Part shown: positions 1-64,000 of the stretch, piece by piece
Layout: each line of letters begins with the position of its first letter
How positions within the stretch are numbered: the first letter of the stretch is position 1
DNA from: a virus
IMG/VR virus record: IMGVR_UViG_2687453534_000001
DNA: 64,000 nt
Reading direction: 5' to 3' (one strand)
The notes under the pieces: generated by a model
Databases searched by the model: none
The model's input: the letters and a program-made list of their open reading frames with translations, nothing else
What the model was told of the DNA's origin: nothing
Program-made: the position numbers and the translations under genes

Positions 1-849
1 TTAGCGCAGATTGAACGTCGACGGATCGGGGCCGATGCGACCGTCGGCCGCGTCGAGCCCGGTGATGCGTTCTACCTCGTCGGTGCTGAGTTCGAATCCG
101 AATACATCGAAGTTGGCCGCGATGCGCGCCGGCGTCACCGACTTGGGAATGACGACGTTGCCCAGCTGAAGATGCCAACGCAGGATCACCTGCGCTGCGC
201 TCACCCCGTGGCCCTCGGCGATGGCGCCAATGGTCGGGTCGTCCAGGATCGTGCCCTGGCCAAGTGGCGACCATGCCTCGGTGAGAATGCCGTACTCGGC
301 GTGGAAGGCGCGCAGCTCGGGCTGGGTGAACCGGGGATGCAGCTCGATCTGGTTGAGAGCAGGCACTTCTCCGGTTTCATCGATCAGCCGCTGGAGATTC
401 TCGACGGTGAAATTGCTGACCCCGATGGCCTTGGCTCGGCCGTCGGCCTGGATTCGCTGCAGAGCCTTGAAGCTGGCCACGTACTCGTCGAGTTCGGGCA
501 CCGGCCAGTGGATCAGGTACAGGTCCACATAATCGGTCTCCAGCCGCTCCAGGGAGGCGTCAAACGCGCGTAGCGCGCTGTCATAGCCCTGATCGGCATT
601 CCACAGCTTGGTGGTCAGGAAGACATCCCCACGGGGAACCCCGGACTGCGCGATGGCGCGTCCTGTGCCCTCCTCGTTCTCGTACACCTTCGCGGTGTCG
701 ATGCTCCGGTATCCGACCTGCAGTGCGGTCGATACCGCCGCCTCGGCTTCGTCACTGGGCACTTGCCAGACGCCATAGCCGAGCTGGGGAATCGTGGTAC
801 CGGAATTGAGCGTCACGTTGGGGACTATCTGGGGAACCGTCACGGTCAA
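1..849 (-). CDS. Aldo/keto reductase (2,5-diketo-D-gluconate reductase-like), host gene
   Basis: 282-aa ORF with the AKR signature (LGYGVWQV, IDTAKVYENE, LYLIHWP, IGVSNF). TTG start at 849-847, stop at 3-1. High GC3. Confidence 0.88.
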   Translation of the reverse strand: MTVTVPQIVPNVTLNSGTTIPQLGYGVWQVPSDEAEAAVSTALQVGYRSIDTAKVYENEEGTGRAIAQSGVPRGDVFLTTKLWNADQGYDSALRAFDASLERLETDYVDLYLIHWPVPELDEYVASFKALQRIQADGRAKAIGVSNFTVENLQRLIDETGEVPALNQIELHPRFTQPELRAFHAEYGILTEAWSPLGQGTILDDPTIGAIAEGHGVSAAQVILRWHLQLGNVVIPKSVTPARIAANFDVFGFELSTDEVERITGLDAADGRIGPDPSTFNLR

Positions 850-899
850 CCCAACGCGGGGCGTCGCGGAGTATTCCCGGGGGTCTCGGGGGGTAAATG

Positions 900-935
900 A
901 AACGCCCCGCTCCCAATGCTGGGAGCGGGGCGTTT
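900..935 (-). terminator. Perfect hairpin immediately 3' of the tRNA-Lys fragment (tRNA terminator; also the AKR upstream region)
   Basis: AAACGCCCCGCTCCCA-atgc-TGGGAGCGGGGCGTTT, a 16-bp perfect inverted repeat seen directly in the sequence. Confidence 0.5.
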
Positions 936-939
936 CTGG

Positions 940-995
940 TGGTGCGCCGTCAGGGGCTCGAACCCCGGACCCGCTGATTAAGAGTCATCGAGTGC
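940..995 (-). tRNA. 3' portion of tRNA-Lys (CTT), probable attL core: anticodon arm, T-arm, acceptor 3' strand and CCA
   Basis: Reverse complement reads ...GACTCTTAATCAGCGGGTCCGGGGTTCGAGCCCCTGACGGCGCACCA, with anticodon loop CTCTTAA (CTT). No matching 5' acceptor or D-arm lies to the right; the sequence diverges into phage DNA next to the integrase. Confidence 0.6.
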
Positions 996-1135
996 GGTAG
1001 AATTGAGCTGCGGATAACCTCTATTTGCGCAGGTAAGCCCTATATACTGAACAACATAGTGCACCATAGTATTCATTCTTTTAGCTACAGCTAAGCTACA
1101 GCGGCAGGGCCTCGCGAGGCGTTTGCCCGACTCGG

Positions 1136-2608
1136 ATGACAACGACGGAGAACGAAGCCATGCGATGCCCAACCCCTCAACTCAAGGGTTATCCCGACAA
1201 GACTGCGGCAGCCGACGAGCTGGCCCGTCGTTATCGAAATCCGCCGAAGGCCGTCAAGCCGTACGAGTGCGACTGCGGAGCGTGGCACCTCACGCCGCGC
1301 CAGCGCGCAGGGCGCGGTGAGGGCAAGCCTTACAAGCGCGGGGATGGTATGTGGATCTGCGCTGTGACTGTGCCGGGTGCAGACGGCAAACAGAGGCGAA
1401 AAACGGTCTCAGCGAAGGACCGCGGTATGGCGCTTGATCGGCGCAAGAAGCTGCTGGAGGACATCGCCAAGGGGAACATCATCCAGTCGCCCAAGATCAC
1501 GGTCAGTCAATGGCTCGATCACTGGCTGGAAACTATCCACAAGCCGAACGTGAAGCCCAAGACCTACCGATACTACGAATCGGGGGTTCGTCTGCTGATC
1601 AAGCCACACATCGGCAAGAAGCAGCTCGCCAAGCTGACGCCCGAGGATGTTCGTGCGGTTATCAAGAAGATCAACGAAACGGGCTCGACACGGAACGCAG
1701 TCAAGGCGCACCAGATTCTTCAGAAGGCGCTCAAGAGTGCGATCAACGAAGGCGTACTTGAGCGCAACGTCGCCACGATGGTCAAGAAGCCCAGCCACGT
1801 GACTGCGGAGATTCAGCCGTTTACAGCGGCCGAAGCCAAGCACGTCATGAGGACTGCGATCGACTTGAATGACCCCCTGGCGGATCGTTGGAGTTTCGCG
1901 TTCCTGACGGTGGCCCGCCCGAGTGAACTCAACGGCCTTGAGTGGAGCCGGGTCGACTTCGACAACAAAGTCTTGGATCTGTCCTGGCAGCTACAAGAGC
2001 TGACGAATAAGAGGCACGGGTGCGGAGAGCCCAACGACGATGGCGTCTACCCCTGCAAGCGAAAGCGCGCGGCCTGGTGCCCGCAGGCGGAGTACGACTT
2101 CCAACCCGGCTTTGAGTACCGCCCCTGTCACGGTACTCAGGTGTGGACGCGCCCCAAGACGGCCGTGGGTAAGCGCTCGCTTCCTCTCATCAAGCCGCTG
2201 GAAACTATGTTGCGCTTGCGATTAGAGCGCCAGAAGCCCGGACACCTGGACCTAGTTTGGGCTCACGATGACGGTCGGCCGTATGGTCCGACGGAGATGA
2301 ATGAGCGATGGCATGCGCTCATGGTGGCCGCTGGGTTCGAGTTTGATGAATCCGTTACCGGCCGTAATGAAATTGAGATCGAATCTGGTAACTCGGAAAT
2401 CCCAGATTTGCCTAGCAGAATGCTCTATGCGTCAAGGCACACTGCCGCAACGCTTTTGATGGAACTGAAGGTCCCCGAAGATGTGCGGATGGCGATCATG
2501 GGTCAGAGTTCTGTTGTCGCGCATCGCGGTTACGTCCACGTGGATCAGACGCAGACGAAGGCAGCATTGTCAAAACTGGCCAAGTTGTTGAATCCAGCGC
2601 TACATTGA
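1136..2608 (+). CDS. int: Tyrosine integrase (site-specific recombinase, phage integrase family)
   Basis: C-terminal catalytic region (ASRHTAATLLMELKVPEDVRMAIMGQSSVVAHRGYVHVD). N-terminal arm-binding-like KRGDGMWICAVTV. Alternative ATG at 1160 has a GGAG RBS. Adjacent to attL. Confidence 0.9.
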   Translation: MTTTENEAMRCPTPQLKGYPDKTAAADELARRYRNPPKAVKPYECDCGAWHLTPRQRAGRGEGKPYKRGDGMWICAVTVPGADGKQRRKTVSAKDRGMALDRRKKLLEDIAKGNIIQSPKITVSQWLDHWLETIHKPNVKPKTYRYYESGVRLLIKPHIGKKQLAKLTPEDVRAVIKKINETGSTRNAVKAHQILQKALKSAINEGVLERNVATMVKKPSHVTAEIQPFTAAEAKHVMRTAIDLNDPLADRWSFAFLTVARPSELNGLEWSRVDFDNKVLDLSWQLQELTNKRHGCGEPNDDGVYPCKRKRAAWCPQAEYDFQPGFEYRPCHGTQVWTRPKTAVGKRSLPLIKPLETMLRLRLERQKPGHLDLVWAHDDGRPYGPTEMNERWHALMVAAGFEFDESVTGRNEIEIESGNSEIPDLPSRMLYASRHTAATLLMELKVPEDVRMAIMGQSSVVAHRGYVHVDQTQTKAALSKLAKLLNPALH

Positions 2609-2677
2609 GTCCCACGCGGGGGCTGTCAATTGGCAGGCTGCGCGCCGTAAAGCATCGTTGCCACGGCTGCGGGGCGC

Positions 2678-3031
2678 TTGTGGCGTATGGAACAGGGGAT
2701 GATCTTGTTTGTAGCCATATACCCCTCTGTCGGTGAGGTCATATATCACCACGTCGGGCCACACGCGATGGTGTACATCGGTCAGCTAATTCAGCTCGTC
2801 ACAGGGTCGGTTGTGGTGATCCCGTGCCGGCGTGTCAACGCCGCGCAGCTCGCGGTTCAGTTCTACGCGCTTCGACAACAGGATGTGTGGACAGAAACCG
2901 ATGATGGCCTGCTGACGCATGTGTCGGTGCCCATCGATTTGTCGTGGCAGGAGCGTCCCTGCGCCGCCCCGATCGACATGCGGCGAGGGTCGAAATGGCA
3001 ACCACGCGGCGGTCACCTACTCAACTGCTGA
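2678..3031 (+). CDS. Hypothetical protein between int and repressor (candidate lysogeny-expressed accessory gene)
   Basis: 117-aa ORF. GC3 is higher than GC1 in this frame. No recognisable domain. An antisense 76-aa ORF (2786..3016) is the alternative. Confidence 0.35.
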   Translation: MWRMEQGMILFVAIYPSVGEVIYHHVGPHAMVYIGQLIQLVTGSVVVIPCRRVNAAQLAVQFYALRQQDVWTETDDGLLTHVSVPIDLSWQERPCAAPIDMRRGSKWQPRGGHLLNC

Positions 3032-3040
3032 GTCTTGGCT

Positions 3041-3535
3041 TTACTTGGGGGTGTTGGTTCGAGTCTGGCGATTCGTTTTCTTTGGGGCTCCAGGCTCAGG
3101 TTTAGTCTTGGAGCCCAATACTTTTGGGGCACTTTCAGTGTCCCTGTCGCCATCATTTTCGCTCGCTTTGATCATCTCGCGCAAGAGCGACAGCATGAGG
3201 CCGAGCTGAGCGTCACCCAATTTTTCGGCGCCAGGGGGCAGCATCGCCGCCAGTCGTGAGACGTCCTCTTCGACGGGTAGGCCGACAGATCGGGCTATCG
3301 ACAGCAATATGACATCGAGCTTCACGTTGAGCGCGCGAGCCATGCCTTCTATCGATGCGGGTTCTGGGAACTCCTTGACTTTGATCCCGTTGGTGATCTG
3401 GTTCCAACGTTGGGCCTTCACCACTCCGCCGCTGGCGTCCTCTAGGTCCTTGTATGTCCGATCACCCTTGAGCGTGAGTATCAGGTCTTGGAGAGTCAAC
3501 CCATCCTCATCGCTACTCGCGTTGGTTATAGGCAT
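3041..3535 (-). CDS. Immunity repressor, XRE-family HTH
   Basis: HTH segment RTYKDLEDASGGVVKAQRWNQI. Divergent from the cro-like operon across the operator-rich intergenic region. Confidence 0.7.
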   Translation of the reverse strand: MPITNASSDEDGLTLQDLILTLKGDRTYKDLEDASGGVVKAQRWNQITNGIKVKEFPEPASIEGMARALNVKLDVILLSIARSVGLPVEEDVSRLAAMLPPGAEKLGDAQLGLMLSLLREMIKASENDGDRDTESAPKVLGSKTKPEPGAPKKTNRQTRTNTPK

Positions 3536-3549
3536 CTTGTCTTCCGATC

Positions 3550-3795
3550 GTCGGTGTTCACTAGTAGTTAGCGGCCCTATCAGTTCTATTTGATCTCGAA
3601 ATTACCGGTAATGCAACTAGTAGCTCGTGGTTGCTGAACCTTACAACATCACTGCTCAGTGCGCAGGGCTTCGTTAGTCCGCCCGCGTGGCGGACTAGTA
3701 GATTCGCTAGACACGCCATATCAGTGGTTGACAGAGTGATAGCTAGTAGTTGATGATCTACGCATCCCGTTCACCTACTAGTCACCGCATCGTTA
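3550..3795. promoter_or_regulatory. Divergent early promoter/operator region with an ACTAGT palindrome array
   Basis: ACTAGTAG-type sites near 3560, 3616, 3695, 3743 and 3777. 23-bp palindrome TAGTCCGCCcgcgTGGCGGACTA at about 3675-3697. TTGACA at 3728-3733. Confidence 0.6.
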
Positions 3796-3799
3796 TGGG

Positions 3800-4111
3800 G
3801 TGACGCTGAAGGGTTGTGAATACGTGGCGCACGATGTCAGATCAGTCGAGGTCAAGAACCTACCGCTGCTGCGCAGCCTGGTCGGTCCTGAGCCCGAGAA
3901 GCTGATGACGGCTCGTAATCTGGCTCAAAGAATCGGCAAGCACCCGTCTTTCATCGGCCACCTCCTCAGTGGCGATCCCGATCGTTGCCGAACCTTCTCT
4001 ATCGAAGTGGCGCAGGCGATTTCGGTGGCTCTCGGCGTGAAGATGTCGAATCTTTTTCAGCCCGCATCATCAATTACCAGACAACGACGTACCAACCAAC
4101 AGGCGAGTTGA
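3800..4111 (+). CDS. Cro-like HTH transcriptional regulator
   Basis: GTG start, no SD (possibly leaderless). HTH MTARNLAQRIGKHPSFIGHLLSG. An internal ATG at 3905 is an alternative start. Confidence 0.6.
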   Translation: MTLKGCEYVAHDVRSVEVKNLPLLRSLVGPEPEKLMTARNLAQRIGKHPSFIGHLLSGDPDRCRTFSIEVAQAISVALGVKMSNLFQPASSITRQRRTNQQAS

Positions 4112-4347
4112 TGTCCGATCTGATCACGGGCGAGATCACCGTCGGAATGGAACCGATCTTCGTACCCAAGAAGGTCGCCGCTGCGGCGCTGGGTGCGATC
4201 TCTCTGAACAAGCTCAATGAACTCATTAGGACAGGTCGTATCAATCCCCGAGTGTTAGACGGACGCGTGATGTTCACACCCGAGGAGTTGCGGAGATTTG
4301 CTGCCGAGCTGCCCTCTTGGGAGCCCCCAGAGAGTCGGGGGCACTGA
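4111..4347 (+). CDS. Small HTH DNA-binding protein (excisionase/MerR-like)
   Basis: 78 aa. ISLNKLNELIRTGRINPRVLDGRVMFTPEEL. TGATG overlap with the upstream gene. Confidence 0.55.
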   Translation: MSDLITGEITVGMEPIFVPKKVAAAALGAISLNKLNELIRTGRINPRVLDGRVMFTPEELRRFAAELPSWEPPESRGH

Positions 4348-5705
4348 TGGCGCTGAAACTCGGTTCACTGTTTTCGGGCGCTGGAGGCCTGGATCTTGGT
4401 GTCACTTCCATCTTCGACGCTGAGACCGTCTGGATCTGCGAATTCAACAAAGACGCTCAGAAGGTGCTCGCGGCCCGCTTTCCGGGTTTACCCAACTTGA
4501 TCGACGTGACCGCCGTGGACTGGACCACGGTCGAGGGTGTTGACATCCTGTGCGGCGGTTTTCCCTGCCAGGACGTGAGTTGCGCGGGTGTCCGCAAGGG
4601 GTTGACCGATGGAACGCGCTCGGGCCTGTGGTCCTACTTCGCCGAGGCCATCTCAGTGCTTCGCCCGAAGTTCGTCGTGATTGAGAACGTGAGGGGTCTA
4701 CTCAGTGCAACCGCCGATCGCAACATGGAACCCAGCGACTCAGACCTGGGAGAAGACGCAGGACAGCCTTCACTCAACGCGGCCGGAGCCGTACTCGGAG
4801 ACCTGGCCGGACTCGGGTATAACGCGAGCTGGCGGACTGTATCCGCGTCATGGTGGGGAGCCCCGCATCAGCGCGAACGAGTCTTCATCCTTGCCTATCG
4901 CGCCGACCTCACGGCGGCAGAAGTCGAAGAAGCAATCCGACCCGAATCAGGAGTCATTCCTGACCTGACCGGTATCGGCGACGGTGATCTACTGCCGACG
5001 CCCACCGCGGGGTACTACACCCGCGGGTCTAAGCATCTGATGCTGCCGTACGTCGCGCAGTACGCAACGGGACATGATCCGGTGCCGAATCGGCCAGACC
5101 TCAAGGGTCGGCCCGATCCGCTGCTGCCGACGCCCATTGCGCTCCAGAACAACACGCACAACAGCGCGGGCAAGCCGATGTTGACCGGGCTGGTCAAGGA
5201 GCTGTTCCCCACACCGCGGGTGAGCGACGGCAACGGTGGTGCGGGGCACCACGGCACCGGCGGACCTGATTTACGGACGGCCATCGATGACACGTTCGCG
5301 CTCATGCCCACGCCGATGGCTACAGACGGTGTTCGTAAGGGGTATCACCCGAATCGGCGTCGCGAAATCGGCATCGGTGTATCGATCGTTCAGATGATCG
5401 ACCTCGCGGTCGCGTACAACGAACCCGAGTGGCACCAGTACGACCCCGCGGTGAAGCGGTGGGAAGCCCTCTTCCGACCCGCGCCATACCCCGTGGTCCC
5501 TGGTGGCGGGTCGCCGCAACTGAATCCGCGGTTCGCCGAGTGGATGATGGGCTGGCCGCTGGATTGGGTCAATATCGAAGGACTCTCACGGCGCGCGCAA
5601 CTGCGCATCTGTGGCAATGGCGTGGTGCCGCAACAGGCAGCCGGCGCGCTGCGCTGGATGCTCAGTGACCTACTCGCAGAGCTGCATGCGTCGGTGGCGG
5701 CATGA
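4347..5705 (+). CDS. DNA (cytosine-5)-methyltransferase (orphan Dcm-type)
   Basis: Motif I LFSGAGGLDLG, motif IV GGFPCQDVS, motif VI ENVRGL. TGATG coupling. No adjacent restriction endonuclease. Confidence 0.9.
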   Translation: MALKLGSLFSGAGGLDLGVTSIFDAETVWICEFNKDAQKVLAARFPGLPNLIDVTAVDWTTVEGVDILCGGFPCQDVSCAGVRKGLTDGTRSGLWSYFAEAISVLRPKFVVIENVRGLLSATADRNMEPSDSDLGEDAGQPSLNAAGAVLGDLAGLGYNASWRTVSASWWGAPHQRERVFILAYRADLTAAEVEEAIRPESGVIPDLTGIGDGDLLPTPTAGYYTRGSKHLMLPYVAQYATGHDPVPNRPDLKGRPDPLLPTPIALQNNTHNSAGKPMLTGLVKELFPTPRVSDGNGGAGHHGTGGPDLRTAIDDTFALMPTPMATDGVRKGYHPNRRREIGIGVSIVQMIDLAVAYNEPEWHQYDPAVKRWEALFRPAPYPVVPGGGSPQLNPRFAEWMMGWPLDWVNIEGLSRRAQLRICGNGVVPQQAAGALRWMLSDLLAELHASVAA

Positions 5706-6469
5706 GCACCGTTGACCAGTACATACCCGCGGTCGAGCTACTGGAGCCGCTAGGACTGACCTGGAGTCATCAGACCAACCTCTCTGGATTACTCGGGGCC
5801 AACGACGAGGGCAAGGACCTCGCGGCGATCGACCGGGCCGACCTCAAGGCATACCAGGTCGCCACCGCAGAAATGGAAATGGTCAGCATCCTTCCGACCT
5901 TCGTCCACGACCAGCTCGAAGCAATCGCGATTCCCGACCGAATCGTGTACTACCGCCACAACTTCTATCTGATGGGCATCGAGACGGGCGCGGAGGTTCA
6001 TCGCTCGACGATCGCACTCATGGCGTTGGCCGCGCGAGGCAAGAGCTACGACCCCGCGGCTAAGAAGCGCATCAAGGGTCTACCGATGGACATCGACCGC
6101 GGGCTGATCGTGCACATCCCCGAGGGTGCGAAGAAGGCCACCGTGCACTGGGTCAACCTGCTACGCGGATGGGGCGATGTGTCGCTGGCACACCGGCTCT
6201 CTGAGCTTCGCAAGCGCACCATCAAGGACTACATCGCGCCCGTGCGGCGTCCCGACGACCGGCCCAAGAACGCTCAGGCGTACCGCCGTCGCGGCCAGTT
6301 CGACAACTTTTCAAACAGGACACGCAAGCGGTTCGACGTACTCGCGGCACGCGCGAAGGACATCGAAGAGCTGCGCGACGTGTACACGCGAGCGCACAAG
6401 AACATTGCGCTCACCCCCAGCTTCAAAGAGGCATGCAAACGACGGCTAGCGGAGCTGTCGGCCTCCTAG
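5702..6469 (+). CDS. Exonuclease-like protein, divergent paralog of the 9411..10340 Cas4/RecB-like gene
   Basis: Shares HxP..G..K...HWV.L.RGW and the C-terminal ...KRRLAELSAS with the 9411 protein. No obvious D..K catalytic motif. Confidence 0.55.
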   Translation: MSTVDQYIPAVELLEPLGLTWSHQTNLSGLLGANDEGKDLAAIDRADLKAYQVATAEMEMVSILPTFVHDQLEAIAIPDRIVYYRHNFYLMGIETGAEVHRSTIALMALAARGKSYDPAAKKRIKGLPMDIDRGLIVHIPEGAKKATVHWVNLLRGWGDVSLAHRLSELRKRTIKDYIAPVRRPDDRPKNAQAYRRRGQFDNFSNRTRKRFDVLAARAKDIEELRDVYTRAHKNIALTPSFKEACKRRLAELSAS

Positions 6470-6511
6470 AAGGGCATCACAACAACGACACCAACGAATG
6501 GAAGGAATGAG

Positions 6512-6619
6512 ATGTCATCCAAAGAAATGACTTTCGGCGACTACGCGTCCTGGCTGATGTTGGCCATGACCGGGCCGATCGTCGCGGCGGCGTACCTGAT
6601 CCGAGTGGGGGCGTTCTGA
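6512..6619 (+). CDS. Small hydrophobic protein (35 aa)
   Basis: GGAAGGA RBS. MSSKEMTFGDYASWLMLAMTGPIVAAAYLIRVGAF. Stop overlaps the ATG of the next gene (TGATG). Confidence 0.4.
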   Translation: MSSKEMTFGDYASWLMLAMTGPIVAAAYLIRVGAF

Positions 6620-6942
6620 TGGACACCAACTACCCGACATACCCCAGCGGCACCATCGCGTACTGGGTATGCCCACGCAACGACAACCATGTCTCAGTAC
6701 TGTTGCGAGACGCCAACGGCTGGAACCTTTCCGGGGTTGCTGAGCGTGGCAATTTCACCATGTTCATGGAGCCTCTTAAGTTGGGCCTCGCGCTGTTGAC
6801 AGGTCATTCGATCCCGGTCATCAGCGACCAAGACTTCCATGAACTCCAGCAGGGACCCAAGCCGATGGTCGTGACCATCGTGCACATTCCCACCGCGCCG
6901 TTGATCACCGACGAGGACGAAGAGGTGGCCGACCATGCGTGA
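6619..6942 (+). CDS. Hypothetical protein (paralog of the next gene)
   Basis: N-terminal IAYWVCPRNDNHVSVLLRDANGW matches MVFTICPDNDNHAVFGLRAEDGW in the downstream ORF. Confidence 0.6.
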   Translation: MDTNYPTYPSGTIAYWVCPRNDNHVSVLLRDANGWNLSGVAERGNFTMFMEPLKLGLALLTGHSIPVISDQDFHELQQGPKPMVVTIVHIPTAPLITDEDEEVADHA

Positions 6943-7483
6943 GTATTCCACGGGTTCAATGGTGTTCACCATCTGCCCGGACAACGACAACCACGCCGTT
7001 TTCGGTCTACGCGCCGAGGACGGCTGGTATCTCATGCAGGTCACCGAATCGAGCACGCTCAAGATCACCCAAGAGCCGTCCACCGACGAGGAGATAATGG
7101 GCGATCTGGATATGACGTGGATCGTCTGCCGCGACCCGTCGATGACGATCATCGGGCCGGATAAGACGCGGCCGGACGAGTGTCCCAGTGGGAGTATCAT
7201 TTTCAGCCGGATGGATGATCATCCGTTCGCGATCGTCGCTGGCCTGAAAACGCTCGACGGCTGGGAATTCGCGCGTATCAACCCAGAAGGCAAGTTTGAG
7301 GCGATGGCGTTCATCCATCACCTGCTGACTCACCACTTGGGAATGAACGTCGGACTACCGCAGGACGAAAACGTCTTCGGTAGCGACAGTGTTGACCCGC
7401 GGTACGTGATCGGTGGCGACTGGACAATCGTCCACGTCCCCACGGTCGTCACCACCCCGGTATCGAAGGCGGCGGAGAACTAA
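6935..7483 (+). CDS. Hypothetical protein (paralog of 6619..6942 with a C-terminal extension)
   Basis: 182-aa ORF sharing the CP.NDNH...G.R...GW N-terminus with the upstream gene. Confidence 0.6.
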   Translation: MREYSTGSMVFTICPDNDNHAVFGLRAEDGWYLMQVTESSTLKITQEPSTDEEIMGDLDMTWIVCRDPSMTIIGPDKTRPDECPSGSIIFSRMDDHPFAIVAGLKTLDGWEFARINPEGKFEAMAFIHHLLTHHLGMNVGLPQDENVFGSDSVDPRYVIGGDWTIVHVPTVVTTPVSKAAEN

Positions 7484-8010
7484 TGGACCTGATCGTGGTG
7501 GACCTAGAGACCACAGGTCTTGACACCGATGTTCACTCGATTCTGGAGGTGGCGGCGGTCAACGTCGCCACCGGCCAGGAACTCTACTTTGTGCCCTACA
7601 TCAAGCCTGATCAGATGATGTTGGCCGACCCGGAAGCGTTGCGTATCAACAGGTATTACGAGCGCGGCGTGTTCCGCAAGATGCTCAAAAGTCCGGCCGA
7701 CAACGTCCAAGCCTATCGCGAGCTGTTCGACATGCTGAAAGACAACAGGCTCGGCGGCGCTAACCCGCGGTTCGACGCCGACATGCTGGTCAGGGCGGCG
7801 GGCTACGCGGAGTCTTGGCACTACCGACTGGCCGATGTGTGCGCGTACGTCAGTGGCGCTCTGGGATTCGACCCGAGCGACATTCGCGGCCTGCACGACG
7901 TGTGTGTATCACTCTCGGTGGACACCGGCGCTGAGCACAGCGCCCTAGACGACGCCAGGGCGACCGCAGCATGCTTCCGGGCCGCCGCACTGGGACCACG
8001 GAGTCGATGA
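7483..8010 (+). CDS. DnaQ-like 3'-5' exonuclease (DEDDh)
   Basis: Exo I DLIVVDLETTGLD and Exo III HSALDDARAT. Confidence 0.8.
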   Translation: MDLIVVDLETTGLDTDVHSILEVAAVNVATGQELYFVPYIKPDQMMLADPEALRINRYYERGVFRKMLKSPADNVQAYRELFDMLKDNRLGGANPRFDADMLVRAAGYAESWHYRLADVCAYVSGALGFDPSDIRGLHDVCVSLSVDTGAEHSALDDARATAACFRAAALGPRSR

Positions 8011-8423
8011 TGGGAAGGCTCAAAGAGTGGTTCGGCCAACTCGTGCAACAGCTTCCGTCGCTAGACGTGGAGGCGCGCGTAGAGGTCGACAACTGGCTGA
8101 CCGCAGGCAACAACCTGATCGTGGAGGCCGGGGCGCAGGACCATCAGTTGTTCCTGCGCATGAACGGTAGTGACTGGCCGCTGCGATCGGGCACGTACGC
8201 GCTGGTGACCAGTCAGGGTCGGCGGCTGCTGCTGTCAACGCACTGGGACGAAGTTGACGACTGGGCGGTCTACGTCGGCACCGAGACGGTAGACCAGCAC
8301 GACACACCTCCGGTGTGGGACGTGAAGTTCCGCATCGTCCCCTTTCACCGAGTTAGGGACCCCCTGGTCATCATCGCCCTGGAGGACGGGGAGTTCCTGA
8401 CGGACATTGAGGAGATCGCATGA
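8007..8423 (+). CDS. Hypothetical protein
   Basis: ATGATG start overlaps the upstream stop. Consistent coding GC3. Confidence 0.5.
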   Translation: MMGRLKEWFGQLVQQLPSLDVEARVEVDNWLTAGNNLIVEAGAQDHQLFLRMNGSDWPLRSGTYALVTSQGRRLLLSTHWDEVDDWAVYVGTETVDQHDTPPVWDVKFRIVPFHRVRDPLVIIALEDGEFLTDIEEIA

Positions 8424-9139
8424 CACTCGCACTGGTCACCGACGACATGACGACAGGTGTTCTGAAAACCACTGATGGTGAGCGTAACTCGCGCAAAAAG
8501 CTGTACTGGAAACGTCGGCGAGAAGCGCTATCGGCCGTCGCGCTGGAACGCTTGGCAGATCTGGGCATTGCGTTCCCGGTGGTCGCGGGAACCATGACTA
8601 TCCCCGAGGTTTGCGACTACTTCGGCATCAGCCGATCGACACTTACCAACATTGCCCGCCAGTACTACGAAGAGCTGATCGAGGTCGGTTACATGCCCGG
8701 CAGCGTGACACAGCCGACGCGGTACAGCGAGTTGGCGCTTGCGCATGTTGCGATGATCCTGCGACCCAGCACATCTGATCAGGCGATGATCATCCAGAAG
8801 GCGCTAGGCATCTACCGCGCACCTCGCGGAGCCGTCAAGGTGCACAACCAGAGCGGTGCTCACGTCAAGGTCTGCGGCCGCGTGCTCGATGAGGCATACA
8901 AGCTGATTAGTGAGATTCGCGAGGATGACCCCGAGGAGGTCTGGAAGGCGCTGGAGAAGCGCAATCGCCATGAGCTGCAAGTGCTCACGGTTGCGCTGGC
9001 GGCGCTCGTGCCGAATGACCGCGGCGGACTACGCGCCTGGCTGGCCGAAATCGGTCTGGGCATCCGCTCGGACGCTCAGAACAAGGCAGCGGTCGGACTG
9101 GCCAGCTTGGTCCCGAGTCGTCAGCAGGTGTCTGAGTGA
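8420..9139 (+). CDS. Putative HTH DNA-binding protein
   Basis: GAGGAG RBS. HTH-like MTIPEVCDYFGISRSTLTNIARQ. Confidence 0.55.
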   Translation: MTLALVTDDMTTGVLKTTDGERNSRKKLYWKRRREALSAVALERLADLGIAFPVVAGTMTIPEVCDYFGISRSTLTNIARQYYEELIEVGYMPGSVTQPTRYSELALAHVAMILRPSTSDQAMIIQKALGIYRAPRGAVKVHNQSGAHVKVCGRVLDEAYKLISEIREDDPEEVWKALEKRNRHELQVLTVALAALVPNDRGGLRAWLAEIGLGIRSDAQNKAAVGLASLVPSRQQVSE

Positions 9140-9414
9140 ACGAAGTCCCGGCGCGTCGCCGCGCGGTCTACGACGGTGACGCGCGCGAGGTTGCCAACAC
9201 CCCCCAACTGCTGGGGCCATGCTCCCGTGGCATTTTCTGGCGACCCGTGTCAGCGGCGTACGACAGCGAAAACGACAACACCACAGTCGTATTCGCACCC
9301 GTACCGCGCGACGAGGTGATGGCGATTGCTGCCAAGCAGCTTGACGCGCATCGCGAGACGCTGATTGACCTCGCTGCCAGTGGGCTTCTCGACACCAAGG
9401 GGGCACGCAAGTGA
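9136..9414 (+). CDS. Hypothetical protein
   Basis: GTG start in GTGA overlap. 92 aa. Confidence 0.5.
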   Translation: MNEVPARRRAVYDGDAREVANTPQLLGPCSRGIFWRPVSAAYDSENDNTTVVFAPVPRDEVMAIAAKQLDAHRETLIDLAASGLLDTKGARK

Positions 9415-10340
9415 GCGACCAGTTCACCAACGACATTCCACGCGATGGCTGGGGTCGCCCGAAGATCAAGCAGCCAGACGGCAAGCTCAAGGCCTACCGC
9501 CGTACCACCAAGTTCATCAACGTGCTCGAAGACACCTACAACCTGGAGAAGTGGAAGCTGCGCCAGGTGGCACTAGGCCTAGGGCAGCGTGAAGACCTGG
9601 TGCTGGCCGCTGCGTCTTGCACACAAGAGGACAAGGGGACGCTCAACGACGTAGCGCACAAGGCGATGGAGCACGCGCGGTCATCGTCTAAGTCGACCAC
9701 CGGGACGGCGCTGCACAAGCTGTGCGAGCGCGTGGACCGCGGCGAGCCCCTGGGTTCCATACCGTCAGCGTTCGTTGGTGACATCGAGGCCTATGAGAAG
9801 TGTCGCGACGCCAACGGCTTGAAATACAAGCAGATCGAAATGATGCGCGTCCTGCATGACTGGCAGGTCGCCGGCACCCCAGACCGGGTGGGGGAGTACC
9901 AGGGGAAGCACTACATCATCGACGTGAAGACCGGAGACATCACCTGGTCTGAGCGTGAGATCTCGATGCAGCTCGGCGCGTACTCGCGCAGCACGGCATA
10001 CACCGCTGACGGCGACCAGGTTGACGGCTTTGAGATCGACCAGGACCGCGCCATCGTCATTCATCTGCCATCCGGTCAGGGAAAGTGCGAATTGCACTGG
10101 GTAGACATCGCGCGCGGATGGAAGGCATGCCAGCTCGCCAAGCAGGTATGGGACTGGCGCAGCGAGAGCGGCCTGTTCGTCCCGCTCAGCGAGGACGATC
10201 CGCTGATCCCTCTCGCGCTGGCCTGCACCACCGTGGAAGAACTTCGCGACCTCTGGCAGACCGCCTACGAGGAAGACGCGATTGACGATGCGTTCAAGGT
10301 CGTCGTCAAGCGACGCCTAGCCGAACTCGGCGCGGCGTAA
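9411..10340 (+). CDS. Cas4/RecB-family PD-(D/E)xK exonuclease
   Basis: YIIDVKTG (D..K) and EISMQLGAY (QxxxY) motifs. GGGGG RBS. Confidence 0.75.
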   Translation: MSDQFTNDIPRDGWGRPKIKQPDGKLKAYRRTTKFINVLEDTYNLEKWKLRQVALGLGQREDLVLAAASCTQEDKGTLNDVAHKAMEHARSSSKSTTGTALHKLCERVDRGEPLGSIPSAFVGDIEAYEKCRDANGLKYKQIEMMRVLHDWQVAGTPDRVGEYQGKHYIIDVKTGDITWSEREISMQLGAYSRSTAYTADGDQVDGFEIDQDRAIVIHLPSGQGKCELHWVDIARGWKACQLAKQVWDWRSESGLFVPLSEDDPLIPLALACTTVEELRDLWQTAYEEDAIDDAFKVVVKRRLAELGAA

Positions 10341-10374
10341 TCACAGCAACGGCACTACCAACGAAAGGTACGAA

Positions 10375-11355
10375 ATGAGCTGGCAGATGTGGACATTCAT
10401 TGTCCTGGCGTTTATCGCGGTCCCGATCATCGGGGTCGGTCTGTGGATGCTGCGCAAGTCCGGCAGCGTCGGTCCCAAGCCTGAGAAGGATGGGCCCAAT
10501 GACTATGACTACACGTACAAGCTGCGCGACTGGGGGAACCAAGCCGATCGCGTAGCCGAGAACCGCGGCACCTCGAAGATGACGATCATCGTCGGCACCG
10601 CCATTCTCGCGCTAGCGACGATCATCCTGGCTTTCGGATGCTTCACCATCGTTGCGACGCGCAGCGTCGGCATCGTGACCACGTTCGGAAAGCCTTCCGG
10701 GGCAACGCTCCAGAATGGGCTACACATCAAGGCACCCTGGTCGAACGTCACTGAGATGGATGGCGCGATTCAAAACGACGTGTTCAACGGTGACCACCGC
10801 GTGAAGATCCGCCTCGGCAACAACTCCACCGCTGACGCTGATGTCAACGTGCGCTGGCAGATCAAGGCTGACGCAGCCGATGTGCTCTTCGTCCAGTACA
10901 AGACGTTCGACAACGTGAAGTCCAACCTCGTCACTCGCTCACTCCAGTCCGCCATGAATGAGACCTTCGCGTCATTTGATCCTCTGACGCCCAAGAATGC
11001 CACCAATGGCGCTGACCTGGGCACTTTGTCGCGGGAAGTCCAGAAACGTCTGAACGACAAGATCAGCGCGCAAATCGAGGTGCTTGAGGTCAACGTGCCG
11101 ATCATCGACTACGACCAGCAGACCGAAGACAAGATCAACCAGTTCAACGCCGAGAAGGCCAACACGGCAGTGGCAGAACAGGCCAAGCAGACGGCACAGG
11201 CGCAGGCCGACGCCAACAAGATCCTGGCGTCGTCGGTGTCCAACGATCCGAACGTCATCATCATGTACTGCATCCAGAAGTCGCTGGAGAAGGGGCAGCC
11301 CACCGCTGGCTGCTGGCCGATCAACGGCGCCATACCGACCGTGCCCGTCCGATGA
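10375..11355 (+). CDS. SPFH/band-7 (HflK/C-like) membrane protein
   Basis: Two N-terminal TM segments. SPFH core SVGIVTTFGKP...GLHIKAPW. Gln/Ala-rich coiled-coil tail. Confidence 0.8.
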   Translation: MSWQMWTFIVLAFIAVPIIGVGLWMLRKSGSVGPKPEKDGPNDYDYTYKLRDWGNQADRVAENRGTSKMTIIVGTAILALATIILAFGCFTIVATRSVGIVTTFGKPSGATLQNGLHIKAPWSNVTEMDGAIQNDVFNGDHRVKIRLGNNSTADADVNVRWQIKADAADVLFVQYKTFDNVKSNLVTRSLQSAMNETFASFDPLTPKNATNGADLGTLSREVQKRLNDKISAQIEVLEVNVPIIDYDQQTEDKINQFNAEKANTAVAEQAKQTAQAQADANKILASSVSNDPNVIIMYCIQKSLEKGQPTAGCWPINGAIPTVPVR

Positions 11356-11699
11356 TCACCCTTGACGAGTACCAGCGCCGAGCGGCTGAAACGGCCATCT
11401 ACCCGGATGCTGGAGACGCGGACAGCGCCAACGGATTGGCCTATGTCGCGCTGGGTCTCGCTGGCGAGGCCGGTGAGATCGCGAACAAGGCCAAGAAAGT
11501 GCTACGCGACGACGCTGGCGTGATCACCGATGAGGCGCGGATGCGCATCATCTTCGAGCTGGGCGATGTGCTCTGGTATGTCGCCCAGACGGCGACCCAG
11601 CTCGGCGCTGATCTTGAGTCGATCGCGGGCATCAACATTGCCAAACTGGCCTCACGGACTGAGCGTGGCACGCTGCAAGGGTCCGGTGATTCGCGATGA
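11352..11699 (+). CDS. MazG-like nucleotide pyrophosphohydrolase
   Basis: EYQRRAAETAIYP...GLAGEAGEIANK...ELGDVLWYV. Confidence 0.8.
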   Translation: MITLDEYQRRAAETAIYPDAGDADSANGLAYVALGLAGEAGEIANKAKKVLRDDAGVITDEARMRIIFELGDVLWYVAQTATQLGADLESIAGINIAKLASRTERGTLQGSGDSR

Positions 11700-12187
11700 A
11701 GAAAAAGCGGCTGCTGCGCCTGGTCGCCAGCGAGCGCGAGCGCGCCGACAAGGCGGCGCAGACGATCGAACGGCTCACCCGAGATGGCGAACAGAATCGC
11801 CAGAACCACAAGGAGACTCGCGAGAAGCTACAGCGCACGATGGGGGTCATTCGCAAGGCTGAACGCGCGGCGGCGTATCTCACGCTACCCGAGTTCGGTT
11901 CCATCCCCTACTGCCCGATGTGCGACGAGAGGCTTGAAGATATTCAGGTTCACCTCGTCGGATGGACCCAGCCTGACACGCCATTCACGAGGTCATACAG
12001 CGTGCCCACAAGCGGCGGCAGCCCTTATCTGCCTACCGGGTTCGTGCAATACACCGAATGGTTCGGCACTGTCGAGAGCGTGAACGAGAACGCTGACACA
12101 CCAGCGCATCTGGTCTATCAGTGCGGTTGCGGCTATGTCTTCCGTACGAAGACGCGCGAGGACACACCGAGGGCGGTCATCACATGA
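11696..12187 (+). CDS. Hypothetical protein with coiled-coil N-terminus and Cys4 zinc-ribbon (CPMCDE...CGCG)
   Basis: 163-aa ORF in ATGA-coupled series. Confidence 0.5.
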   Translation: MKKKRLLRLVASERERADKAAQTIERLTRDGEQNRQNHKETREKLQRTMGVIRKAERAAAYLTLPEFGSIPYCPMCDERLEDIQVHLVGWTQPDTPFTRSYSVPTSGGSPYLPTGFVQYTEWFGTVESVNENADTPAHLVYQCGCGYVFRTKTREDTPRAVIT

Positions 12188-12372
12188 CCACCCACAAACG
12201 CTACGGCTACAGAGATAGGTATGACCGCGTGACCGGAGACGACGCACAGGCGCGACGCCTGAATGCTCAGATAGCGATGATCAGGCGCGCTCGCGAAACC
12301 GGGTTCCACATCACCGAGGTCGAGGCCAACCTGGCGGGCTTGCAGTTCAAGCCGCTCGACACCAAGCCGTAA
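12184..12372 (+). CDS. Hypothetical small protein
   Basis: ATGA overlap with the upstream gene. 62 aa. Confidence 0.45.
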   Translation: MTTHKRYGYRDRYDRVTGDDAQARRLNAQIAMIRRARETGFHITEVEANLAGLQFKPLDTKP

Positions 12373-12438
12373 CCGGCTGCGCCGGAACGGGATACGTGCG
12401 CCGCGCGTATCAACTACCAGGAATGAAAGGATCAACCA

Positions 12439-12903
12439 ATGAGTGATGACCTATTCGACGGTCCGGGCTCGGCCGATGTCATCAACTGGGAGGACCTGGA
12501 GAAGCGATTGTTGCTTGTCCAGCCTCTTGAGCTGAAGGTTGGAGTGCCGACCAAGAATTACGGCCCGAAGGACGCCATCGAGGCCAACGTTCACGTGCTG
12601 GACGGCCCGGAGGCTGGCTCGGTGTACCGCAACGGGTACGTCTTCCCGCTGGTGCTGCAAGGTCAGATCAAGAGCAACATCGGAACTGGCCGTTTCAACC
12701 TTGGTCGCCTCGGCAAGGGTGTGCCCAAGCCGGGCCAGAAGCCGCCCTGGACACTGAGCGAGCCGACCGAGGATGAGAAGGCGCTGGCGCGAAAGTATCT
12801 CGCTAGCGACAAGTTCCAGCAGAACATGGCCGCACCTGTCGCCGCGGCATCCGCACCTGCGAATGACCCATGGTCGAACAACAGCGCGGAACCACCGTTC
12901 TGA
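12439..12903 (+). CDS. Hypothetical protein
   Basis: 154 aa. Preceded by the TCAACTACCAGG motif and an AAAGGA RBS. Confidence 0.6.
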   Translation: MSDDLFDGPGSADVINWEDLEKRLLLVQPLELKVGVPTKNYGPKDAIEANVHVLDGPEAGSVYRNGYVFPLVLQGQIKSNIGTGRFNLGRLGKGVPKPGQKPPWTLSEPTEDEKALARKYLASDKFQQNMAAPVAAASAPANDPWSNNSAEPPF

Positions 12904-12958
12904 TAAGCGGCCGAGGCTAGAAGCGGATCAACCCCCGCCCGATCTGCTCGTCTCGGCA

Positions 12959-13031
12959 GGCGCTCCGCTCCCGGTCCCTACCGCAACGATTGGTTTCAGG
13001 TCCCAATCGTTGGCGTCGGGGGCGGAGCGCC
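12959..13031 (+). other. Nested 73-nt stem-loop: 15-bp outer stem (one G-U) and 10-bp inner stem with a 9-nt loop; possible terminator or small structured RNA
   Basis: GGCGCTCCGCTCCCG ... CGGGGGCGGAGCGCC enclosing CAACGATTGG-tttcaggtc-CCAATCGTTG. No U-tract follows. It is not a tRNA (no cloverleaf). Confidence 0.4.
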
Positions 13032-13077
13032 ACCCCCAAACCTACTGACACAACACGACAATCACGCGGAGAGTGAA

Positions 13078-13287
13078 ATGAGCGCGCCAGCACCGGCCTG
13101 CAAGTGCGGTCACGACGATGACACGCACGTCGCCGGATTCGGTCAGTGCCTCGGTTGCACGCACTGCCCCGACATCCCGCACAACGCGAAATCCGGACAT
13201 GTCTACGAGCGCTGCCTATGCACCGAGTTCAAGCGCGACGATGAGAGCGCCGGCCAGACGGAGCGACTGATGGGAATGCAGGGGTGA
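13078..13287 (+). CDS. Small Cys/His-rich protein
   Basis: GGAGAG RBS. CKCGHDDDTH...CLGCTHCPDIPH...CLC. Confidence 0.5.
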   Translation: MSAPAPACKCGHDDDTHVAGFGQCLGCTHCPDIPHNAKSGHVYERCLCTEFKRDDESAGQTERLMGMQG

Positions 13288-13511
13288 GCGCCAAGACTAT
13301 CCGCGCGCGCGAGATCGCCAATGAGGTTCGCAACGACGCCGCGACTGATGTCAAGAACTTCGACGGCCGTGAGCTGACTGGGCGACTGGTCGGCGAAATC
13401 AATGGCAATACCAACGGTCTCATCGTCGGTCTGGCCAATTGTATAGAGACGTTGGCGACCGAGATCGAGCGGCTTGAGAATCGGATGCCCCCTCAACAGG
13501 GGTGGTGGTGA
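13284..13511 (+). CDS. Hypothetical protein
   Basis: GTG start in GTGA overlap. 75 aa. Confidence 0.5.
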   Translation: MSAKTIRAREIANEVRNDAATDVKNFDGRELTGRLVGEINGNTNGLIVGLANCIETLATEIERLENRMPPQQGWW

Positions 13512-14224
13512 TGTTCACCTATTCCACATGCGTCACGTGCAACACGATCATGATCGTTACAGACCACGACCAGCGTCAGCACCCGGAGTGTGCAGAGAAC
13601 GCGCCAGCACCAACCCTGACGCGTGTGGAACAGTTGACCGAAAAGCTGCGCGCGACGGTCCATGTGGGCGACCAGCATGAGCTGGAGGCGCGAATAGAGG
13701 CTGAGCTGAAAACAATCGATGAGCAGCCTCCAGCGCTGGGGCTTTCGGCGCTTTTCTACGCCACCGAGTACGGCTGGCCCGTGTTCCCACTGGAGGTGGG
13801 CGGGAAGCGGCCAGCGATCGCGAAAAAAGACGGCGGGAACGGTTTCAAGGATGCGACGACCGACCCTGAGCGCATCAAGAAGTTCTGGACCAAACACCCG
13901 CTATGCAACATCGGCATACCGACCGGCATCCACTTCGATGTGATCGATGTAGACGTGCCTGATGGTTGGTTGTCGTTGCGCGACATGCTTAATGAGGATC
14001 GCGTACCGGATGTTCATGGCCGCGTGGCCACCTCATCTGGTGGCGTGCACCTACTCATCGAACCCACTGGCGACGGCAACTCAGCACGCATCGCACCCGG
14101 TATCGACTACCGCGGCGCGGGTGGCTATGTCGTCGCGCCACCCTCACGAATAGACCCCCAGCACCGCTGGTCGTGGACGGTCAAGCCGTCACCGAAAGTA
14201 AAGGGAGAGAGAAACAATGAATGA
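13511..14224 (+). CDS. Bifunctional primase-polymerase (Prim-Pol) N-terminal-domain protein
   Basis: ALFYATEYGWPVFPL...GKRP...GFKDATTDPERI...NIGIPTG...VIDVDV...SGGVHLL...DYRGAGGYVVAPPS. GTG 13502 is an alternative start. Confidence 0.8.
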   Translation: MFTYSTCVTCNTIMIVTDHDQRQHPECAENAPAPTLTRVEQLTEKLRATVHVGDQHELEARIEAELKTIDEQPPALGLSALFYATEYGWPVFPLEVGGKRPAIAKKDGGNGFKDATTDPERIKKFWTKHPLCNIGIPTGIHFDVIDVDVPDGWLSLRDMLNEDRVPDVHGRVATSSGGVHLLIEPTGDGNSARIAPGIDYRGAGGYVVAPPSRIDPQHRWSWTVKPSPKVKGERNNE

Positions 14225-14528
14225 ATCAACTAACACCCATGAAGACCCCATCGTGAAGCATGTGGACTCTGAAGTCCTGCTAGACATCTGGCTCGATGGA
14301 TTCTCCAGTGGCATGGCGACTTTGATCCTGAACGCGGCCGAGGGGCACGATGACGCGCCACCTGAGATGGTGCAGGACGCCATGGTTCAGAGAATCGTCG
14401 GAGAAATCATGAGCGACCCGGCGGCGATGGAGACAGCGCGTCAGAAGATCTTTGCGCGTGTGCTCGGTGCTCCGCAGTTCGGGACCATCAAGCTCGACCT
14501 CGCGCGCATGGACCCCGATAAGTCATAG
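14217..14528 (+). CDS. Hypothetical protein
   Basis: 103 aa, acidic. Confidence 0.5.
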   Translation: MNESTNTHEDPIVKHVDSEVLLDIWLDGFSSGMATLILNAAEGHDDAPPEMVQDAMVQRIVGEIMSDPAAMETARQKIFARVLGAPQFGTIKLDLARMDPDKS

Positions 14529-14584
14529 CTCCATATCAACTACCAGGCAATGAATCAACAATCATAACAACGAAACTGGAGATA

Positions 14585-14716
14585 ATGATGAAGCACTGGA
14601 TCTACAAATTCCTGGGCATTCGAGTACGGGAGTACGACGAGACGCCCGCCTACACGGCGACCGTCAAGCGTCTCGGATTCAACCCGGAGACGCTGGTCTG
14701 GGTGGTGTCGGCATGA
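14585..14716 (+). CDS. Small protein (43 aa)
   Basis: GGAGA RBS. ATGATG start. Stop overlaps the next ATG (ATGA). Confidence 0.4.
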   Translation: MMKHWIYKFLGIRVREYDETPAYTATVKRLGFNPETLVWVVSA

Positions 14717-14961
14717 CCTACCTACCGGTCACCGAAGAGGACCAAGCCTGGCAGGAGACGGTCGGCGAGTCGCTGAACGCGATGATAAAAGAGCATCGCG
14801 ACATGGTGCGAGAGCATGGCACCCCGCCGCTGAAACTCCTGGCGGGCCTGCTGAACACGGCAGTCAAGACGTTCGGTACCGAGGACTTTCTGAGGATCGA
14901 AGATCTTATCGATCTCTTCGTCATCGCGCTTGATCGACTTGCGCAACAAGAGGTGTCGTGA
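14713..14961 (+). CDS. Small protein, member 1 of a tandem triplicated family (...DRLAQQ C-terminus)
   Basis: C-terminal IEDLIDLFVIALDRLAQQEVS resembles the next two ORFs. Confidence 0.55.
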   Translation: MTYLPVTEEDQAWQETVGESLNAMIKEHRDMVREHGTPPLKLLAGLLNTAVKTFGTEDFLRIEDLIDLFVIALDRLAQQEVS

Positions 14962-15227
14962 CCATGGACGGAATGGATGTGACACCGGTTCTCGCCGGGA
15001 TGATTGACACCTGGCCCCAAGAGGTTGGCGATGAACTCGATGAGATGATCGACGACCATGTTGAGCTGGTCGGACAGGTCACGCCTCATCGCGGCGTGGC
15101 ACTGGTCAACATCGCAGCGAAATTCGCGGCGATGCACGAGAAGGCCGAAGTTGGCGAGATCAACGAACTCGTCAGCCTTCTCGTGCTCGCAATCGACCGT
15201 CTGGCACAACAGCGGGAGGCGTCATGA
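14958..15227 (+). CDS. Small protein, member 2 of the tandem triplicated family
   Basis: INELVSLLVLAIDRLAQQREAS. GTGA overlap. Confidence 0.55.
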   Translation: MTMDGMDVTPVLAGMIDTWPQEVGDELDEMIDDHVELVGQVTPHRGVALVNIAAKFAAMHEKAEVGEINELVSLLVLAIDRLAQQREAS

Positions 15228-15469
15228 CGCACCCGTTCACGCCCGTACAAGAGGCCGAAGCGATCGCCTGGTACGCGAAAGTTGGTGCGGAGCTTGATGT
15301 GATGCTTGCTTCGCAGCCGGAAACCGGGCCACTTCCCGCGAAGTTCATCGCCGGGGTGATGGCGCTTGGGGCGTCGATGAGGCCAGAACTGAAAATGGAG
15401 AACCTCATCGACCTACTGGTCGTCGCGGTAGATCGTCTCGCGCAGCAGCGAAGTACGACTGATGGCTAA
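15224..15469 (+). CDS. Small protein, member 3 of the tandem triplicated family
   Basis: MENLIDLLVVAVDRLAQQRSTTDG. ATGA overlap. Confidence 0.55.
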   Translation: MTHPFTPVQEAEAIAWYAKVGAELDVMLASQPETGPLPAKFIAGVMALGASMRPELKMENLIDLLVVAVDRLAQQRSTTDG

Positions 15470-15716
15470 CCCGGAGCGCACTGTCTACAGCTTTCCCGGC
15501 ACTCCGTGGGTGTATCTCGTCGCGATATGTCACGACTGCGGCGAAAGGGTGGCGTTCGCTGGCCCCTCGGCGTCACGTGCGCGCGACGATTGGATGAGCA
15601 GTCACACCGACGAAAATCCAACACACCAAATCACGATAGCGGTTGAAGTGCATACAACTTCGGCGCGCGTCGAATGCACGATGGTGAGCTTTCAGGGAGT
15701 GGAGGCAAGGAGATGA
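15462..15716 (+). CDS. Hypothetical protein
   Basis: 84 aa. Confidence 0.5.
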   Translation: MANPERTVYSFPGTPWVYLVAICHDCGERVAFAGPSASRARDDWMSSHTDENPTHQITIAVEVHTTSARVECTMVSFQGVEARR

Positions 15717-16225
15717 ACACAGGACCGACCAACAAACGCTGGCTACGAAAGCTGATACGGCGCGAGCCACATCAGCTCATCTACAACAGCTACGGCGAGC
15801 TGTATCTGAAACGGTGGTATGTCATTCCGCGCAACCCGCTGCTGAATGTGTACGTCCATCAGTTCATTCACAGTGACGACGATCGCGCACCACACGACCA
15901 TCCCTGGTGGTTCGTCTCATGGGTGCTCAAGGGTCACTACTTCGAGCACACCGACACTGGAGTGATCCGGCGCGAGCGTTGGTCGTGGGCGTTTCGGCGA
16001 GCCGTCCATCGCCATCGCGTAGAGCTGCCGTCTGAGCCGACCTGGAACTTTGATCGTGATGAGTGGCAAGAGGTTCCAGCATGGACGCTGCTCATCACCG
16101 GCCGGCGCGTGCGCCAGTGGGGATTCTGGTGCCCGACGCGGTACACAGTAGGACTGGAGCCGTATAACTCAGCTGCACGCTTCGTCCCGTGGCAGGACTT
16201 CGGCGTGGGTGGGTGCGGTGAGTAG
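15713..16225 (+). CDS. Hypothetical protein
   Basis: GGAGGCAAGGAG RBS. ATGA overlap. 170 aa. Confidence 0.55.
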   Translation: MNTGPTNKRWLRKLIRREPHQLIYNSYGELYLKRWYVIPRNPLLNVYVHQFIHSDDDRAPHDHPWWFVSWVLKGHYFEHTDTGVIRRERWSWAFRRAVHRHRVELPSEPTWNFDRDEWQEVPAWTLLITGRRVRQWGFWCPTRYTVGLEPYNSAARFVPWQDFGVGGCGE

Positions 16226-16880
16226 CCCATGCCTGGTACATCACGCGGCCGTGGCCGCGGTCATCGCTATCCCGATCGCAGCAGTGGCGTACGTCGCCCT
16301 GTTCTGGGAGCCACCGCTACGGATACTCCCCAACTTCAGTGGCATCTATGCGAGAGATGCGACAAGCCATTCAGACACCCCAATATCAGAGCAAGGCTCT
16401 GCTATCTCTGCAATGAATCACAACGAAAGGTGTACGGAGACAGTGAAAACAACCATTGAACGCCTACGCGTCGAACGTGAAGGTGTCGTGAACTACCTGC
16501 GGAGCCTCGATGCCGAGATTGAGCGCGAGGAAATGTCAGGCATGCCGGTCGAGCCGAGCGAGCCATTCGCGGTCGTCGCGTTCATCAAGGTTCGCGAGGA
16601 TGACCAGCAGCCGTTGAACTACGCGGCCATTCGCAACGGCGACAGGTGGGTGCTCACGCAGGACTCACGATCCAACTACCCGCAGCGCTCGCGCTGCTGG
16701 GATGAACTTATGCGATGGATCGGGCCGGACGAATGGCCGAACGTCCGCGTGCTGGCCGAGAAGCGCGACAACCCGGTGAACAGTGATCAGATCGTGAACT
16801 ATCACGTGAACGGTCACGTCTCCGACATTGATGGATGGCTGAGTAAACGTGACAACCAACTAAGGAGTCAACAGCTATGA
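16209..16880 (+). CDS. Hypothetical protein with an N-terminal TM segment (start uncertain; possible internal start about 16413)
   Basis: In this frame GC3 is about 75% over the first 45 codons, against about 46% in the competing 16229..16459 frame. Confidence 0.45.
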   Translation: MGAVSSPCLVHHAAVAAVIAIPIAAVAYVALFWEPPLRILPNFSGIYARDATSHSDTPISEQGSAISAMNHNERCTETVKTTIERLRVEREGVVNYLRSLDAEIEREEMSGMPVEPSEPFAVVAFIKVREDDQQPLNYAAIRNGDRWVLTQDSRSNYPQRSRCWDELMRWIGPDEWPNVRVLAEKRDNPVNSDQIVNYHVNGHVSDIDGWLSKRDNQLRSQQL

Positions 16881-17314
16881 GGATGAAGCGCGCCTTGCTG
16901 ATTCAGGCAATAGATGATGCGCTCAAGGCCCACGAGGACGACAAAGACCGGTACTCGCGTGAGGTCAAGGAATGGAATACGAGACGAGAGGGGCGCTGGT
17001 ATGCGCAGTCTCAGCCGCGCTGGAGAGCGCTGCGCGACATGATCACTCAGAAGATCCGTCACAACGAGACGATCACAAACGCGGAGATCGAGCGAGCTAT
17101 GGGTGCCAGCAATCTCCGTGATCACGCCTGGTACAAGGACAAGGTGCCGCTCAACGATGCTGTTCCACGCGTGCGGCCCGTGGACGTTGTCAGCCTGACC
17201 GCACTCCGGCGCACGCTCGAAGCGATCGCCGAGGACGAGGTGAGTAGCGCTCAGCTTGAACGTCTGGGATTCCGCAAGCTGTACGACGTGTTCAGGGCCG
17301 CGGCTGGCGTCTGA
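16877..17314 (+). CDS. Hypothetical protein
   Basis: AAGGAG RBS. 145 aa. Confidence 0.55.
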   Translation: MRMKRALLIQAIDDALKAHEDDKDRYSREVKEWNTRREGRWYAQSQPRWRALRDMITQKIRHNETITNAEIERAMGASNLRDHAWYKDKVPLNDAVPRVRPVDVVSLTALRRTLEAIAEDEVSSAQLERLGFRKLYDVFRAAAGV

Positions 17315-17486
17315 TGTTCGTCCTGCGAATGTGGTGGCACTCGTTCCGCGGTCACCGCGTACTCGGCGAGACAGCCGGGCGCGGTGACCGCGCGGCGTTC
17401 GCGTGCTCATGTGGACGCGTATGGGAGCTGTAGTGCGCCCGTGTGGCGCACAATGAGAGGCAATCACAACACACCCGAGGAGTGCC

Positions 17487-17921
17487 ATGGGTTCGGAAAC
17501 CGACCTGATCAGCATGATCGAGACGACAATTACCGGGCACTGGCCAGACAAACAACAGGACACCGAGGGCGAGCCGACGCTGAGAACAGTTGCCACGGAC
17601 ATCGCCCGAGCGGTTCTCTATGCCGCTTTCCCGCAGCGTGTTCTAAACGGCCCGGACCCGAGCCGGCCGATCGACTGGGGCGAGGCCATGCGCGGCGGTA
17701 TCACCGTCGTGGACGAGTCGCCCACCGTCAAATACGTGCACACCATCCATGCGCCGCAATCGATCGTGGATCGCCTGATCGCCGGTGAGGACATGCTGGA
17801 GATGACGCGCGAAGAGTTCTTTGACGCCCCCGGTGAATGGACAGCCCTGGGTGTAGATGCCGACACGGCGCAGCGTTTCGCGGCCATTGGGTCGGCGGCC
17901 GAAGATGGTCCGTGGATCTAG
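17487..17921 (+). CDS. Hypothetical protein
   Basis: GAGGAG RBS. 144 aa. Confidence 0.5.
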   Translation: MGSETDLISMIETTITGHWPDKQQDTEGEPTLRTVATDIARAVLYAAFPQRVLNGPDPSRPIDWGEAMRGGITVVDESPTVKYVHTIHAPQSIVDRLIAGEDMLEMTREEFFDAPGEWTALGVDADTAQRFAAIGSAAEDGPWI

Positions 17922-17924
17922 TCC

Positions 17925-19571
17925 GTGACGGCGATGAGTGACGAAAACAATGACGAGACGGTAACGCCACCGCCCGAAGACAATGGCGGTCAGGTCATCT
18001 CATTCAAAGAGCGCATGCGCGGATTCCGCGGAAGCGACACCGAGCCACCACCGGCACCACGGCGCGCGACGCCTGTCGAATTCATCGGTGACGATCGCTA
18101 CGGTCGCGCCGCGATGGAAAAGGAGCTGGCGATCCTGGCCGCGACGCCAGAGGGTGCGCGCAACCAACAGCTCAACACCTCCTCATTCAGCCTCGCTGGC
18201 CTGGTGCGCGCCGGAAGGATCGACGAACAGACGGCCATCAACAACCTGGTGAGCACGGCGCGGTCGATCGGCCTGGCCGAAAGCGAGATCATGCCGACGA
18301 TCCGGTCGGCTTTCCGCGGTAGTGACGCCAAGGTCGGTGCGCGGCAGGTGCCCGAACGCGAGGAGATACCAGCGGCGTTCACCATCGACCCGAATGACCC
18401 GCTGAGTGTCCCGGCTGATTCTGCTGATGCGTCGGATGTCGCGGCGGCCGAGATCAGCGACGACGAGGCAGAGCGACTACTGGCGCACCATAGGCGCGTC
18501 CAGCAGTCCGCATACGACCTCCGCGTGTCAGACGAAGGCCGAGCGCTCTACGCGGCCCAGCAGGCGCATGAGCTAGGTCAAACTGCGCCAGATCCGGTGT
18601 CGCTGACCGACTTCTTGAGCATTCCCGATGAGGACGCCGTCTATCGCATCGGTGAGCTGCTCCCGGTTGGTGGCCGCGCGCTACTGGCGGCCCAGTACAA
18701 GGCCGGCAAGACGACGATGATGGCCAACCTGCTGCGCTCGTTGGCCGATGGTGTGTCGTTCCTCGGGAAGTTCCCGACGACTCAGGTTGAGCGGGTCACT
18801 GTGATCGATACCGAGCTAGATGAGCGCATGTTTCGCAGATGGCTACGCGCGCAGGGTATTCAGAACACCGAACGTGTGCAGGTGCTTCCGATGAAAGGCC
18901 ACCTCGCGACGTTCAACATCATCGACCCGAGCACCCGTGCATCCTGGGCGGCCAAGCTACATGGGTCGGACTTCATCATCCTGGACTGCCTACGGCCCTG
19001 TCTGGATGCCCTCGGGCTCTCGGAGGACAAGGACGCCGGTAAGTACCTGGTCGCCTGGGATGCGTTCGTGGCCGAGACCGGAGCCGACGAGTCGATCGTG
19101 GTGCACCACATGGGGCACAGCGCCGAGCGCAGCCGCGGCGATTCCCGGCTGCTCGATTGGCCGGACGTGCTCTGGAAGATCGTGCGGGAGCAGGCCGAGG
19201 AAGGGGAGGACCCGGCAGCCGATGGGGGTAAGCGATTCTTCTCGGCGCACGGGCGAGACGTGGCGGTCGCCGAAGGTTTGCTGGAGTACATCCCGGAGAC
19301 TGGCGGGCTGCTGCTACATGAGGGTGGCCGAGCGGCAACGAAAGCGCGCGACGGGCTGCCGCTGGTGGTGCAGATTCTCTCTGATCCCGAGTTCATCGGC
19401 GGCCTTGGCATGCGAGCGCTGACCGCCAAACTGGGCGAGAGCGGTGTCGGTTTCCATGCCGCGCGCAAGATCATCAAGACCGCGATCGAGGAGTCCGTCA
19501 TTCTCGTCGGTGAGGGTGCCCGTAACGCCAAGGTCATGACATTGAACCCATCTGCGGCGAGGTGGTCATGA
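17925..19571 (+). CDS. Primase C-terminal (PriCT) plus RecA-like NTPase (RepA/DnaB-like replicative helicase)
   Basis: N-terminal ...ATPEGARNQQLNTSSFSLAGLV... (PriCT-like). Walker A AQYKAGKTTMMANL. FIILDC Walker B-like. Confidence 0.8.
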   Translation: MTAMSDENNDETVTPPPEDNGGQVISFKERMRGFRGSDTEPPPAPRRATPVEFIGDDRYGRAAMEKELAILAATPEGARNQQLNTSSFSLAGLVRAGRIDEQTAINNLVSTARSIGLAESEIMPTIRSAFRGSDAKVGARQVPEREEIPAAFTIDPNDPLSVPADSADASDVAAAEISDDEAERLLAHHRRVQQSAYDLRVSDEGRALYAAQQAHELGQTAPDPVSLTDFLSIPDEDAVYRIGELLPVGGRALLAAQYKAGKTTMMANLLRSLADGVSFLGKFPTTQVERVTVIDTELDERMFRRWLRAQGIQNTERVQVLPMKGHLATFNIIDPSTRASWAAKLHGSDFIILDCLRPCLDALGLSEDKDAGKYLVAWDAFVAETGADESIVVHHMGHSAERSRGDSRLLDWPDVLWKIVREQAEEGEDPAADGGKRFFSAHGRDVAVAEGLLEYIPETGGLLLHEGGRAATKARDGLPLVVQILSDPEFIGGLGMRALTAKLGESGVGFHAARKIIKTAIEESVILVGEGARNAKVMTLNPSAARWS

Positions 19572-19589
19572 CGCTGCGGAGATGCTTCG

Positions 19590-19745
19590 ACTGTTTCAGT
19601 GTTTCAGTCAGTGAAACAGTCGAGTTGAAACAGTCAGCACGGTGTGTGACTGGCGACTGTTTCAGAAACCCTAAAGGGTTTCTGAACACAGGTCGCGAAA
19701 CAGTCACCCCGTTCACCGTATGGCTGACCGGCCCGAAACAGTGGA
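19590..19745. repeat. Iteron array (at least 7 copies of GAAACAGT/ACTGTTTC in both orientations) plus palindrome CAGAAACCCTaaAGGGTTTCTG; candidate origin of replication
   Basis: Copies near 19591, 19601, 19613, 19627, 19657, 19697 and 19735, in the non-coding gap immediately downstream of the helicase gene. Confidence 0.6.
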
Positions 19746-19893
19746 TGAAACCCATCCGCGATGTGTTGGGTGGTCTCGCGTTCACGTTGGGTGGCCTCGT
19801 TGTGGCATCCACATCAAGCGCTGGGACATCAATCATCAACCGGCGTGTGATTGAGCGTCGGGAGTCGAAACAACGCTCCAGGGAGGTTCTGGG

Positions 19894-20361
19894 ATGTCTC
19901 ACGCAGTGAACCCGTCGCCAGGTGGCGGACTACCCCCGCCGTTCGTGTCCTTGTTCGTGCCGGGTAAGGCAGCGCCCCAAGGGTCCAAACGTCACGTAGG
20001 CCGCGGCGTGCTGGTGGAAAGCTCCAAGGACCTCAAGCCGTGGCGGTCTGAGGTCGCATACTTCGCTCAGCGAGCGATGTCCGGTCGGCCGATCTACACC
20101 CAGACACCGTTAGCTGTCGAACTCGGTTTCGTCATGCCGCGGCCAACATCGGCGCCCAAAACCAAAACGCCTCCGGCCATCAAACGGCCCGACACCGACA
20201 AACTGGAGCGGGCCATTCTGGACGCTCTGACGCATGTCGTCTATGACGACGATTCGGTGATCATCGATCTGCACGGGCGAAAACGAATCGCCGAGATAGG
20301 CGAGACGCCTGGCGTATCCATCTTCGTCACCCCGGTGGACGAGGCGGGCTGGAAATGGTAG
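19894..20361 (+). CDS. rusA: RusA-like Holliday junction resolvase
   Basis: GGGAGG RBS. VPGKAAPQGSKR...SSKDLKPWR...MPRPTS...KPDTDKLERAILDAL...DDDSVIIDL. Confidence 0.85.
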   Translation: MSHAVNPSPGGGLPPPFVSLFVPGKAAPQGSKRHVGRGVLVESSKDLKPWRSEVAYFAQRAMSGRPIYTQTPLAVELGFVMPRPTSAPKTKTPPAIKRPDTDKLERAILDALTHVVYDDDSVIIDLHGRKRIAEIGETPGVSIFVTPVDEAGWKW

Positions 20362-20501
20362 GCGTGACGTTTGGGGCGCTCCAGCCCGGTCAGTGTGCGC
20401 TCTGCAGCAAGGGTTACTCACTGGGTGCGCGCGTGACGTACCGCAGCCACGACGAAGAGCCAGTGCATGTCATCTGTGCGGAGCTGGCCGATGCCGAGTA
20501 G
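20355..20501 (+). CDS. Small Cys-containing protein (48 aa, CALC...HVIC)
   Basis: ATG overlaps the RusA stop. Its own stop overlaps the next ATG. Confidence 0.4.
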   Translation: MVGVTFGALQPGQCALCSKGYSLGARVTYRSHDEEPVHVICAELADAE

Positions 20502-20745
20502 AGAATTCGAGGCGGCCTACGAGGGTCACTGTTTCGACTGCGGCGAGATGATCGCAGTCGGTCAGCACGTCGTCTATGACGATGACGGCGATCTGGTGCA
20601 TGCCGGGTGCTACAACGATCCAACATCATTCGACCCCAACGGCGATGACGAGGTGCGCTATGTCAAGTTTGTCGAGGTCAAAGAGCGCGACGACCAAAAA
20701 CCATGCGAGGCATGTCATCTAGTCCATGCAGGTGAGTGTTTCTGA
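20491..20745 (+). CDS. Small zinc-ribbon-like protein
   Basis: HCFDCGEMI...HAGCYND. Confidence 0.5.
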   Translation: MPSREFEAAYEGHCFDCGEMIAVGQHVVYDDDGDLVHAGCYNDPTSFDPNGDDEVRYVKFVEVKERDDQKPCEACHLVHAGECF

Positions 20746-21110
20746 TGACCGATCACGACGTACTAGAGGCCCTGGAGTTCACGCCCGATCACGGGCCTTG
20801 TGAGTGCGTCAAATGTGGGCTGAATGAAGACCAGCCTGAGCACGAGGGCCGATGCGGTAAGCCAGCCAAGTATCGCGCCGAGATGCACATGATCGACAAG
20901 TGCAACCAGCCGGGGCTTACCCCAAATGGCGGAACGATCTTCTTCGTCTGTGAGCGCTGCATGCTGATCGGTGAGCGTGTTGCGGCGCGGATAGCCGCGG
21001 CCAATGAGCGGCTGATCAAGGAACGCGACTTCGTGATGATGTGCACCACATGTCAACGACCGCTGAATGATCCGCACAACATCATGGAGGTTGAACCGCT
21101 CGATGAGTGA
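20745..21110 (+). CDS. Cys-rich hypothetical protein
   Basis: CECVKCG...CGK...CERC...CTTCQ. Confidence 0.5.
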   Translation: MTDHDVLEALEFTPDHGPCECVKCGLNEDQPEHEGRCGKPAKYRAEMHMIDKCNQPGLTPNGGTIFFVCERCMLIGERVAARIAAANERLIKERDFVMMCTTCQRPLNDPHNIMEVEPLDE

Positions 21111-22014
21111 GGTACGCCGATGCAAGGCTGGTCGACTGTGCGACGGCTACGAAGTAGTCGCCGGTCAGCGTCGTGCTGCCGAAGTGACCGGCGAGGCTCA
21201 TCTGTGTGAGGCGTGTCAGCTCAAGACGCGAAAACTGATCCGCCGCATGCCCAATGACTGGTGCAAGCTGAAACTGACGATCGGGGAGAAGCGAGCGCGC
21301 GGTCAGGTCGAGGAGATCAGCCGCAGACCCAAACCCGGCTCAAAGGTGCTGATCAACGTGGACACCGCCGAGCTGATGGGTGAGATCGTGGATGTTTGCG
21401 ACCGCTCTACGCGACTGGCACTAGGCAGGGGTGAGCGCAAGCGCTCACGTGGTGATGTAGTGGTTGGCCAGTCATCGGCCGACAGATACGACTTCCAGGT
21501 GGTGCTCAAAGCCGTTGACGTGGTGACCAAGAACATTGACGTGCTGGCGTCCTCGCGAGAGGGAACCATGTTGGCTCTCAAGGTGTTCGACCTCGGTTAT
21601 CGCGTCCGCCGGCATCTCGGCGAGACACTGTACCGAGAGAAGCAACACCTACCGTGCCCCGTGTGCGGCGAGCTAGCGCTAGTCAAGGAGGTGCAGGACA
21701 AACGTCGAAGCGTCAGCTCAGCCAATCAAGAGGAGATCACCCCAGAGGTCATCCGTTGCCTGGCGTGCAACGGTGGACCCAACCAGGACGGCACATGGAC
21801 CGAGGCCGAGTACAAGTGGCTCCAGTCGATGGTTCTCACAGATCAGGAGGAGCACGAGATGCTGAAATGGCTACTTGCGGAGGCGGAATGGCAGCGCGAC
21901 GTATGCGCCTGGCTGGCCGTCGAACGGCAGTGGTACCTAGAGCTGGCGTGCGCCACCACCGGCATGCCGTGGGAGCACTTCCTGACCGCGCTGGAGGGTA
22001 CTGCCGACCGATGA
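21104..22014 (+). CDS. Hypothetical protein with multiple CxxC pairs
   Basis: CEACQ...CPVCGE...CLACNG. Confidence 0.55.
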
Positions 22015-22385
22015 GCACCAACGTCCACGTCTACCGAGAGTCGCGCGAGGTTAGGAACAAGCGCATCGCGATCATCGCGATCGATCTGCTGACGCGAGTG
22101 GTCGCTGGTGACATCGAGGACCCAGCCGCGGCGCTCGCGCGATTCCATCAGGCACGCGTTGATGAGCATGTGTACTGGACGCAGCCAAGCACGATGCCGT
22201 ACGACCCTGATCAGTGGTTGACGGCCAATGAGATGGCCGAGATCGCTGACGTGCTGCCTAGCACGGTTCAGCAATGGAACTACCGCGGTTACATAACAAG
22301 TTCCGAGGCGCATGACGGAACCAAGCTGTACAACGTCGGCGAGGTGAATCGCTACCTCGCACGCAGGCGACCGCGCGAAGCCTGA
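22011..22385 (+). CDS. HTH DNA-binding protein (MerR/excisionase-like)
   Basis: LTANEMAEIADVLPSTVQQWNYRGY. ATGA overlap. Confidence 0.55.
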   Translation: MSTNVHVYRESREVRNKRIAIIAIDLLTRVVAGDIEDPAAALARFHQARVDEHVYWTQPSTMPYDPDQWLTANEMAEIADVLPSTVQQWNYRGYITSSEAHDGTKLYNVGEVNRYLARRRPREA

Positions 22386-22433
22386 TCTATACTGATCAGG
22401 CACCTTTCCGCAAAGGTGTCGTTGTTGTGATGG

Positions 22434-22475
22434 ACGAAGGCCCTCGGACCCCTCCGGGGGCCTTCGTTGTATTTC
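22434..22475 (+). terminator. Rho-independent terminator
   Basis: CGAAGGCCC ... GGGCCTTCG stem followed by TTGTATTTC. Confidence 0.5.
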
Positions 22476-22583
22476 GGGGCGCGCCATCAACTACCGGGCA
22501 ACACAATGTCCACTACACGTCGTATCATGAGCAACTGACAGACCCATCCCAAAATCAGGTCCAGGCCTTCCGTCGGAGGCGAT

Positions 22584-24008
22584 TTGAATCCATCAGTGCT
22601 GATCAATGGGGTCGAGTTCGTACCGTCCGACACGCCGACGCAATCGCATATCGGCGTCGCGATCACGACGCGGAACCGCCCCGAAGTCCTCGCCACAACA
22701 CTTGAGCATGTCCGGCGTTTTACGCCGGGTGCGACGGTGGTTGTCGTTGACGACGCATCCACGCCGCCAGGGGTAGGCATCACCTACCGATTCCCCGAGC
22801 GTGCCGGGGTCGCCGCGGCCAAGAATAAGTGCATAGAGCTGCTGGTCGACGCTGGCTGTACTGAGCTGTTCCTTCTCGATGATGACTGCTACCCGGTCAA
22901 AGAGGGCTGGACCGATCTGTATATCGACAACCCAGAGCCTCACCTGTGCTATCTGTTCAAGACGCTGGACGCGAACGGCAATCCGGTGGGCACTCCTGAG
23001 ACCATCTATGAAGATGGTCGGACGCGCGCGTTCAGTCACCCCATGGGATGCCTGATCTACATGAATCACAGCGTGATTGAGCGCTGCGGCGGCATGCGGA
23101 CCATCTTCGGTGTGTGGGGCCATGAGCACGTCGAGTACAGCCTTCGTGTCAACAACACCGGCTTGACCACCAACGCGTTTCAAGATGCCACGGGCTCGGC
23201 TGAGTTCATCTACTCAATGGATGAGCACTGGCACAAGCATCCCGAATTCAAGCGCAGTGTGAGCGATCGTGAGCGCCAGACGCAGATCGAGCGCAACGAT
23301 CATCTGCTGGCCGAGCTGCGCGAGACAACGCACGGGTTCGTCCCATACCGTCAACTGGGCAATGAAGTCATCACCACCATGTTGACGAAAGTGGTTGATC
23401 CACAGCGTAAGAACGCTTCCAAGTTGGTGTCAGCCGACTTTCAGGCCTGGCGCAAGTCGATCAGAGGTGCGAAGTCGATCATTCTGGCCGACGAACCCTA
23501 TGAGCACGACGGAGGCGCCGGGGCATCTGTGGAGTCGGGTCTGAATCCATACCTCCAGCGCTGGATAGTCTGCTATCGCTATCTGCGCGACCACGAGAGC
23601 GCGTGGGTATGGATGACCGATGGCACCGACGTCGAGATGTTGCGCGAGCCCTGGGGCTTGATGCGTGAGGGCGCGCTGTACGTCGGGTATGAGCCGACCG
23701 TCCTGGACATCCCCTGGATGCGCCAGAACCATCCGCCGTACCAACAGTGGATAGCGGAGAACGGCGGTGCTCAACTGCTCAACGCGGGCGTCGTAGGCGG
23801 CGATCACGCGACGCTGCTGGACTTCACAGCGGGCATGGTGCGCGAGATCTTCCGTGTGGGCCCAAGCAAGGTCAAGGGCGACATGGCGGCATTCAATTAC
23901 GTTGCACGGTCGCCCAAGTGGCGCGAGCGGATCGTTTGGGGCAGTCAATGGCTCACCACATTCAAGGCCAACGAACGCAACGACTGGAGCGTCTGGAAGC
24001 ACAAATGA
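22584..24008 (+). CDS. Family-2 glycosyltransferase (GT-A) with a C-terminal extension
   Basis: TTG start with GGAGG RBS. VVVVDDAS ... LLDDDC (DXD). Confidence 0.75.
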   Translation: MNPSVLINGVEFVPSDTPTQSHIGVAITTRNRPEVLATTLEHVRRFTPGATVVVVDDASTPPGVGITYRFPERAGVAAAKNKCIELLVDAGCTELFLLDDDCYPVKEGWTDLYIDNPEPHLCYLFKTLDANGNPVGTPETIYEDGRTRAFSHPMGCLIYMNHSVIERCGGMRTIFGVWGHEHVEYSLRVNNTGLTTNAFQDATGSAEFIYSMDEHWHKHPEFKRSVSDRERQTQIERNDHLLAELRETTHGFVPYRQLGNEVITTMLTKVVDPQRKNASKLVSADFQAWRKSIRGAKSIILADEPYEHDGGAGASVESGLNPYLQRWIVCYRYLRDHESAWVWMTDGTDVEMLREPWGLMREGALYVGYEPTVLDIPWMRQNHPPYQQWIAENGGAQLLNAGVVGGDHATLLDFTAGMVREIFRVGPSKVKGDMAAFNYVARSPKWRERIVWGSQWLTTFKANERNDWSVWKHK

Positions 24009-24682
24009 TGACACTCGATGAGATCGCACAGAAGCACGGCACTGACAAGTCATCGCTGAATCACAACTACACGGCGATCTATGAGCCACTACTAGAACCG
24101 CTGCGCGACAAGCCGATAACACTGCTGGAGCTAGGCTGGGGTGGTCACGAGGACCCCGACAGCGGCGGTAACAGCGCGCGCACATGGGCCGAGTACTTCA
24201 CCCATCCTGGCGCCGAGATCATCGTGGTCGAGCTGGAGTCCAAAAACGTAAGACCAGAAGACGACGAGCGAATCACCCTCTGGCAGGGCTCGCAGGACGA
24301 TCAGGCGATGATCGATCAGATCGCAGCGGTGTACGGCCCGTTCGATGTGATCATTGATGACGCAAGTCATCTGTCGTCCAAGACGATTCGCTCATTCGAG
24401 CTGCTGTTTCGTCATGTGACACCAGGCGGCATCTACGCCGTGGAGGACACGCACGCGTCCTACCACGAGCACTACTACGGGTCGATGGAAGCCAACGAGG
24501 ACCCCGAGAAGCGCAGACGTGATGGTGAGTTCACCATGATGCAGTTCTTTCAGCGGTTGACCGATGAGGTCAACTACCGCGGGCGCACAGAGCTTGACCT
24601 GTTCCCCTCGCGATACGCCTGGAACGTGCCCGTTGAGTCCATCGCGTTCTACTTCAACATGCTGGTTGCGAAGCGGCGATGA
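24005..24682 (+). CDS. Class I SAM-dependent (O-)methyltransferase
   Basis: ELGWGGHED ... EIIVVE ... DVIIDDASH ... GGIYAVED. ATGATG overlap. Confidence 0.7.
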   Translation: MMTLDEIAQKHGTDKSSLNHNYTAIYEPLLEPLRDKPITLLELGWGGHEDPDSGGNSARTWAEYFTHPGAEIIVVELESKNVRPEDDERITLWQGSQDDQAMIDQIAAVYGPFDVIIDDASHLSSKTIRSFELLFRHVTPGGIYAVEDTHASYHEHYYGSMEANEDPEKRRRDGEFTMMQFFQRLTDEVNYRGRTELDLFPSRYAWNVPVESIAFYFNMLVAKRR

Positions 24683-25392
24683 ACATCCAAATTGGGGTTG
24701 TCGCGCATCAGGATCGAATGCTTCAGGCCGAGGACATGATCGGGGCTGTTGACGCGAACGTGGTCGCGTATGACGACGGCGATCTCGGTTGCGAGGGTAA
24801 CCATCGTCGTGTGTGGTCGATGCTGACCGCGTATGACTCTGACTGGAGTGTCGTACTCGAAGACGACGCGCAGCCCGTCGAAGGCTTTCGCGCACAACTG
24901 GAATCAGCTTTGGCGGTTGCGCCTACACCGATCGTCTCGCTGTATCTGGGCAAGGGGAGACCCGAGTTCGCACAGACCAGCATCCGCACGATCGCTCGCG
25001 CGCTGTCACCAGAGACGCCGGCGGCGCCATGCTGGTTCACTGGCAACGTACTTCTGCACGCAGTGGGTGTAGCCATCCGCACACCGCTGATACGCGGCAT
25101 GCTAGACCATCTAGCCCAGCCGCCCGCGGTTTTCATGGCACAGGACCATGCGATAGAGCACTGGGCAAACACAGCAGGGCACCGCATCGGATACACCTGG
25201 CCAAGCCTGGTGAATCATGCTGACACACCAACGGTTATCGATGAACACCCCGATGGCATACCCCGCGGACCTCGCATAGTGGAGGGGGCCATAGTGGTCA
25301 CCCCACGTAGGGGGTGGCGGGTTGGAACACGCGAGCACTGGTCGAGCGATGAGATCAAGCTGACATTGAGGAGACCTCATGTACATCGCTGA
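24679..25392 (+). CDS. Putative glycosyltransferase (GT25-like)
   Basis: WSVVLEDDAQPVEGFRAQL resembles the GT25 EDD motif. 237 aa. Confidence 0.5.
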   Translation: MNIQIGVVAHQDRMLQAEDMIGAVDANVVAYDDGDLGCEGNHRRVWSMLTAYDSDWSVVLEDDAQPVEGFRAQLESALAVAPTPIVSLYLGKGRPEFAQTSIRTIARALSPETPAAPCWFTGNVLLHAVGVAIRTPLIRGMLDHLAQPPAVFMAQDHAIEHWANTAGHRIGYTWPSLVNHADTPTVIDEHPDGIPRGPRIVEGAIVVTPRRGWRVGTREHWSSDEIKLTLRRPHVHR

Positions 25393-25678
25393 CCCGTATC
25401 CCTCTGCTCATGGTGGATCATCTGATTTCGCAGGTGGTAACAGGCAGAGGGTGCACATCACCGCTGACTACACAGTGCTGGTCGATGGCGTGCAGGTGCC
25501 GGGGTTCATTGCCGAGGATGGGGTGACGGTACACCGAGGTAGTACCGATACCAATACGCTCAACACCTTGACCCTCACACTCCTAGTCTCAGACATAGAG
25601 ATCGATGACGTTGTAGTTGAGGACGTTGCGGTGCTTGAACAGGTCACCGAAGACATCAACGACACATCGCAGGACTGA
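25379..25678 (+). CDS. Hypothetical protein
   Basis: GAGGAG RBS. 99 aa. Acidic C-terminus. Confidence 0.5.
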   Translation: MYIADPYPSAHGGSSDFAGGNRQRVHITADYTVLVDGVQVPGFIAEDGVTVHRGSTDTNTLNTLTLTLLVSDIEIDDVVVEDVAVLEQVTEDINDTSQD

Positions 25679-25679
25679 G

Positions 25680-25988
25680 ATGGTGTGGGCCGGTGACGGT
25701 CGAGGCACTGGGACCAACGTTCCGGCGTCCGTACGCCGCGGTGTGCGCATCAGAGACAACGACGAGTGCCAGTTGCGCTACGACGGATGCACGGGCGTCT
25801 ACGAAGAGCTGGACCACAAAGACGGTGTGACCCAACGGGGTATCGACAGGCGTATGACCCTCACCGTGGATGAACTCCAATGCGCGTGCAGGCCATGCCA
25901 CAAGAAGAAGACCGCCAAGCAAGCGGCTCAAGGTCGTTCCCGCAAGCGATACCGGGACCCAGAACCACACCCAGGACGCAACCGATAG
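25680..25988 (+). CDS. HNH endonuclease
   Basis: ECQLRYDGC...HKDG...CACRPCHKKKT. Lies upstream of the terminase region. Confidence 0.8.
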   Translation: MVWAGDGRGTGTNVPASVRRGVRIRDNDECQLRYDGCTGVYEELDHKDGVTQRGIDRRMTLTVDELQCACRPCHKKKTAKQAAQGRSRKRYRDPEPHPGRNR

Positions 25989-26140
25989 CCCACGCGGGCG
26001 TACAGGGGCTGGGGAGGGGAGCCCCCTGGGGCCCCGGAAATCCCCGGTTGGCATAGGCGCTAAGGCTCCGTACGGGTCTGGCCTTTTTCGGATAAGTCGG
26101 AGCCCCAGGTTCAATCCCGACCGATGCGACGTTTTCAGGT

Positions 26141-26602
26141 CTAGCCGATTGGGACGGCAGAGCATAGTTTCCACTGCGAGTCCTGTTTTTGCATTTCTAC
26201 AACGACAGGATCAGCGGGTACCTTTTCGAATTCACGGGTTGGTTGACCGATTGCGATGGCGCGGTCGCCGTTCGCAACGACCCTGGCTGGGACGAAGAAC
26301 AGCTTGCCGAGTGTTTTGGCTTGGTCGGTGCCTTGCTTGACTTCATCCATGCTTAGCCCGTTGTTTGCCGCGAATCCGCAGAGCATGGTCTGTAGCTTGG
26401 CTGTATCGCCCGCCGTGTAGGTTTCTAAAATCGAATTGATTGCAGTCTCAATCGTTTTAGTCTGAGTATCGTTTTGACCGGTTGCTGGTGCGGGACTTGT
26501 CTGGCCGTGGTCGGAGGCTAAATAGAAACCTCCGGCAGTGATCGCGGCTGCAAGCAGTGCTGTGGCAGCGTGGGTTCCGAGTGTTTTGGCTGACGGTTTC
26601 AC
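26141..26602 (-). CDS. Secreted/membrane-anchored protein (moron gene 3 of 3)
   Basis: N-terminal signal/TM MKPSAKTLGTHAATALLAAAITAGG. GTG start overlapping the upstream stop. Low local GC. Confidence 0.6.
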   Translation of the reverse strand: MKPSAKTLGTHAATALLAAAITAGGFYLASDHGQTSPAPATGQNDTQTKTIETAINSILETYTAGDTAKLQTMLCGFAANNGLSMDEVKQGTDQAKTLGKLFFVPARVVANGDRAIAIGQPTREFEKVPADPVVVEMQKQDSQWKLCSAVPIG

Positions 26603-26793
26603 TTGGTCCCTCTTCTGGGCGCGCGTAGACGAATAAATACGACTGGCCAGATAATGAATACAGCGACGGCCAGTATGGCGACCCCGCCAGCATACGAAAC
26701 CTGTGCCACTGCGGTGGCAGAAGCCAGAAGCGCAACACCAATGAGCACAATATAATACTTATTTAGCTCAGCTATCCGTTCGTGAATTTTCAT
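26599..26793 (-). CDS. Small two-TM membrane protein (moron gene 2 of 3)
   Basis: AAGGTG RBS. Low-GC codons. VLIGVALLASATAVA...ILAVAVFIIWPVVFI. Confidence 0.55.
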   Translation of the reverse strand: MKIHERIAELNKYYIVLIGVALLASATAVAQVSYAGGVAILAVAVFIIWPVVFIRLRAPRRGTK

Positions 26794-26805
26794 TTACGGT
26801 GCACC

Positions 26806-27798
26806 TTAAACTATCGCCGCAGTGAGCTTGTACCCATTGAGGACAAGTTGAATATGCTTTCCTGCGGGCATTTGGAAATCTGGCCAAATTACATCGAAGA
26901 TGATAGTGCATACGACAGCCGCGCCTCCCGCTGCGATGAACTGACCGACTGGGGTGGACTCTGCGGCCAGGAGCGCGCCGAGCCCGGCGCAGGACGTGAT
27001 AAATCCTGCTTTTGGCACGTCGGTGGCCATATTGGTGAGTTTCTTACTCTGCTCCTCAGTAAGATCAAGAGTGGCACGAGGTGCCCACTTGCACGCTCCT
27101 GTCACCGGGTCTTGAGGCCCCATGGCGCACCCTTTTTGAAGATCGACCGGCCGCTTGTCGTCCGGCCACTGATTTTGATCGGGTGTAGACGGTTGGGTTG
27201 GCTGCGGTGTCGGCGCCTGGGTAGGCGCTTGAGGTTGCTGCCCTTGCTGGGGTTGTTGCGGCGCTTGAAAATCCGGGTTGGGCTTTCCGGGGCCTTGGGT
27301 GTATCCGGGCGCTGTCGAGTAGTTGGGTGGTTGCGTACCGTGTGCCGGCTGGTCCCATCCCTGTTGCGGCTGCTGCTGACCGCCGGACTGGCCGCCTTGC
27401 TGGGGTGCTCCCTGTGCGCCGGTTTGGTAGATCGAGATGCCGTTGTCCTGATTCATCGGTGGCTGATTACCGCCCTGATATTGGGGCTGCTGTCCTGGCA
27501 TTTCAGGTGGCCTGAATTGGGAACCTCCGCCGTCTGTCATCCCACCTGTCGGCCCAGGCGGGCCGGACGGGTCGGCACCCACAGTCGCCATGGTGGAGAA
27601 ACCACTGCCTGGCGTGGTGTTGTCGCCCACCACCTGCACCGCGCCGATGACCACTGCTGCGGTAGCTATCACGGCCAACGACTTTCGAAGCGTCGGTGAT
27701 GTCGTTCGTGGCTCGGGCTGCGGCTTGATTGGGGATTGCAGCACTCGGCACCAGTGCGTCTCACGCGGATTGCTGTGATCTTGAATTTCGGGCTGCAT
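26806..27798 (-). CDS. Membrane protein with a long P/Q/G-rich low-complexity region and a Cys-containing C-terminal domain (moron gene 1 of 3)
   Basis: TM LAVIATAAVVIGAVQVV, then about 170 aa of PQG repeats, then a domain with four Cys. Confidence 0.6.
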   Translation of the reverse strand: MQPEIQDHSNPRETHWCRVLQSPIKPQPEPRTTSPTLRKSLAVIATAAVVIGAVQVVGDNTTPGSGFSTMATVGADPSGPPGPTGGMTDGGGSQFRPPEMPGQQPQYQGGNQPPMNQDNGISIYQTGAQGAPQQGGQSGGQQQPQQGWDQPAHGTQPPNYSTAPGYTQGPGKPNPDFQAPQQPQQGQQPQAPTQAPTPQPTQPSTPDQNQWPDDKRPVDLQKGCAMGPQDPVTGACKWAPRATLDLTEEQSKKLTNMATDVPKAGFITSCAGLGALLAAESTPVGQFIAAGGAAVVCTIIFDVIWPDFQMPAGKHIQLVLNGYKLTAAIV

Positions 27799-28003
27799 GG
27801 GGACAACTTAGACGATTTCGAGCTGCGCTGGTAGTGGACGGCGTCAACTCTTTTAAAAGTTTGCGACTGGTTTACCGGCGACCTACTTGAAGGTAGCCGT
27901 TGTCAGTGGTGACCCCTTTGAGCTCCCGTCGGAATGTTCAGGCGTTCTACGCAGCCAGTAAACGGCCAATCAGGCGCGCGCAACGCGCACAAAGGAGCAC
28001 ATC

Positions 28004-28483
28004 ATGGCCGGAGTAGGCCCTACCCCGAAAGACCCAAGTCGGCGAGCAAGACGCAATGCAGGGCCTACGCCGCTGCGCATCATCCCGGCGACTCCCGTCG
28101 AGCAGCCTCCGCTACCGCAGTTCGACCTTGAGGTCAGCGTTGACGGTCAGATCGTCGCCCAACAGTTCAAGTGGCCCGCGCGGACAGTTGAGTGGTGGCA
28201 GATGTGGAAGGACTCGCCGCTGTCGAGCGAGTTTACTTCCACCGACTGGTCAGAACTGCTCGATACTGCTGTGCTGCACGCCCGGTACTGGAGCGGCGAC
28301 GTGAAAGTCGCCGCCGAATTGCGTTTGCGCGTTGCCAAATTCGGCGCGACTCCGGAAGATCGCGCCCGCTTGCGCATTCAGTTCGCCGCAGCCAATGAGG
28401 CGGACAAGAAGGCCAACGAGCCGGGCGCCAAGCCAAATGGCGGGTCCAAAGGGCGGTACGGGCCGCTGGGGTCGACGGGTTAG
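28004..28483 (+). CDS. terS: Terminase small subunit
   Basis: AAAGGAG RBS. Basic N-terminus. Directly precedes TerL. Confidence 0.6.
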   Translation: MAGVGPTPKDPSRRARRNAGPTPLRIIPATPVEQPPLPQFDLEVSVDGQIVAQQFKWPARTVEWWQMWKDSPLSSEFTSTDWSELLDTAVLHARYWSGDVKVAAELRLRVAKFGATPEDRARLRIQFAAANEADKKANEPGAKPNGGSKGRYGPLGSTG

Positions 28484-30226
28484 TTGCCCTGGAAGCCAAC
28501 GGTTCCGGGTGAGCGTCCCACGCTCGGCTGGGCCGTACTCGACTGGATAACCGAGTACCTCCAAGTCGTTGACGGCCCCAGCCTGGGTGAGCCGCTGATC
28601 TTCACGCCGGAACAGGCGCATTTCGTCGCGCGGCTCTACGAAGTGGACCCGCTGTTCAAGCCTGGCACCGCGATCGTCGGCCGAGCGATGAACAACGGCC
28701 GGCTGATCCGCCGTGCGGTGCTCTCCCGGCCCAAGGGCTGGGGCAAGTCGCCGCTGGTGGCGGCGCTGTGCATCGTCGAGGCGATCGGCGATGTGGTCAT
28801 GGACGGCTGGGATGCTGATGGCCAACCCGTAGGCCGCCCCTGGGTCGATCTCGGCATCAAGCCGAAGGTCCAGATCATCGCCGTCTCAGAGGATCAGACC
28901 GCCAATACCTGGGACCCATGCCTGGACATGGTGCGCAGCAGCGATCGGCTGCTCGATGACTACGACGTTGACCCGATGGAAACGTTCATCACGGTTCCGC
29001 GCGGACGAATTGAGGCCGTCACGTCGGCGGGTGTCAGCCGTGAAGGTTTCCGACCCGTCTTCACCGCAATGGATCAGACCGAGAGCTGGACCGAGACCAA
29101 TGGCGGCCTGCGGCTCGCTGGGACCATCCGTCGCAACCTCGGCAAGGTCAACGGCTGCTCGGTCGAGACGCCGAACGCTTTCCTACCCGGTGAGAACACC
29201 GTCGCCGAGCGTTCGTGGAAGACGTATCAGGCGCAGCTTATTCGTGCGGAGCGCCCACAGGGTGAGGGCCGGGTGCCTGGCGGGCTCTACTACGATCACC
29301 GCGAAGCACCACCGGAAACCGACCCATCCGACTACGACTCGCTGCGCGAGGGGCTGCGCGTGTCGTACGGCGAGTCAGCCGATGACAACGGCGGATGGGT
29401 CAACCTTGATCGCATCATCCAAGAGTATTGGGATGACGACACCGATCCGCAGGACGCGCGCCGGTACTACCTGAACCAGATCACCCACGCGTCGGACCAG
29501 TGGATCAGTCAGATCGAGTGGAGCGCGATTCGCGTTGGTGCCGAGGACAAGCCAGACCCGAACCCCATCAAGCCGGGTGATTTCATCGCGGTTGGGTTCG
29601 ACGGCTCACGCGGCCGTCAGCGTGGAAAGGCTGACGCCACGGCGCTGATCGGGTGCCGCATCCATGACGGCCGACTGTTCACCATCGGCATTTGGCAGGC
29701 CGAGAAACACGAAAAGAACTGGGTACCTCCGGTTCACGAGGTGGATGCCGCGGTACGCAAGACGTTCGCAGACTTCCGGGTCATCGCGTTCAACGCCGAC
29801 CCAACCGGCTGGACTGAGCAAGTCGTGGCCTGGGAAAAGGACTTCGGGCGACGGCTCAAGGTCAAGTGCTCCGTCAAGAATCCGATGATGGCCTGGCCAA
29901 AGGGTAAGGGCATCAACGTAGTCGAGCACATCGAGATTTTCCGTCACGCCGTCGTCACGTCGGGTCAGGATGCTGGCGCGGAAGACTCCGTCATCACGAT
30001 CAGCCACAGCGGCGATCTCGCGCTGACACAGCACATCCTCAACGCACGAAAGCGCGCCGCCAGCCGCGGCTACCTGATCCACAAGGCATATCCAGAGTCC
30101 CCCAACAAAATTGACGCCGCGTACGCGGCGGTCATGGCGTACAAGGGGCGGCTCGACTGCTACGCCCAGGGTATCGGCGTACGCGTCAACTCATCTAGCC
30201 AGGGAAGGATGGTAGTGCTCGGATGA
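28484..30226 (+). CDS. terL: Terminase large subunit
   Basis: TTG start. ATPase motif PKGWGKSPLVAALCIVEA. 580 aa. Confidence 0.9.
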   Translation: MPWKPTVPGERPTLGWAVLDWITEYLQVVDGPSLGEPLIFTPEQAHFVARLYEVDPLFKPGTAIVGRAMNNGRLIRRAVLSRPKGWGKSPLVAALCIVEAIGDVVMDGWDADGQPVGRPWVDLGIKPKVQIIAVSEDQTANTWDPCLDMVRSSDRLLDDYDVDPMETFITVPRGRIEAVTSAGVSREGFRPVFTAMDQTESWTETNGGLRLAGTIRRNLGKVNGCSVETPNAFLPGENTVAERSWKTYQAQLIRAERPQGEGRVPGGLYYDHREAPPETDPSDYDSLREGLRVSYGESADDNGGWVNLDRIIQEYWDDDTDPQDARRYYLNQITHASDQWISQIEWSAIRVGAEDKPDPNPIKPGDFIAVGFDGSRGRQRGKADATALIGCRIHDGRLFTIGIWQAEKHEKNWVPPVHEVDAAVRKTFADFRVIAFNADPTGWTEQVVAWEKDFGRRLKVKCSVKNPMMAWPKGKGINVVEHIEIFRHAVVTSGQDAGAEDSVITISHSGDLALTQHILNARKRAASRGYLIHKAYPESPNKIDAAYAAVMAYKGRLDCYAQGIGVRVNSSSQGRMVVLG

Positions 30227-31713
30227 CCACTGCAATCGCGCTGCCGTCGCTTCAATTGTCGAAGGACGAACAAGCCGTACTGATGGATCTGACTACTCAG
30301 CTCCAGAGGCACCAGGGCGAGAACCTGATCAAAGAGCAGTACTACGAGGCCAAGCGCCGAATGGAAGACCTAAAAATCGCCATTCCGCCAACGCTTTCCA
30401 ACCTGATGTGCTGCGTAGGTTGGCCCGCCGTCGCCGTTGACAGTCTGGTAGAGCGGCTGAACTTTGAGGGCTGGTCATACGAGGGTGACGGCGAGGACCG
30501 CGACCCGCTGGGGCTCGATGAGATCTTCCTGGAGAACGATCTCGATGTCGAGTCGGATGTCAACCACACAGACGGCCTGATGTACGGAACCTCCTTTGTG
30601 GCTGTTTCTTCCGGTCTCGATGATGAGCCTGAAGTGGTCGTGACGGTGGAGTCGCCGCGGAACATGACCGCGATCTACGACCCTCGGACGCGTCGCGCCA
30701 CCTCGGCGTTCTTGCAGATCGTTGACCGTGAGCAGCGGGTGGTAGGTGGGCGGTTGATACTGCCCAACGAAATCATCGCCCTGGAATGCGTTCCCATGGA
30801 ACTCAGCGCGGCGGGCGTGGGCAATATGCGTGTGGTCGACCGCAACAAACACAATCTAGAGCGCGTGCTTGTGGCGCAGATGATCAACCGGCCACGGTCG
30901 GGTGCGCGCGGCCGCAATGGTCACTCTGAGATCACCGAAACCCTTATCTCGCATACACAGTCGGGTATGCGGACCCTGGCCAACATGGAGGTGGCCCGCG
31001 AGTACTTGGCATCCCCGCAGCGGGCGGTGCTCGGCGCGAAGGAATCGTTCTTTGTCGGCGAGGACGGTAAGCCAGTCCCGGCGTGGAAGTCCTACATCGG
31101 CCGCATGATCGCGCTGGAGCGCGACGAGTACGGCGAGATCCCGGACATCAAGGAATTCAAGGGCGCCAGCCTGGAATCGTTCTTCGGCCAGATGCGCACC
31201 CTCAGCCAGCTCGTATCCTCCGAAATCGCAGTCCCTGCAAATTATTTGGGCTTTGAGACAGACAACCCGCCATCTGCCGACGCGATCCGGTCGCTAGAGG
31301 GTCGCCACGTCAAACGCGCAGAGCAGCGCCAGAAGACATTTGGCCGCGGCTGGTCGGAGACCGCGCGGCTGTGCGTGATGGTGCGTGAAGGCAAGAAGTT
31401 CAACGAACTGCCCGGCGAGATTCGCAAGGTACGCCCCCAGTGGCGCGACGCCGCAACGCCGACCTTCGCGGCCACATCCGACGCGGTGACCAAGCTCATC
31501 GACAAGGGCGTTTACACGCCGACATCGCGTGTCACCCGCGACAAGCTGGGAATCAGTCGGGCTGATCAGCGACAGATGGAGATTGACGATAAGAAGACGA
31601 CGGTCACGAACCTCGTCGCGTCGGTCCGTCAGGGTGTCGAGAATGCGCGCCAGGACAGCCAGGTAGCGTCCCTGGCTGACCGTAGAGCGGCATCTGTTGG
31701 CCAGCCTGGTTGA
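30223..31713 (+). CDS. Portal protein
   Basis: 496 aa following TerL with ATGA coupling. Confidence 0.85.
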   Translation: MTTAIALPSLQLSKDEQAVLMDLTTQLQRHQGENLIKEQYYEAKRRMEDLKIAIPPTLSNLMCCVGWPAVAVDSLVERLNFEGWSYEGDGEDRDPLGLDEIFLENDLDVESDVNHTDGLMYGTSFVAVSSGLDDEPEVVVTVESPRNMTAIYDPRTRRATSAFLQIVDREQRVVGGRLILPNEIIALECVPMELSAAGVGNMRVVDRNKHNLERVLVAQMINRPRSGARGRNGHSEITETLISHTQSGMRTLANMEVAREYLASPQRAVLGAKESFFVGEDGKPVPAWKSYIGRMIALERDEYGEIPDIKEFKGASLESFFGQMRTLSQLVSSEIAVPANYLGFETDNPPSADAIRSLEGRHVKRAEQRQKTFGRGWSETARLCVMVREGKKFNELPGEIRKVRPQWRDAATPTFAATSDAVTKLIDKGVYTPTSRVTRDKLGISRADQRQMEIDDKKTTVTNLVASVRQGVENARQDSQVASLADRRAASVGQPG

Positions 31714-34700
31714 GCAGGCTCAAGCGCTCCAGGGCGTTCTGGGTGATCTTACTACGCTGTCCACCAAAGATCTTGTGGGCCTGTACAAGAAGCTCGAAAG
31801 CGACGGCGCGACGGGTGCCGACCTGCTGGACGCGTTCAAGGCCGTTTTCCCCGAGGTTGTACAGCCCTACGTCGAGGCCGCATCCCAGGTCGCGAATCAG
31901 TGGTACGGGGAGCTGGCACCTGATGAGCCCTACACACCAAAAGCGGTTGACGCGATTGACGCGGTGCCACAAGACCGCATGATGAACTCGCTGGAGTGGG
32001 CGTTTCGCGCAGCTGGCACCGCTCATCCGCTGACCCGGCTGACGGGTTCGGCACAGCGCATGGTGTTCGACGGTGCTCGCGCGACGATTCTGCGCAACGC
32101 CGACGCCGAGAAGGTCAAGTACTCGCGCCTGGCGTCGCCGGGTGCGTGCGAGTTCTGCCGAGTGATGGCCACGCGCGGAGCGGTATACCGCAGCGCTCAC
32201 GCGGCGCAGGCCGGCCATGACAACTGCCATTGCGTGCCGGCTGTCGCTCGCGGAAAGCTCAAGTTCCAGCGTCCGGGGTATTACCAGGACTGGGACGCCG
32301 AGTACATCGACACGGTCAAACAGCTCGAAGCTGAGCAGATCAAGCCGACGCTCAACGCGGTCCTGTCGAAAATGCGGGCCAACGAACTGGCCGCGTCAGA
32401 CAGCGGGCCAACACTGGTAGCGATGTCTACCAAGAAGTCACCGGCGCCAGCAGACATGGCCAAGTGGCTTGATGCCGAGAAACAGCATCAGTACGACGTG
32501 TCAGCGTGGTTGTCGGCCGAGAAGAGTCACACCAAGAAGTTGGCCAAGGCCGCGGCGCAGGCCAAATACGTGGCCAAGAAGAAGGCGACCGCCGAATGGC
32601 TGGCGGCCGAGCAGCAGCACCAGGCCGACGTGTCGGCGTGGCTGGTGGCCGAGAAGGACTTCACCAAGAAGAAAGCGAAGGCGGCGGCGCAGGCCAAGTA
32701 TGTGGCCAACAAGAAGGCCGCCGCCAATACCGTCGCGTGGCTCAAAGCCGAGCAGGTCTACAACGAACAGCAGACATTGCTTGAGATGGCAGCCGAGGCA
32801 GCCAAGGCATCCGCGAAGGTCGCCGCAATGGCCAACGCGGCGGCGAACGTCGATCTCAAGAAGGCGTCCAAGGCGCTGGCGGCGGCCAAGCACGCGGCGA
32901 AGAAGAAGGGCGACACCACCAAGTACGACGCACTGGCCAAGATGACACCCGCCGAGTATGCGGCATCCAAGGGTGGGGTGGCCGCGCCGAAAGCCACGAC
33001 AACGATCACCGCGAAGGTCACCACCCCGGAGACCGCGGCGACGGCGGGCATCGGCACCGTCAGCACCGCCACCAAGCCCAAGGCTGTCGTTGGTGCGCTG
33101 ACCGACTCACCGAGCGCTCTCGCCAGCACCGGCCAGGTTCTCGGTACTCACGGCGCCACCGTGTACACCGACTCCACGTCTCAGAAGTGGTTGGTCAAGG
33201 GTCCCAAGAACCCGAATGATCAATTCCTGGTCACGCTGGATGCGGCATCCGCTGAGCTGCAAGCGAAGTCGGGCTTGACTACACCGGCGATGTACATCAT
33301 GACGGTAGGCGGCAAGCGTCAGTCCGTTCAGTACATGTTCCCCGGCAGCAAGAGTGCCTTTCCTTCTGGGGTTGACCTGTCCACAATCAGTGAACCTGAT
33401 CTGTTGACGATCCAGAAGCATCACGCGCTCGACTGGCTGATGGGTAACCACGACAGTCATGCCGGGCAGTTCATCCGTGCTGGTAGCGGTGAGATTGTCG
33501 GAATCGACAAGGGCCAAGCTTTCAAGTATTTCACCGGCGACAAGCTGGACTGGAACTATCACCCCAACGTCAAGCACGGCACGCCAGAACCCATTTACAA
33601 CACGCTGTTTCGACAGTACGCCGAAGGCAAGCCCGGTAAGTTGCTCAATCCCTCGGGCGGCGAGCTAGCGGACTACATCCAAGGTCTACAGGCGATCCCA
33701 GACAAGGAGATCCGCAACCTATTCCGGCCCTACGCCGAGGGTGCGGTCAAACAGGGAAAGCTGTTGGTCGAGGCCAACGGTAGCACTCCGACGAACAATG
33801 TTGACGCGTTCCTAGAAGCCGTTGTTGCCAGAAAGAACGGTCTCGCAAACGATCTGAGCGCGTACTACGTCAAGGCTGTCGAAAAGCGCCTGACGAAAAC
33901 CAAAGTCAAGGGTGAGGTCACCACCGTGACGCCGGGGATGACCATCACGCAGGGTGACTTCCTACCACCAACTCCGATCCCGACTGGTCCGACGCCGGTC
34001 CTGTCTGGAGACGCGCTCAAGAAGGCTGGTAAGGCGCTCGCATCAGCCAAGTACCTGGCGAAGAAGAAGGGGGACACCGCCAACTTCGCTCAACTGTCGA
34101 AGATGACACCCGAGCAATACTGGCAGATGAAGAACGGCAATGGGCCTAGCCAACCTGTTGCGGCACAGTCTGTTACGAAGCCTGCGAAGGGGACAAAGTC
34201 CGCCAAGTTACTTGAATGGGAAAAAGAATTCCTGAAGACGTCCGGGTCGAGTGGGTTCTTCCAGCCTGTCAAGGCGTACGCGGTCGAGAAGGGTATCAAG
34301 CTCTCCGAGGCCATCCCCGAATTCGACAAAGAGTTCGGTATCGCGGCGCTCACCACTGATCAGTTGGCGAACCTGCTGGGCTACTACGACGTTGGGGTCC
34401 AGACCAAATGGCTCGGCAAGTACGGTGACGCACTCGGCGACGACATGGCCAAGAATGTGCTGGACAAGCTCAAAGCCCAGGGTAACTCCAAGATCAAAGA
34501 ACCTCCGAAACCTGTTGTCATTAAACAGGGGACGAAGTACACCCCCGAGCATGAGCAGCCCGCGGGCGAGCTGGCCAAGCTCGGCAAGACGGTTATCGCC
34601 AACTCCAAGGCCCCCGTCGGATCTGCCGACAACCCGCACGTTTTCGATGCCAGCGGCAAGGCGGTTGAGTGGCAGCAGTTCGGCTCGCTGATGTCGCCAC

Positions 34701-35254
34701 AGAATGCCTCGGCTTGGAAATCCGACCAGCACAGTGCCATCAAGTCGTACACCGGCAGCGGCTACAGCACAATGAACGCACACGCTCGCGAAGACAAAGT
34801 GCCGTCAGCCAAAACCAAGGCGCTCGATTCGGCGTTCTACGAGCACAATCCGTTTGAGGAGCACATCGTGCTCAGCCGCGGTACGCACGCTGTCGAGTTC
34901 AACGACGAGAACAGTCTGGGAATGAAGTTCAGTTTCGGCGCTGACATCGATGCGCTCAAGGTGCTGGAGGGTGAGACGTACATCTCCAAGTCCTTCCTGT
35001 CCACGTCGATCACCACCACGCCGGCATTCCACAACCCGGTTCGCGTGCTCTACAAGATGAAGCCAGGTCAGCGCGGCATCTTCGTCTCGGGTACACCAGA
35101 CGGAATGGATCAACTGACCTCCGTCGGAACCCACGAGCGCGAGGTTATCCTTCCCCGTAACCAGAAGATGAAGGTGCTGGAAGTGCGCAAGTCAACCGGG
35201 TCGTCACAGTTCAAGGTTGACGTGATCGTGGAGGTGGTGGATCAACCTGTCTAA
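31697..35254 (+). CDS. MuF-like head morphogenesis protein fused to Lys/Ala-rich repeats, an atypical kinase-like segment and a C-terminal R-S-E ADP-ribosyltransferase domain
   Basis: MuF region CEFCRVMATRGAVY...HDNCHC. Repeats about 32460-32780, 32860-32980 and 34020-34140. ART motifs Y-x-x-x-x-Y..N, SRG (Arg), FLSTS (STS) and HEREV (ExE) in the last 200 aa. Confidence 0.85.
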   Translation: MASLVEQAQALQGVLGDLTTLSTKDLVGLYKKLESDGATGADLLDAFKAVFPEVVQPYVEAASQVANQWYGELAPDEPYTPKAVDAIDAVPQDRMMNSLEWAFRAAGTAHPLTRLTGSAQRMVFDGARATILRNADAEKVKYSRLASPGACEFCRVMATRGAVYRSAHAAQAGHDNCHCVPAVARGKLKFQRPGYYQDWDAEYIDTVKQLEAEQIKPTLNAVLSKMRANELAASDSGPTLVAMSTKKSPAPADMAKWLDAEKQHQYDVSAWLSAEKSHTKKLAKAAAQAKYVAKKKATAEWLAAEQQHQADVSAWLVAEKDFTKKKAKAAAQAKYVANKKAAANTVAWLKAEQVYNEQQTLLEMAAEAAKASAKVAAMANAAANVDLKKASKALAAAKHAAKKKGDTTKYDALAKMTPAEYAASKGGVAAPKATTTITAKVTTPETAATAGIGTVSTATKPKAVVGALTDSPSALASTGQVLGTHGATVYTDSTSQKWLVKGPKNPNDQFLVTLDAASAELQAKSGLTTPAMYIMTVGGKRQSVQYMFPGSKSAFPSGVDLSTISEPDLLTIQKHHALDWLMGNHDSHAGQFIRAGSGEIVGIDKGQAFKYFTGDKLDWNYHPNVKHGTPEPIYNTLFRQYAEGKPGKLLNPSGGELADYIQGLQAIPDKEIRNLFRPYAEGAVKQGKLLVEANGSTPTNNVDAFLEAVVARKNGLANDLSAYYVKAVEKRLTKTKVKGEVTTVTPGMTITQGDFLPPTPIPTGPTPVLSGDALKKAGKALASAKYLAKKKGDTANFAQLSKMTPEQYWQMKNGNGPSQPVAAQSVTKPAKGTKSAKLLEWEKEFLKTSGSSGFFQPVKAYAVEKGIKLSEAIPEFDKEFGIAALTTDQLANLLGYYDVGVQTKWLGKYGDALGDDMAKNVLDKLKAQGNSKIKEPPKPVVIKQGTKYTPEHEQPAGELAKLGKTVIANSKAPVGSADNPHVFDASGKAVEWQQFGSLMSPQNASAWKSDQHSAIKSYTGSGYSTMNAHAREDKVPSAKTKALDSAFYEHNPFEEHIVLSRGTHAVEFNDENSLGMKFSFGADIDALKVLEGETYISKSFLSTSITTTPAFHNPVRVLYKMKPGQRGIFVSGTPDGMDQLTSVGTHEREVILPRNQKMKVLEVRKSTGSSQFKVDVIVEVVDQPV

Positions 35255-35273
35255 TCCCATCCCCACACGCTGG

Positions 35274-35642
35274 TTGCCCAACGGCGTATACGACATCATC
35301 AGCGCCGAGCTGGGCGCGTTCTATGACCAGCCGGATTATCCCGGCGCACGCACTGGCGCTGGGCGTTACGTCGACCTCTTTCAGGACCCGGAGCTGGAAC
35401 ATCCAGTCGGGCGACTCTGGACCAACGACAAAGACGCCTGCGGTCTGCTGCATGTGGCAGACGGCGATGAGGTGCTGTACGCCTACGTTGCGCTATCAAT
35501 TCGTCGCGAGCTACATCAGGGGAGTGCCGCGAAGAACACCTTTGAGCACATGTGCGCAGAGTGGAATGAAGACGGCACGCTTACGACGACAAATCTCGCG
35601 GATATTGAAGACTCCGCGATTGCACTCAACGCAGACCTGTAG
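35274..35642 (+). CDS. Hypothetical acidic protein immediately downstream of the MuF-ART gene (candidate immunity/inhibitor)
   Basis: TTG start. GC3 about 70%. Followed by a strong terminator. Confidence 0.5.
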   Translation: MPNGVYDIISAELGAFYDQPDYPGARTGAGRYVDLFQDPELEHPVGRLWTNDKDACGLLHVADGDEVLYAYVALSIRRELHQGSAAKNTFEHMCAEWNEDGTLTTTNLADIEDSAIALNADL

Positions 35643-35654
35643 AACCAAATAGTT

Positions 35655-35690
35655 AAGGCCCCTAACGGGATTTCGTTAGGGGCCTTTTGC
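35655..35690. terminator. Bidirectional rho-independent terminator
   Basis: AAGGCCCCTAAC-gggatttc-GTTAGGGGCCTT followed by TTT. Confidence 0.7.
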
Positions 35691-35698
35691 GTGCCTGG

Positions 35699-35881
35699 TT
35701 ACGGATGAATTCCTTGCTCCCAGCATAGATAGAACTGGGCAACGGTCTCCGCCCATTCGACGCGGCGTTTCACACGTTTCGCGTACCACTTCGCGAACTG
35801 CTCGCCCATTTCGGCATCAACGCACGCGTTGTACCGCACCCATTCCAGCGCCTCTCGGTAGTCCTCATCCGTGGTCTTCAT
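35699..35881 (-). CDS. Small hypothetical protein (60 aa)
   Basis: MKTTDEDYREALEW... The rest of the 245-aa track ORF is antisense to the scaffold gene. Confidence 0.4.
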   Translation of the reverse strand: MKTTDEDYREALEWVRYNACVDAEMGEQFAKWYAKRVKRRVEWAETVAQFYLCWEQGIHP

Positions 35882-35935
35882 GGTAGAGCACTCTACCACC
35901 GAATTGGTAGAGACGTATACCACCCTCACCGCACA
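35882..35935. promoter_or_regulatory. GGTAGAG palindrome/repeat (GGTAGAGcaCTCTACC, then a second GGTAGAG); candidate operator/promoter
   Basis: The same motif family recurs at 61161-61226. Confidence 0.4.
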
Positions 35936-36009
35936 AATCTTCCGCTCACACCCGAGCGGATCGCCCGAAACGGGCGCCCCCTCTATGCGAAACGCAGGAG
36001 AGATCTCAC

Positions 36010-36630
36010 ATGTCAGAAGAAGTCGGAACCCCCACGCCCAACTCGATGCCCGGAGCGGCCGAGACCGCGGCTGGTCAGCAGCCAGACGCGACGGGGGAGA
36101 GCATCGACGAGCTGGAAACTTCGTACGACGAACAGCTCGCGACGCTGGAGGGCGAACGCGACCAGTGGCGCGACCAGGCTCGTAAGAACGAGGCTCGCGC
36201 AAAGACAAACGCGGCCAAGGCGAAGGAGCACGATCAGCACTTCGCCGAGTACAAGGCCGCGTTCGATCGCGAACAGCAGAAGAAGGAAAGCGAGAAGACA
36301 CCTGATCAGCGCGTGCTAGATCAGGCAGCTCAGGATCGGGCTCGCGCCGAGAAGGCCGAGGCTGACAAGGCTGAGGCAGATGCTCGCCTTCTGAGATACC
36401 AACTGGCCGAAGGCATTCCACCGTTTGCGCTGCCACTGATCACGGCGACTTCTGAGGAAGAGATCACTGCCGAGGTCGAGGACCTAAAGGTCAAGCTCGC
36501 TGCCTACGTCACTGAGGTGACCAATAGCCAGTCCCGCAGGCCAGCTCCCGATCCGGCGTTTGGGCGCGGTGGTGCCGCTGGAGCAACTCCAGAAGAGCAA
36601 TTCGCCGCAGCGCTCAGAGGCGTTATTTAG
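36010..36630 (+). CDS. Scaffolding protein
   Basis: GGAGAG RBS. Acidic coiled-coil protein preceding the major capsid gene. Confidence 0.7.
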   Translation: MSEEVGTPTPNSMPGAAETAAGQQPDATGESIDELETSYDEQLATLEGERDQWRDQARKNEARAKTNAAKAKEHDQHFAEYKAAFDREQQKKESEKTPDQRVLDQAAQDRARAEKAEADKAEADARLLRYQLAEGIPPFALPLITATSEEEITAEVEDLKVKLAAYVTEVTNSQSRRPAPDPAFGRGGAAGATPEEQFAAALRGVI

Positions 36631-36662
36631 CAACCACTTTCATTTGAAAGGAGGTCACACCA

Positions 36663-37556
36663 ATGGCTGGTGTGGACATCAATCGGACTACAAACGGGGT
36701 GCTTCTGCCCCCGGCTGTGTCCCAGCAGATCTGGCAGAACGTCCAGCAGGCTTCGATCATTCAGCAGCTCGTGCCGCAGATTGATCTTCCCGCTGGTGGC
36801 CTGTCCATCCCGATCATCACGGGAGATCCCCAGGCCGAGTGGGTCGATGAGACCGACGAGAAGCCGGTAAGCCGCGGATCGCTGAGTTCCAAGAACATCA
36901 AGGGCTACACGCTTGCCGTGATCGTCCCGTTCTCGAACCAGTTCAAGCGCGACCTTCCGGGCCTATACAACGCTCTCGTCAGTCGCCTTCCGCGTGTCCT
37001 TGCCAAGAAGTTCGACCGTACGTGCCTGGGGTTCGACCCCTCGCCCGGTACTGGATTCGACACTCTCGCGGCTGCGCCGACCGCTTCGATCGCTACCAAC
37101 GTCTACGACGGCTACGTCGATGCGCTGGAGTCTGTCGCTTCGGTCGAGGGCTCTGACGTCGAGCGCTGGGTTCTCACCTCTCAGGCTGAGATCGCCGCGC
37201 TGGGCGCCAAGGACACCATGGGTCGCCCAATCTTCATCGACTCGGTTACCCGTGAGGGTCGCGTTGAGCGAGAGATTCTGGCGCGTCCCGTCTCCAAGAC
37301 ACCGCATGCCTACAAGGCCGGTTCGCCGTCCACCGTGGGCTTCGGCGGCGAGTGGTCCACCGCAATGTGGGGCTACGTGGAGGGCCTGTCCATCGACATC
37401 TCCAGCCAGGCGAGCCTGACTGATGGTGCCGAAACGCTGAACCTGTGGCAGCGCAACATGTTCGCAGTCCGCGTCGAGTTCGAGGTTGGTTTCGCCGTTC
37501 GCGACGTTAACCGCTTCGTCCGCATCACGGGCGCAAACGCCGCTCCGGGTAGCTAG
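36663..37556 (+). CDS. Major capsid protein
   Basis: Strong AAAGGAGG RBS. 297 aa. Position after the scaffold. Confidence 0.85.
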   Translation: MAGVDINRTTNGVLLPPAVSQQIWQNVQQASIIQQLVPQIDLPAGGLSIPIITGDPQAEWVDETDEKPVSRGSLSSKNIKGYTLAVIVPFSNQFKRDLPGLYNALVSRLPRVLAKKFDRTCLGFDPSPGTGFDTLAAAPTASIATNVYDGYVDALESVASVEGSDVERWVLTSQAEIAALGAKDTMGRPIFIDSVTREGRVEREILARPVSKTPHAYKAGSPSTVGFGGEWSTAMWGYVEGLSIDISSQASLTDGAETLNLWQRNMFAVRVEFEVGFAVRDVNRFVRITGANAAPGS

Positions 37557-37572
37557 CAGAAGGGAGCGGACA

Positions 37573-37977
37573 GTGGCCGCCGTTGCAATCACCAGAGGCG
37601 AGATTCAGGCACATCTACCGGGTGCGCCCGATGAAGTGGTTGATCGTCTCATCGCTGGCACGATTGCGCGAGCGGCCCTGTTCGCGCCCTGCATTACCTC
37701 AGCCCAATTCCCCATAGAGAAGGCGGCCGCAGCGAAGGACATCCTGATCGATGTCATCGTGCGTGCCGCCGAATCGGGGAGTGGCGTGCAGAGCAACATT
37801 ATGGCTGGCCCTTACCAGGTCAGCTCTGATACCTCCAAACCGCGACGCCGCCGCTTTGAGACCGACGAGATACGCGATCTCAAGGCCCTGTGTGGCATCA
37901 AGTCCGGCGGTGCGTTCACCATCACTCCGACGTACGACGCGACCGACGCATATACCGAGGATGTAACCCCGGCGTGA
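37573..37977 (+). CDS. Head-to-tail connector/adaptor
   Basis: GTG start with GAAGGGAG RBS. 134 aa. Confidence 0.6.
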   Translation: MAAVAITRGEIQAHLPGAPDEVVDRLIAGTIARAALFAPCITSAQFPIEKAAAAKDILIDVIVRAAESGSGVQSNIMAGPYQVSSDTSKPRRRRFETDEIRDLKALCGIKSGGAFTITPTYDATDAYTEDVTPA

Positions 37978-38438
37978 CGATCATCGCAGCCATTCCCACC
38001 AACCTGCTCGGTGCTCTGCACCGCTACAACTCGGCCGCGGTCAACGCGGAGAACGCGCCAGTTCGCACTTGGACGCCACCCAAAGGTCAGCGCGGCATTC
38101 TGTTCTGGTTTCAGGCGGCCGCGCCCCCTGGTGGCGCTGGGGACCCCGAATACATCAAGGATCGGTCCGTCGATCGGGTTGAACTGTATATCCCGCCCTT
38201 GCTCATCGACATCGACGGCAATGCAATGGACGATCCCGGCGCGATGGATGTGATCGACCTCCCCGACAAGAACTCGTTGCGTGGCGTGCGACCAGGACGC
38301 GCCGGCCTCCTGCAAGCGCTCAATGACGACCGAATTATCTGGAACCGCTACGAGGTTCAGGGCTGGCCGCGCGATTACACCAACGGTTTTCACCTATGGC
38401 AACCAGGCAAGGTTGTCGACCTAGAGAGGGTCACCTGA
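37974..38438 (+). CDS. Head-tail joining protein
   Basis: GTGA-coupled. 154 aa. Confidence 0.55.
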   Translation: MTIIAAIPTNLLGALHRYNSAAVNAENAPVRTWTPPKGQRGILFWFQAAAPPGGAGDPEYIKDRSVDRVELYIPPLLIDIDGNAMDDPGAMDVIDLPDKNSLRGVRPGRAGLLQALNDDRIIWNRYEVQGWPRDYTNGFHLWQPGKVVDLERVT

Positions 38439-38617
38439 TGTTCCGAGTTCACCTCAAGAGCGGCGAGCACGTTGATTTTCCCGAGGATGGCAAGTCTGAG
38501 TGGGAGACCGAAGAGGTCACCAACAACCTGATAGTGAGCACCGACACCCGCATTGGGATTTTCAACGGCGACCAGTGGACGCACGTAGTCGAGGATCGCG
38601 ACACCGATGGCGAGTAG
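38438..38617 (+). CDS. Small structural-module protein
   Basis: TGATG coupling. 59 aa. Confidence 0.45.
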   Translation: MFRVHLKSGEHVDFPEDGKSEWETEEVTNNLIVSTDTRIGIFNGDQWTHVVEDRDTDGE

Positions 38618-38879
38618 TCGGGTTCGCATTCAGCACAAGGTGAACGGCTACTACAAAATTCGCGGTGCTGCGGGAGTGAGAAGCGATCTTGAGCGCCGCG
38701 CAGCCGCGATCGCCGCGGCGGCGAACGCCGAGTCCGGTACGGACGGGTTCAAAACCAGCAGTGTGCAGGGCGTTAAGCGCCCTCAAGGTCGTTGGCGTAC
38801 GACCGTAATTCCCACGACATTCAAGGCTATTCGGCACAATGCCCGACACAACACATTGGTGAAGCGGCTCCATGGCTGA
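38607..38879 (+). CDS. Hypothetical structural-module protein
   Basis: 90 aa. Confidence 0.5.
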   Translation: MASSRVRIQHKVNGYYKIRGAAGVRSDLERRAAAIAAAANAESGTDGFKTSSVQGVKRPQGRWRTTVIPTTFKAIRHNARHNTLVKRLHG

Positions 38880-39294
38880 GCTGATCGTTCCCAAACCATC
38901 TGTAGCGCTTGCGGTTCAGGCATTGACCGCAGGGTTACCGCAAGCTGGCCTAACCGGTGTCTTCGTTTCTTCCAAGAAGCCGGGCACTGCGACGGGTCAT
39001 CGCATCCTGCCAGGCAAGTTCATCCGCGTAACGCGACTGAACTCGGGTGGGATGCTCAATCGCGTTACCGACCAGGCACATCTGCTGATCGAGTGCTGGG
39101 ACGATAGCGGAGAAGGGGAGAAGCTGGCCAACACAGCGCGTGGGGTGTTGCGCGCTGTCAGTGGCCAAACGATCGCTGGCGGATTCGTTCGTTGTGCCGG
39201 TGACGACAACGGGCCCGTGGAATTTCCCGATCCCGACGTGCCGAGTCACGACCGCTATCAGTTCACGGTCGACCTGCTCATCTCCACCAACTAG
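38872..39294 (+). CDS. Tail terminator / neck protein
   Basis: 140 aa, immediately upstream of the major tail gene. Confidence 0.55.
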   Translation: MAELIVPKPSVALAVQALTAGLPQAGLTGVFVSSKKPGTATGHRILPGKFIRVTRLNSGGMLNRVTDQAHLLIECWDDSGEGEKLANTARGVLRAVSGQTIAGGFVRCAGDDNGPVEFPDPDVPSHDRYQFTVDLLISTN

Positions 39295-39360
39295 CCCGAA
39301 ACGGGTGCCCCTCAGGTCCGGTCCAAGTTCCGACCACTTCTCAGTAGAAGGGGACCAATT

Positions 39361-39942
39361 ATGGCCAATTCCAAGAACATTTGGGCGGCAACTCTTCACG
39401 AGGATGGCGGTAGCTTCTACCGTGCTCCTCTGGGGACCCCGCTGCCTGATGACGCCCTTGATGCGCTTGACGCTGCTTTCAAGGACCACGGCTGGATGGG
39501 TGACGACGGGTTCAAGGTGAGCCCCAAGCGTGACACCACCAAGCACAAGGCATTTGGTGGGTCCACGGTCAAGACGACCCAGGACAACTACGAATGCACT
39601 GTTACCGCAACGATCTACGAGCAGAACATTGTGACGCTCAAGACCGTCTTCGGTGACGACAACGTGACCGTGAGCTACGCGAGTGGTCACGCCAAGTACC
39701 GCGTCGAATGGTCTGATGCTCAGCTGCCGCGCAGCTCGTTCATCCAGCGCTACATCGACGGACGGAAGACCGCGCTCAATGTGATCGAAGAAGGCCAGAT
39801 CGTAGAGATCGAGGACATCGAGTATGTCCACGATCAACTGGTCAAGTTCACGGTCAACATCGACGTGTACAAGCCGGAATCTGGTAACCCCGGCGTCTAC
39901 TCGCTGATCGACGATCCCGACGCCACTGGCTCGGGCTCCTAG
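39361..39942 (+). CDS. Major tail protein
   Basis: Strong RBS. 193 aa. Followed by a hairpin and the chaperone pair. Confidence 0.8.
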   Translation: MANSKNIWAATLHEDGGSFYRAPLGTPLPDDALDALDAAFKDHGWMGDDGFKVSPKRDTTKHKAFGGSTVKTTQDNYECTVTATIYEQNIVTLKTVFGDDNVTVSYASGHAKYRVEWSDAQLPRSSFIQRYIDGRKTALNVIEEGQIVEIEDIEYVHDQLVKFTVNIDVYKPESGNPGVYSLIDDPDATGSGS

Positions 39943-39953
39943 ATCGAAAGTCT

Positions 39954-40014
39954 CACCCCGGCAATGGTTGTACCTCTGGACCGGACCGCCCTTGCCGGGG
40001 TGGGGCCGTCCGGT
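39954..40014 (+). terminator. Hairpin/attenuator after the major tail gene
   Basis: CACCCCGGCAA ... TTGCCGGGGTG, overlapping GACCGGAC ... GTCCGGTC. Confidence 0.5.
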
Positions 40015-40047
40015 CAACATCTCTCAAATTGAAAGGTTCGGTCCATC

Positions 40048-40506
40048 ATGGCATTTCGTATCACCCCCGCATCTGAGGCAAAGGTCGAATTTGAGGTGCC
40101 TATGAAAGACGGCTCCGTGCTGGCTTTCGCATTGCCGCACATGAACTTCATGGACGAAGACCTAGCCCGAAAGATGAAGAAAAACCTCACCGCGCTAGAC
40201 GCGCCCGTTCCAGTGCTGGATGCCGAGGGTAACCCGATTCTTGATGAAGAGGGCAACCCGGAGACCGAGGTGCCGCGCCGGACCATGCACGAGACCACCC
40301 GAGACTCGGCCCGGGCCATGCTCAGCGCGGTACTCGATGAGTCGCTGTGCGACCGGCTGATGACGCTCACGGTCGGCGAACTGGATCAGATTCTTGCCCA
40401 CTGGGCCAAGGAGTCTCAGAAGCCAGTCGGACCGGATGGCCAGACCCGCGACAACGGCGAGCCTGGCGTCAGCCTGGGGGAATCTTCCGCCTCCTCGAAC
40501 TCCTAG
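40048..40506 (+). CDS. Tail assembly chaperone (G-like)
   Basis: 152 aa between the major tail and tape-measure genes. Confidence 0.75.
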   Translation: MAFRITPASEAKVEFEVPMKDGSVLAFALPHMNFMDEDLARKMKKNLTALDAPVPVLDAEGNPILDEEGNPETEVPRRTMHETTRDSARAMLSAVLDESLCDRLMTLTVGELDQILAHWAKESQKPVGPDGQTRDNGEPGVSLGESSASSNS

Positions 40507-40925
40507 ACGAGTGGGGGGAGGCGATCCAAGCCGACCTAATGGATCGCCAGCTTCACCGTCGTGACATCGGCTCACTGCTGATGTCCTGGCAGGAATTGCG
40601 TGTGTTCCTGGAGAACTTGGGCACCAACTCCGCGCTGTTCCGTGCACGTCATCCGCGCACGTGGGCATGGGACCTGAACGTAGATCTACTGTGCGCCATC
40701 CTTTTCACGCTTCAAGGCGCGAACTGGCAGCGCGCGGGCGGCCGAGGTTCCAAGCCCAAACAGATCAAGAGGCCCAGCGACGAAGGGCCATCGATCGATC
40801 CGAATATCCCTATGGCCGTGCGTAAACAGCGGCACGACGACGAGATCGCCCGTCGTCGTGCGGTGCGAGACAAGAGGCGTGGCAGGAAATCACAGATGAT
40901 CCCGAGAGGAGTGAGCGTTGGCTAA
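40347..40925 (+). CDS. Tail assembly chaperone -1 frameshift extension (GT-like); expressed as a 40048..~40480 / 40476..40925 fusion
   Basis: Overlapping -1 frame. G-run CTGGGGGAA at about 40474-40482 is the likely slip site. Confidence 0.6.
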   Translation: MRPADDAHGRRTGSDSCPLGQGVSEASRTGWPDPRQRRAWRQPGGIFRLLELLDEWGEAIQADLMDRQLHRRDIGSLLMSWQELRVFLENLGTNSALFRARHPRTWAWDLNVDLLCAILFTLQGANWQRAGGRGSKPKQIKRPSDEGPSIDPNIPMAVRKQRHDDEIARRRAVRDKRRGRKSQMIPRGVSVG

Positions 40926-43900
40926 AGGCGTAGAGCTGGCTGTTGGATACGTCTCGCTCGTGGCAGAGACTCGCGATCTGCAAAAGGGTGTCACTCGCGC
41001 ACTGAATGCCGCTGGAAACGACGCTGACGCCATCGGCCGGCGCATGGGGCGCGATCTAGGACAGGGGGCGTCCACGTCGTTCGGCGACATCATGAAGAAG
41101 GGTCTCGCTACTGCGGGCATCGCGGGCGGCCTTGCGTCGATCACCGCTGGATTCACCGCCGCCGTCAAGTCGGGGACTGAGTTTCAGCGGAATTTGAACA
41201 CCCTTCAGGGCGCATCGAACGCATCGGCGGCCGAGATGGCCCAGATCAGCGCCAGGGCTCGCGAGCTTGGTAGGGACGTGACACTGACTGGCACCTCCGC
41301 GCAGGATGCCGCAGCCGCAATGACCGAGTTGGTGAAGGGTGGCCTGAACGTAAGGCAGGCGATGGAGGCCGCACGCGGGACTCTCCAACTCGCCACCGCC
41401 GCACAAGTGGACGCCGCAACTGCTGCCGAAATTCAGGCTCGCACTCTCAACACCTTCGGCCTTGGTGCGGAGTCCGCGGCCATGGTCGCCGACAACCTCT
41501 CGAATGCCGCCGCCGCAGCAAGTGGTGAAATCACCGATGTCGCCTACGCAATGCAGGCTGGCGGCGCAGTCGCATCCAACTTCGGCCTGTCCGTCGAAGA
41601 TACGACCACCGCACTCGCGCTGTTTGCCAAGAACGGCATCATCGGCAGTGACGCCGGAACGATGCTCAAGGCATCACTGCTGGCCATCACCGATTCGAGT
41701 AAGCCCGCCCAGGGTGCGATCGAAGAGTTGGGTCTGACTCTATACGACCAGCAGGGGCGCTTTGTCGGCATCCGCTCGATGATGGACCAGCTCAATCAGG
41801 CCGCAAAGCGGATGACGCCGGAGATGTTCCAATCCGCGACCACAACGCTCTACGGCTCGGACGCTGCCCGTATCGCCGGTATCGCAGCGCGGACGAGCGG
41901 CAAAGACTTCGACGTGATGCGGGAGGCTGTCACCAAACAAGGGGGCGCGGCACGTCTGGCCTCTGCTCAGCTCACGGGTCTACCGGGAGTCTTTGAACGT
42001 CTGTCGAATACGGTCGATGACGCCAAGCTTCAATTGTCGGATCTAGTTGATGGTCCGCTCATACAGGTCGGCAACTGGGTCAACACGACGCTTGGCGACC
42101 TCCTAGATGCACTGAAGGGCGACACCAGTAGTGGCGTCTTTTCAGACATCACTGAAGGGGTCAAAGAGGCATGGCCGGATATTCAGAAGTTCGGCAAGGC
42201 GCTCGGTGAGGTTCTCCAAACGCTTGGCAGCGCGGCGTGGACCGGCTTCGTAGAAGCGCTGAAAGTCGCTGGCGACGTTATCGGATTCGTTGCGCCGCTG
42301 CTGAGTACGGTCGCAAGCGCGCTCGACGGTCAAGAGTCGTTGGTTACCGCGGTCGCGGTGGCATGGGCTTCATGGAAGTTCATCCCCGCACTTCTAGACC
42401 GGCTTCCGGGTCCGCTGGGTAACCTGCGGCAGACCCTACCCGGTGTTGTCACCGGCATGCGTGGATTCCGCGAAGAGATGCAGTTACAGCGCAGTCTTGG
42501 GGCCGCCCAGGGTGTCCAGTTGAACGGCATGAACGCAGCTCTTGCCACCATGCAGGCGCGGTATTCGGTACTTGGTCGCATGGGTGAGGCGTACCGCTCA
42601 GGTGTCGATGGTGCCGAACGGTTCGGGCGTACAGCGGGTGTGGCACGTGCAGCGACCGCTGGCTTGTCCACCGCGGCAGGCGGTCTCATGTCAGCACTCG
42701 GTGGCCCGTGGGGGTTGGCACTTGGCGGTGCATCAGTCGCACTGGGCCTACTCGCCGCGAAGCACCAAGAGGCTGCTGACAAGGCTGCTCAACAGCGTCA
42801 GGAAGAGGAAGCACTTCGCGCCACGCTAGACAAATCCACTGGGCGAATCACTGAGCAGACGCGTGAACAGGTCGCGACCAAGTTTCAGGAGATCAACACC
42901 GATCAGCGCGCACGCAGCTACGGCCTAGATCCCACGCAGCTTCTCGACGCAGCCCTAGGAACTGGTGATCCCAACGCGTACAACGACATCCGCAATAGGG
43001 CTGCCGACATCATCGGTGAGCAAGTAGGCGATAAGGGGTTGCGAACCAGAAGCGCGATGATCGACATCCGCAATGCGGGTATCACCAATGAAGAACTGAC
43101 GCAGGCACTTCTGCGCGAGGGCACCGCGTGGGATGACGTTAACAAGAAGCTCAGTGACTATCAGTCAAACCAGAAGAGCATCAACAAGGACTACCAGAAA
43201 GGTGTTGAGGGGCTTCAGGGCTTCATCGACATCATGCCCGATGTGCGCGAGTCGTTTATCACGATGACGCAGAACATCAATGAGCAGCGCAATTCCATCG
43301 GCGACATGTCGCAGAAGCAGCGCGACCTCCAGTCGATGCTCGAAGGCACTTGGCGCGCAACAGAAGAAGGCGTAAAGCGCTTCAAGGAGCTTGGCGCATC
43401 CATTGTCCAAGTGCCAGATAGTAAGTCGGTTGTCGTCACCGCGTTGACCGAGGATGCCCAGAACAAACTTAAGGGCCTTGGCTACGAAGTTCAGAAAATG
43501 AAGGACGGCAATTTCAAGGTTGTTGCCGAAACCGACGACGCCAAGCGCCGAATTGCAGAGCTGATCGAAAAGATCAATCAGCCGCACACCATGACGATTC
43601 AGGCGCAGATGACAGGTTTGGGCGCCATTCTGCCTGGACCCATCGGCCCCGTAGCGGGTGCCTTGCAGCAACTTCCGAAGAAGAAGGATGGCGGCGCGGT
43701 CTACGGCCCCGGTAGCGGAAAGTCCGACGACGTACTCATGTGGGGTTCGCAGGGTGAGCACATGCTTACCGCTGACGACGTTGACAACATGGGCGGACAC
43801 AGAGGCGTGTTCCAACTTCGCCGGGCGGCGGCGCAGGGCATGCTTCCGGGGTTCAAGGATGGCGGACCCGTTGACCTGGAAGACCTCTTCGGCGGCGACC

Positions 43901-45474
43901 TCGGTCCGGGTCTGGCGGATGAAGCGGGCTTGCAGAGCAAGACAATTCTGATCAACCGCGCTATTTCGATGCTGTTCGGTGATCGAATTCGGAAGATCGG
44001 CGGCATGCGCGCCGACTCGCTGCCGTACCACCCGTCTGGGCGCGCACTTGACATCATGATTCCAGATTCGAGTACACCCGAGGGGAAGCAACTCGGGGAC
44101 GATATTCGTCGCCACCTGCTGGAGAATGCCAGCGCTTACGGTCTCGAAGATGTTATTTGGCAACAGAACTGGACCGGGGCGAACGGCCAATCGAACCGGA
44201 TGGACGACCGCGGTAACCCGACCGCCAACCATATGGATCACGTTCACGCCACGTCTATCGGAGGCGGGAAGCCTCGCAAAAACACCCGGTTTGTGTTGCC
44301 CGCGAAGGTGCGACGCCAGCTCACCGAGCAGTACATGGCCAATGGTGGCACCGGGCCAGCCAACGCCGCCAGCCTCATGGGGCAGATCATGGGTAACGGC
44401 GGCATTCCAACGGGGCGCGAAAGCGGCGTGAGTGCCCTGGCTGCCGGTGGCATGAACGATCGCGGCACCGACCGCACCGAAGGCTACATTCCCGCCGCGG
44501 CCGGTAGCACCGGCACTGCGGGCACCAGTTTCGCCTCCGGGCTGCTGAACATGGGTGCCGAGGCAGTCAACGGGCTCATCGATCAGGCCGCGTCAGCGGC
44601 GGCCACAGCAGCATCAGCGGCCGCCACAGCCGGCAGCTTCGGCGCTGGCGGTCAAGCCGCAGGTCCGGCCGCCGCTGCGGCGATCGGTCTCGGGGCGAAC
44701 GCGGCCAAGCGTGGTGTGAGCTGGGGCTTCCAGATGGCCGGTATCGGCGTGGACGCGCTGGTTGAGCAGTTGTTCCCATTCGGCGCTCCCCGCTGGCTGG
44801 GCTACGACTACACCGGCTTTGTCCCGCAGCTCCAGAATCAGAGCGCTGCCACCACGACATTGGAAAAGGCGGAGGCGCAGAAGTCGGCCGTCGATCCCAA
44901 TACGAAAGAGCACGGCGAGGGCCTAGGTGCCGCACCCGGCCCCGAGCTACCCGGCGCACCCGTCCAGGCGGGGCAGATGCCCGGCTCTGGCGCGCCTGGC
45001 ACACAGACACAGGCGCAGCCCGGCGCACTGCCTGGTGTGGGTGGTGGTCAGGGGCCGTTGCCGCCACCCCCCGCTAGCTCCAATCCGTTCGGCACGAAAA
45101 CCGGACCCGGTCCTGCAGCACCGCCGCCGACGATGGACGGCCCGCCCGCGGCGACACCGCAGCAGCAGAATCCGAACTCACCGATGGGCCCGGAATGGCT
45201 CAAAATGATGGGCATTTTTGACTCCGGCGGCATGCTGCCGCCTGGTGGTATGGCAATCAACCTGTCGAAGTCGCCCGAGCCTGTTCTAACCGGCCGCCAG
45301 TGGGCCGATGTCAGCACCGCGGCCGCGCGCCAGCCGCTAGAGCCGGGTGCCCTACAGGGCAACGACTACAGCATCAAGGTCGACAACATCAACGTCAAGG
45401 ATGTGGACGAATTGATGGGCCAGCTCAACGACAAGCAGAAGCTCCAGATGATGCGGTACGCGGGGCGACCGTGA
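40918..45474 (+). CDS. Tape measure protein with an embedded M15-like peptidase motif
   Basis: 1518 aa, TTG start, GGAG RBS. YHPSGRALDI ... DHVHAT. Gly/Ala/Pro-rich C-terminal third. Confidence 0.9.
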   Translation: MAKGVELAVGYVSLVAETRDLQKGVTRALNAAGNDADAIGRRMGRDLGQGASTSFGDIMKKGLATAGIAGGLASITAGFTAAVKSGTEFQRNLNTLQGASNASAAEMAQISARARELGRDVTLTGTSAQDAAAAMTELVKGGLNVRQAMEAARGTLQLATAAQVDAATAAEIQARTLNTFGLGAESAAMVADNLSNAAAAASGEITDVAYAMQAGGAVASNFGLSVEDTTTALALFAKNGIIGSDAGTMLKASLLAITDSSKPAQGAIEELGLTLYDQQGRFVGIRSMMDQLNQAAKRMTPEMFQSATTTLYGSDAARIAGIAARTSGKDFDVMREAVTKQGGAARLASAQLTGLPGVFERLSNTVDDAKLQLSDLVDGPLIQVGNWVNTTLGDLLDALKGDTSSGVFSDITEGVKEAWPDIQKFGKALGEVLQTLGSAAWTGFVEALKVAGDVIGFVAPLLSTVASALDGQESLVTAVAVAWASWKFIPALLDRLPGPLGNLRQTLPGVVTGMRGFREEMQLQRSLGAAQGVQLNGMNAALATMQARYSVLGRMGEAYRSGVDGAERFGRTAGVARAATAGLSTAAGGLMSALGGPWGLALGGASVALGLLAAKHQEAADKAAQQRQEEEALRATLDKSTGRITEQTREQVATKFQEINTDQRARSYGLDPTQLLDAALGTGDPNAYNDIRNRAADIIGEQVGDKGLRTRSAMIDIRNAGITNEELTQALLREGTAWDDVNKKLSDYQSNQKSINKDYQKGVEGLQGFIDIMPDVRESFITMTQNINEQRNSIGDMSQKQRDLQSMLEGTWRATEEGVKRFKELGASIVQVPDSKSVVVTALTEDAQNKLKGLGYEVQKMKDGNFKVVAETDDAKRRIAELIEKINQPHTMTIQAQMTGLGAILPGPIGPVAGALQQLPKKKDGGAVYGPGSGKSDDVLMWGSQGEHMLTADDVDNMGGHRGVFQLRRAAAQGMLPGFKDGGPVDLEDLFGGDLGPGLADEAGLQSKTILINRAISMLFGDRIRKIGGMRADSLPYHPSGRALDIMIPDSSTPEGKQLGDDIRRHLLENASAYGLEDVIWQQNWTGANGQSNRMDDRGNPTANHMDHVHATSIGGGKPRKNTRFVLPAKVRRQLTEQYMANGGTGPANAASLMGQIMGNGGIPTGRESGVSALAAGGMNDRGTDRTEGYIPAAAGSTGTAGTSFASGLLNMGAEAVNGLIDQAASAAATAASAAATAGSFGAGGQAAGPAAAAAIGLGANAAKRGVSWGFQMAGIGVDALVEQLFPFGAPRWLGYDYTGFVPQLQNQSAATTTLEKAEAQKSAVDPNTKEHGEGLGAAPGPELPGAPVQAGQMPGSGAPGTQTQAQPGALPGVGGGQGPLPPPPASSNPFGTKTGPGPAAPPPTMDGPPAATPQQQNPNSPMGPEWLKMMGIFDSGGMLPPGGMAINLSKSPEPVLTGRQWADVSTAAARQPLEPGALQGNDYSIKVDNINVKDVDELMGQLNDKQKLQMMRYAGRP

Positions 45475-46424
45475 GTAGCAATCCGTTCATCGTCCAGCCT
45501 GATCGCTATGAGTCGCAGATTCTTTCGATGTGGATCAGTGGTGACGGTCGCCGATTCCACACGCATGGCGAGGTCGAGGGACATGAGGGTGTCTGGAATG
45601 CCAAGGGTCAGGTGCAGGGCATCTATGACGCCCCGGTCAAGACCACCTGGAAGGCGGGCGCGTTCCAGGATGGCGCGACCCAGAAGGGCAAGAAGGTTCT
45701 GCACCGAGATCTCACGCTTGGATTCCATTGCATCGAAACACTTGGCCGCACAATGGAAGAGAACGAATCAGACTTCCGCAAGATCTTCGCCTACGAAGTG
45801 GATGAGTGGGACGACAATCCCGAGCCGATCACGCTAGGCATCGAGACTGAGAAGTCTGGCGTGCGCATGCTTGACGTGTTGATGTATGAGAACCCTGTCA
45901 TTGAATCTGACATCGATCCGATCAAACAGCAGTACCTCAACCTTATTCTGAAACTCCGTGCAGGTCAACCGATGTGGTATGAAACCCCGGTCATCACCGA
46001 GTTTTCGGATGGCGGTGCCGACGGTGTGGGGTTCATCGAGATCGAAAACCCGACAGATCAGCCCATGCGGCACAAGTGGATTCTGACTCGCGCAGAGTGG
46101 GAGATCCCGGATTTCAGCTGGCGCGGCAAGAAGTACGCGCGCAAACCCGGTGGCGCCTACCGCTCTAGGGTGCTGTCGATTCCGCCGATCACCGCGGTGC
46201 AGGGTGGCGCGGTCATCAGCCTGAACAAGCAGGACTTGATGATTCGCGATGCGCACTACACCAACATGTTGCCGCTGATGAATGGCCGATTCTTCATGCA
46301 CGTCATCCCGCCGTACACCCCGAAGCAGCAGATTCCGATCAGCTACAAGAACGCCCCCGCTGGAGGCGCGATGGCTCAACTGATACAGCCGCGGCTCTGG
46401 TCGCGGCCATGGGGTCTTGAGTGA
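45471..46424 (+). CDS. Minor tail protein (distal tail, Dit-like)
   Basis: GTG start overlapping the tape-measure stop. Confidence 0.65.
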   Translation: MSSNPFIVQPDRYESQILSMWISGDGRRFHTHGEVEGHEGVWNAKGQVQGIYDAPVKTTWKAGAFQDGATQKGKKVLHRDLTLGFHCIETLGRTMEENESDFRKIFAYEVDEWDDNPEPITLGIETEKSGVRMLDVLMYENPVIESDIDPIKQQYLNLILKLRAGQPMWYETPVITEFSDGGADGVGFIEIENPTDQPMRHKWILTRAEWEIPDFSWRGKKYARKPGGAYRSRVLSIPPITAVQGGAVISLNKQDLMIRDAHYTNMLPLMNGRFFMHVIPPYTPKQQIPISYKNAPAGGAMAQLIQPRLWSRPWGLE

Positions 46425-48148
46425 GCGTCAACGACGCCACCGCCGTACTCGACTACGAACCCATTCAGCTCGACTTCGACAACCTAGACCTGCGCGCGCA
46501 GTGCGAGGCGATCTGGGACGAGACGATCAAGCAAGAGCGCGCCGAGATCAGACTTCGCCGACAGCCACCGATCGTCCGCATCTTCGACGGTGAATGGGAA
46601 CTACACCACGTACTGGCCACCGAGTACCGCGCCGAATTCTCGTTTATTTCCAACGACTCTGGCCCCGGACAGACAGACATTCCATTCACGTCAGAAGTGG
46701 CGCAATGGATTCACGACATGCAGGGCCGCATGGACCGTGGCGAGAAGCGAAACGTCCACATCACCGTGGACTACTGTGGCGCGCGCTGGTCTGGCCGACT
46801 CGACAAGGCAACACTCAAGTCAGACGAAGATGGCGACCAAACACTCAGTGTCACTTGGCTTCACGACTACGAGAATCTTAAATGGTACAGTGTTTGGAGC
46901 AATCCATTCTTGCCCGCGGCGTTCCAAGCGCCGCGCGCGTTCATTCTCGCGGGTCCTGTCCCATGGATTCTGAAAATGAGCCTGTTCCTGCAATTTTTCC
47001 GGGAACACAACCCGCTCATCACGATTCCCGATGATCCGCTGAATCTGGCGAGCTGGTTCTCAGGGCTAGATCAGTCCACCTGGAGCATTGTCGTCAAGCC
47101 GACCTCATTCTTCGAGGCAATGGCCAGCGGTGCCGTGTGGGGCATGGTGTCGTCTCGATGGGCCAACTGGCACGACATGGCAAAGATTATGCTCGAAGAC
47201 GCCGAGTACAGCGTTGTGTGCCGCCGCTGGCTAGAGGGCGACCCCGAGCCGTGGCCCGGTGCGAAACTGCGCAGCGGAACCCTAGTCATCGACATCGTGG
47301 ACAAGTCCGGCGTGATGATCGGAACGTCACACGGCGGCACCATGTTCGACGGATTATTCCGTACCGCAGCCGAATTCGCCGACGACTTCATTGACTCGAC
47401 CGACGACCTGATCGCCGATAACGACATCCCCGAGGACTACTTCATCCCCGGACTGCGGCTTACCCGCAAGGAGATGCCGTACGTCATATACCGCGACGGT
47501 GACCAATCACCCATCCAGACATCGGAATTCACCGTGTCACCCGCCAAGGGTATTCAGGTGAACGTCGGCGGGCACTCGATGCCTGGCGTCAATGAGGCCA
47601 TCAGCGCGTCTATACAGGCCGGGTTCGACATTCTTGGCGGTATCGCCCAGATCGGCTCACTCGGTGGCACAGTTGACACACTGGTCAAACCCCTCTACGA
47701 GGACACTGTTCTAGCGTGGTGGTCGGTCAAATCAACTCAGCGGGCGCAGAATTCGGGATGGTCTCGGTATTTCGAGTACTTCCAAGATGGCGCGAACAAA
47801 GCGTACACCATCGCGGCGCTGATGGTGCTTCGTGCTGGCTTCTGGGCGACGAAGACAACCATCAGTTGCAAGGTGTCAGTGGTAGATGGTGCCCCATTCA
47901 TGGTGGGCGACAGCGGCCTTGGGCACTTCTTTCTAGATGACCGTGTAGGTATCGCCCTGCGCAATGACACGCGGAACCGAATCCAGATGGACAGGTGCCG
48001 CCGCATCGACCTCAAGTGGGATGAGGAGACCCCACCGGAATGGCAACTGACCATCGGCGACGAACGCGCGCTACAGGACCCGGCACAGCGGGCCTGGGGC
48101 AAGATCGAGTCCATCGTCGCCGCCCTGCGAGATCTGGGAGTGTACTAA
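46421..48148 (+). CDS. Minor tail protein (tip/Tal-like)
   Basis: 575 aa. Confidence 0.65.
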   Translation: MSVNDATAVLDYEPIQLDFDNLDLRAQCEAIWDETIKQERAEIRLRRQPPIVRIFDGEWELHHVLATEYRAEFSFISNDSGPGQTDIPFTSEVAQWIHDMQGRMDRGEKRNVHITVDYCGARWSGRLDKATLKSDEDGDQTLSVTWLHDYENLKWYSVWSNPFLPAAFQAPRAFILAGPVPWILKMSLFLQFFREHNPLITIPDDPLNLASWFSGLDQSTWSIVVKPTSFFEAMASGAVWGMVSSRWANWHDMAKIMLEDAEYSVVCRRWLEGDPEPWPGAKLRSGTLVIDIVDKSGVMIGTSHGGTMFDGLFRTAAEFADDFIDSTDDLIADNDIPEDYFIPGLRLTRKEMPYVIYRDGDQSPIQTSEFTVSPAKGIQVNVGGHSMPGVNEAISASIQAGFDILGGIAQIGSLGGTVDTLVKPLYEDTVLAWWSVKSTQRAQNSGWSRYFEYFQDGANKAYTIAALMVLRAGFWATKTTISCKVSVVDGAPFMVGDSGLGHFFLDDRVGIALRNDTRNRIQMDRCRRIDLKWDEETPPEWQLTIGDERALQDPAQRAWGKIESIVAALRDLGVY

Positions 48149-48580
48149 GTGACGATGCCCGCGATGAATCCCAATTTCGGGATGAACGGTGCCAACGCTC
48201 AAGACTACGAGTTCTCCAAAGGCTTTCCCACACACGAGAATTGCGACCTTGAGAACCCGCGAGAGATGTTTCTATGGATGCTCGTCGCACTACCTGGCGT
48301 CGTCGGCGCTCAGCTCGTCATGCCCATTGGTTACAACATGGCGGTCTCTGAACACCTCTACGAATGTGGCGCGGGCCTGGTGCGCGAGCCGGTCAAGAAG
48401 TGGATTCCACCGAAGGCAAACGGCCCGCACTGGATGACCTCACCGGGGCAGTGGGTACCTATGGAAACACCTGTCGAGGAGCAGCATCCAGCCGATGTGG
48501 CAATCAACAAGCTGTCCCGTCTCCAGCAGGCAGAGCTTCTAGAGCGCCTACTCAAGATGCGTGAGGGCGGTGATCTGTGA
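48149..48580 (+). CDS. Minor tail-associated protein
   Basis: 143 aa. Confidence 0.5.
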   Translation: MTMPAMNPNFGMNGANAQDYEFSKGFPTHENCDLENPREMFLWMLVALPGVVGAQLVMPIGYNMAVSEHLYECGAGLVREPVKKWIPPKANGPHWMTSPGQWVPMETPVEEQHPADVAINKLSRLQQAELLERLLKMREGGDL

Positions 48581-50712
48581 CCCAGCCCGATCAGCTCAAC
48601 CCTGAACAAGCGGCCAATTACGACAGCCTGGCCTCCTGGGCGGAGATGACCGAGATCGACTGGCGTAACAAGTACAATGCGCCCTATCAGACAGCGCTAG
48701 ATCAGTTCACGGGCGGATTCTTCGGTGGCCTGCCAACGGGTATGCCGCACAGCCTGGCGATGCTAACGGCGTTGATTCGCAAGCTGATCGGCAATCCGTT
48801 TGCGATATTCCCCTCCGCCGAGGAGGCGCTGGACGCGCTGTTTCAAATTCCGATCATCGGCGATCTGCTGTCGATCGTCTTCCGCGGCACGATTCCGCGA
48901 TCTTGGATTTCTGATGTCATCGAAGATCTGATCAGTGGCGCTGGACAGTTCCTCAACGCATTGAGCGTGAGCGGCAACCCCTTCCTCCAGTGGGACCCCG
49001 CCAAGCCAGGCTGGCAGTCTGGCGGGTCAGCCAAGATGAGTGCCAACGGAACCCAACAGTCAGCACGCTCAGAGATTTTCAATGTTGTTCCCGGACAGGT
49101 ACTTGAGCTACCAGCGGGCACCATGTGGTCAAGCCTGACCGCCACGCCGGGGACGAATCCCATCAAGGTTGGCTTCGCTACCTGGGACGCGAATAAGAAT
49201 CCGTTGCCCGATGTGATCACCGGCCAGTTGCAACCTCCCGCGGCTAACGGCATCTGGCAAGCCATGCCGTCCCAGCCCTGGAAAGTAGAGAGTGGGGTGG
49301 CCTTCGCCGCGCCGCTCCTGATGCTCGACTCCGGCGCAATTTCGGGCGATGTGTGGTTCTCGAATGTATTGCCGCACATGTCAAACAAGATCAACCCGCT
49401 GGATCTGCAAAGTATCCTAGAGGGTGGCAACAACATCGCCGAAGACATCCAGAACACCTGGAATAGCTTCTGGAATGGTGTGTTTGGTGGAAGCGCCACC
49501 GGCAAGACGCCGGACGATGTGAAGGCCGCTGCTGGACATGTCACATCAGTAGCCAGTGATGCCAGCGCCGCCGCACAGTTCGCAGCTTCGATGGTCATCC
49601 GGCCTCGGCGCAGTCCACGCTGGATCTCCACTGGAACTCACGATGATGTTTCGTTCCCAATCATTTCGGCACAGTCGATGTTCACCCCTGCGCTGAATGA
49701 CATCACCTACATCCCCATCACGCCGGACACGGATCGAGTCTATAAGGCGCTGAAGTTCGGGCTCGTCGGCTCAGCAATGACCAACTGCTATGTCGGCGTA
49801 TACAAGATCGAGACAGACGGAACACTCACCCTGGCAGTGAATCTCGGCGATAAGAAGCCAAGCCTGACGGCATCCAAGGTTCAGACATTCGCCATCCCCG
49901 GCGGTGTCGGGGTCGGTCGAGGGGAGACCGTATTCATCGCGGTACGACAGGTCGGTGGCACTGCCGGTCAGATGTTCACCACCCCTTCATTGCTTCAGGT
50001 GACGGAGGTTGTGCAGCCATTGCCGACGTACCCCACAGAGAAGAACAACACTGGCAGTGGGCTTCCCGGTTCTATCTCGGGCGCGATAGTTCGCTCCGAG
50101 TCCGCGCCCGCCTGGGGTGCACTCGGTGAGACACTTCTGGATTCGCCGTGGACAGACTTCTCAACACCAGGCACACATTCCTTCCTGATCCCTACAGATG
50201 CTCGCTATATCTACATCATTGGGTCTAGCGCTGGCGGGGGCGGTGGCGGTGGCGACGGCGGTTGGAACAAGCCGGGTGAAGGTGGACGCCGCGGGCAATG
50301 GGCGGCGGTAAGTCTAGAGCGGGGCGTTGGCATTCCCTGGGATGTCACGGAGTTGGAGATTTACCTCCCGTCTGGCGGCGCAGGCGCTCCCAGCAGAGAG
50401 CAGAACGGCAGCGCAGGCGGCGCCTTGAATGTCCACTTCGCCGATAGTCCATTCACGGTCCTACTGAACATCCCCGGTGGTGCGGGTGGGCGACTGGCAT
50501 ACGGCGGGTTTTTCAATCGCGACCCGGTAGGTGAGGCCCAAGTGAACTACCCGTTCTTTGGTCGGCTCTTTGTGGGCGGCCTCGCCGCGGCAATGGACAC
50601 CAACGGCAATCCACCTGGCGGTGGCGGTGGCGGCGGTGAGGGCGGGGTCGGCGGATCGGCTAATGGCGGTCGTCCGGGTGGCACCGGCTTCTGCGCGATT
50701 AGGACAGCCTGA
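48577..50712 (+). CDS. Minor tail protein with a glycine-rich C-terminus
   Basis: GGGGGGDGGWNKPGEGGRRG ... PPGGGGGGGEGGVGGSANGGRPGG. Confidence 0.7.
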   Translation: MTQPDQLNPEQAANYDSLASWAEMTEIDWRNKYNAPYQTALDQFTGGFFGGLPTGMPHSLAMLTALIRKLIGNPFAIFPSAEEALDALFQIPIIGDLLSIVFRGTIPRSWISDVIEDLISGAGQFLNALSVSGNPFLQWDPAKPGWQSGGSAKMSANGTQQSARSEIFNVVPGQVLELPAGTMWSSLTATPGTNPIKVGFATWDANKNPLPDVITGQLQPPAANGIWQAMPSQPWKVESGVAFAAPLLMLDSGAISGDVWFSNVLPHMSNKINPLDLQSILEGGNNIAEDIQNTWNSFWNGVFGGSATGKTPDDVKAAAGHVTSVASDASAAAQFAASMVIRPRRSPRWISTGTHDDVSFPIISAQSMFTPALNDITYIPITPDTDRVYKALKFGLVGSAMTNCYVGVYKIETDGTLTLAVNLGDKKPSLTASKVQTFAIPGGVGVGRGETVFIAVRQVGGTAGQMFTTPSLLQVTEVVQPLPTYPTEKNNTGSGLPGSISGAIVRSESAPAWGALGETLLDSPWTDFSTPGTHSFLIPTDARYIYIIGSSAGGGGGGGDGGWNKPGEGGRRGQWAAVSLERGVGIPWDVTELEIYLPSGGAGAPSREQNGSAGGALNVHFADSPFTVLLNIPGGAGGRLAYGGFFNRDPVGEAQVNYPFFGRLFVGGLAAAMDTNGNPPGGGGGGGEGGVGGSANGGRPGGTGFCAIRTA

Positions 50713-52460
50713 TGCCCCAGGGCTTCCCGGTCAAGAGTTCCGGTGGCCAATGGTACGGACGATTCAGCGCGTCAGTCCCCTCCATCCCGTCAGCAGAGGC
50801 GTTCGGCACCCCCGAGCTGGTGAAGCTTGTCTACAACCTGCGACCTACCAGCATCCCGTCCGCAGAAGCCTTCGGCTCGATGCTGGTCACATTCCCGCAG
50901 TTCACTTACCCCACCGGCATCCCGTCAGGGGAGGCGTTCGGTACAGCGCTTATCCGCAGTTCTTTCAACCCCGTATCCATTCCCTCGGAAGAGGCGTTCG
51001 GCGGGCCGACAATCTCAGTTGGCCCGGTCACCTTTACCCCTACAGGTATCCCATCGGCCGAGGCGTTCGGCACCGCGAAGTTCTCCCATGTCGTCATCGT
51101 GACGGCGGGCATCGCGTCAGCCGAAGTGGTGCCAGCCCCACGGGTAGGGCGCAACATCGGCGCGACCGGCATCGCCAGCGGCGAAGCATTCGGAACAGCG
51201 ACAGTCAACCGCGGCGCTGTCAGTGTCACTGCGTCGGGCATCCCATCGGCCGAGGCGTTCGGCGCGGCCACCTTCACGCAGCCGGCGACCGTCAATTACA
51301 GCACTCAAGGCGTGGGGAGTGAGACAACCTCGTCACCCACCCAGGTCACGATCAGTCCGAATGCTGGCGAGGACGTGCTGGCCTTCTTCTCGGTCGGCGA
51401 CGGCGGTGTCATGGGCGCTACCTACGGCGCGAGCAATCTGCCTATGACATGCGTTGGCCAAGCACTGTCATCGAGTAGCACGTTGATCGTGTGTTACCTG
51501 ATCCGCAATGTTGCTGCGGGTAGCGCAACCATCAATCTGACGAAGATCGGCAACAACTGGGGTCAAGCGGTTGCCGTGTCCTACGCCGGGGCGCAGGGCT
51601 TCCGAACGGCTAAACATGTTGTAGGCAACGGAACTTCATTCTCGCAGGCCGTAACCGTTCCGCTCAATGGCCGTACGGTACATGCATTCACGCCCGGTGA
51701 GAACAGCACCACCTTGTCAAGTCTCACAGGTGGTACTAGCCGCTATCTGGACAACGCCGGATTTCTTACGCAGTCGATAAGAGATACGGACGCGGATACC
51801 TCCTTCACAGGCACACTAAGCGCTAGCCGGCCGTGGGCAGCTTTGGCGGTGGCGCTGCGCGCAACCGCGGTTGGTGGCGTCACTCCGGGAGTTAGCGCGG
51901 GAACTGCCAGTGAAGGCAATGGCGACACGCGCACGTTTGATGTCTACGCAGCGACAGGCGATTACGTGTATGCCGTAGTCGCGCAGGACCGAACCGGCAA
52001 TCCCTCATCGGTCACGTGCGCGGGCACGGCGATGACCTTGATGGACACTCAGACTTTCACTACCGGCGTTGGTACTGGGTTCCTGAAGGTCTACCGCAGT
52101 GCATCCGCGATGGGTTCGGCTGGCGCTAAGACGGTTTCCATCACCGCCACAGGCGGCGGTTGGTGGCGTGGCTGCGGTATCGCGGTGTCGGGTGTCACCT
52201 CGCCGTCAGGGGTAGTCACCAAAACCTCGGGCTCATCGTCACAACCATCACAGGCCGTCACCTGTTCAGCCGGTGAGTTGATCCTTCAGTTCTTCGCGAC
52301 TGCTACGGAGCCGACCGGAACTGAGGGGGCCGCGACCCTGTGGCTCTCTCCGGGTGGTTCGTTCATGTTCCCCGTGATCAGCATTTCGGACGAGTCAACG
52401 ACTTTCAAGCTCTCGAACACCTCTATCAACTGGGGTGCGATCGCCGTGGTTCTCAGCTAG
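50712..52460 (+). CDS. Minor tail protein with about 9 tandem repeats of about 20 aa (core GIPSAEAFG)
   Basis: Repeats span about 50790-51290. Confidence 0.7.
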   Translation: MPQGFPVKSSGGQWYGRFSASVPSIPSAEAFGTPELVKLVYNLRPTSIPSAEAFGSMLVTFPQFTYPTGIPSGEAFGTALIRSSFNPVSIPSEEAFGGPTISVGPVTFTPTGIPSAEAFGTAKFSHVVIVTAGIASAEVVPAPRVGRNIGATGIASGEAFGTATVNRGAVSVTASGIPSAEAFGAATFTQPATVNYSTQGVGSETTSSPTQVTISPNAGEDVLAFFSVGDGGVMGATYGASNLPMTCVGQALSSSSTLIVCYLIRNVAAGSATINLTKIGNNWGQAVAVSYAGAQGFRTAKHVVGNGTSFSQAVTVPLNGRTVHAFTPGENSTTLSSLTGGTSRYLDNAGFLTQSIRDTDADTSFTGTLSASRPWAALAVALRATAVGGVTPGVSAGTASEGNGDTRTFDVYAATGDYVYAVVAQDRTGNPSSVTCAGTAMTLMDTQTFTTGVGTGFLKVYRSASAMGSAGAKTVSITATGGGWWRGCGIAVSGVTSPSGVVTKTSGSSSQPSQAVTCSAGELILQFFATATEPTGTEGAATLWLSPGGSFMFPVISISDESTTFKLSNTSINWGAIAVVLS

Positions 52461-52540
52461 CCGCAAGCCACTCAAGAAATACCAGGGGTCGATATGCCAT
52501 CGACCCCATCTAGCCCTGCGCAAAGAAAGTGGGAATCAAG

Positions 52541-52948
52541 ATGGCAAATGCTCTGTACGACAAGGGACGTGAAGCTTTCGCGACCGGTGGCATCAACTGG
52601 ACTGGCGACACCATCAAGGTCGTGTTGGTTGATACCGGCGCATACACAGTGAATCTCGCTACACATCAATTCCTTTCGGACATCCCGGCTGGTGCACGAA
52701 TCGCTACCTCATCGGCGTTGGGTTCCAAGACGGCGACCGCGGGCGTCTGCGATGCGGCTGATGTCACGCACCCTGCCGTCGCTGGCGCAAGCATCGAGGC
52801 GGCAGTGATCATCAAAGACACCGGCAGCGCTGCCACATCACCGCTGATCGCCTACATCGACACCGCGACCGGACTCCCAGTGACTCCCAACGGTGGTGAC
52901 ATCAACGTCGTTTGGGACAACGGCGCGAACAAGATATTCAAGCTGTGA
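52541..52948 (+). CDS. Hypothetical tail-module protein
   Basis: ATG 52541 (GTG 52529 is an alternative). 135 aa. Confidence 0.5.
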   Translation: MANALYDKGREAFATGGINWTGDTIKVVLVDTGAYTVNLATHQFLSDIPAGARIATSSALGSKTATAGVCDAADVTHPAVAGASIEAAVIIKDTGSAATSPLIAYIDTATGLPVTPNGGDINVVWDNGANKIFKL

Positions 52949-53211
52949 ACCCGCGGTCGCTCGTCAAATGGCTTGTGCCGGTCGTGCTTGATGCTGTCCA
53001 GGACTATCTCAAGAAAAACCCCGAGCTGTTAGATCAGTTCGGTGAGATCATCACCGCCAAGCTCGTGGCGGCGCTGCCAAGGGTCATCGACAATCTGACC
53101 AACATCACCCCCTGGAAGATCGACGATGTCGTGCTGGACAGTCTCGCGAAACGCATCGTGAACCTACTGCCGTCATTCCTGCCTGATTTTCTGAAATTCA
53201 GGCGGCCGTAG
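52945..53211 (+). CDS. Hypothetical protein
   Basis: GTG start in GTGA overlap. Confidence 0.45.
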   Translation: MNPRSLVKWLVPVVLDAVQDYLKKNPELLDQFGEIITAKLVAALPRVIDNLTNITPWKIDDVVLDSLAKRIVNLLPSFLPDFLKFRRP

Positions 53212-53361
53212 ATGAATCGGCTCGTGCAGACAGCGCTGTTTGGTGCCGGCCTAGCGAGTGTTGCCGCACTCACGGCAGGACTGACATTCATCATCCTCAC
53301 CCGTCTCTACTCACCGGGTGAGAAGGACCCGCGCCTTGCGGAAGGGAAACACGGATGGTGA
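53212..53361 (+). CDS. Small single-TM membrane protein (49 aa)
   Basis: Not in the ORF track. Confidence 0.3.
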   Translation: MNRLVQTALFGAGLASVAALTAGLTFIILTRLYSPGEKDPRLAEGKHGW

Positions 53362-53365
53362 TCCG

Positions 53366-54826
53366 ATGATGCGTTTCACGCGATCGAGGCCGATGATGAC
53401 ACGCGAAGAGATTGCACAAGAAGTTATTTCAGTAGCAGCGATGCTCGGCGTGGAGCCGAAGGGTGTCAAGATCGCGCTCGCTACGATCGCCGTGGAGGTT
53501 GGCACGACTAACCCCGAGTCTGGCGAGTACGGCTGGTGGTGCTTCGCCAACATCAAAGACCCGCAATGCCTGGCGCTGCCACACGACGCTGAGGGGGACG
53601 ACGGCTACTCATCGGGATACTTTCAGCAGCAGGCGCCCAAAGGTGCAAACTGGGGGTGGGGTGGACTGTTCGGCGATCCCGTTGGTGCATTCCGCCGCAT
53701 GGACATTCGCGAGTCCTCACGCATGTTTCTGGAGGCGCTGTTGCGCCTGTCGTATGACTACCGCGGTAATTCGCGCTCACCGGGCCGGATGGCCCAGGAC
53801 GTACAGCGATCGGCGTTCCCGGACCGCTACGACGAGCACTGGCGCGAAGCCAACGAAGTCTATGACCGCGCCGTCAGTGGCAATCCCGGCGAGCCGGAAC
53901 AGCCCTCGGGACCATGGACGGGTGACCCCGTATGGCTCGCCGACGTGCTGCGCGCCGAGGGCGTGGCCGTAGTCGAGTGCTCCGTAGGCGATGTGAGCTG
54001 GCTGGAGCGCGGCCACGGCGACATGGGCTCACTCTGGGGTGTCGTCAATCACCACACCGGAAGTAACGGCTCAACGTGGCGATCCATCTGGGATGGACGT
54101 CCAGACCTGCCAGGGCCACTGTCGCACATCCATTTACGCCGCGATGGCGTGGCTGAGCTTGTCGCTGTCGGTGTGTGTTGGCATGCGGGAACAGGCGCGT
54201 ACGGCGATCTGAGGCCCGGTACAGGTAATCAGCGGACCATAGGCATTGAATGCCAGAACGATGGCGGCGGCTCATCCGATCTGCCTTTACGCCATCGCAG
54301 CTCGTGGCCCGACTCCCAATATGAGGCGCTGGTCAAGATCAACGCCGCGATCGGTCGCCGCCTCGGCGTTGATGCAAGCCGAAGCATCTCGCACAAGGAA
54401 TACGACGACGGCGACCCGCAGACCGATGAGGGCAAGTGGGACCCCGGCCAGATCGACATGGACATCTTCCGTGCCGATGTTCAGCGTCAAATCGGCTCCA
54501 ACACAGGAGGTTTCCTCATGGCACTATCGGACGACGAACAGCGCGAGATCTTGGGCTACGTTCGGGAGCAGCGAGAGATCGTGGAATCACTCTCTCCGCT
54601 GCGCCATCTCGGTGAGAAGAAGGCGAACAACATTGCCGGGTACATCAGGGTGATGGACGCCAACAGCCACGTCGAGGCGATTGAGAAGCGCGCTGGGTAC
54701 GGAGACGCCAAAGCGATTGAGCTACTGGAGGAGATCGCTGGGGCAGACCCCGACGAGTACCCGGATCGTCAGCGAGACGCCGAGCTAGCCCGTCGCATCC
54801 TGGCTAAGGTCAGGGGCGAGAAGTGA
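53366..54826 (+). CDS. lysA: Lysin A: N-terminal peptidase-like domain, central amidase_2/PGRP amidase, C-terminal wall-binding region
   Basis: Amidase_2 region GVVNHHTGSNGST...HIHLRRDGVAEL...CWHAGTG. GTG 53318 is an alternative start. Confidence 0.85.
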   Translation: MMRFTRSRPMMTREEIAQEVISVAAMLGVEPKGVKIALATIAVEVGTTNPESGEYGWWCFANIKDPQCLALPHDAEGDDGYSSGYFQQQAPKGANWGWGGLFGDPVGAFRRMDIRESSRMFLEALLRLSYDYRGNSRSPGRMAQDVQRSAFPDRYDEHWREANEVYDRAVSGNPGEPEQPSGPWTGDPVWLADVLRAEGVAVVECSVGDVSWLERGHGDMGSLWGVVNHHTGSNGSTWRSIWDGRPDLPGPLSHIHLRRDGVAELVAVGVCWHAGTGAYGDLRPGTGNQRTIGIECQNDGGGSSDLPLRHRSSWPDSQYEALVKINAAIGRRLGVDASRSISHKEYDDGDPQTDEGKWDPGQIDMDIFRADVQRQIGSNTGGFLMALSDDEQREILGYVREQREIVESLSPLRHLGEKKANNIAGYIRVMDANSHVEAIEKRAGYGDAKAIELLEEIAGADPDEYPDRQRDAELARRILAKVRGEK

Positions 54827-55899
54827 TCGTCAACGGTCAGTTTGTCGGCTACGGCCGAGGTGACAACGGTCCCGAGGTTGAGCGAGTCCGGTACTACCTC
54901 ACCGAGAAGTTTCGATGGGCGCGCGACATGGGTATGACCCACGGCGACTACTTCGATGAACTCACTGAGCGCGTGTTGATTCAGTTCCAGAAGAACGTCG
55001 GGCTACCGGCAGTTGGCATCGCGAACTACGCGACCAGGCTGCGTTTGTACGGACTTAAACCGCTTCCATGGCAGCGCATTACCGTATACACGTTCGCCGG
55101 AACATGGTCCGCCGCGGACTGGGGTTTCCAGGCTGACGCGGCACGCGGGTTGGACCCCGGATTCTTCACCTGGGTGCCGATCGACTACCCAGCCAGTTTC
55201 GGCCCCATCCCCGGTGGTCCAGTCACCGGCATTACGTCGCTGTCGTACCAGGAATCGGTAGAGGTCGCTGTAAGGGCTGGCATCAAGCGGATCGCCGCGA
55301 CGCCGGGCAAGTTCATGCTCGGTGGCTACTCGCAGGGTGCCGAGGCGGCATCGCGTCTATTGCGAGAGATCATTCACGGCGGCTCCCTGTCGCACCGCGC
55401 GAGTGACTTCATCGGCGGCTACACCTTTGGTAATCCGTGTCGCGAGGAGAACCACACCTGGCCCGGTGACACACTCGCGGGCCGCGGCATCTCGCCGAAT
55501 CGCATCGAGGGCACGCCGCTCACCTGGCACGATTATGCACACGCTGGCGATATGTATACAGCCGTGCCGAATGGTGATGCTGGCGACGACATTACAGCCG
55601 TCTATGACGTGCTGACGCGTCTCCAGATTCACGACCCGTTTCAGATGGCCATAGATATGGTCGCGGCATTGACTGGCAAGGGTGGTCTGGCTGAGCAGAT
55701 CGCCGAGCTGTTGGGTAACCCGCTGAACCTGATCGATGCCGCGCGCGCCGCTGGTATCGCGATTCGGTTCGCGGCATCCGGTGCTCGCGATCACGGCACC
55801 TACGGGATTGATGACGTAATGGACGGCTCAGGGCGTAGCTCTGTCCACCATGCCATCGATTCGATGAACGCATACGGTCGCAAAGTGCTTGCGGTGTAG
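54823..55899 (+). CDS. lysB: Lysin B, mycolylarabinogalactan esterase (cutinase-like)
   Basis: N-terminal PG-binding-like GDNGPEVERVRYYL. GYSQGA serine-hydrolase motif. GTGA coupling. Confidence 0.85.
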   Translation: MIVNGQFVGYGRGDNGPEVERVRYYLTEKFRWARDMGMTHGDYFDELTERVLIQFQKNVGLPAVGIANYATRLRLYGLKPLPWQRITVYTFAGTWSAADWGFQADAARGLDPGFFTWVPIDYPASFGPIPGGPVTGITSLSYQESVEVAVRAGIKRIAATPGKFMLGGYSQGAEAASRLLREIIHGGSLSHRASDFIGGYTFGNPCREENHTWPGDTLAGRGISPNRIEGTPLTWHDYAHAGDMYTAVPNGDAGDDITAVYDVLTRLQIHDPFQMAIDMVAALTGKGGLAEQIAELLGNPLNLIDAARAAGIAIRFAASGARDHGTYGIDDVMDGSGRSSVHHAIDSMNAYGRKVLAV

Positions 55900-55920
55900 C
55901 GAATTACGAGAGGATTAATC

Positions 55921-56133
55921 ATGCCGAATCTGAGTGAAAAGCTGACATCGACACAGCGAATTGCGTTGTACGGCGTTACCTTCGTGGTACTCACGGGACT
56001 CGCCGCTGCCAATGTCATTGACAAAGAAGCGGTACCGCCGTTGCTGGACATGGCCGGAACCATGCTGGGTCTCGGAGTGATCGGCGTGGCCGGTCGAGTG
56101 CTGCACGAGCAGCGGCGAGACGGGTTGTTCTGA
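55921..56133 (+). CDS. Holin (two-TM)
   Basis: GAGAGGA RBS. 70 aa with 2 TM, directly after LysB. Confidence 0.7.
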   Translation: MPNLSEKLTSTQRIALYGVTFVVLTGLAAANVIDKEAVPPLLDMAGTMLGLGVIGVAGRVLHEQRRDGLF

Positions 56134-56134
56134 C

Positions 56135-56461
56135 GTGAACTGGAGCGGCATCGGAGCCGACAACCTGATGGACTTGGTCGCCTACGGCATCATCGGCATT
56201 GCCTACGTGCTGTCGCAACGACAGACGCGCAATCAGTTGGAAGCCATTCGCGGTCAGGTCCAAAACGGTCATAAGACGCCGATGCGCACCGACCTTGACG
56301 AGGTGAAAGACGACGTTCGCGGTATACGAAAGGACTTTGGCGACTTTCGCTCTGAGGTCCGCACCGGGTTCCGCAATCTGCGCGAAGACCTCAATGCCGA
56401 ACGCGACGAACGTATTGCGTCGGACCAGGAACTAGCGAAAAGGCACCGCCATGATCGGTAA
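56135..56461 (+). CDS. Membrane protein with one TM and a coiled-coil tail (holin-like/lysis accessory)
   Basis: GTG start. Confidence 0.5.
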   Translation: MNWSGIGADNLMDLVAYGIIGIAYVLSQRQTRNQLEAIRGQVQNGHKTPMRTDLDEVKDDVRGIRKDFGDFRSEVRTGFRNLREDLNAERDERIASDQELAKRHRHDR

Positions 56462-56771
56462 CGTCGCGATCGTCGATCGTATCAACCTCATTCAGGGCCA
56501 GGACCTCGCGCACCGATGGGACGTGCCAGTAGGTGATAACCTGCCCGCTGGCACCACCGTCACGCTGTACATGTACTCGCACAATTTCAGTGAGACGCTT
56601 GGCGTCTGGCCATCGATCGACGTTGACGCCTCCGGTGCGAGCTTCTTCATCGAGGCCGAGGACCTAGAGCCGATCCCAGCCGGGGCACGGTTTCGCGTCT
56701 ATCTCGTCTACCCAGACGCCCCCAAGCCTCGGCTGGTCTGGATTCTTGGCACCGTCTCAAGGCAGGGGTAG
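56451..56771 (+). CDS. Hypothetical protein
   Basis: 106 aa. Confidence 0.5.
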   Translation: MIGNVAIVDRINLIQGQDLAHRWDVPVGDNLPAGTTVTLYMYSHNFSETLGVWPSIDVDASGASFFIEAEDLEPIPAGARFRVYLVYPDAPKPRLVWILGTVSRQG

Positions 56772-56774
56772 CGG

Positions 56775-57095
56775 ATGATTGACGAATCTGTTCTGAATGC
56801 TATGTGCACCACAATGGTTGGCTACTTCGATGAGGTCTCGCTACACAACAGCGAGCCCGGTGCCGGTGGTGCCAATGAGATGCCCGGCATCGCACGCAAG
56901 ACACCGACATGGGCGCCTGCGGACAACGGCGAGTCAACGGCGGTAGTCACATTCGCGGCTTACGTCGGTGTATCGACACACATCGGCTTCTGGCATGCTG
57001 GTGCATTCGTAGGGTCCCGGCCGTTCGTTGCGAACTTCGAGGCCGCAGCCGATCTGGTTGTGGCGCTCAATCCATATGTGCAGGAACGCACATGA
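56775..57095 (+). CDS. Hypothetical protein
   Basis: RBS GGCAGGGG. 106 aa. Confidence 0.5.
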   Translation: MIDESVLNAMCTTMVGYFDEVSLHNSEPGAGGANEMPGIARKTPTWAPADNGESTAVVTFAAYVGVSTHIGFWHAGAFVGSRPFVANFEAAADLVVALNPYVQERT

Positions 57096-57787
57096 CCCTG
57101 GTATTCCCACCTAAGCCGTTCACGCGGATGGTTCACGCGCGGCCCGGTGTGCTGTCCCAGCCCATCGAGGGTGTCGGCAAGGGTGCGCGCGTCGGCGTCG
57201 TTGCTGATGTGCGCGTGACGGGCAAGATGCACGTCACCGACACCTTCACCAACCTGGACAAGTTCGCCATGGTTTACGGCGGCCTGCCGTTCTTCGGTGG
57301 TGATCCCTATATCGACGCCGGAAAGCTAGCTGGCCGCGGCCTTGTGCGCCACAAGGTGCAGGCAATGAGCGACAACGGCCGCGCCAACGCGGTCATCGGC
57401 TCACTGGCTGGCGGCAAGACCCGGCTGGTGATCTGTGGTGACGCGTTGTTCAACACCTACTACGGCATCGAGGTTGAGACCGGCATCATCAATAACAAGC
57501 TGCACATCATCAAGGGCCGCGGTAACGCGGCGACGGTGACCAAGCACGCGACGGTCAGCGTTGCGTGGGCCAACAGCGATTCGGTGTCGGTGTGGTATGA
57601 CGAGCCCAACCACACCATCCGCGCCTACCGGAACAACACGCAGGTAACGAGTCTGGCGGTGCGCGCTAATGAGATCAACCATGGACCGGGGTTCAGAAAC
57701 CACGGCGTCGCGGTCGGAGTGGATCTGTTCCTAGGTGTGATCAACGTCGGCGCGCTGTTCACGTCATACGAATATCTCGACGTGTAG
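57092..57787 (+). CDS. Hypothetical protein (231 aa)
   Basis: ATGA-coupled start. The long track ORF has a non-coding N-terminal extension. Confidence 0.55.
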   Translation: MTLVFPPKPFTRMVHARPGVLSQPIEGVGKGARVGVVADVRVTGKMHVTDTFTNLDKFAMVYGGLPFFGGDPYIDAGKLAGRGLVRHKVQAMSDNGRANAVIGSLAGGKTRLVICGDALFNTYYGIEVETGIINNKLHIIKGRGNAATVTKHATVSVAWANSDSVSVWYDEPNHTIRAYRNNTQVTSLAVRANEINHGPGFRNHGVAVGVDLFLGVINVGALFTSYEYLDV

Positions 57788-57871
57788 CGCTACCAAAACT
57801 GTAGGACATGAACTGTCAACTACCGGGCTACATTCAGCTCTGAGACCCCGTTATCCGAGCCTGGAGTAGAG

Positions 57872-59050
57872 ATGCCCGATCTGTCATTCACCATGGACCG
57901 CGACGCGTTCACAGAGGCTGTCACGTGGGCCGCACGCATCATCCCCGGTAAGCCACAGACGCCCATCCTGGCGGGAATGCTGGTGACGGGAGGGCCATCA
58001 GGACTGACGCTGAGCAGCTTCGACCTGGATGTGAGCGCCGAGATCGGCCTACCAGAAGCGCAGCAGGTGACGCCGGGTAGCTCTCTGGTCAGTGGCCGAC
58101 TGCTCGCGACGATCGCCAAGGTGCTGCCACGCAAGCCGGTCACCTGGACCGACAACGGTTCAACCGTGGCCATCCAGTGCGGCAAGGTTGACTTCAGTCT
58201 CCCGACAATGGTCGCCGACCAGTATCCCGTGCTGCCGGTGCTGCCCGAGGACACCGGCACCGTGAGCGCCGACGAGTTCAGCCATGCGGTCACGCAAGTG
58301 ATCGGCGCGGCCAGCAGCGACGAGGCCAAACCCGGTCAGATGTGCGTGAGCCTGGAGATCACCAGTCAGTCCACACTGACACTCACGACAACCAACGGCC
58401 ACCGGATCGCCATGCGTGAGATCGACTGGACGCCGCTGTCCGACAACCTGGCCATTGGGCAACGTTTACTGATCCCGACGCGAGCGCTGGCCGAGATTGG
58501 CCGACTCGGTGACGATCAGGTCTATCTCGCCATCAGTGGGAATGAAAGCGACGCACAGCTTCTCGGCATCCATGGCGGTACCCGACGCATGACTTCGCGA
58601 CTCGTCGATGACAAGTTCCCAAACTGTCGAGCCGCGCTGCCGAAGCAATACCTGACCACCGCGGCCGTTCTCGTCCCCGAGATCGCCGAGTCTGTCACCC
58701 GCGCGCTGGCGGTCACCGGCTCGTCGGCTGACAACCATCCGAGGATGAAATTGACCTTTGGTGACAACACGCTGAACGTCTACGCGAGCACTTCGATCGG
58801 CACGGTCAATGAGGACATTGACGTGCAGCTCAACGGAGAGCCTGAGACCGTGTGGATCAACCCCGTGTACCTCATGGACAGCCTGAATGCTCTCGACAGC
58901 GACAAGGCGACCATCGGCCTGCAAGGTGGTCTGCGCGGGTTGATGTTTGCGCCGGATGTTGTCGAGGCAGATGATCTTCTGGCCAATCCGCTTGCCGGTG
59001 AGACGATTCAGATGATCCAGCCGATTCGCCACACCGAACCGGCCACGTAG
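57872..59050 (+). CDS. dnaN: DNA polymerase III beta sliding clamp (DnaN-like), phage-encoded
   Basis: 392 aa. Preceded by the TCAACTACCGGG motif. Confidence 0.8.
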   Translation: MPDLSFTMDRDAFTEAVTWAARIIPGKPQTPILAGMLVTGGPSGLTLSSFDLDVSAEIGLPEAQQVTPGSSLVSGRLLATIAKVLPRKPVTWTDNGSTVAIQCGKVDFSLPTMVADQYPVLPVLPEDTGTVSADEFSHAVTQVIGAASSDEAKPGQMCVSLEITSQSTLTLTTTNGHRIAMREIDWTPLSDNLAIGQRLLIPTRALAEIGRLGDDQVYLAISGNESDAQLLGIHGGTRRMTSRLVDDKFPNCRAALPKQYLTTAAVLVPEIAESVTRALAVTGSSADNHPRMKLTFGDNTLNVYASTSIGTVNEDIDVQLNGEPETVWINPVYLMDSLNALDSDKATIGLQGGLRGLMFAPDVVEADDLLANPLAGETIQMIQPIRHTEPAT

Positions 59051-59061
59051 ATCGTTGGGAA

Positions 59062-59310
59062 TCAGGTGATTTCGCGAATCTCTTCCAAGATGTCTACGTC
59101 GGACTTACCGGTGGCTGTTGACACAGCGGAGAGAAGGATGCTCACCAATATCCTGAGTCCACGTGTCACGTCATCTTTGAAATTTGGATTACCAAGATCC
59201 TTCGCTAGATCGATCAAAGGTTCCGATTTCAGCTGCGAGACGCAGAGTCCAATTGCGAGATCGAGCGCTTCCTTCTCTTCATCTCTTTCTTCATCATCAT
59301 CATTGTTCAC
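59062..59310 (-). CDS. Small acidic protein in a low-GC (about 48%) insert
   Basis: MNNDDDEERDEEKE... Local GC far below the genome average. Confidence 0.5.
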   Translation of the reverse strand: MNNDDDEERDEEKEALDLAIGLCVSQLKSEPLIDLAKDLGNPNFKDDVTRGLRILVSILLSAVSTATGKSDVDILEEIREIT

Positions 59311-59450
59311 CGGGGGATTGTTTCACGAACCTTGCCATCGTGGGTTGCGATCAAATCGCTTGGCCCTCACATACCACCCCTGGCGGTTGTAGCGCTGGAA
59401 CCCGTCCGGTGAACCGGGTAACTGGCGCTCCCGTCAGGGGTGCCAAAAGG

Positions 59451-59495
59451 AGACGCCCCCAACCGCATTCAGTTGCGGTTGGGGGCGTCTTTTTC
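59451..59495. terminator. Bidirectional rho-independent terminator
   Basis: AGACGCCCCCAACCGCA-ttcagt-TGCGGTTGGGGGCGTCT, then TTTTCG. Confidence 0.7.
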
Positions 59496-59498
59496 GTT

Positions 59499-59933
59499 CT
59501 ACTGCCTGGTATCCAGTTCGGCTATGATGTCGGAGATTAGGCGACTTCCCGCCTCGATTCGATCGTGGACGCAGACAGCTCCTACACACGGGGGACCGTT
59601 GAATACCCTTTCAATCAGCCCTCCCAGTCGTGAGTCGCCAGACGCCATGTTGCCACCGAACATCGTCCACCGGCGCATCTGGAACGCCGAGAGCGGCACA
59701 AAATGCGGCAGCGCTCCGGGTAGATTTGGTCCGACAAGCACCACGGCGTTATCGCTCGTAGACTCCACAACCCGTGATCCCTCCGGTGGTGGAATCAGCT
59801 CACCGTTGAGGTCGCTCGCGATACCGACCAGTACCAGACGAGAATGCCGTGCGCTAATGCCATTCAGGGTGCAGTCAGGAAAGTCCGCGGGTCGCAAGAC
59901 CGTTAGTTCTAATCCCATCATTGTGTCAGTCAT
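59499..59933 (-). CDS. Unknown 144-aa protein translationally coupled to the ADP-ribosylglycohydrolase
   Basis: Start ATG at 59933-59931 overlaps the ARH stop (TGATG). The track ORF has a 26-aa N-terminal extension. Confidence 0.55.
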   Translation of the reverse strand: MTDTMMGLELTVLRPADFPDCTLNGISARHSRLVLVGIASDLNGELIPPPEGSRVVESTSDNAVVLVGPNLPGALPHFVPLSAFQMRRWTMFGGNMASGDSRLGGLIERVFNGPPCVGAVCVHDRIEAGSRLISDIIAELDTRQ

Positions 59934-60943
59934 CAGAACTCGTATCCTTCCGCTTCTGAAATCTCTTTCTGGTAGCGCGTTTCCAGCCGATCGAACCACT
60001 CGGCAGGCCATGGGTCGTCATACATCGCGCCGAGGATTGATCCCGCGACCGCCGCGATCGAGTCGCTGTCACCGCTCGTGACCGTCGCGCGGCGCAGCGC
60101 GGCTATCGGGTCATTGGGAAACAGATCGATGCAGAACAGCGCGCACGCCAGCGCATCGTGAGCGCGCCAGCCGGGGCCTGCGTGCTCACACGGATCGAGA
60201 TCCCACGGATCAGCACCAGCATCACGCAACTGGCGAAGTGCGATATCCGCGGTCAGCAGACGGTCCTGGACGAAGAGCAGACCGCGCGTCATGAACCGAC
60301 GCACGCCGACCTCAGCGACGACAGGGTGACCGTCGATCCAACGGTCAACATCCGTAAGTAGAGACGAATCATGATGTAGCCCAGTGCTTGCCAGATAGAT
60401 CGCCTCTTCGAGCAGCCGCCCTGGGTAGATGCTTCGCGCTTTGCGGATGATCGCTGCGGTTAAGAGCGACGCGGCGATGCCTGTCGCGCGTCCGTGGGTG
60501 GATGCTGCTTGCCACGCGGCGACCCCCTGCCAGCTGCGATCTTTGGTTACGAAAGCTGCGGGACTGACGCGCATTACCGTGCCGCATCCATCCGAGTTCA
60601 AAACGGTGGCCTTGGGCCAGGGGAAGTCGTTCTTCAACGCCCCGATAGCGCGCATGCACGTGTTGCCCGGTGCGCGGTTGTTGTCCGGGTCATCGAACCA
60701 CTTGATCCACTGATCGATGATCTTGACGCCGACCTCATCATCGGTCACATCTTTTGTGTCGTGGAGACCTCGCGCGAGCGCGAGCGTCATCTGAGTGTCG
60801 TCGCTGATGATCAGCTTCTCGGGCAGCTCTGGGCCCATTAGCCCGTTTTCGGTGAGCTGAGCGTACGACCTGAACTCATTGCGGTAGCCCCACGCATCGC
60901 CATAGGCGACACCACGGAGCACGTTGGACCATTTACTAGGCAT
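59933..60943 (-). CDS. ADP-ribosylglycohydrolase (DraG/ARH family)
   Basis: GAGGAA RBS. N-terminal GVAYGDAWGYRNEF and C-terminal GDSDSIAAVAGSILGA metal-binding motifs. Confidence 0.85.
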   Translation of the reverse strand: MPSKWSNVLRGVAYGDAWGYRNEFRSYAQLTENGLMGPELPEKLIISDDTQMTLALARGLHDTKDVTDDEVGVKIIDQWIKWFDDPDNNRAPGNTCMRAIGALKNDFPWPKATVLNSDGCGTVMRVSPAAFVTKDRSWQGVAAWQAASTHGRATGIAASLLTAAIIRKARSIYPGRLLEEAIYLASTGLHHDSSLLTDVDRWIDGHPVVAEVGVRRFMTRGLLFVQDRLLTADIALRQLRDAGADPWDLDPCEHAGPGWRAHDALACALFCIDLFPNDPIAALRRATVTSGDSDSIAAVAGSILGAMYDDPWPAEWFDRLETRYQKEISEAEGYEF

Positions 60944-61136
60944 TTGGTTTCCTCATGTGGAAGGGGACGCAGGTTTCGCATTCGTACTTTCCGGACTCAT
61001 CAGCGACGTACACACCGAGAGGTGTGGTGTGCCGCTTCGCGCTGGGCCGCTCCTTGATGGCGAAACGCATGTACATACCCGAGTGCTCGTCGCACGTGAC
61101 CATTCCGCCGTTATCGATCCAAACCCTCTTGGCCAT
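60936..61136 (-). CDS. Small Cys/His-containing protein (66 aa), first gene of the ARH operon
   Basis: MAKRVWIDNGGMVTCDEH...YECETCVPFH. Overlaps the ARH start by 8 nt. Confidence 0.45.
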   Translation of the reverse strand: MAKRVWIDNGGMVTCDEHSGMYMRFAIKERPSAKRHTTPLGVYVADESGKYECETCVPFHMRKPNA

Positions 61137-61160
61137 GAGCAGCCCTTTCGTCCGTTGTTT

Positions 61161-61230
61161 GGTAGACCAATCTACCGTATCACATTGGTAGAGCCGTCTA
61201 CTAGCATCTCGGTAGAATGAACTACCAAGA
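61161..61230. promoter_or_regulatory. Divergent promoter region with three GGTAGA-type palindromes; candidate -10 TAGAAT at about 61214
   Basis: GGTAGAccaaTCTACC, GGTAGAGccgTCTAC and GGTAGaatgaaCTACC. Confidence 0.45.
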
Positions 61231-61253
61231 CAACACAACATCAGAGGACACCC

Positions 61254-62051
61254 ATGACCGACGAAAAGATCGTTGACAAGATCGCAAAGCTGTTGCGACA
61301 GGCCGAGGATGTGGCAGGTACGCCCGAGGAGGAGGCATTTCAGGAACGCGCCTTCGCGCTGCTTGCCAAGCATGGCATCGACCTGGCGACTGTGCGCGCG
61401 CATCAGCGCGGTCTCGACATCAGCGACATACCGAACGCCATCGACACGCTAATGCTCGTTCATAGTCCTTACGCGAGTGAGCAGAAGCACATGCTGTCCA
61501 TCCTCGCGGAGGCGTTGCACTGCAAGACCGTTGGACTCAATGACATCCCGTTCGTGCACGTCTTCGGTATGTCTCACCATGTTGAGCGTCTACAGATGCT
61601 CTGGGAGATATTGCAACCACAGGCGACGCGCTTGGTTGCCAAAGTGCAGATGCCGGAACAGAAACGGGTTCAGAAGCTCACCCAACCCGAGTGGGCGGCG
61701 ATGAATAGAGCCGAGCGGATGAACCACCTGGTGGAGATGTCGCGCGAAATGCGCGCACCGGTATCGCTGCACGTCTACCGCCGGTCCTGGTTGATCGGGT
61801 TCGCCGCGTCGATCGCTCAGCGCATCAAGCTCCAGGAAGGTGAGGCCGCCGACAAGGCTGGCGTGGTCGCGCTGTACAAGTCCGACCGTGAGCGCGCTGA
61901 CGACGCGATGCGCGGCGCGTACCCGGACGCCGTCAACACGATGGTGGACCAGTTCAGTGACGATGGATTCAACCAGGGCGCGCGCGCCGGACAGACCGCG
62001 ACCATGGATCGGCCGGTTGAGTCGGTAGACCCTCTAGGTTTGCCGCGCTAG
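61254..62051 (+). CDS. DUF2786-domain protein
   Basis: N-terminal KIVDKIAKLLRQAEDVAGTPEEEAFQERAFALLAKHGIDL. Confidence 0.7.
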   Translation: MTDEKIVDKIAKLLRQAEDVAGTPEEEAFQERAFALLAKHGIDLATVRAHQRGLDISDIPNAIDTLMLVHSPYASEQKHMLSILAEALHCKTVGLNDIPFVHVFGMSHHVERLQMLWEILQPQATRLVAKVQMPEQKRVQKLTQPEWAAMNRAERMNHLVEMSREMRAPVSLHVYRRSWLIGFAASIAQRIKLQEGEAADKAGVVALYKSDRERADDAMRGAYPDAVNTMVDQFSDDGFNQGARAGQTATMDRPVESVDPLGLPR

Positions 62052-62087
62052 TAGCTTGCACTACCGGCCACGTCACTAGACTAAAAG

Positions 62088-62477
62088 GTGACAACTGGAG
62101 GACACTTCATGACCATGGCAACAGCTCCCACCAACGCAGCCGGATGGCTACGCGACAACGGTTTCAAGCTGTCTCGCGCAGCATCGGCGCGTTTCGCGGA
62201 CACGTTCAACGATCTTGTCGAGCGCTACGCAGACCCAGCGGAGTATCCGATGCGCGACGCGGCGATCATGGCTGCGGCGCGGTATCTCTCGGAAGAGCTG
62301 ACCCTGGATGATGCTGGTTTGGCGCTGGAGCGAGCGCGGAGCCGCGCCGACACGGGCATGGCCGTCGCGCGCGTCGTGGCGCTGCTGTCGATGGAGGACG
62401 GTCTGAGTGAGCATGGCGCACAGCGCGCGGCCCGCGTTGATCGTATGACGGTGCGGCGTTGGAGAGGGAAGCGGTGA
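62088..62477 (+). CDS. Hypothetical protein
   Basis: 129 aa. Confidence 0.5.
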   Translation: MTTGGHFMTMATAPTNAAGWLRDNGFKLSRAASARFADTFNDLVERYADPAEYPMRDAAIMAAARYLSEELTLDDAGLALERARSRADTGMAVARVVALLSMEDGLSEHGAQRAARVDRMTVRRWRGKR

Positions 62478-62761
62478 CCGACTATCTGGGTCTGACTGAC
62501 ATCTGCGCGTGCGGTCACGACCTGGAAAGCCACGACCTCGGCGACCCGCACCATCGCGCCGGCGCGTGCGCTGGCCATGAGCTGGACGGCCCGTGCGACT
62601 GCACGCACTACCGTGAGAAGTGTCGGTGCCCCGAGTGTGATGACCTGGAGGAGATCGAGGTCGAAGAGATGACCACGCGGACCCTGCTGACGACGCTGGG
62701 CGTGCTGGTCGGGTTTGGTGCTCTGCTCGGCCTGACGTTCGGGAGACTCATCAGACGCTAG
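62459..62761 (+). CDS. Cys/His-rich protein with a C-terminal TM anchor
   Basis: CACGHDLESHD...HHRAGACAGHELDGPCDCTHYREKCRCPECDD, then a hydrophobic tail. Confidence 0.5.
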   Translation: MEREAVTDYLGLTDICACGHDLESHDLGDPHHRAGACAGHELDGPCDCTHYREKCRCPECDDLEEIEVEEMTTRTLLTTLGVLVGFGALLGLTFGRLIRR

Positions 62762-62794
62762 ATGCGTCACAGTGGCGAAACACGTTGATACAGA

Positions 62795-62832
62795 AGCACC
62801 CCCGAGATTCACTCTCGGGGGTGCTTTTTTGT
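62795..62832. terminator. Bidirectional rho-independent terminator between convergent genes
   Basis: AAGCACCCCCGAGA-ttcac-TCTCGGGGGTGCTT, then TTTTTGT. Confidence 0.75.
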
Positions 62833-62846
62833 ATCTGCGGTGCGGA

Positions 62847-63986
62847 TCAGCTCTTCTTGAGCTTCAAGGTACCGACGTAATCATTGTCGTAATCCCGAAT
62901 CTCGAAGTCCGTCATGAGGTTCTGGATCTGATCGTCAATGGTCGGCGTGGCGATGCCCTCTTCGGCCTCAAACTGCGCCTTGAGCTGGTTATGTAGCGAC
63001 ACTGCTGCGCCAACCAGATCGGTGGTACCCAGCTTGTAGTTGGTTCCACCATTGAGCCGACCGATCGCGAACGTCTTGGCTCGCTCCAGAGCCTCGCGCA
63101 CGAACGCCGGATAGAAACCGACCACCACACCATCACCAAGCTGGATGGTCATCGCCTCATAGACCTTGTCGTAGTTCACGTCATCTGCAAGACGCTCGGT
63201 TGCGACGACGGCCTTGATCAGACGCTCAACACCGTTGCGGTCCAGCGCCGCGACCTCCACCACTGCATCGATGCGACCGGGACGGAGCATGCCCTTGTGG
63301 ATGCGCTCAAAGTGGTTGGTAGTCATCAGAAGTGCGACCTCGGACCCCTTGGATGTCACACCATCGAAGGTCTCCAGCAGCTTGGACACCTGATCCACGT
63401 CGCTGGTCGATGTCTGGTTGTCCACATCCTCGATGAAGACCACCGCGGGCTGGTACAACTTCGCCGTGCGGAGCACATCGTTGATGTCATCGCCCGGCCG
63501 TGCAGCGATGAAGGTCCAACCGTTCTGGACAGCCTCCAGCGCGGTGAGCTGACCGGCCGAGGTCTTCCCGGTACCGTACGGCCCCTCCAGCAGCAGCGCG
63601 CGCTTGATGCGCACACCCTCGCCTTTGAGCGCCTTGCGGTGCCGAATCACCGACCACAGAGTGCCTTCCAGTGTGCTCATCACTTCGTCGGAGAAGACGA
63701 TCTCACTCGGTACGATGGTCGCGAGGTTCAGGAACTCAGGTTCCTCGGTGCCGACAATCGCCTTGCCGCGATAGATCGAGTTGGTTTTCAGCTCCTCACC
63801 GATCGCATCCAGGAACTCACGCGCGATCTTGGCGTTCTTCTTCGCGGTGATGACGGTGACATGAGTGACGATTCCGTTGTCGCGATCGCGCTTGCCGCCC
63901 ACGGTGACCAACGTCCGGTTATCAACGCTGGGCAGGTAGACGTTGCCCCATGGAACTTCCAGGGTCTCCGTTGCGGAAATCTGCAC
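62847..63986 (-). CDS. AAA+ ATPase (classic AAA family); the N-terminus may extend past the window edge
   Basis: Walker A GPYGTGKT, Walker B VVFIEDVD, second region of homology RPGRID. GTG start at 63986 with an open frame to position 64000. Confidence 0.8.
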   Translation of the reverse strand: MQISATETLEVPWGNVYLPSVDNRTLVTVGGKRDRDNGIVTHVTVITAKKNAKIAREFLDAIGEELKTNSIYRGKAIVGTEEPEFLNLATIVPSEIVFSDEVMSTLEGTLWSVIRHRKALKGEGVRIKRALLLEGPYGTGKTSAGQLTALEAVQNGWTFIAARPGDDINDVLRTAKLYQPAVVFIEDVDNQTSTSDVDQVSKLLETFDGVTSKGSEVALLMTTNHFERIHKGMLRPGRIDAVVEVAALDRNGVERLIKAVVATERLADDVNYDKVYEAMTIQLGDGVVVGFYPAFVREALERAKTFAIGRLNGGTNYKLGTTDLVGAAVSLHNQLKAQFEAEEGIATPTIDDQIQNLMTDFEIRDYDNDYVGTLKLKKS

Positions 63987-64000
63987 CGTGCGGGTTTCCG

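Follow-up and report, generated by a model that had tools for sequence, protein, structure and literature searches.

The genes gp50, gp49 and gp48 of Mycobacterium phage McProf, a prophage of M. chelonae, form an inserted unit that we interpret, with moderate confidence and by sequence comparison, as a lysogenically expressed polymorphic effector-immunity cassette of non-ESX type. The unit was analysed in a stretch of 64,000 nucleotides (the window), which was 100% identical to the McProf record BK061309.1; a position in this record plus 942 gives the position in the window. The preliminary description had placed three minus-strand open reading frames between an HNH gene and TerS, and these were found there and correspond to the annotated McProf gp48, gp49 and gp50. 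The features of the locus are as follows.

26141-26602, minus strand: gp48, 153 aa, GTG start
26599-26793, minus strand: gp49, 64 aa
26806-27798, minus strand: gp50, 330 aa, with ATG at 27798 (gene 50 of BK061309.1 is annotated with a shorter start)
26091..27974, no strand: inserted block of 1,884 bp, instead of which the closest MabR prophages carry 82 bp
27799..28003, no strand: divergent intergenic region between gp50 and TerS, taken from the coordinates

The HNH gene ends at 25988 and TerS starts at 28004. The region 25300-28600 of the window was compared by blastn with prophiFSAT01-1 and prophiFVLQ01-1, two prophages in which TerS comes directly after HNH. Homology broke at 26090 and restarted at 27975, so that the right-hand 29 bp of the gp50-TerS intergenic region (27975-28003) are common to the sister phages. 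The inserted block had a GC content of 0.573 versus 0.604 for the window, and the lowest local values, 0.49-0.51, were found at 26600-27050, where the window stands at about 0.60. The GC3 was 0.48 in gp49, 0.565 in gp48, 0.60 in the C part of gp50 and 0.64 in its N part, all below the 0.70-0.78 of HNH, TerS, TerL and portal. The genes gp48-50 are a real, horizontally acquired insert in McProf: the 1,884 bp against 82 bp in the sister prophages and the atypical codon composition bear out the acquisition that had been proposed, together with the sharp drop in GC. The upstream region of its own that the cassette was said to have, facing TerS, is the intergenic stretch listed above. The claim of overlapping starts and stops (GTGA) held for the gp49/gp48 junction, where the start of gp48 lies over the stop of gp49, and failed for gp50 and gp49, which are separated by 12 nt. 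The side of the terminase is a common position for morons, used also in prophiT46-2, prophiT48-1 and the locus L022. A tRNA scan of the window found none.

The reading frames are more than chance ones, as the preliminary description had assumed, since the same three-gene unit was present in an M. abscessus prophage (L030) and its expression has been published. In L030 the whole trio is inherited together, with protein identities of 62/45/51% for gp50, gp49 and gp48 and with similar lengths. By RNA-seq, gp48-50 were "moderately" expressed in the McProf lysogen and their function was left undetermined (Cushman et al. 2021, PMC8191103), so the lysogenic expression that had been predicted was already on record. 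A candidate leaderless promoter was located next to gp50.

27805..27810, minus strand: -10-like hexamer TAAGTT, 6 nt upstream of the gp50 ATG (27798)

The assignment of TAAGTT as a promoter is based on the known architecture of mycobacterial leaderless promoters and is that of a candidate. The same layout, TANNNT-g(t)tcccc-ATG, was also seen upstream of the gp50 homologues in L030 (TACTGT) and prophi79-1 (TACCAT). Scans for terminators and promoter consensus sequences gave matches no commoner than in shuffled sequence. The 330-aa start of gp50 used in the preliminary description (ATG at 27798) is better supported than the 312-aa start of the database.

The protein gp50 can be divided into three regions. 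Its constant part, the head, covers residues ~35-211 with the Arg-Arg/Arg-Lys motif, the membrane helix and the P/Q/G-rich segment, and the third region is the tail.

27619..27798, minus strand: gp50 aa 1-60, predicted cytoplasmic tail with WCRxLQ, Arg-Lys position and membrane helix/signal-anchor
27166..27618, minus strand: gp50 aa 61-211, conserved P/Q/G-rich constant module
26809..27165, minus strand: gp50 aa 212-330, variable C-terminal module

Hydropathy showed one strong N-terminal membrane helix in gp50 (aa ~40-58, with the peak at aa 35-60), two helices in gp49 and one N-terminal helix in gp48. The WCRxLQ motif is kept in L002, L004, L009, L030, L034 and L072. An Arg-Arg pair precedes the hydrophobic helix in 75 of the 111 N-terminal family members, the exceptions being mostly truncated gene calls; McProf gp50 has Arg-Lys where most relatives have Arg-Arg, and some members carry a tail of about 35 aa before the motif. 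Residues 61-215 contain 21% Q, 19% P and 17% G. The earlier view of gp50 as a 330-aa transmembrane protein with a Cys-containing C-terminus was right, whereas the P/Q/G-rich part taken for low complexity is a highly conserved module, with the consensus PGSGFS..ATVGADP.GPPGPTGGMTDGGGSQF..P.YQGGN..GISIY..QPAHGTQPPNY..YTQGPGKPNPD.QAPQQ. This module corresponds to PHROGs 30921 and 35557, both of unknown function, and gave no match in Pfam or NCBIfam.

The constant module defines a family in which one head is joined to many tails. Five prophage proteins shared about 45% identity overall, concentrated at aa ~35-211 with many invariant columns and followed by complete divergence. Likewise, 23 Mycobacteroides genome loci matched only aa ~34-180 of gp50, at 49-71% identity, with up to 5 loci per genome; in several genomes, members of the family were spread over more than one contig or locus. 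The head was present in 139 of 150 cluster representatives and the gp50 tail in only one, and a full-length match was obtained for 1 of 151. At least 35 distinct C-terminal clusters were counted in the head family, and at least 100 IMG/VR prophage contigs (100 found) carry the head, with the family almost entirely confined to Mycobacteroides. The tails of the relatives that scored above Pfam cutoffs were prokaryotic PLA2, Abhydrolase_8, DUF6973, GH19 and SLT; Zn-metallopeptidase motifs were weaker matches, one prophage pair is annotated as a metallopeptidase plus inhibitor, and a long family member is named "toxin glutamine deamidase domain-containing" by NCBI.

The downstream genes follow the tails. 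Among the family genes listed, each had next to it, -4 to +20 nt downstream and on the same strand, a gene that encodes a membrane protein, lipoprotein or secreted protein, and similar tails had similar downstream genes in all 9 locus pairs (9/9). The exchange can be seen directly between L030 and prophi79-1, which are syntenic at 83-86% and have heads 67% identical, and in which the tail and the two genes after it have been exchanged together, as a block. The exact gp50-gp49-gp48 trio is very rare. An LppU-like lipoprotein is encoded in most family loci and is absent from McProf and L030. Literature searches for the gp50 family found no description, and these putatively exported proteins of the same head and swappable tail are apparently undescribed so far.

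The four Cys of the gp50 tail are invariant. The module further comprises an amphipathic helix, a hairpin of hydrophobic helices whose turn carries an invariant Glu, and a beta-hairpin at its end. The four Cys would fit an oxidising, extracytoplasmic site for this module. Fold and family searches with the tail gave no match, and a word-indexed search of 5.8 billion proteins with the tail alone returned no homologues. A profile built from four tails matched only three Nocardia proteins and nothing in a scan of IMG/VR; the tail is rare. One diverged tail homologue, in L072, surfaced through the head scan and has a multi-TM protein and an Rv0361-family protein encoded downstream. The Nocardia tail homologues have a different head (TM plus Pro-rich), lie upstream of a gene for a multi-TM protein whose Cys-rich domain is exofacial, and adjoin MspA porin genes. 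The tail module moves independently of the McProf-type head, and we count this in favour of an effector-immunity cassette.

According to hydropathy, gp49 is a 64-aa protein with two membrane helices, as had been proposed; its termini are basic and the predicted topology is N-in/C-in. It is a candidate cognate immunity protein. Its homologue in L030 is 45% identical and occupies the same position. Small multi-TM proteins are likewise encoded downstream of relatives with Gly-rich hydrophobic C-termini (L015, L017, L020 and L021) and of L027, whose C-terminus is DUF6973. In a separate comparison, gp49 and the gp50 hairpin aligned with a Smith-Waterman score of 69. When the hydrophobic part was shuffled 5,000 times, the scores were 24 +/- 4.8 with 49 as the highest, and none of 2,468 other ORFs scored above 48. 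Composition-adjusted BLASTP of gp49 against the hairpin detected no similarity, and the L030 pair behaved likewise (z 1.5). A duplication of the hairpin was considered as the origin of gp49; gp49 is devoid of the Cys and Glu that are invariant among the tails, and the score was not used as evidence.

By its score of 44.0 bits with NCBIfam NF051431 (cutoff 37; aa 11-148 of 153 covered) and its N-terminal hydrophobic helix (aa 12-30), gp48 is an Rv0361 family membrane protein. The statement that none of the three proteins had a nameable domain does not stand for gp48, and the lipoprotein-like character attributed to it was discarded because a lipobox Cys is missing, the only Cys being at residues 75 and 147. 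The predicted exofacial domain is probably NTF2-like. A single-sequence AF2 model gave a TM, three helices and four strands in an order that fits NTF2, at low confidence (pLDDT 47), and a profile search of the PDB gave weak matches, to the N-terminal domain of PBP5 (E 0.05) and to ketosteroid isomerases over their full length (E ~1); a relative matched DUF4440 below the cutoff. The L030 homologue is 51% identical, and a homologue search with gp48 returned only itself, as did tblastn against phage records. The protein gp48 is a candidate second immunity or accessory protein. Rv0361-family genes also follow another tail type (L002, L004 and L005), and the Rv0361-like gene of L072 resembles that of L004, for which reason a generic accessory role, or that of a relic, is conceivable for gp48 instead of specific immunity. 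It shares its family with Rv0361 of M. tuberculosis, which is membrane- and surface-located; unlike the role proposed for gp48, this prototype has no known toxin partner or context.

The organisation of the family was compared with that of known polymorphic toxins. Two of the features used by Zhang et al. (2012), a constant N-terminal region joined to unrelated C-termini and the exchange of the C-terminal module together with the adjacent genes, are found in this family as judged by alignment. A third, recognisable effector classes, is seen in the tails of the relatives and gave no match in the tail of gp50 itself. In prophages of M. abscessus and M. chelonae, PEST cassettes encode an ESX-secreted polymorphic toxin, an immunity protein and WXG100, and McProf has one itself, gp96-98 (PMC10654092, PMC9434293, PMC8092301). 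The gp48-50 cassette resembles them in being prophage-borne, lysogenically expressed and restricted to the M. abscessus-chelonae complex, and in the constant N-terminal module, the recombining C-terminal domains and the co-varying downstream genes. In PEST toxins the N-domain is of the WXG/helical, ESX-targeting kind, and one or two WXG100 genes lie alongside; gp50, in contrast, has a signal-anchor and the P/Q/G-rich module, and its neighbours are HNH and TerS, with no WXG100 gene. The PEST cassette lies at attR and gp48-50 beside the terminase. As WXG100 of Pfam gave no match on gp48, gp49 or gp50, membership of PEST was ruled out, there being neither a WXG partner nor a WXG domain, and the absence of WXG signals on gp50 suggests an export route that differs from that of PEST, probably Sec or Tat.

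Sec-exported toxins with lineage-specific N-domains are catalogued together with NTF2-fold and two-TM immunity proteins (Imm-CdiI), NTF2-fold proteins being a recognised immunity class, and they include the Neisseria MafB (MAFB-N), with the MafA lipoprotein and MafI immunity (PMC3482391). MafB and gp50 share a signal peptide, a genus-restricted constant domain, a polymorphic C-terminus and a downstream immunity gene, here a candidate one. In both, a lipoprotein gene travels with most loci, MafA there and the LppU-like one here, McProf being without it. They differ in that there is no sequence relationship (DUF1020/MAFB-N had no match in gp48-50), in that the constant module is here P/Q/G-rich and probably extended instead of globular, and in that the host has a mycolate outer membrane. 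In S. aureus, the T7SS toxin TspA depolarises membranes and is countered by the polytopic membrane immunity protein TsaI (PMC7456083). TspA/TsaI and Imm-CdiI are similar to the present case only in the way they may work, through a hydrophobic helix-rich C-terminus and a small membrane protein encoded directly downstream; the secretion system of TspA is another one, and for the gp50 tail a membrane activity is suggested solely by the hydrophobic hairpin. CpnT/IFT of M. tuberculosis is also alike in its N-terminal envelope part, C-terminal toxin and downstream immunity factor. CpnT depends on ESX systems and EsxE/F, its N-terminal helices are WXG-like and its toxin is an NAD+ glycohydrolase, and nothing of this kind is seen in gp48-50.

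In the effector-immunity mechanism that we propose, gp50 would be made from a probably leaderless mRNA, and its N-terminal Arg-Arg/Arg-Lys and hydrophobic signal-anchor would take it into or through the plasma membrane by Sec or Tat. The P/Q/G-rich module of about 150 aa would display the C-terminal module on the outer face. The constant module is the shared head of a large Mycobacteroides-specific family, and the tails would be interchangeable domains that damage the envelope or the cell. The tail of gp50 may be a disulfide-stapled, hydrophobic-hairpin domain that acts on membranes by pore formation or depolarisation. The proteins gp49 and gp48 would share the compartment of gp50 and shield the lysogen, while cells without the cassette would be harmed.

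A more far-reaching version, which we put forward tentatively and consider somewhat unlikely, is that the gp50 family delivers polymorphic toxins without ESX, as a system that has gone unrecognised and is peculiar to the M. abscessus-chelonae group. The signal-anchor and the extended P/Q/G-rich stalk would carry toxins across the envelope, assisted in most loci by the LppU-like partner. Siblings without the matching immunity genes would be killed by contact or at short range, and prophages like McProf would spread the modules. The gp50 tail would then represent a new fold of toxin that attacks membranes, and the two-helix membrane protein would neutralise it.

Some observations speak against an effector. 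Many tails of the relatives are peptidoglycan or lipid hydrolases that could equally well be housekeeping envelope enzymes, there is no evident route across the mycomembranes of the producer and the target, the LppU-like lipoprotein is missing in McProf, and gp50 has Arg-Lys, not Arg-Arg. It is conceivable, though in our estimation unlikely, that these are non-toxic accessory proteins tethered to the envelope, in which the stalk would anchor enzymes or membrane-active domains in the producer's own cell wall. Such proteins might remodel the wall, convert the surface or interact with a eukaryotic host, and the genes downstream would encode regulators, chaperones or partners. Peptidoglycan hydrolases, lipases and proteases like those of many tails are indeed known also in housekeeping, the prototype Rv0361 is found in M. 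tuberculosis as a membrane/surface protein without toxin context, the long members, with multi-TM N-termini and hydrolases, resemble cell-wall machinery, and MspA porin genes stand beside the Nocardia tail homologues. However, the tails turn over rapidly together with the coupled downstream genes, PLA2 tails and one named glutamine deamidase toxin occur among them, and an accessory, prophage-borne, multi-copy distribution is unusual for housekeeping functions.

The superinfection exclusion or defence function favoured in the preliminary description is retained as a rival, no longer as the lead, and we regard it as quite unlikely. The three proteins would change or guard the envelope and so block the adsorption or injection of heterotypic phages, or trigger a membrane collapse as in abortive infection. 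Lysogenic expression, the membrane association of all three proteins and the terminase-side site common for morons are consistent with it. Mycobacteriophage prophages do express membrane proteins that exclude other phages, such as Butters gp30/gp31, and a role in viral defence is raised even for ESX toxins in the PEST paper. No specific pointer to exclusion was found, and at E <= 0.1 none of the three proteins matched any family of PADLOC-DB, for which reason the assignment as a defence system was rejected. One head with dozens of enzymatic tails exchanged in blocks has no obvious rationale in exclusion and matches the logic of toxin and immunity, and several genomes hold multiple family loci (up to 5). 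The constant head, the swappable tails and the coupled downstream genes, taken together, make a toxin plus immunity more likely than phage exclusion. That the cassette is a decaying or hitch-hiking by-product of recombination, with functionless proteins in McProf, is highly improbable: the RK of gp50 where RR is usual, the absent LppU-like partner gene and the rarity of the exact trio would agree with it, but the ORFs are intact and translationally coupled, the promoter-like element and the start are conserved, the genes are expressed in the lysogen, and L030 keeps all three proteins at 45-62% identity with lengths preserved.

Bacteria of the M. abscessus complex are hard-to-treat pathogens whose prophages are thought to shape strain fitness, and the toxin cassettes described so far in these prophages are only the ESX-dependent ones (PEST). 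If the effector-immunity reading of gp48-50 is true, there would be a second large polymorphic effector family, with about 140 sequence clusters, at least 35 types of tail and a head present on at least 100 prophage contigs. It would be exported by the general machinery and would use the conserved P/Q/G-rich module. McProf would then have two independent toxin-immunity systems, and a possible explanation would be available for a cassette that is expressed in the lysogen and was left without annotation by its discoverers. The matter would be relevant to phage therapy, given that lysogeny could alter the competition between strains. The family would also yield numerous candidates for antibacterial domains that act on the envelope, along with inhibitors of these domains, and would offer a testable model for the presentation of proteins across the mycobacterial envelope.

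The window corresponds to prophage McProf of M. chelonae ATCC 35752 (BK061309.1, 100% identity), and window coordinates are those of that record plus 942. The three minus-strand ORFs that the preliminary description had placed between HNH and terminase are present in both the ORF listing and the BK061309.1 annotation, flanked by gp47 (HNH) and gp51 (TerS), and the three-gene cassette is thus confirmed:

26141-26602, minus strand, gp48, 153 aa, annotated as membrane protein
26599-26793, minus strand, gp49, 64 aa, annotated as membrane protein
26806-27798, minus strand, gp50, 330 aa, annotated as hypothetical protein

The overlap of starts and stops held for gp49/gp48 (GTGA) and not for gp50/gp49, which are separated by 12 nt. 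The proposed drop in GC and codon usage was reproduced, with a local GC of 0.49-0.51 around 26600-27050 and a GC3 of 0.48 in gp49, 0.565 in gp48 and 0.60 and 0.64 in the halves of gp50, against 0.70-0.78 in flanking phage genes. In the comparison with prophiFSAT01-1 and prophiFVLQ01-1, sister MabR prophages in which HNH is followed by TerS across a 216-bp spacer, homology stops at 26090 and restarts at 27975; therefore, 1,884 bp in McProf substitute for 82 bp of the sister prophages, and the gp48-gp50 block is an insert. Its expression in the lysogen, as expected of a moron, was borne out by data already published by Cushman et al. (PMC8191103), which also give a positive answer to the RNA-seq check that had been proposed.

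Some neighbouring elements were also observed. Just past the HNH gene, a hairpin followed by a T-run (26063-26079, plus strand; AGGCTCCGTACGGGTCT GGCCTTTTTC) lies about 11 bp from the left boundary of the insert and is a possible terminator of rightward early transcription and a possible mark of the recombination site; in the terminator scan such sites were no more frequent than in shuffled sequence. The genes gp43-45 (22596-25392: a glycosyltransferase, a methyltransferase and a 237-aa protein), which precede gp46 and the HNH gene and are common to McProf and prophiFVLQ01-1, may form a module that glycosylates the virion or the cell wall. The gene gp54 (31697 onward), annotated [quoted passage not shown], would encode a MuF-like head protein with a toxin-type domain, a third toxin-like element beside gp96-98 and gp50.

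The annotated GTG start of gp50 (312 aa) would split a WCRxLQ motif that is encoded just past ATG 27798 and kept in several relatives. TAAGTT (27810-27805, minus strand) sits 6 nt 5' of this ATG, and the same TANNNT-g(t)tcccc-ATG layout was found 5' of the homologues in the M. abscessus prophage of locus L030 (TACTGT) and in prophi79-1 (TACCAT). Leaderless transcripts are a known mycobacterial promoter architecture, and by analogy the conserved layout and motif favour a 330-aa product from a putative leaderless transcript.

In the hydropathy profile of gp50 a single strong helix stands out near the N-terminus (aa ~40-58), and aa 264-310, towards the C-terminus, form a hydrophobic hairpin; cysteines are at positions 17, 224, 236, 270 and 297. 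Residues 61-215 are 21% Q, 19% P and 17% G. This stretch had been described as low complexity; the alignment of relatives gives instead a long invariant run (PGSGFS..ATVGADP.GPPGPTGGMTDGGGSQF..P.YQGGN..GISIY..QPAHGTQ.P.Y..YTQGPGKPNPD.QAPQQ), so that it is a conserved module, beyond which the aligned proteins diverge completely. We call this constant module (aa ~35-211) the head and the variable C-terminal module (aa 212-330) the tail. A tblastn search of phage records matched the N-terminal half to proteins of several M. abscessus prophages whose C-termini differ from that of gp50, one of these proteins being annotated as a metallopeptidase and followed by a "metalloproteinase inhibitor" gene. 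The search of one genome per species gave 23 loci, only in Mycobacteroides or unnamed Mycobacterium isolates and up to five per genome, all matching gp50 at residues ~34-180 only. Exhaustive HMMER searching of 1.84 billion representatives returned 151 matches; among the best 150 the head is present in 139, and only the M. abscessus representative P0002 has the gp50-type tail too. Tails of the relatives fall into at least 35 groups, and in IMG/VR the head occurs on 100 viral contigs. Most intact members carry RR before the hydrophobic helix (RK in McProf). PHROGs splits the head over two families without known function.

The family shows further variation. In many members (L007, L010, L011, L027, L006) the P/Q/G module and the tail are separated by a second constant segment (aa ~190-250; "..QQC..A..YG(L/I)AEQM.SFI.S..GG.GS.F.QPSRK.GP...C.C"), a possible pre-toxin or processing region that is absent from gp50. 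Long members of ~1,000-1,080 aa (L014 4972-7989, L025 269-3514, L028 4843-8010) consist of a multi-TM N-terminal region, the P/Q/G module and a coiled-coil-like Q-rich region. Some copies end right past the constant module (L016 5989-6435, 148 aa; L024 5977-6630, 217 aa); they look decayed or "head-only" and could act as recombination substrates.

Tails above Pfam cutoffs were prokaryotic phospholipase A2 (L012), Abhydrolase_8 (L019), DUF6973 (L027) and, each at the end of a long member, GH19 (L014) and SLT (L028). Weaker Zn-metallopeptidase signatures were present in L003 and L026, Gly-rich hydrophobic tails in L015, L017, L020 and L021, and one long member is named "toxin glutamine deamidase domain-containing protein" at NCBI. 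Among the family genes listed, every one is followed on its own strand, at a distance of -4 to +20 nt, by a gene whose product is a membrane protein, a lipoprotein or a secreted protein; small multi-TM proteins come after hydrophobic tails, and similar tails went with similar downstream genes in 9 of the 9 similar-tail locus pairs. An LppU/SCO3897-like Cys-rich lipoprotein (motifs IPGQFP ... RRFTVCTETQK) is constant in most family loci (L002 5931-6473, L017 7288-7854, L027 7558-8169 and many others), is absent from McProf and L030, and may partner the constant module in the manner of MafA. It is followed in many loci by a ~265-aa protein (L021 7948-8745, L015 7895-8785, L017 7864-8670, L022 8551-9354 and others) with three or four internal repeats, "RRW(S/T)xxELAVLxDRSLTxxQxAxxLGRSxxAVxxAR", that look like repeated HTH.

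Direct evidence of module swapping is given by L030, whose M. abscessus prophage is syntenic with prophi79-1 (the flanking regions are 83-86% identical). Between the two, the head is kept at 67% identity, and L030 5444-6609, comprising the tail and two genes, gives way in prophi79-1 to another tail together with gp70 and gp69. L030 holds a McProf-type trio with overlapping gene junctions: a 340-aa ORF (305 aa in the database call), a 67-aa and a 157-aa protein, 62%, 45% and 51% identical to gp50, gp49 and gp48.

Homologues of gp50 residues 212-330 were only P0002, a diverged copy in IMG/VR contig L072 and three Nocardia proteins, in which this tail follows a different TM plus Pro-rich head and the gene comes straight after one for an MspA porin. 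In N. terpenica and N. colli (L029 3766-4413, L031 3025-3672) the porin gene is immediately upstream; these loci are orthologous and count as one observation, and the L031 tail gene appears frameshifted. The tail gene is then followed by a multi-TM protein (L029 5440-6414, L031 4686-5288) ending in the same Cys-rich motif as the LppU-like lipoprotein. Four Cys and a Trp are among the invariant residues of the tail, as is a Glu where the hydrophobic hairpin turns. The AF2 model from four sequences (pLDDT 69, pTM 0.57) orders a strand, an amphipathic helix, two long hydrophobic helices and a beta-hairpin. The tail may be a new, membrane-active effector domain.

By hydropathy gp49 has two helices, with basic ends that suggest an N-in/C-in topology, and gp48 one N-terminal helix. 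The proposed lipoprotein-like nature of gp48 is contradicted by its lack of a lipobox. That none of the three proteins has a nameable domain stood for the gp50 head, for which Pfam and NCBIfam have no model, and failed for gp48, which belongs to NCBIfam NF051431, "Rv0361 family membrane protein" (44 bits, cutoff 37). In M. tuberculosis, Rv0361 was found both at the cell surface and in the membrane fraction (PMC2891697). A five-sequence gp48 profile weakly matched NTF2-fold proteins; the single-sequence AF2 model was too poor to use, and the order of secondary structure agrees with an NTF2-like protein. Another tail type is likewise followed by Rv0361-like genes (L002, L004, L005). In L072, a gene of this kind that resembles the L004 one comes downstream of genes for a protein with a hairpin-type tail, a lipoprotein and a multi-TM protein; it could be an "old" immunity gene that was kept, or encode a generic accessory protein. 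For this reason gp49 is the more likely candidate for the cognate immunity protein, and gp48 is ranked second, as a candidate second immunity or accessory protein. It was also seen that the two-helix segment of gp49 (26599-26793) aligns with the gp50 hairpin (aa ~264-310, 26860-27010) with 14/34 identities (LGALLA..T.V.Q..AGG.A....F.IWP) and a Smith-Waterman score of 69 (shuffles 24 ± 5; best among 2,468 other ORFs, 48); composition-corrected BLASTP found no similarity, nor did the homologous L030 pair show it. Helix-packing mimicry, local gene conversion or chance could account for this likeness.

Non-toxic functions tethered to the envelope are an unlikely explanation of gp48-50. Superinfection exclusion or defence, as initially proposed, found nothing specific in its support, and we consider phage defence improbable; that the cassette is a relic is hardly credible. 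PEST1-3, phage-encoded ESX-secreted polymorphic toxins, carry N-domains of the WXG type and are encoded next to WXG100 genes (PMC10654092, PMC9434293, PMC8092301); gp48-50 have neither and were rejected as members, and the PEST-type cassette of McProf is a separate one at attR. NTF2-fold and two-TM immunity proteins have been catalogued (PMC3482391). In the literature searched we found no description of a family of gp50-type head proteins. With its constant head, variable tails and swapping of tail plus neighbour, the family agrees in architecture with polymorphic toxin systems as defined by comparative criteria. A parallel is offered by Sec-exported toxins whose constant N-domains are lineage-specific, for example MafB, which goes with the MafA lipoprotein. 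On this comparative basis, we consider it somewhat more probable than the opposite that gp48-50 constitute a non-ESX polymorphic effector-immunity cassette whose tail would be a new, probably membrane-active domain.

Follow-up and report, generated by a model that had tools for sequence, protein, structure and literature searches.

On the evidence assembled here, gp54 of the Mycobacterium chelonae prophage McProf is probably a bifunctional effector, packaged in the capsid and co-injected with the phage DNA, that belongs to the MuF-toxin and polyvalent-protein class and would modify the host by means of a kinase and an ADP-ribosyltransferase (ART). In the window (the whole 64,000-nucleotide stretch of viral DNA that was analyzed), the gene occupies positions 31697-35254 (+ strand), starts with TTG, and encodes a multidomain head protein of 1185 aa (computed 127 kDa, pI 9.2) that is 100% identical to gp54 in the McProf record (BK061309.1; window coordinate = record + 942). 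Comparison of sequence and structure distinguished six parts, namely a MuF4/VG15-type domain, Lys/Ala-rich repeats, a kinase-like domain, a small helical domain (domain X), and the ART, in this order, together with repeated linkers. The MuF-ART reading is not new, as it already stands in GenBank ([quoted passage not shown]) and fits published classes; the initial annotation had likewise recognized both ends of the protein, but missed the kinase. Given the second predicted enzyme, gp54 is better described as a polyvalent effector than as a simple MuF-ART fusion. The new elements are this unannotated HipA/CtkA/PI4K-II-like kinase, the occurrence of kinase-then-ART as a conserved module of many large phage proteins, and two candidate partners, gp55 and the Arg-ADP-ribose hydrolase gp86. 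Among actinophages, neither a MuF-ART nor a kinase carried in the capsid has yet been characterized. Prophages of the McProf cluster in M. abscessus and M. chelonae are clinically relevant and have been linked to antibiotic tolerance, and the host targets of the gp54 enzymes would indicate vulnerable nodes in mycobacterial physiology.

The gp54 gene directly follows the portal gene gp53 (30223..31713, +; from annotation and ORF), the end of which overlaps the gp54 start, and the 1185-aa ORF thus lies after the portal as had been proposed. The head module of McProf has the order terS-terL-portal-gp54-gp55-scaffold-capsid, without an annotated prohead protease, and McProf also contains the integrase, repressor, Cro, and excise genes of a temperate element. 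To date, McProf has been seen to express lysogenic genes only, and no particles have been reported (PMC8191103). The domain architecture of gp54 was common to all five MabR prophages (5/5), and the order terL-portal-[VG15-kinase-ART] was also found at five loci in unrelated actinobacterial prophages.

The N-terminus of gp54 (aa 7-203; 31715..32305, +) is predicted to be a head-morphogenesis domain of the MuF4/VG15 type, that is, a portal-associated minor capsid domain. It matched Pfam VG15 (PF25310) with an E-value of 5.7e-37 and contained a Zn-type motif, C151-x2-C154 ... H174-x2-C177-x-C179 (32147-32233, +), with CEFCRV at aa 151 and HDNCHC at aa 174. The domain matched 714 actinophage records, most of which were labelled MuF-like minor capsid proteins, and mycobacteriophage Angel gp4, a MuF4 seed (Jamet et al., 2017), matched the N-terminus with an E-value of 2e-18. 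There was no direct Pfam match to PF04233 (Phage_Mu_F) in gp54; hhalign against PF04233 proteins gave a probability of 74% (E 2.7e-5), restricted to the Zn-motif region. Together, the Pfam, Angel gp4, and hhalign results bear out the earlier proposal of a MuF-type N-terminus beside the portal.

In its MuF-type N-terminus (MuF4/VG15 in gp54), its position directly after the portal gene, the toxin-type ART that closes its long C-terminal extension, and its location on a prophage, gp54 resembles the MuF toxins (PMC5576092), of which 14% were ARTs in the survey of Jamet et al. (2017), and the MuF-VIP2 fusions (Jacobs-Sera et al., 2020, PMC7302621). MuF toxins are defined by a C-terminal extension (≥100 aa) with a toxin domain, a following ORF of <150 aa, and a location immediately 3' of the portal in the head module of a temperate phage; gp54 occupies this location, its extension is ~980 aa and includes the ART, and gp55 has 122 aa. 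In contrast to MuF toxins, gp54 contains two predicted enzymes instead of one, its kinase-like domain is absent from the listed cargo and differs from Ct_MAD, which was defined from the C-terminal region of COG2369, and a possible antidote, an ADP-ribosylglycohydrolase (ARH), is located 25 kb away, instead of or besides an adjacent immunity gene. That MuF-ART and polyvalent proteins are packaged effectors has been published as a hypothesis, by inference and not by demonstration (PMC5576092, PMC5512222, PMC9503650, PMC7302621).

Judging from its sequence, the C-terminus of gp54 is a C2/C3/VIP2-type mono-ART with an intact R-S-ExE site. The ART unit (aa 961-1185; 34577..35251, +) has a conserved VGSxxNPHxF lead-in, and its core (aa 1007-1176) belongs to Pfam ADPrib_exo_Tox (PF03496; E 4.7e-16, 59.2 bits with a cut-off of 23.4). 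The key codons are R1061 (34877-34879), S1102-T-S1104 (35000-35008), and E1147-R-E1149 (35135-35143; all +), which are part of the motifs SRG at 1060, FLSTS at 1100, and HEREV at 1146. All three motifs had been noted in the initial annotation, but their spacings proved shorter than given there, with 41 aa (instead of about 50) between R and STS and 45 aa (instead of about 55) between STS and ExE. The Y-x-x-x-x-Y..N segment expected upstream was present as YTGSGYSTMN at 1018-1027 (the Y1018-x4-Y1023..N1027 helix). A profile of 12 phage ART homologs matched the solved C3, Vip2, CDTa, iota, and C2-I ARTs in the PDB with E-values of 6e-19 to 1e-9, and more than 40 solved family members with E-values of 6e-19 to 1e-7, which, with the Pfam match, substantiates the R-S-E ART domain proposed at the C-terminus. 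The VG15, PF03496, and profile matches are all far above chance level. R, STS, and ExE of gp54 aligned with those of Lmo0066 and C2-I and were invariant in the 12 phage homologs; across 89 wider homologs, the conservation of the site was 84/89 for R, 88/89 for S, and 88/89 and 89/89 for the two E residues.

The structure model of the ART was of low confidence (pLDDT 54, from only 7 sequences), yet the top 50 Foldseek matches were all C3, CDTa, C2-I, Certhrax, or Plx2A ARTs (E ~1e-9, TM to target ~0.65). The structure check suggested in the initial annotation therefore returned an ART fold, a result that is supportive but not independent of the sequence evidence. The best PHROG match of gp54 was 3895 (“exoenzyme toxin”). 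Sequence membership in the T4 Alt/ModA/ModB group was rejected, the only link being a partial match to PHROG 802 (aa 996-1063, E 0.0027); the earlier label “Alt-like” agrees with the published hypothesis in its idea of an injected effector, but gp54 is outside the T4 Alt sequence family. With C2-I, iota-Ia, CDTa, Vip2, C3, and Lmo0066, gp54 shares the PF03496 family and the alignment of R, STS, ExE, and the α3 Y-x4-Y..N helix. It differs from them in that it lacks a B-component or adaptor domain, would be delivered by the phage capsid, and is presumed to have a bacterial target in place of eukaryotic actin or Rho.

The second predicted enzyme (aa ~470-735; 33104..33901, +) was modelled confidently as an atypical protein-kinase-like fold, with PI4K-IIα, CtkA, and HipA/HipT as the nearest structures and PI4K-IIα as the best match. 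The modelled fold is bilobal and contains the β3 Lys, catalytic Asp, Asn/Gln, and metal-binding Asp of protein kinases, for which K501 (33197-33199), D586 (33452-33454), Q591, and D604 (33506-33508; all +) are the predicted residues; within the family these were conserved in 210/214, 214/214, 209/214 (N/Q), and 213/214 sequences. The β3 Lys, the catalytic-loop D-x-H-x-x-N/Q, and the metal-binding Asp have equivalents in HipA/HipT, CtkA, and the type II PI 4-kinases, but identity to these enzymes is 13-16% with no Pfam-level membership, and the gp54 kinase is embedded in a phage structural protein and lacks both the N-terminal domain and the HipB/HipS partner of HipA. No Pfam, PHROG, or NCBIfam model covered the kinase region, and neither HipA_C (PF07804) nor PI3_PI4_kinase (PF00454) matched gp54 at curated thresholds or even at an E-value of 1. 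Relatives of the kinase scored 18-33 bits against HipA_C (cut-off 30.5, one just over) and 17.7 bits against PI3_PI4_kinase (cut-off 27.1), and the family as a whole leans more to HipA_C than to PI3/4K. By these sequence comparisons, the gp54 kinase is a separate, unmodelled family related to HipA_C and PI3_PI4_kinase; since the borderline matches occurred in relatives only, it may act on a protein, a lipid, or a small molecule.

Mycobacteria contain phosphatidylinositol, and with PI4K-IIα as a model the kinase could be a lipid or small-molecule kinase, with the ART directed at nucleic acid or a small molecule instead of protein arginine. Precedents are the R-S-E enzymes pierisin and ScARP (guanine) and CmdT (mRNA). 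R-S-E ARTs with non-protein targets exist (PMC11618068). We consider such targets highly improbable, because the ARTT motif ExE, which marks the arginine-specific C2, iota, and Vip2 enzymes, is conserved in 88-89 of the 89 homologs, the nearest relatives of gp86, DraG and Tri1, are hydrolases of Arg-ADP-ribose, the phyla that harbor the kinase family do not share phosphatidylinositol, and the sequence of the family leans to HipA_C.

The kinase family comprised ~1,800 cluster representatives, mostly within phage proteins of 900-6,000 aa, and was distributed over Desulfobacterota, Gammaproteobacteria, Chloroflexota, Planctomycetota, and others. The same ART was found at the C-terminus of 80 of the 146 top family representatives (55%) and in the same ORF at 29 of the 36 closest IMG/VR loci, and the kinase-then-ART order recurred in many distantly related phage proteins. 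In distant relatives, the kinase followed bona fide Phage_Mu_F domains, sometimes together with NUDIX, Rho_N, or ART domains, and relatives in BFVD were fusions to portal, ART, or Nudix proteins. Stand-alone kinase homologs were located among tail genes. In phage Onyinye, the kinase-ART gene (gp16) is located 5' of the terminase gene, and a MuF domain was not detected in its product; relatives of this kind may offer a tractable system, as the listed host of Onyinye is M. smegmatis.

The position of gp54 in a late structural operon, the Onyinye homolog without a detectable MuF domain before the terminase, and the stand-alone homologs among tail genes would also be expected if both enzymes worked late inside the producing cell, in assembly-time protein modification or the blocking of defence, and were never delivered, with the MuF fusion as a structural or expression convenience. 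This is improbable, as the kinase is repeatedly, and in different phyla, joined to MuF, VG15, or portal domains, a pattern that is difficult to account for unless the protein enters the virion; T4 Alt and SPP1 gp7 are published precedents (PMC5512222).

Polyvalent proteins (Iyer et al., 2017, PMC5512222; 2022, PMC9503650) are, as gp54 probably is, large virion-associated polypeptides that string effector domains together. The class calls for two or more unrelated effector domains on one polypeptide in a virion or transfer context, and gp54 has a kinase-like domain and an ART behind a MuF domain. In these proteins the ART is the commonest modifying enzyme, a MuF fusion has been read as a sign of head packaging, and kinase domains have been reported (PMC5512222, PMC9503650). 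However, the polyvalent-protein kinase lacks a C-terminal lobe and occurs mainly in prophages of Verrucomicrobia-Chlamydia and Bacteroidetes, whereas that of gp54 includes a helical C-lobe and is HipA/CtkA/PI4K-II-like; the two families may overlap. The kinase-ART tandem with gp55 and ARH partners was not described in the polyvalent-protein papers (PMC5512222, PMC9503650). Among well-studied phage proteins, gp54 would join the activities of T4 Alt, a head-packaged ART, and T7 Gp0.7, an early kinase that phosphorylates host transcription and translation proteins. It would be packaged by MuF anchoring, in contrast to the capsid-targeting sequence and prohead-protease processing of Alt, and its kinase is of a different fold class from Gp0.7.

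In the mechanism proposed from the precedents of SPP1 gp7/MuF and T4 Alt, the MuF domain would bring a few gp54 molecules to the portal for inclusion in the procapsid, and gp54 would leave the head together with the DNA. In the newly infected cell, it would then phosphorylate host proteins and ADP-ribosylate their arginines (ExE type), so that host functions would be reprogrammed or arrested within the first minutes.

The first candidate partner, gp55 (35274..35642, +; 122 aa), starts 20 nt 3' of gp54 and may be an immunity protein or chaperone. Directly 3' of the kinase-ART gene, a gp55 homolog was found in each of the MabR prophages (5/5), in Onyinye (gp17, BLASTP E 3e-13), and at 11 IMG/VR loci, and gp55 had no Pfam, PDB, or PADLOC match. 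The second, gp86 (59933..60943, -), is a DraG/Tri1-like ADP-ribosylglycohydrolase (PF03747, E 6e-49) with DraG (6e-9) and Tri1 (3e-6) as its best PDB matches; it matched the NCBIfam DraG and Tri1 models below their cut-offs. The gene is on the opposite strand, 25 kb from gp54, in a gene block near attR whose expression is, according to the McProf papers, typical of lysogeny. An ARH of the gp86 type was present in 28 of 50,697 phage-collection records, including 13/13 of the best ART matches (chance expectation ~0.05), an overlap that represents only ~four independent lineages. The closest solved ART to gp54 is Lmo0066 (8za7), deposited as an “ART-ARH type toxin effector-immunity pair”. In the MabR prophages, ARH and ART did not co-vary, and FSIL01-1 had 98.6% identity to McProf in the ART and 64% in the ARH. 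No ARH was found in the Onyinye-type kinase-ART phages at an E-value of 1e-5, and in Phrappuccino an ARH was present near a kinase protein, with no gp54-type ART in the ~70 kb of the genome examined. We regard gp86 as a candidate enzyme for erasing the marks of the gp54 ART or for conferring immunity to it. The pairs Tre1-Tri1 (Serratia, PDB 6dre/6drh), Lmo0066 (Listeria, 8za7), and DraT-DraG similarly combine an Arg-type ART and a DraG-family hydrolase on one element, and the profile of gp54 ART homologs matched Lmo0066 best and Tre1 weakly. In contrast to these pairs, the gp54 and gp86 genes are not adjacent and differ in both strand and expression module, and their link is one of statistical co-occurrence over the same ~four phage lineages.

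The solved ART closest to gp54, an interbacterial effector with ARH immunity, raises the possibility that gp54 is a bacterial weapon and not a means of host take-over, that is, a MuF polymorphic toxin. Particles from a few induced lysogens would inject the kinase and ART into non-lysogenic competitors and kill or arrest them, while gp55 and/or gp86 would protect kin. Its architecture and gene position on a temperate element are those of the MuF toxins of Jamet et al. (2017), down to the downstream ORF of <150 aa, and gp86 is in the block classed as typically expressed in lysogeny. McProf also holds a separate ESX-type polymorphic toxin cassette, which suggests an investment in competition (PMC9434293). 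We nevertheless regard this role as unlikely. In Gordonia phages of 86-115 kb, close ART homologs are accompanied by an ARH, and lytic Microbacterium phages carry MuF-VIP2 fusions (PMC7302621); in such phages the protection of kin makes little sense. Repressor immunity already guards lysogens from productive superinfection.

For the host-modifying effector that we prefer, the roles of the partners are more speculative. When lysogeny is established, gp86 might strip Arg-ADP-ribose marks, or it might shield lysogens from the ART of related phages, and gp55 might neutralize or chaperone one of the two gp54 enzymes in the producing cell. A bolder version, which we hold to be doubtful, is that kinase and ART form a conserved, functionally coupled two-enzyme warhead that enters the cell with the phage DNA and that, in temperate actinophages, is the writer side of a reversible writer-eraser switch. 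Once injected, the two enzymes would shut down host targets by phosphorylation and Arg-ADP-ribosylation, and gp86, possibly with gp55, would later erase or block the marks. The cell could then recover when lysogeny is chosen, and lysogens would be immune to the warhead of related phages. In that case, a widespread and so far unrecognized kinase family (~1,800 clusters, no Pfam model) would serve as capsid cargo.

Besides the kinase, the ~750 residues between the MuF and ART domains include two systems of repeats as well as domain X. The basic, helical Lys/Ala-rich region (aa 245-465; 32429..33091, +) had 28.5% Ala, 16.7% Lys, and a pI of 9.8, without a Pfam match, and may contact DNA or act as a spacer; it includes a tandem repeat of 132 nt (44 aa; 32459-32722, +). 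Domain X (aa 836-935; 34202..34501, +) is small and acidic, all-helical in a low-confidence structure model, without a family match, and kept in the VG15-kinase-ART relatives. The linker motif L, which had no Pfam match, formed a direct repeat (D2) with copy 1, LKKASKALAAAKHAAKKKGDTTKYDALAKMTP, at 32855..32951 and copy 2 at 34016..34112 (both +; 78% DNA identity). Its copies are 1161 nt (387 codons) apart and in frame, and they thus bracket the kinase module of gp54; two to three copies were also present in related MuF-kinase-ART proteins.

Megablast identified the window as Mycobacterium phage McProf (BK061309.1, 100% identity; the window coordinate equals the record coordinate + 942), which is carried as a prophage by M. 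chelonae ATCC 35752. The gp54 gene (31697-35254, + strand) was a single ORF of 3,558 nt and 1185 codons with a TTG start, which shares 17 nt with the end of an upstream 496-aa ORF. The gene order in McProf was terminase small, terminase large, portal (gp53), gp54, gp55 (hypothetical), gp56, scaffold, and major capsid, in agreement with the initial annotation of a 1185-aa ORF after the portal. Orthologs of the same architecture (68-93% identity) were present in the remaining four prophages of cluster MabR, all of M. abscessus. Full-length gp54 had no match among PDB sequences, and PADLOC returned no match for gp54, gp55, or gp86. GenBank labels gp54 as a [quoted passage not shown]; the fusion of MuF and ADP-ribosyltransferase (ART) domains is therefore already annotated for this gene, and the MuF-ART/polyvalent class has been described computationally (PMC5576092, PMC5512222, PMC9503650, PMC7302621). 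The initial annotation regarded such fusions as annotated yet functionally uncharacterized, and none of the literature searched reported functional work on a protein of this kind from actinophages. gp54 is not discussed in the papers on McProf and MabR. A kinase domain in gp54, its tandem arrangement with the ART, a gp55 partner, and the co-occurrence of the ART with an ADP-ribosylglycohydrolase (ARH) were absent from the annotation and, as far as found, from those papers. gp54 is a putative bifunctional cargo protein (kinase and ART) within this known class.

The N-terminus of gp54 (aa 7-203) matched VG15 (Pfam PF25310, E 5.7e-37), and PHROGs concurred. A MuF-type N-terminus had been proposed from the sequence, and the expected CEFCRV (aa 151) and HDNCHC (aa 174) motifs were found within the VG15 match. 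Residues 1-240 matched 714 actinophage records (tblastn), the majority of which adjoin a portal gene and are labeled either as MuF-like minor capsid protein or with the legacy term "capsid/head maturation protease." These matches included gp4 of mycobacteriophage Angel (E 2e-18), the seed of MuF4, a family tied to PF04233 and PF06152 through HMM-HMM comparison (Jamet et al., PMC5576092). VG15-type N-termini also aligned with N-termini containing a bona fide Phage_Mu_F domain over C-x2-C ... H-x-N-C-x-C (hhalign, 74% probability, E 2.7e-5). The Angel gp4 match and this alignment support the assignment of the gp54 N-terminal domain to the MuF superfamily, with direct statistics that are modest. 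The PHROG label "head maturation protease" on the VG15/MuF4 domain appears to be a propagated legacy mislabel. No capsid maturation or prohead protease was annotated in McProf, including the stretch from portal to scaffold (30223-36630); this and the apparent mislabel speak neither for nor against proteolytic release of the gp54 domains.

The C-terminus of gp54 (aa 1007-1176) matched ADPrib_exo_Tox (Pfam PF03496, E 4.7e-16), again with PHROGs in agreement. The motifs named in the initial annotation were all present, namely YTGSGYSTMN (1018-1027), SRG (1060), FLSTS (1100), and HEREV (1146). Their order was as described, and the spacings, at 41 and 45 residues, were somewhat shorter than the ~50 and ~55 first estimated. 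A single-sequence phmmer search of the PDB gave weak matches (E 0.01-0.2) to Lmo0066, C2-I, and SpvB, in which R1061, S1102-T-S, and E1147-x-E1149 lined up with the catalytic residues of the solved enzymes and the α3 Y-x4-Y..N helix lined up too. The domain matched 81 phage records (tblastn), many of them labeled ADP-ribosyltransferase or VIP2-like ADP-ribosyltransferase toxin. In the 12 phage homologs aligned, the R, the S, and both E residues were invariant and the T-S of STS nearly so; the profile of this alignment matched Lmo0066 (E 5.6e-19), C3cer, Vip2, CDTa, iota-Ia, C2-I, C3bot, Certhrax, and SpvB (E 1e-14 to 1e-7), and Tre1 weakly. The domain alone found no match at E 1e-3 in the index of 5.8 billion proteins, and the phage-homolog profile found six proteins; with so few usable homologs from the index, the alignment was shallow and the AlphaFold model of aa 831-1185 was of low quality (pLDDT 54). 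Though the model was poor, its top 50 Foldseek matches were all C3, CDTa, C2-I, Certhrax, or Plx2A ARTs (E ~1e-9), and the ART fold that the initial annotation had proposed to check by structure prediction was thus not contradicted. In a set of 89 ART domains carried by kinase-family proteins, the R was conserved in 84, the S in 88, and the two residues of E-x-E in 88 and 89, respectively, and the first ARTT residue was Q in none. C3 enzymes carry QxE and modify Asn, and iota, C2, and Vip2 carry ExE and modify Arg; since the first position is never Q, the gp54 ART is predicted to be specific for arginine.

The region between these two domains (aa ~465-735) yielded nothing significant by sequence against Pfam, PHROG, NCBIfam, or PDB, and its kinase-like nature was recognized by structure comparison only. 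Thirty homologs with 40-46% identity, mostly "hypothetical proteins" of 320-460 aa, were recovered from the protein index, and the AlphaFold model built from their alignment was confident (pLDDT 91.9, pTM 0.91). In a sub-threshold profile alignment to HipT, WLVK501 coincided with the β3 lysine and LDWLMGNHD586SHAGQ591F corresponded to the catalytic loop; the DFG position was taken by GID604KGQ. Across 214 instances of the domain, chosen as representatives no more than 50% identical, conservation was nearly complete at K501 (210), D579 (213), W580 (214), D586 (214), N/Q591 (209), D604 (213), K605 (213), and Q607 (204); this pattern is the signature predicted for an active phosphotransferase. 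That either the kinase or the ART is dead or purely structural is essentially excluded by the conservation of the catalytic residues in both. A phosphatidylinositol kinase limited to actinobacteria that contain phosphatidylinositol was also considered and downgraded, as the family occurs in many phyla and its sequence leans toward HipA_C. The polyvalent-protein kinase of Iyer 2017, as described there, looks different from the gp54 kinase.

An exhaustive search of 1.84 billion cluster representatives with the kinase profile retrieved 1,804 proteins at E <=1e-3 and 646 at E <=1e-30. The best 150 of these were mostly 1,000-6,354 aa long, some with two kinase copies. A gp54-type ART was present in 80 of 146 (55%) new representatives from the best-scoring set, nearly always C-terminal of the kinase and at the protein end. 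Pfam searches of sampled representatives added VG15+ART (the gp54 architecture), double ARTs, lytic transglycosylases, ParB_N, and borderline HipA_C. IMG/VR contained 274 kinase relatives; in the 80 loci analyzed, the kinase lay almost always within ORFs of 900-2,100 aa, and a C-terminal ART was found in 29 of the 36 closest loci. Several loci showed the order terL-portal-[VG15-kinase-ART] with a protein of only ~965 aa, and more distant proteins of 1,529-1,749 aa had a bona fide Phage_Mu_F domain at the N-terminus, in some cases together with NUDIX, Rho_N, or ART. Bacterial genomes carried 145 relatives in prophage-like contexts, the closest in Actinomycetota and others in Desulfobacterota, Gammaproteobacteria, Chloroflexota, Planctomycetota, Verrucomicrobiota, Acidobacteriota, and further groups. 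The curated phage collection contained the kinase in only 12 records. These included the five MabR prophages; the phages Onyinye, Aikoy, and Leopard, where it again lies upstream of the ART, within a 1,340-aa "ADP-ribosyltransferase" (gp16 in Onyinye, whose listed host is M. smegmatis); and Phrappuccino and Settecandela, where it forms the N-terminus of a 2,030-aa protein. Related folds in BFVD belonged to phage proteins labeled portal, ADP-ribosyltransferase, Nudix, 2'-5' RNA ligase, and "PI3K/PI4K catalytic domain-containing," and stand-alone homologs were located in phage tail/structural modules. On the basis of these fusion and co-occurrence surveys, the kinase is a common, unmodeled cargo domain of giant phage proteins that are anchored through MuF or portal domains, and kinase-then-ART is a recurrent pair. 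The Phage_Mu_F-kinase proteins of 1,529-1,749 aa were encoded on IMG/VR contigs L086, L087, L054, L072, and L033, at least some of which derive from non-actinobacterial phages; two kinase copies were seen in locus L037 and in several metagenomic proteins.

The segments joining the domains matched no known family, whether the Lys/Ala-rich region, the linker motif L, or domain X; for the Lys/Ala repeats and motif L, this includes Pfam. The Lys/Ala-rich region (aa 245-465; 28.5% Ala, 16.7% Lys, pI 9.8) contained a 132-nt (44-aa) tandem duplication (32459-32722) and resembles histone-like basic repeats, from which DNA binding may be guessed. Motif L is a 97-nt direct repeat (32855-32951 and 34016-34112; copies 78% identical) encoding the basic pattern LKKA.KALA.AK..AKKKGDT..[YF]..L.KMTP. 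Its copies lie 1,161 nt (387 codons) apart and flank the kinase module in frame, such that recombination between them would cleanly delete the kinase, which suggests a cassette-like modularity. The motif was found again as a spacer between domains in relatives of gp54. A HeH/Rho_N-like DNA-binding role for the linker and repeats is likewise a guess; one relative had a Rho_N match at the equivalent position. Domain X (aa 836-935) is small, acidic, and helical, and was conserved in VG15-kinase-ART relatives only.

The domain composition of gp54, its conserved catalytic residues, its position in the head module, and the repeated joining of the kinase with MuF or portal domains are established. 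By analogy with SPP1 gp7/MuF and T4 Alt (reviewed in PMC5512222, PMC5576092, and PMC9503650), the MuF domain would bring gp54 into the procapsid, and the protein would leave the head with the DNA at ejection. It would then modify host proteins early, through phosphorylation and Arg-ADP-ribosylation. Rival explanations are that gp54 serves as an interbacterial weapon (drawn from the MuF toxin hypothesis), that the enzymes act solely in the producing cell, or that their substrates are other than protein.

The downstream gene gp55 (35274-35642, + strand, 122 aa) fits the pattern of a small ORF after MuF toxins described by Jamet 2017 (PMC5576092), and may speculatively be a candidate inhibitor (immunity protein) or chaperone. 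In each of the five MabR prophages and in Onyinye (gp17, BLASTP E 3e-13), a homolog lay directly 3' of the kinase-ART gene, and the same placement was seen in 11 IMG/VR loci that represent three or more lineages; profile searches of PDB and Pfam with gp55 gave nothing credible. An apparent disruption of gp55 in prophiFSQJ01-1 (BK061312), considered as toxin-immunity co-variation, was rejected. The gene is intact (5177-5545 in L005, the locus examined) and mis-annotated: BK061312 shows a pair of unrelated small ORFs in its place, of which one is out of frame and the other is missing its N-terminal part. The 46-aa gp56 (35699-35839, - strand), located between gp55 and the scaffold gene, had no family match; low-level expression in the lysogen has been reported (PMC8191103).

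McProf also encodes an ADP-ribosylglycohydrolase, gp86 (59933-60943, - strand; PF03747, E 6e-49). Its closest solved structures were DraG (6e-9) and Tri1 (3e-6), and the NCBIfam models nearest to it were likewise those of DraG and Tri1, all of them Arg-ADP-ribose hydrolases. Homologs of gp86 were rare (28 of 50,697 phage records), and these 28 included all 13 best-covered ART matches (MabR x5, GMA2 x2, Morgana, Aleemily, Cafasso, ObLaDi, and Sixama x2), compared with ~0.05 expected by chance; the number of independent lineages among the 13 is, however, only about four. The PDB entry of the ART's best solved relative, 8za7, is titled as an "ART-ARH type toxin effector-immunity protein pair." gp86 could be, speculatively, a candidate eraser or immunity enzyme for the gp54 ART. 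Several observations count against strict pairing: gp54 and gp86 are 25 kb apart, co-variation of ART and ARH was absent among MabR prophages, Onyinye-type phages have no ARH at E 1e-5, and in Phrappuccino the ARH gene is separated by four genes' distance from that of the kinase protein, with no gp54-type ART found in the roughly 70 kb of its genome examined. The gp86 gene sits between the lysis cassette and attR; statements in the McProf papers concern this block as a whole, as typically lysogeny-expressed and common to all MabR genomes. In Phrappuccino (NC_054727; loci L021/L041/L182), the ARH (gp191), gp194 (a virion structural protein of 1,151 aa), and the 2,030-aa kinase protein (gp195) were grouped with gp2, a DarB-like antirestriction protein encoded at the opposite end of the genome, and together these look like a set of head-internal injected proteins.

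Follow-up and report, generated by a model that had tools for sequence, protein, structure and literature searches.

The 64,000-nucleotide stretch of viral DNA analysed here (the window) is the prophage McProf of Mycobacterium chelonae ATCC 35752 (BK061309.1); the region 34500–36100 matches it at 100% identity (megablast), and adding 942 to a position of the McProf record gives the position in the window. An open reading frame (ORF) singled out by an earlier sequence-only reading, which had placed it where the immunity protein of a toxin would be expected, is gp55 of McProf, a "hypothetical protein" in GenBank. It is preceded by gp54 and followed by the small convergent gp56, beyond which come the genes for scaffolding and the major capsid (Table 1). 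Neither gp54 nor gp55 is discussed in the publications that cover McProf and the MabR group (PMC9434293, PMC8191103).

Table 1. Features of the gp54–gp55 locus and of the distant hydrolase gene gp86 (positions in the window)
Feature	Position	Strand	Description and basis
gp54	31697–35254	+	minor capsid MuF/VG15 protein with C-terminal ADP-ribosyltransferase (ART) toxin domain, 1185 aa (Pfam, BK061309.1)
ART domain of gp54	34715–35254	+	aa 1007–1185; proposed partner of gp55; intact R / S-T-S / E-x-E set
GGAGGTGGTGG	35230–35240	+	Shine-Dalgarno-like; within the last ART codons (V-E-V-V), 6 nt 5′ of CTG
gp55, coding region as proposed	35247–35642	+	CTG start, 131 codons plus stop, 8-nt overlap with the gp54 stop
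gp55, as annotated and flagged	35274–35642	+	TTG start, 122 aa (GenBank)
Hairpin	35655–35686		14 bp, GC-rich, terminator-like; between convergent gp55 and gp56
gp56	35699–35839	−	small convergent gene (McProf annotation); neighbour, outside the pair
gp86	59933–60943	−	ADP-ribosylglycohydrolase (PF03747, E = 6.1e-49)

The protein encoded by gp54 combines an N-terminal MuF-like domain (PF25310, VG15; aa 7–203, E = 5.7e-37) with a C-terminal ADPrib_exo_Tox domain (PF03496; aa 1007–1176, E = 4.7e-16), in keeping with its GenBank label [quoted passage not shown]. The motifs LSRG, STS and HEREV are conserved in the McProf ART and in all 13 other ARTs found paired with a gp55 homologue (alignment of 14 domains), and the gp54 ART is thus predicted to be catalytically competent, so that the cell producing it would need protection. 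The domain also matches the Alt-like phrog_802, and a tblastn search finds, in addition, the Alt protein of Acinetobacter phage Ac42.

The composition of gp55 is as the sequence-only reading had described it, that is, a 122-aa ORF with a third-position GC content near 70% (0.68) and an acidic product (pI 4.2; 22 Asp+Glu versus 7 Lys+Arg). Conservation in related prophages bearing a MuF-ART gene, the absence of which that reading had named as refuting, was found: the frame is free of indels across four sister M. abscessus prophages, and comparison with the sister prophages gives dN/dS values of 0.11–0.25 at dS of 0.5–1.6, which identifies gp55 as a real gene under purifying selection. It is absent from the list of genes expressed in the McProf lysogen (PMC8191103), which is consistent with late co-expression alongside gp54.

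Downstream, gp55 is separated from gp56 by a hairpin with a predicted folding energy of −30.1 kcal/mol (z = −5.4; 0 of 200 shuffled sequences were equally stable), which is kept in five of five MabR prophages. A scan for consensus terminators left it uncalled because its T-run comprises only four bases; a conserved 14-bp hairpin of this stability between convergent genes nevertheless agrees with the strong terminator proposed earlier to close the ORF. The convergent gp56 is weakly expressed in the McProf lysogen (PMC8191103), and the remaining four MabR prophages have no annotated reverse-strand gene in that place.

The annotated beginning of gp55 has to be revised. The TTG at 35274 cannot be a conserved start since three of eight MabR sequences have another codon there (CTC in prophiFVLQ01-1 and L016, CTA in prophiFSQJ01-1); the TTG aligns to an invariant interior leucine of the family (W9-L10, invariant across lineages). 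The gp54 stop codon occupies 35252–35254, which leaves 19 nt, not the 20 given before, between it and the TTG, and this supposedly intergenic stretch encodes, in frame at 35256–35276, the N-terminal family motif PIPTRWL (PIPxRWL). Distant homologues begin with M-T-Y-P-I-P-T-R-W-L or similar, where the McProf frame encodes N-P-I-P-T-R-W-L, and residues 1–10 of gp55 are modelled with a pLDDT of 83 by AF2. Further upstream the reading frame of gp55 stays open as far back as 35226, nine codons overlapping the end of gp54, and within this open part no ATG, GTG or TTG precedes the TTG in four of five MabR genomes.

Across the eight MabR sequences only two start candidates are kept throughout, ATC 35241 and CTG 35247, and both are directly preceded by GGAGGTGGTGG, which is likewise invariant in the eight. 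Outside MabR the lineages have an ATG or GTG of their own a few nucleotides from the ART stop; in Sixama, Morgana, L023 and Trixie this codon of the downstream gene is preceded by a GGAGG lying in the conserved VEV codons, and Mycolicibacterium sp. XJ870 has GGTGGAG at the equivalent position. The XJ870 junction reads GTGGTGGAGCAAC-ATG-CCT-AG and that of McProf GTGGTGGATCAAC-CTG-TCT-AA; because the two align, the McProf CTG occupies the exact place of the XJ870 ATG. Also, the tblastn alignments of two distant family members (P0020 and P0021) start at position 34305 of the record, which is 35247 of the window. From this arrangement gp55 is most likely translated from the near-cognate CTG at 35247, which gives an 8-nt overlap with the gp54 stop, and the layout of the junction looks like a design for translational coupling. 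The GenBank starts of gp55 and of its MabR homologues are therefore probably wrong. In prophiFSQJ01-1, where the codon equivalent to TTG is CTA, the frame has for this reason been annotated as two spurious small genes, and its gp55 and gp56 are probably one gene, wrongly split. A conserved start other than ATG, GTG or TTG in mycobacteria would be a notable side finding in its own right.

gp55 belongs to a small unnamed family of actinobacteria and actinophages. When 1.84 billion cluster representatives were searched exhaustively with a HMMER profile, 47 hits were returned, three of which are spurious Ig-repeat proteins; nearly all of the remaining ones are 100–160 aa long and carry the PxPxRWL motif within the first ten residues. 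Among 50,697 phage records, 15 contain a gene of the family (tblastn). A profile built from an alignment of six sequences found no relative across genome contigs and only three more MabR-like prophages across viral contigs. The earlier statement that the protein has no recognizable homology stands as far as named families are concerned: Pfam yielded no family for gp55 at E up to 0.1 and no recurrent one for 38 family members at E up to 1, NCBIfam gave no match above noise, the profile search against PDB sequences found no relative, and PADLOC returned nothing for gp55 and the 38 members. It does not stand for phage orthologous groups, where gp55 has a match in phrog_9543 (function unknown; E = 1.5e-7). 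With an alignment of 19 sequences AF2 produced a compact and confident fold (pLDDT 87.7, pTM 0.83), which was used in place of the model from only six sequences (pLDDT 44, unusable). In gp55 no DNA-binding domain of the kinds found in type II antitoxins (HTH, RHH, AbrB) was detected; such a role was also rejected since the protein is strongly acidic and its gene lies inside a late structural operon and not in a stand-alone two-gene module.

The sequence-only reading had proposed that conservation of the ORF be sought specifically downstream of ART-bearing genes, and the outcome was positive, with carriers beyond MuF proteins. In 11 lineages, gp55 homologues (25–51% identity) are encoded directly 3′ of a C-terminal PF03496 ART and on the same strand, the spacing ranging from an overlap of 4–13 nt to a gap of 24 nt. 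The pairing is seen in eight MabR prophages; for the other phage groups the flanking annotation was read in one phage each, namely Leopard (gp15/gp16, where stop and start adjoin without a gap), and the Gordonia phages Sixama (gp75/gp76, 1-nt gap) and Morgana (gp142/gp143, 4-nt overlap), the upstream gene being annotated as ADP-ribosyltransferase in all three. In the Mycobacterium phages Onyinye and Aikoy (Leopard group) and the Gordonia phages Aleemily, ObLaDi and Cafasso (Morgana group) the tblastn match falls under the equivalent gene, and in Aleemily the preceding gene is likewise annotated as ADP-ribosyltransferase. The carriers of Leopard, Sixama and Morgana (1340, 1285 and 513 aa) have PF03496 at their extreme C-terminus and no detectable MuF domain; apart from the 513-aa ART of Morgana, non-MuF phage carriers span 946–1340 aa. 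Metagenomic phage contigs (L018, L020, L021, L023, L029/L030 and L031) encode a family member directly after a PF03496 domain, and the ART-then-partner layout applies to the metagenomic members P0056, P0059, P0042, P0037, P0053 and P0054. A remote clade is represented by Trixie gp3 (phrog_4491), which aligns to the family profile (hhalign probability 86.5%, E = 4.5e-6) and follows gp2, the free-standing 252-aa ART toxin of cluster A mycobacteriophages.

The closest homologue outside MabR (P0007, 51% identity to gp55) is chromosomal. In Mycolicibacterium sp. XJ870 its gene shares 8 nt with the 3′ end of the gene for a 6354-aa protein, which is marked as a type VII polymorphic toxin by WXG100_2, SecA-like and ADPrib_exo_Tox domains and has three ARTs in its last 2001 residues. 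Between McProf and XJ870 the ARTs (the third and last in XJ870) share 49% identity and the partners 51%, while the carriers are unrelated. A 101-aa ORF following the XJ870 toxin was considered as a second immunity gene and discarded, as it falls outside the family (hhalign probability 0.9%). Since the carriers include MuF proteins, phage proteins without MuF, and a WXG100 toxin, the pair behaves like the cassette expected of a toxin and its immunity protein; the partner tracks the toxin domain and not the delivery domain, as would a cassette moving between unrelated platforms. A function in head assembly was rejected, as the family follows ARTs in nonstructural regions (Morgana, Trixie) and on a bacterial chromosome.

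ART and partner have also diverged together. Similarity of the ARTs and of the partners correlates with a Spearman coefficient of 0.82 over all 91 pairs, and of 0.70 when MabR is reduced to a single representative (10 independent pairs; in a Mantel test 1 of 5000 permutations was as high); a mirror-tree correlation of this kind could also come from simple linkage.

The immunity-protein position assigned to the ORF at the outset is thus backed by ART pairing in 11 lineages, by co-divergence and by the precedent of the Bxa toxin and its binder Bsi (see below), with binding and neutralization as predictions. Considering gene order, the spread of the cassette and this analogy together, gp55 is probably the cognate, nonenzymatic immunity protein, that is, an inhibitor, of the arginine-type (R-S-ExE) ART of gp54. 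It would be made from the late structural mRNA, its translation coupled to that of gp54: ribosomes completing gp54 would encounter the GGAGG within the final ART codons and initiate at CTG 35247, the layout being seen and the use of CTG inferred from it. The acidic alpha/beta protein of about 14 kDa would then bind the ART, probably over the cleft for NAD+ and substrate, and keep the toxin silent in the cell producing virions; it is synteny, cassette co-transfer, co-divergence and the Bxa–Bsi precedent that point to this binding step. gp54 would enter the head by means of its MuF domain and reach the next host along with the DNA; there the ART would act free of inhibitor, as suggested by published work on ARTs packaged in phage heads and on MuF toxins. 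Against gp55 as an immunity protein, a weak CTG (or ATC) start sits uneasily with the one-to-one match to a toxin expected of such a protein, and a tightly bound gp55 would need to be removed before or during packaging.

Not every member of the family is found next to an ART. About a third of the family lineages (five or six) have none within 5–8 kb, and neither an ART HMM applied to six-frame translations of these loci (L006–L010, L019 and L028) nor a Pfam search of the genes neighbouring the orphan copies detected one. Several orphans (L006–8 and L028) lie beside integrases of prophages or mobile elements; P0051 adjoins an integrase fragment, and P0005, which follows a 152-aa ORF of unknown function, adjoins an integrase in L006. 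P0004 is located near a pair of TacA and acetyltransferase genes. P0055 and P0006 are each encoded directly 3′ of a DUF499 ATPase; PADLOC identifies the one in L019 as HmaC of the Hma defence system (E = 5e-259). Orphan copies come directly after the HmaC ATPase in Hma defence loci of two independent clades (L019 and L010). In-frame N-terminal fusions of the family domain occur in P0006, P0008, P0051, P0052 and P0034. The first four of these have about 65 additional residues forming an N-terminal domain that resembled HicB by eye; Pfam and PDB sequence searches gave no support, and the idea was dropped. In P0034 the gp55-like domain forms the C-terminus of a GIY-YIG defence nuclease similar to PD-T4-3; this fusion carries little weight because it is a singleton and relatives of 340–430 aa are without the domain. 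Conversely, no family member is detectable downstream of the ART in Microbacterium phage Cicada and Gordonia phage GMA2, among others. Orphan immunity genes are normal in polymorphic toxin systems and, for this reason, neither the orphans nor the unpaired ARTs contradict an immunity function of gp55, although the orphans do not prove it either. A further and more speculative idea, built on the orphans and considered unlikely, is that bacteria and prophages have captured the fold of gp55, as a mobile unit that binds ARTs, for use against ARTs delivered from phage capsids. If so, the orphans would neutralize the injected ART of a superinfecting phage, or sense the ART and trigger an effector, and this would constitute a principle of defence directed at an ejected virion protein.

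Strict synteny and co-divergence are expected of any obligate partner, and gp55 could accordingly be an accessory of the ART, either as a chaperone for folding or packaging, or as an activator or specificity subunit, which might even be co-packaged. For a dedicated chaperone of an ART toxin there is a precedent in TrxA, which serves TreX (PMC11606950), and the weak CTG start fits a substoichiometric helper better than an inhibitor. However, the partner follows the ART regardless of whether the latter resides on a MuF protein, on a WXG100/type VII toxin or is free-standing (252–513 aa); as it is the ART domain that is followed and not the delivery domain, a chaperone for packaging or secretion is unlikely. 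In addition, orphans without an ART in defence loci and beside prophage integrases suit an inhibitor and not an activator. An accessory role as a whole is therefore considered unlikely.

The same orphan copies, together with the fact that no family member has an assigned function, could be taken to indicate that gp55 does something unrelated to the ART, such as anti-defence or host takeover, and merely travels along with it. We regard this as improbable, because immediate, coupled adjacency recurs in 11 lineages, in unrelated genomes and with unrelated carriers, and, like the co-divergence of ART and partner, is hard to explain by hitch-hiking.

Enzymatic immunity toward R-S-E ARTs is known (Imm-ADP-RGHD, PMC3482391; BAH, PMC11699363), and the gp55 family has a conserved polar motif, LWTND-x-D-G-C-G-L, which would be compatible with an enzyme acting to undo or forestall the modification, be it a new type of ADP-ribosyl hydrolase or an enzyme related to NAD+. 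No enzyme-like match was obtained for the AF2 model of gp55, though, and the hydrolase fold with catalytic residues that would mark it as an ADP-ribosylglycohydrolase, macro or NADAR protein was not found in it; this function is very improbable. That gp55 is a C-terminal extension of gp54, produced by programmed +1 ribosomal frameshifting ahead of the gp54 stop, would account for the nine open codons over the gp54 end lacking a conserved ATG, GTG or TTG and would find a parallel in the in-frame fusions of the family domain, but is very improbable since CAA CCT GTC TAA holds no recognizable +1 slippery site, all other lineages start from an ATG or GTG of their own near the ART stop, and the McProf CTG sits at the position of the XJ870 ATG with a GGAGG-type site 6 nt upstream.

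Inhibition of the gp54 ART by gp55 may not be the only protection encoded by McProf. Homologues of the glycohydrolase gp86 are rare (28 of 50,697 phage records), and of the 15 records that contain a member of the gp55 family 11 have one, these 11 representing three of the four phage lineages; gp86 has been described as common to all MabR genomes and unique to that cluster (PMC9434293). By analogy to BAH (see below), it is a candidate for a second, enzymatic immunity toward the gp54 ART and, going by its co-occurrence with the family, would probably form a layer which erases the modification.

Were the proposed role of gp55 confirmed, the family would be the first immunity (inhibitor) family for the Alt/VIP2-type ADP-ribosyltransferases of actinobacteria and their phages, and one common to capsid-delivered MuF toxins and WXG100 toxins secreted by type VII systems. 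The locus would offer a system for asking what capsid-packaged toxins give to a temperate phage and how they are silenced during assembly, and the inhibitor would be a ready-made reagent for cloning and studying ART domains that are otherwise toxic. Perhaps the side findings are worthier of attention than the main one, namely the noncanonical start, the linkage of ART, inhibitor and hydrolase, and the orphans in defence loci.

Among known systems, T4 Alt, which is packaged in the head and injected, is an ART of the Alt/VIP2 type delivered together with the DNA, as predicted for gp54, and differs from gp54 in not being fused to MuF. To our knowledge, no dedicated inhibitor gene has been described for T4 Alt. 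Fusions of MuF with Alt/VIP2 domains are considered head-packaged, injected effectors (Iyer et al. 2022, PMC9503650). For R-S-E ARTs (Tox-ART-RSE) the immunity families Imm41 and Imm-ADP-RGHD have been listed (Zhang et al. 2012, PMC3482391); that scheme shares with the present one the R-S-E clade, the presence of nonenzymatic as well as ARH-type immunity and, among its trafficking modes, type VII (WXG) delivery. By profile gp55 matches neither of the two; it is not a detectable member of Imm41, as Imm families are contained in Pfam and gp55 has no match there; nor did it match a SUKH-type immunity protein or any Pfam Imm profile significantly.

MuF polymorphic toxins, a group defined by Jamet et al. 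(2017, PMC5576092), are followed by an ORF of less than 150 aa in 89% of 191 cases, which was proposed to encode immunity; 14% of the toxins are ARTs. These toxins, and likewise the Apk2/Tis1/Aph1 system, have in common with gp54 and gp55 the MuF N-terminus, the variable C-terminal toxin and the small downstream ORF. In one case a cassette of MuF toxin and ORF is shared with the unrelated secreted toxin MafB (Jamet et al. 2017, BMC Biol, PMC5576092), which parallels the sharing of the McProf cassette with the WXG100 toxin of XJ870. Whereas that work defined no immunity families, gp55 represents a specific family with its own predicted fold, and unlike the set analysed there, this family is found mostly in actinophages of the lytic type and metagenomic phage contigs, with prophages in addition.

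The closest tested system to gp54, gp55 and gp86 is that of Bxa, Bsi and BAH from the Bacteroides stercoris prophage PhiBxa. Bxa, also a MuF-ART, is arginine-specific (Alexei et al. 2024, J Biol Chem, PMC11699363). Two proteins neutralize it, namely Bsi (Bxa structural immunity), which is small, binds Bxa and has been modelled in its active site, and BAH, an ARH1-like hydrolase that reverses the ADP-ribosylation (PMC11699363). The two systems differ in the phylum of the host and in that the gp55 family also occurs with a type VII (WXG100) toxin and with phage proteins other than MuF. The resemblance of gp55 to Bsi (BACSTE_RS09450) is functional and positional only, the role of gp55 being predicted and that of Bsi experimental. 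In both, an N-terminal MuF part for targeting to the capsid and a C-terminal ART are joined in one protein of the head-morphogenesis module (Bxa; gp54 in McProf), a small ORF for which no enzymatic function is predicted is adjacent (Bsi; gp55), and a hydrolase is present (BAH; gp86), so that McProf, if the role of gp55 is confirmed, would provide a tractable mycobacterial counterpart with a writer, a blocker and an eraser of the modification.

The start of gp55, the small acidic gene following gp54 in prophage McProf and predicted to encode the immunity protein of the gp54 ADP-ribosyltransferase (ART) domain, is probably misplaced in GenBank (window 35226-35276 region); among McProf and its sister prophages (the MabR sequences), CTG and ATC are the only start candidates kept in 8 of 8. 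Annotation of the sisters is affected as well: gp55 and gp56 of prophiFSQJ01-1 are a single intact gene that was mis-split, and the start annotated in prophiFVLQ01-1 is an upstream TTG which is not conserved. In McProf itself, gp56 is a reverse-oriented insertion, reported as weakly expressed in the lysogen (PMC8191103); a search for a family match returned none, and the annotations of the four remaining MabR prophages show no reverse-strand gene here.

Features discussed, with coordinates in the window or in the locus (L) named
Feature	Location	Strand	Description
gp56	window 35699-35839	-	46-aa gene between gp55 and the scaffolding gene
gp86	window 59933-60943	-	ADP-ribosylglycohydrolase (PF03747, E = 6e-49)
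gp54, Lys/Ala-rich segment	window about 32400-33000		aa about 240-430
gp54, middle	window about 33134-33856		aa about 480-720
Trixie gp2-gp3	L024 1367-2427		Mycobacterium phage Trixie, cluster A
XJ870 toxin	L017 1-6008		WXG100_2 / SecA-like polymorphic toxin, 6354 aa; Mycolicibacterium sp. XJ870, JBEFTI010000003.1
prophiFSQJ01-1 gp55 + gp56	L005 4425-4883		mis-split gene
DUF499 ATPase and orphan gp55-family gene	L019 2581-6399		ATPase is HmaC
DUF499 ATPase and orphan gp55-family gene	L010 1-2966		

Carriers of the ART domain differ in type. The XJ870 toxin bears three tandem ART domains within its last 2001 residues and is followed by only one gp55-family gene; the 101-aa ORF coming next is not a member of the family. 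In Trixie, the toxin (gp2) is a free-standing VIP2-like ART, homologs of which occur in many other cluster A phages, followed by gp3 (101 aa, phrog_4491), a remote homolog of gp55 whose RefSeq name, "VIP2 protein", appears to be a mislabel.

Orphans, that is, gp55-family genes with no ART nearby, were found directly 3′ of a DUF499 ATPase gene at two loci, representing two clades; the ATPase in L019, which has a DUF1156 gene upstream of it, is the Hma defence protein HmaC, and the one in L010 matched DUF499 only. A gp55-like domain also forms the C-terminal part (aa 477-603) of P0034, a PD-T4-3-like GIY-YIG defence nuclease of 618 aa on a 9.3-kb Logan contig. This is a single occurrence; the relatives of P0034 are devoid of the domain and some have a TY-Chap domain (PF22552) in its place. 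Four family members (P0006, P0008, P0051, P0052) constitute a sub-clade with an added conserved N-terminal domain (about 65-70 aa, motif GCWLVRVP...), for which searches of Pfam and PDB returned nothing.

The middle of gp54, the MuF minor capsid protein, resembles by eye a HipA / PI3K-type kinase core (DWLMGNHDSHAGQF...IDKGQAF). Matches to HipA_C are weak (E = 0.21; E = 0.002 for the ART-bearing Leopard gp15). A second enzymatic domain may lie here, which would make gp54 a polyvalent effector. The Lys/Ala-rich segment of gp54 is repetitive, with near-duplicate blocks: WLxAExxHxxDVSAWLxAEKxxTKKxAKAAAQAKYVAxKKA, and KKAxKALAxAKxxAKKKGDTxxxxxLxKMTPxxY in two copies.

Homologs of gp86 are rare among phages, turning up in 28 of 50,697 records; even so, 11 of the 15 records with a gp55-family gene have one, which suggests that writer, inhibitor, and eraser of ADP-ribosylation form a linked set. 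With this proposed set, McProf would resemble the Bxa-Bsi-BAH system of a Bacteroides prophage, where a MuF-ART toxin, a small binder, and a hydrolase are likewise combined.
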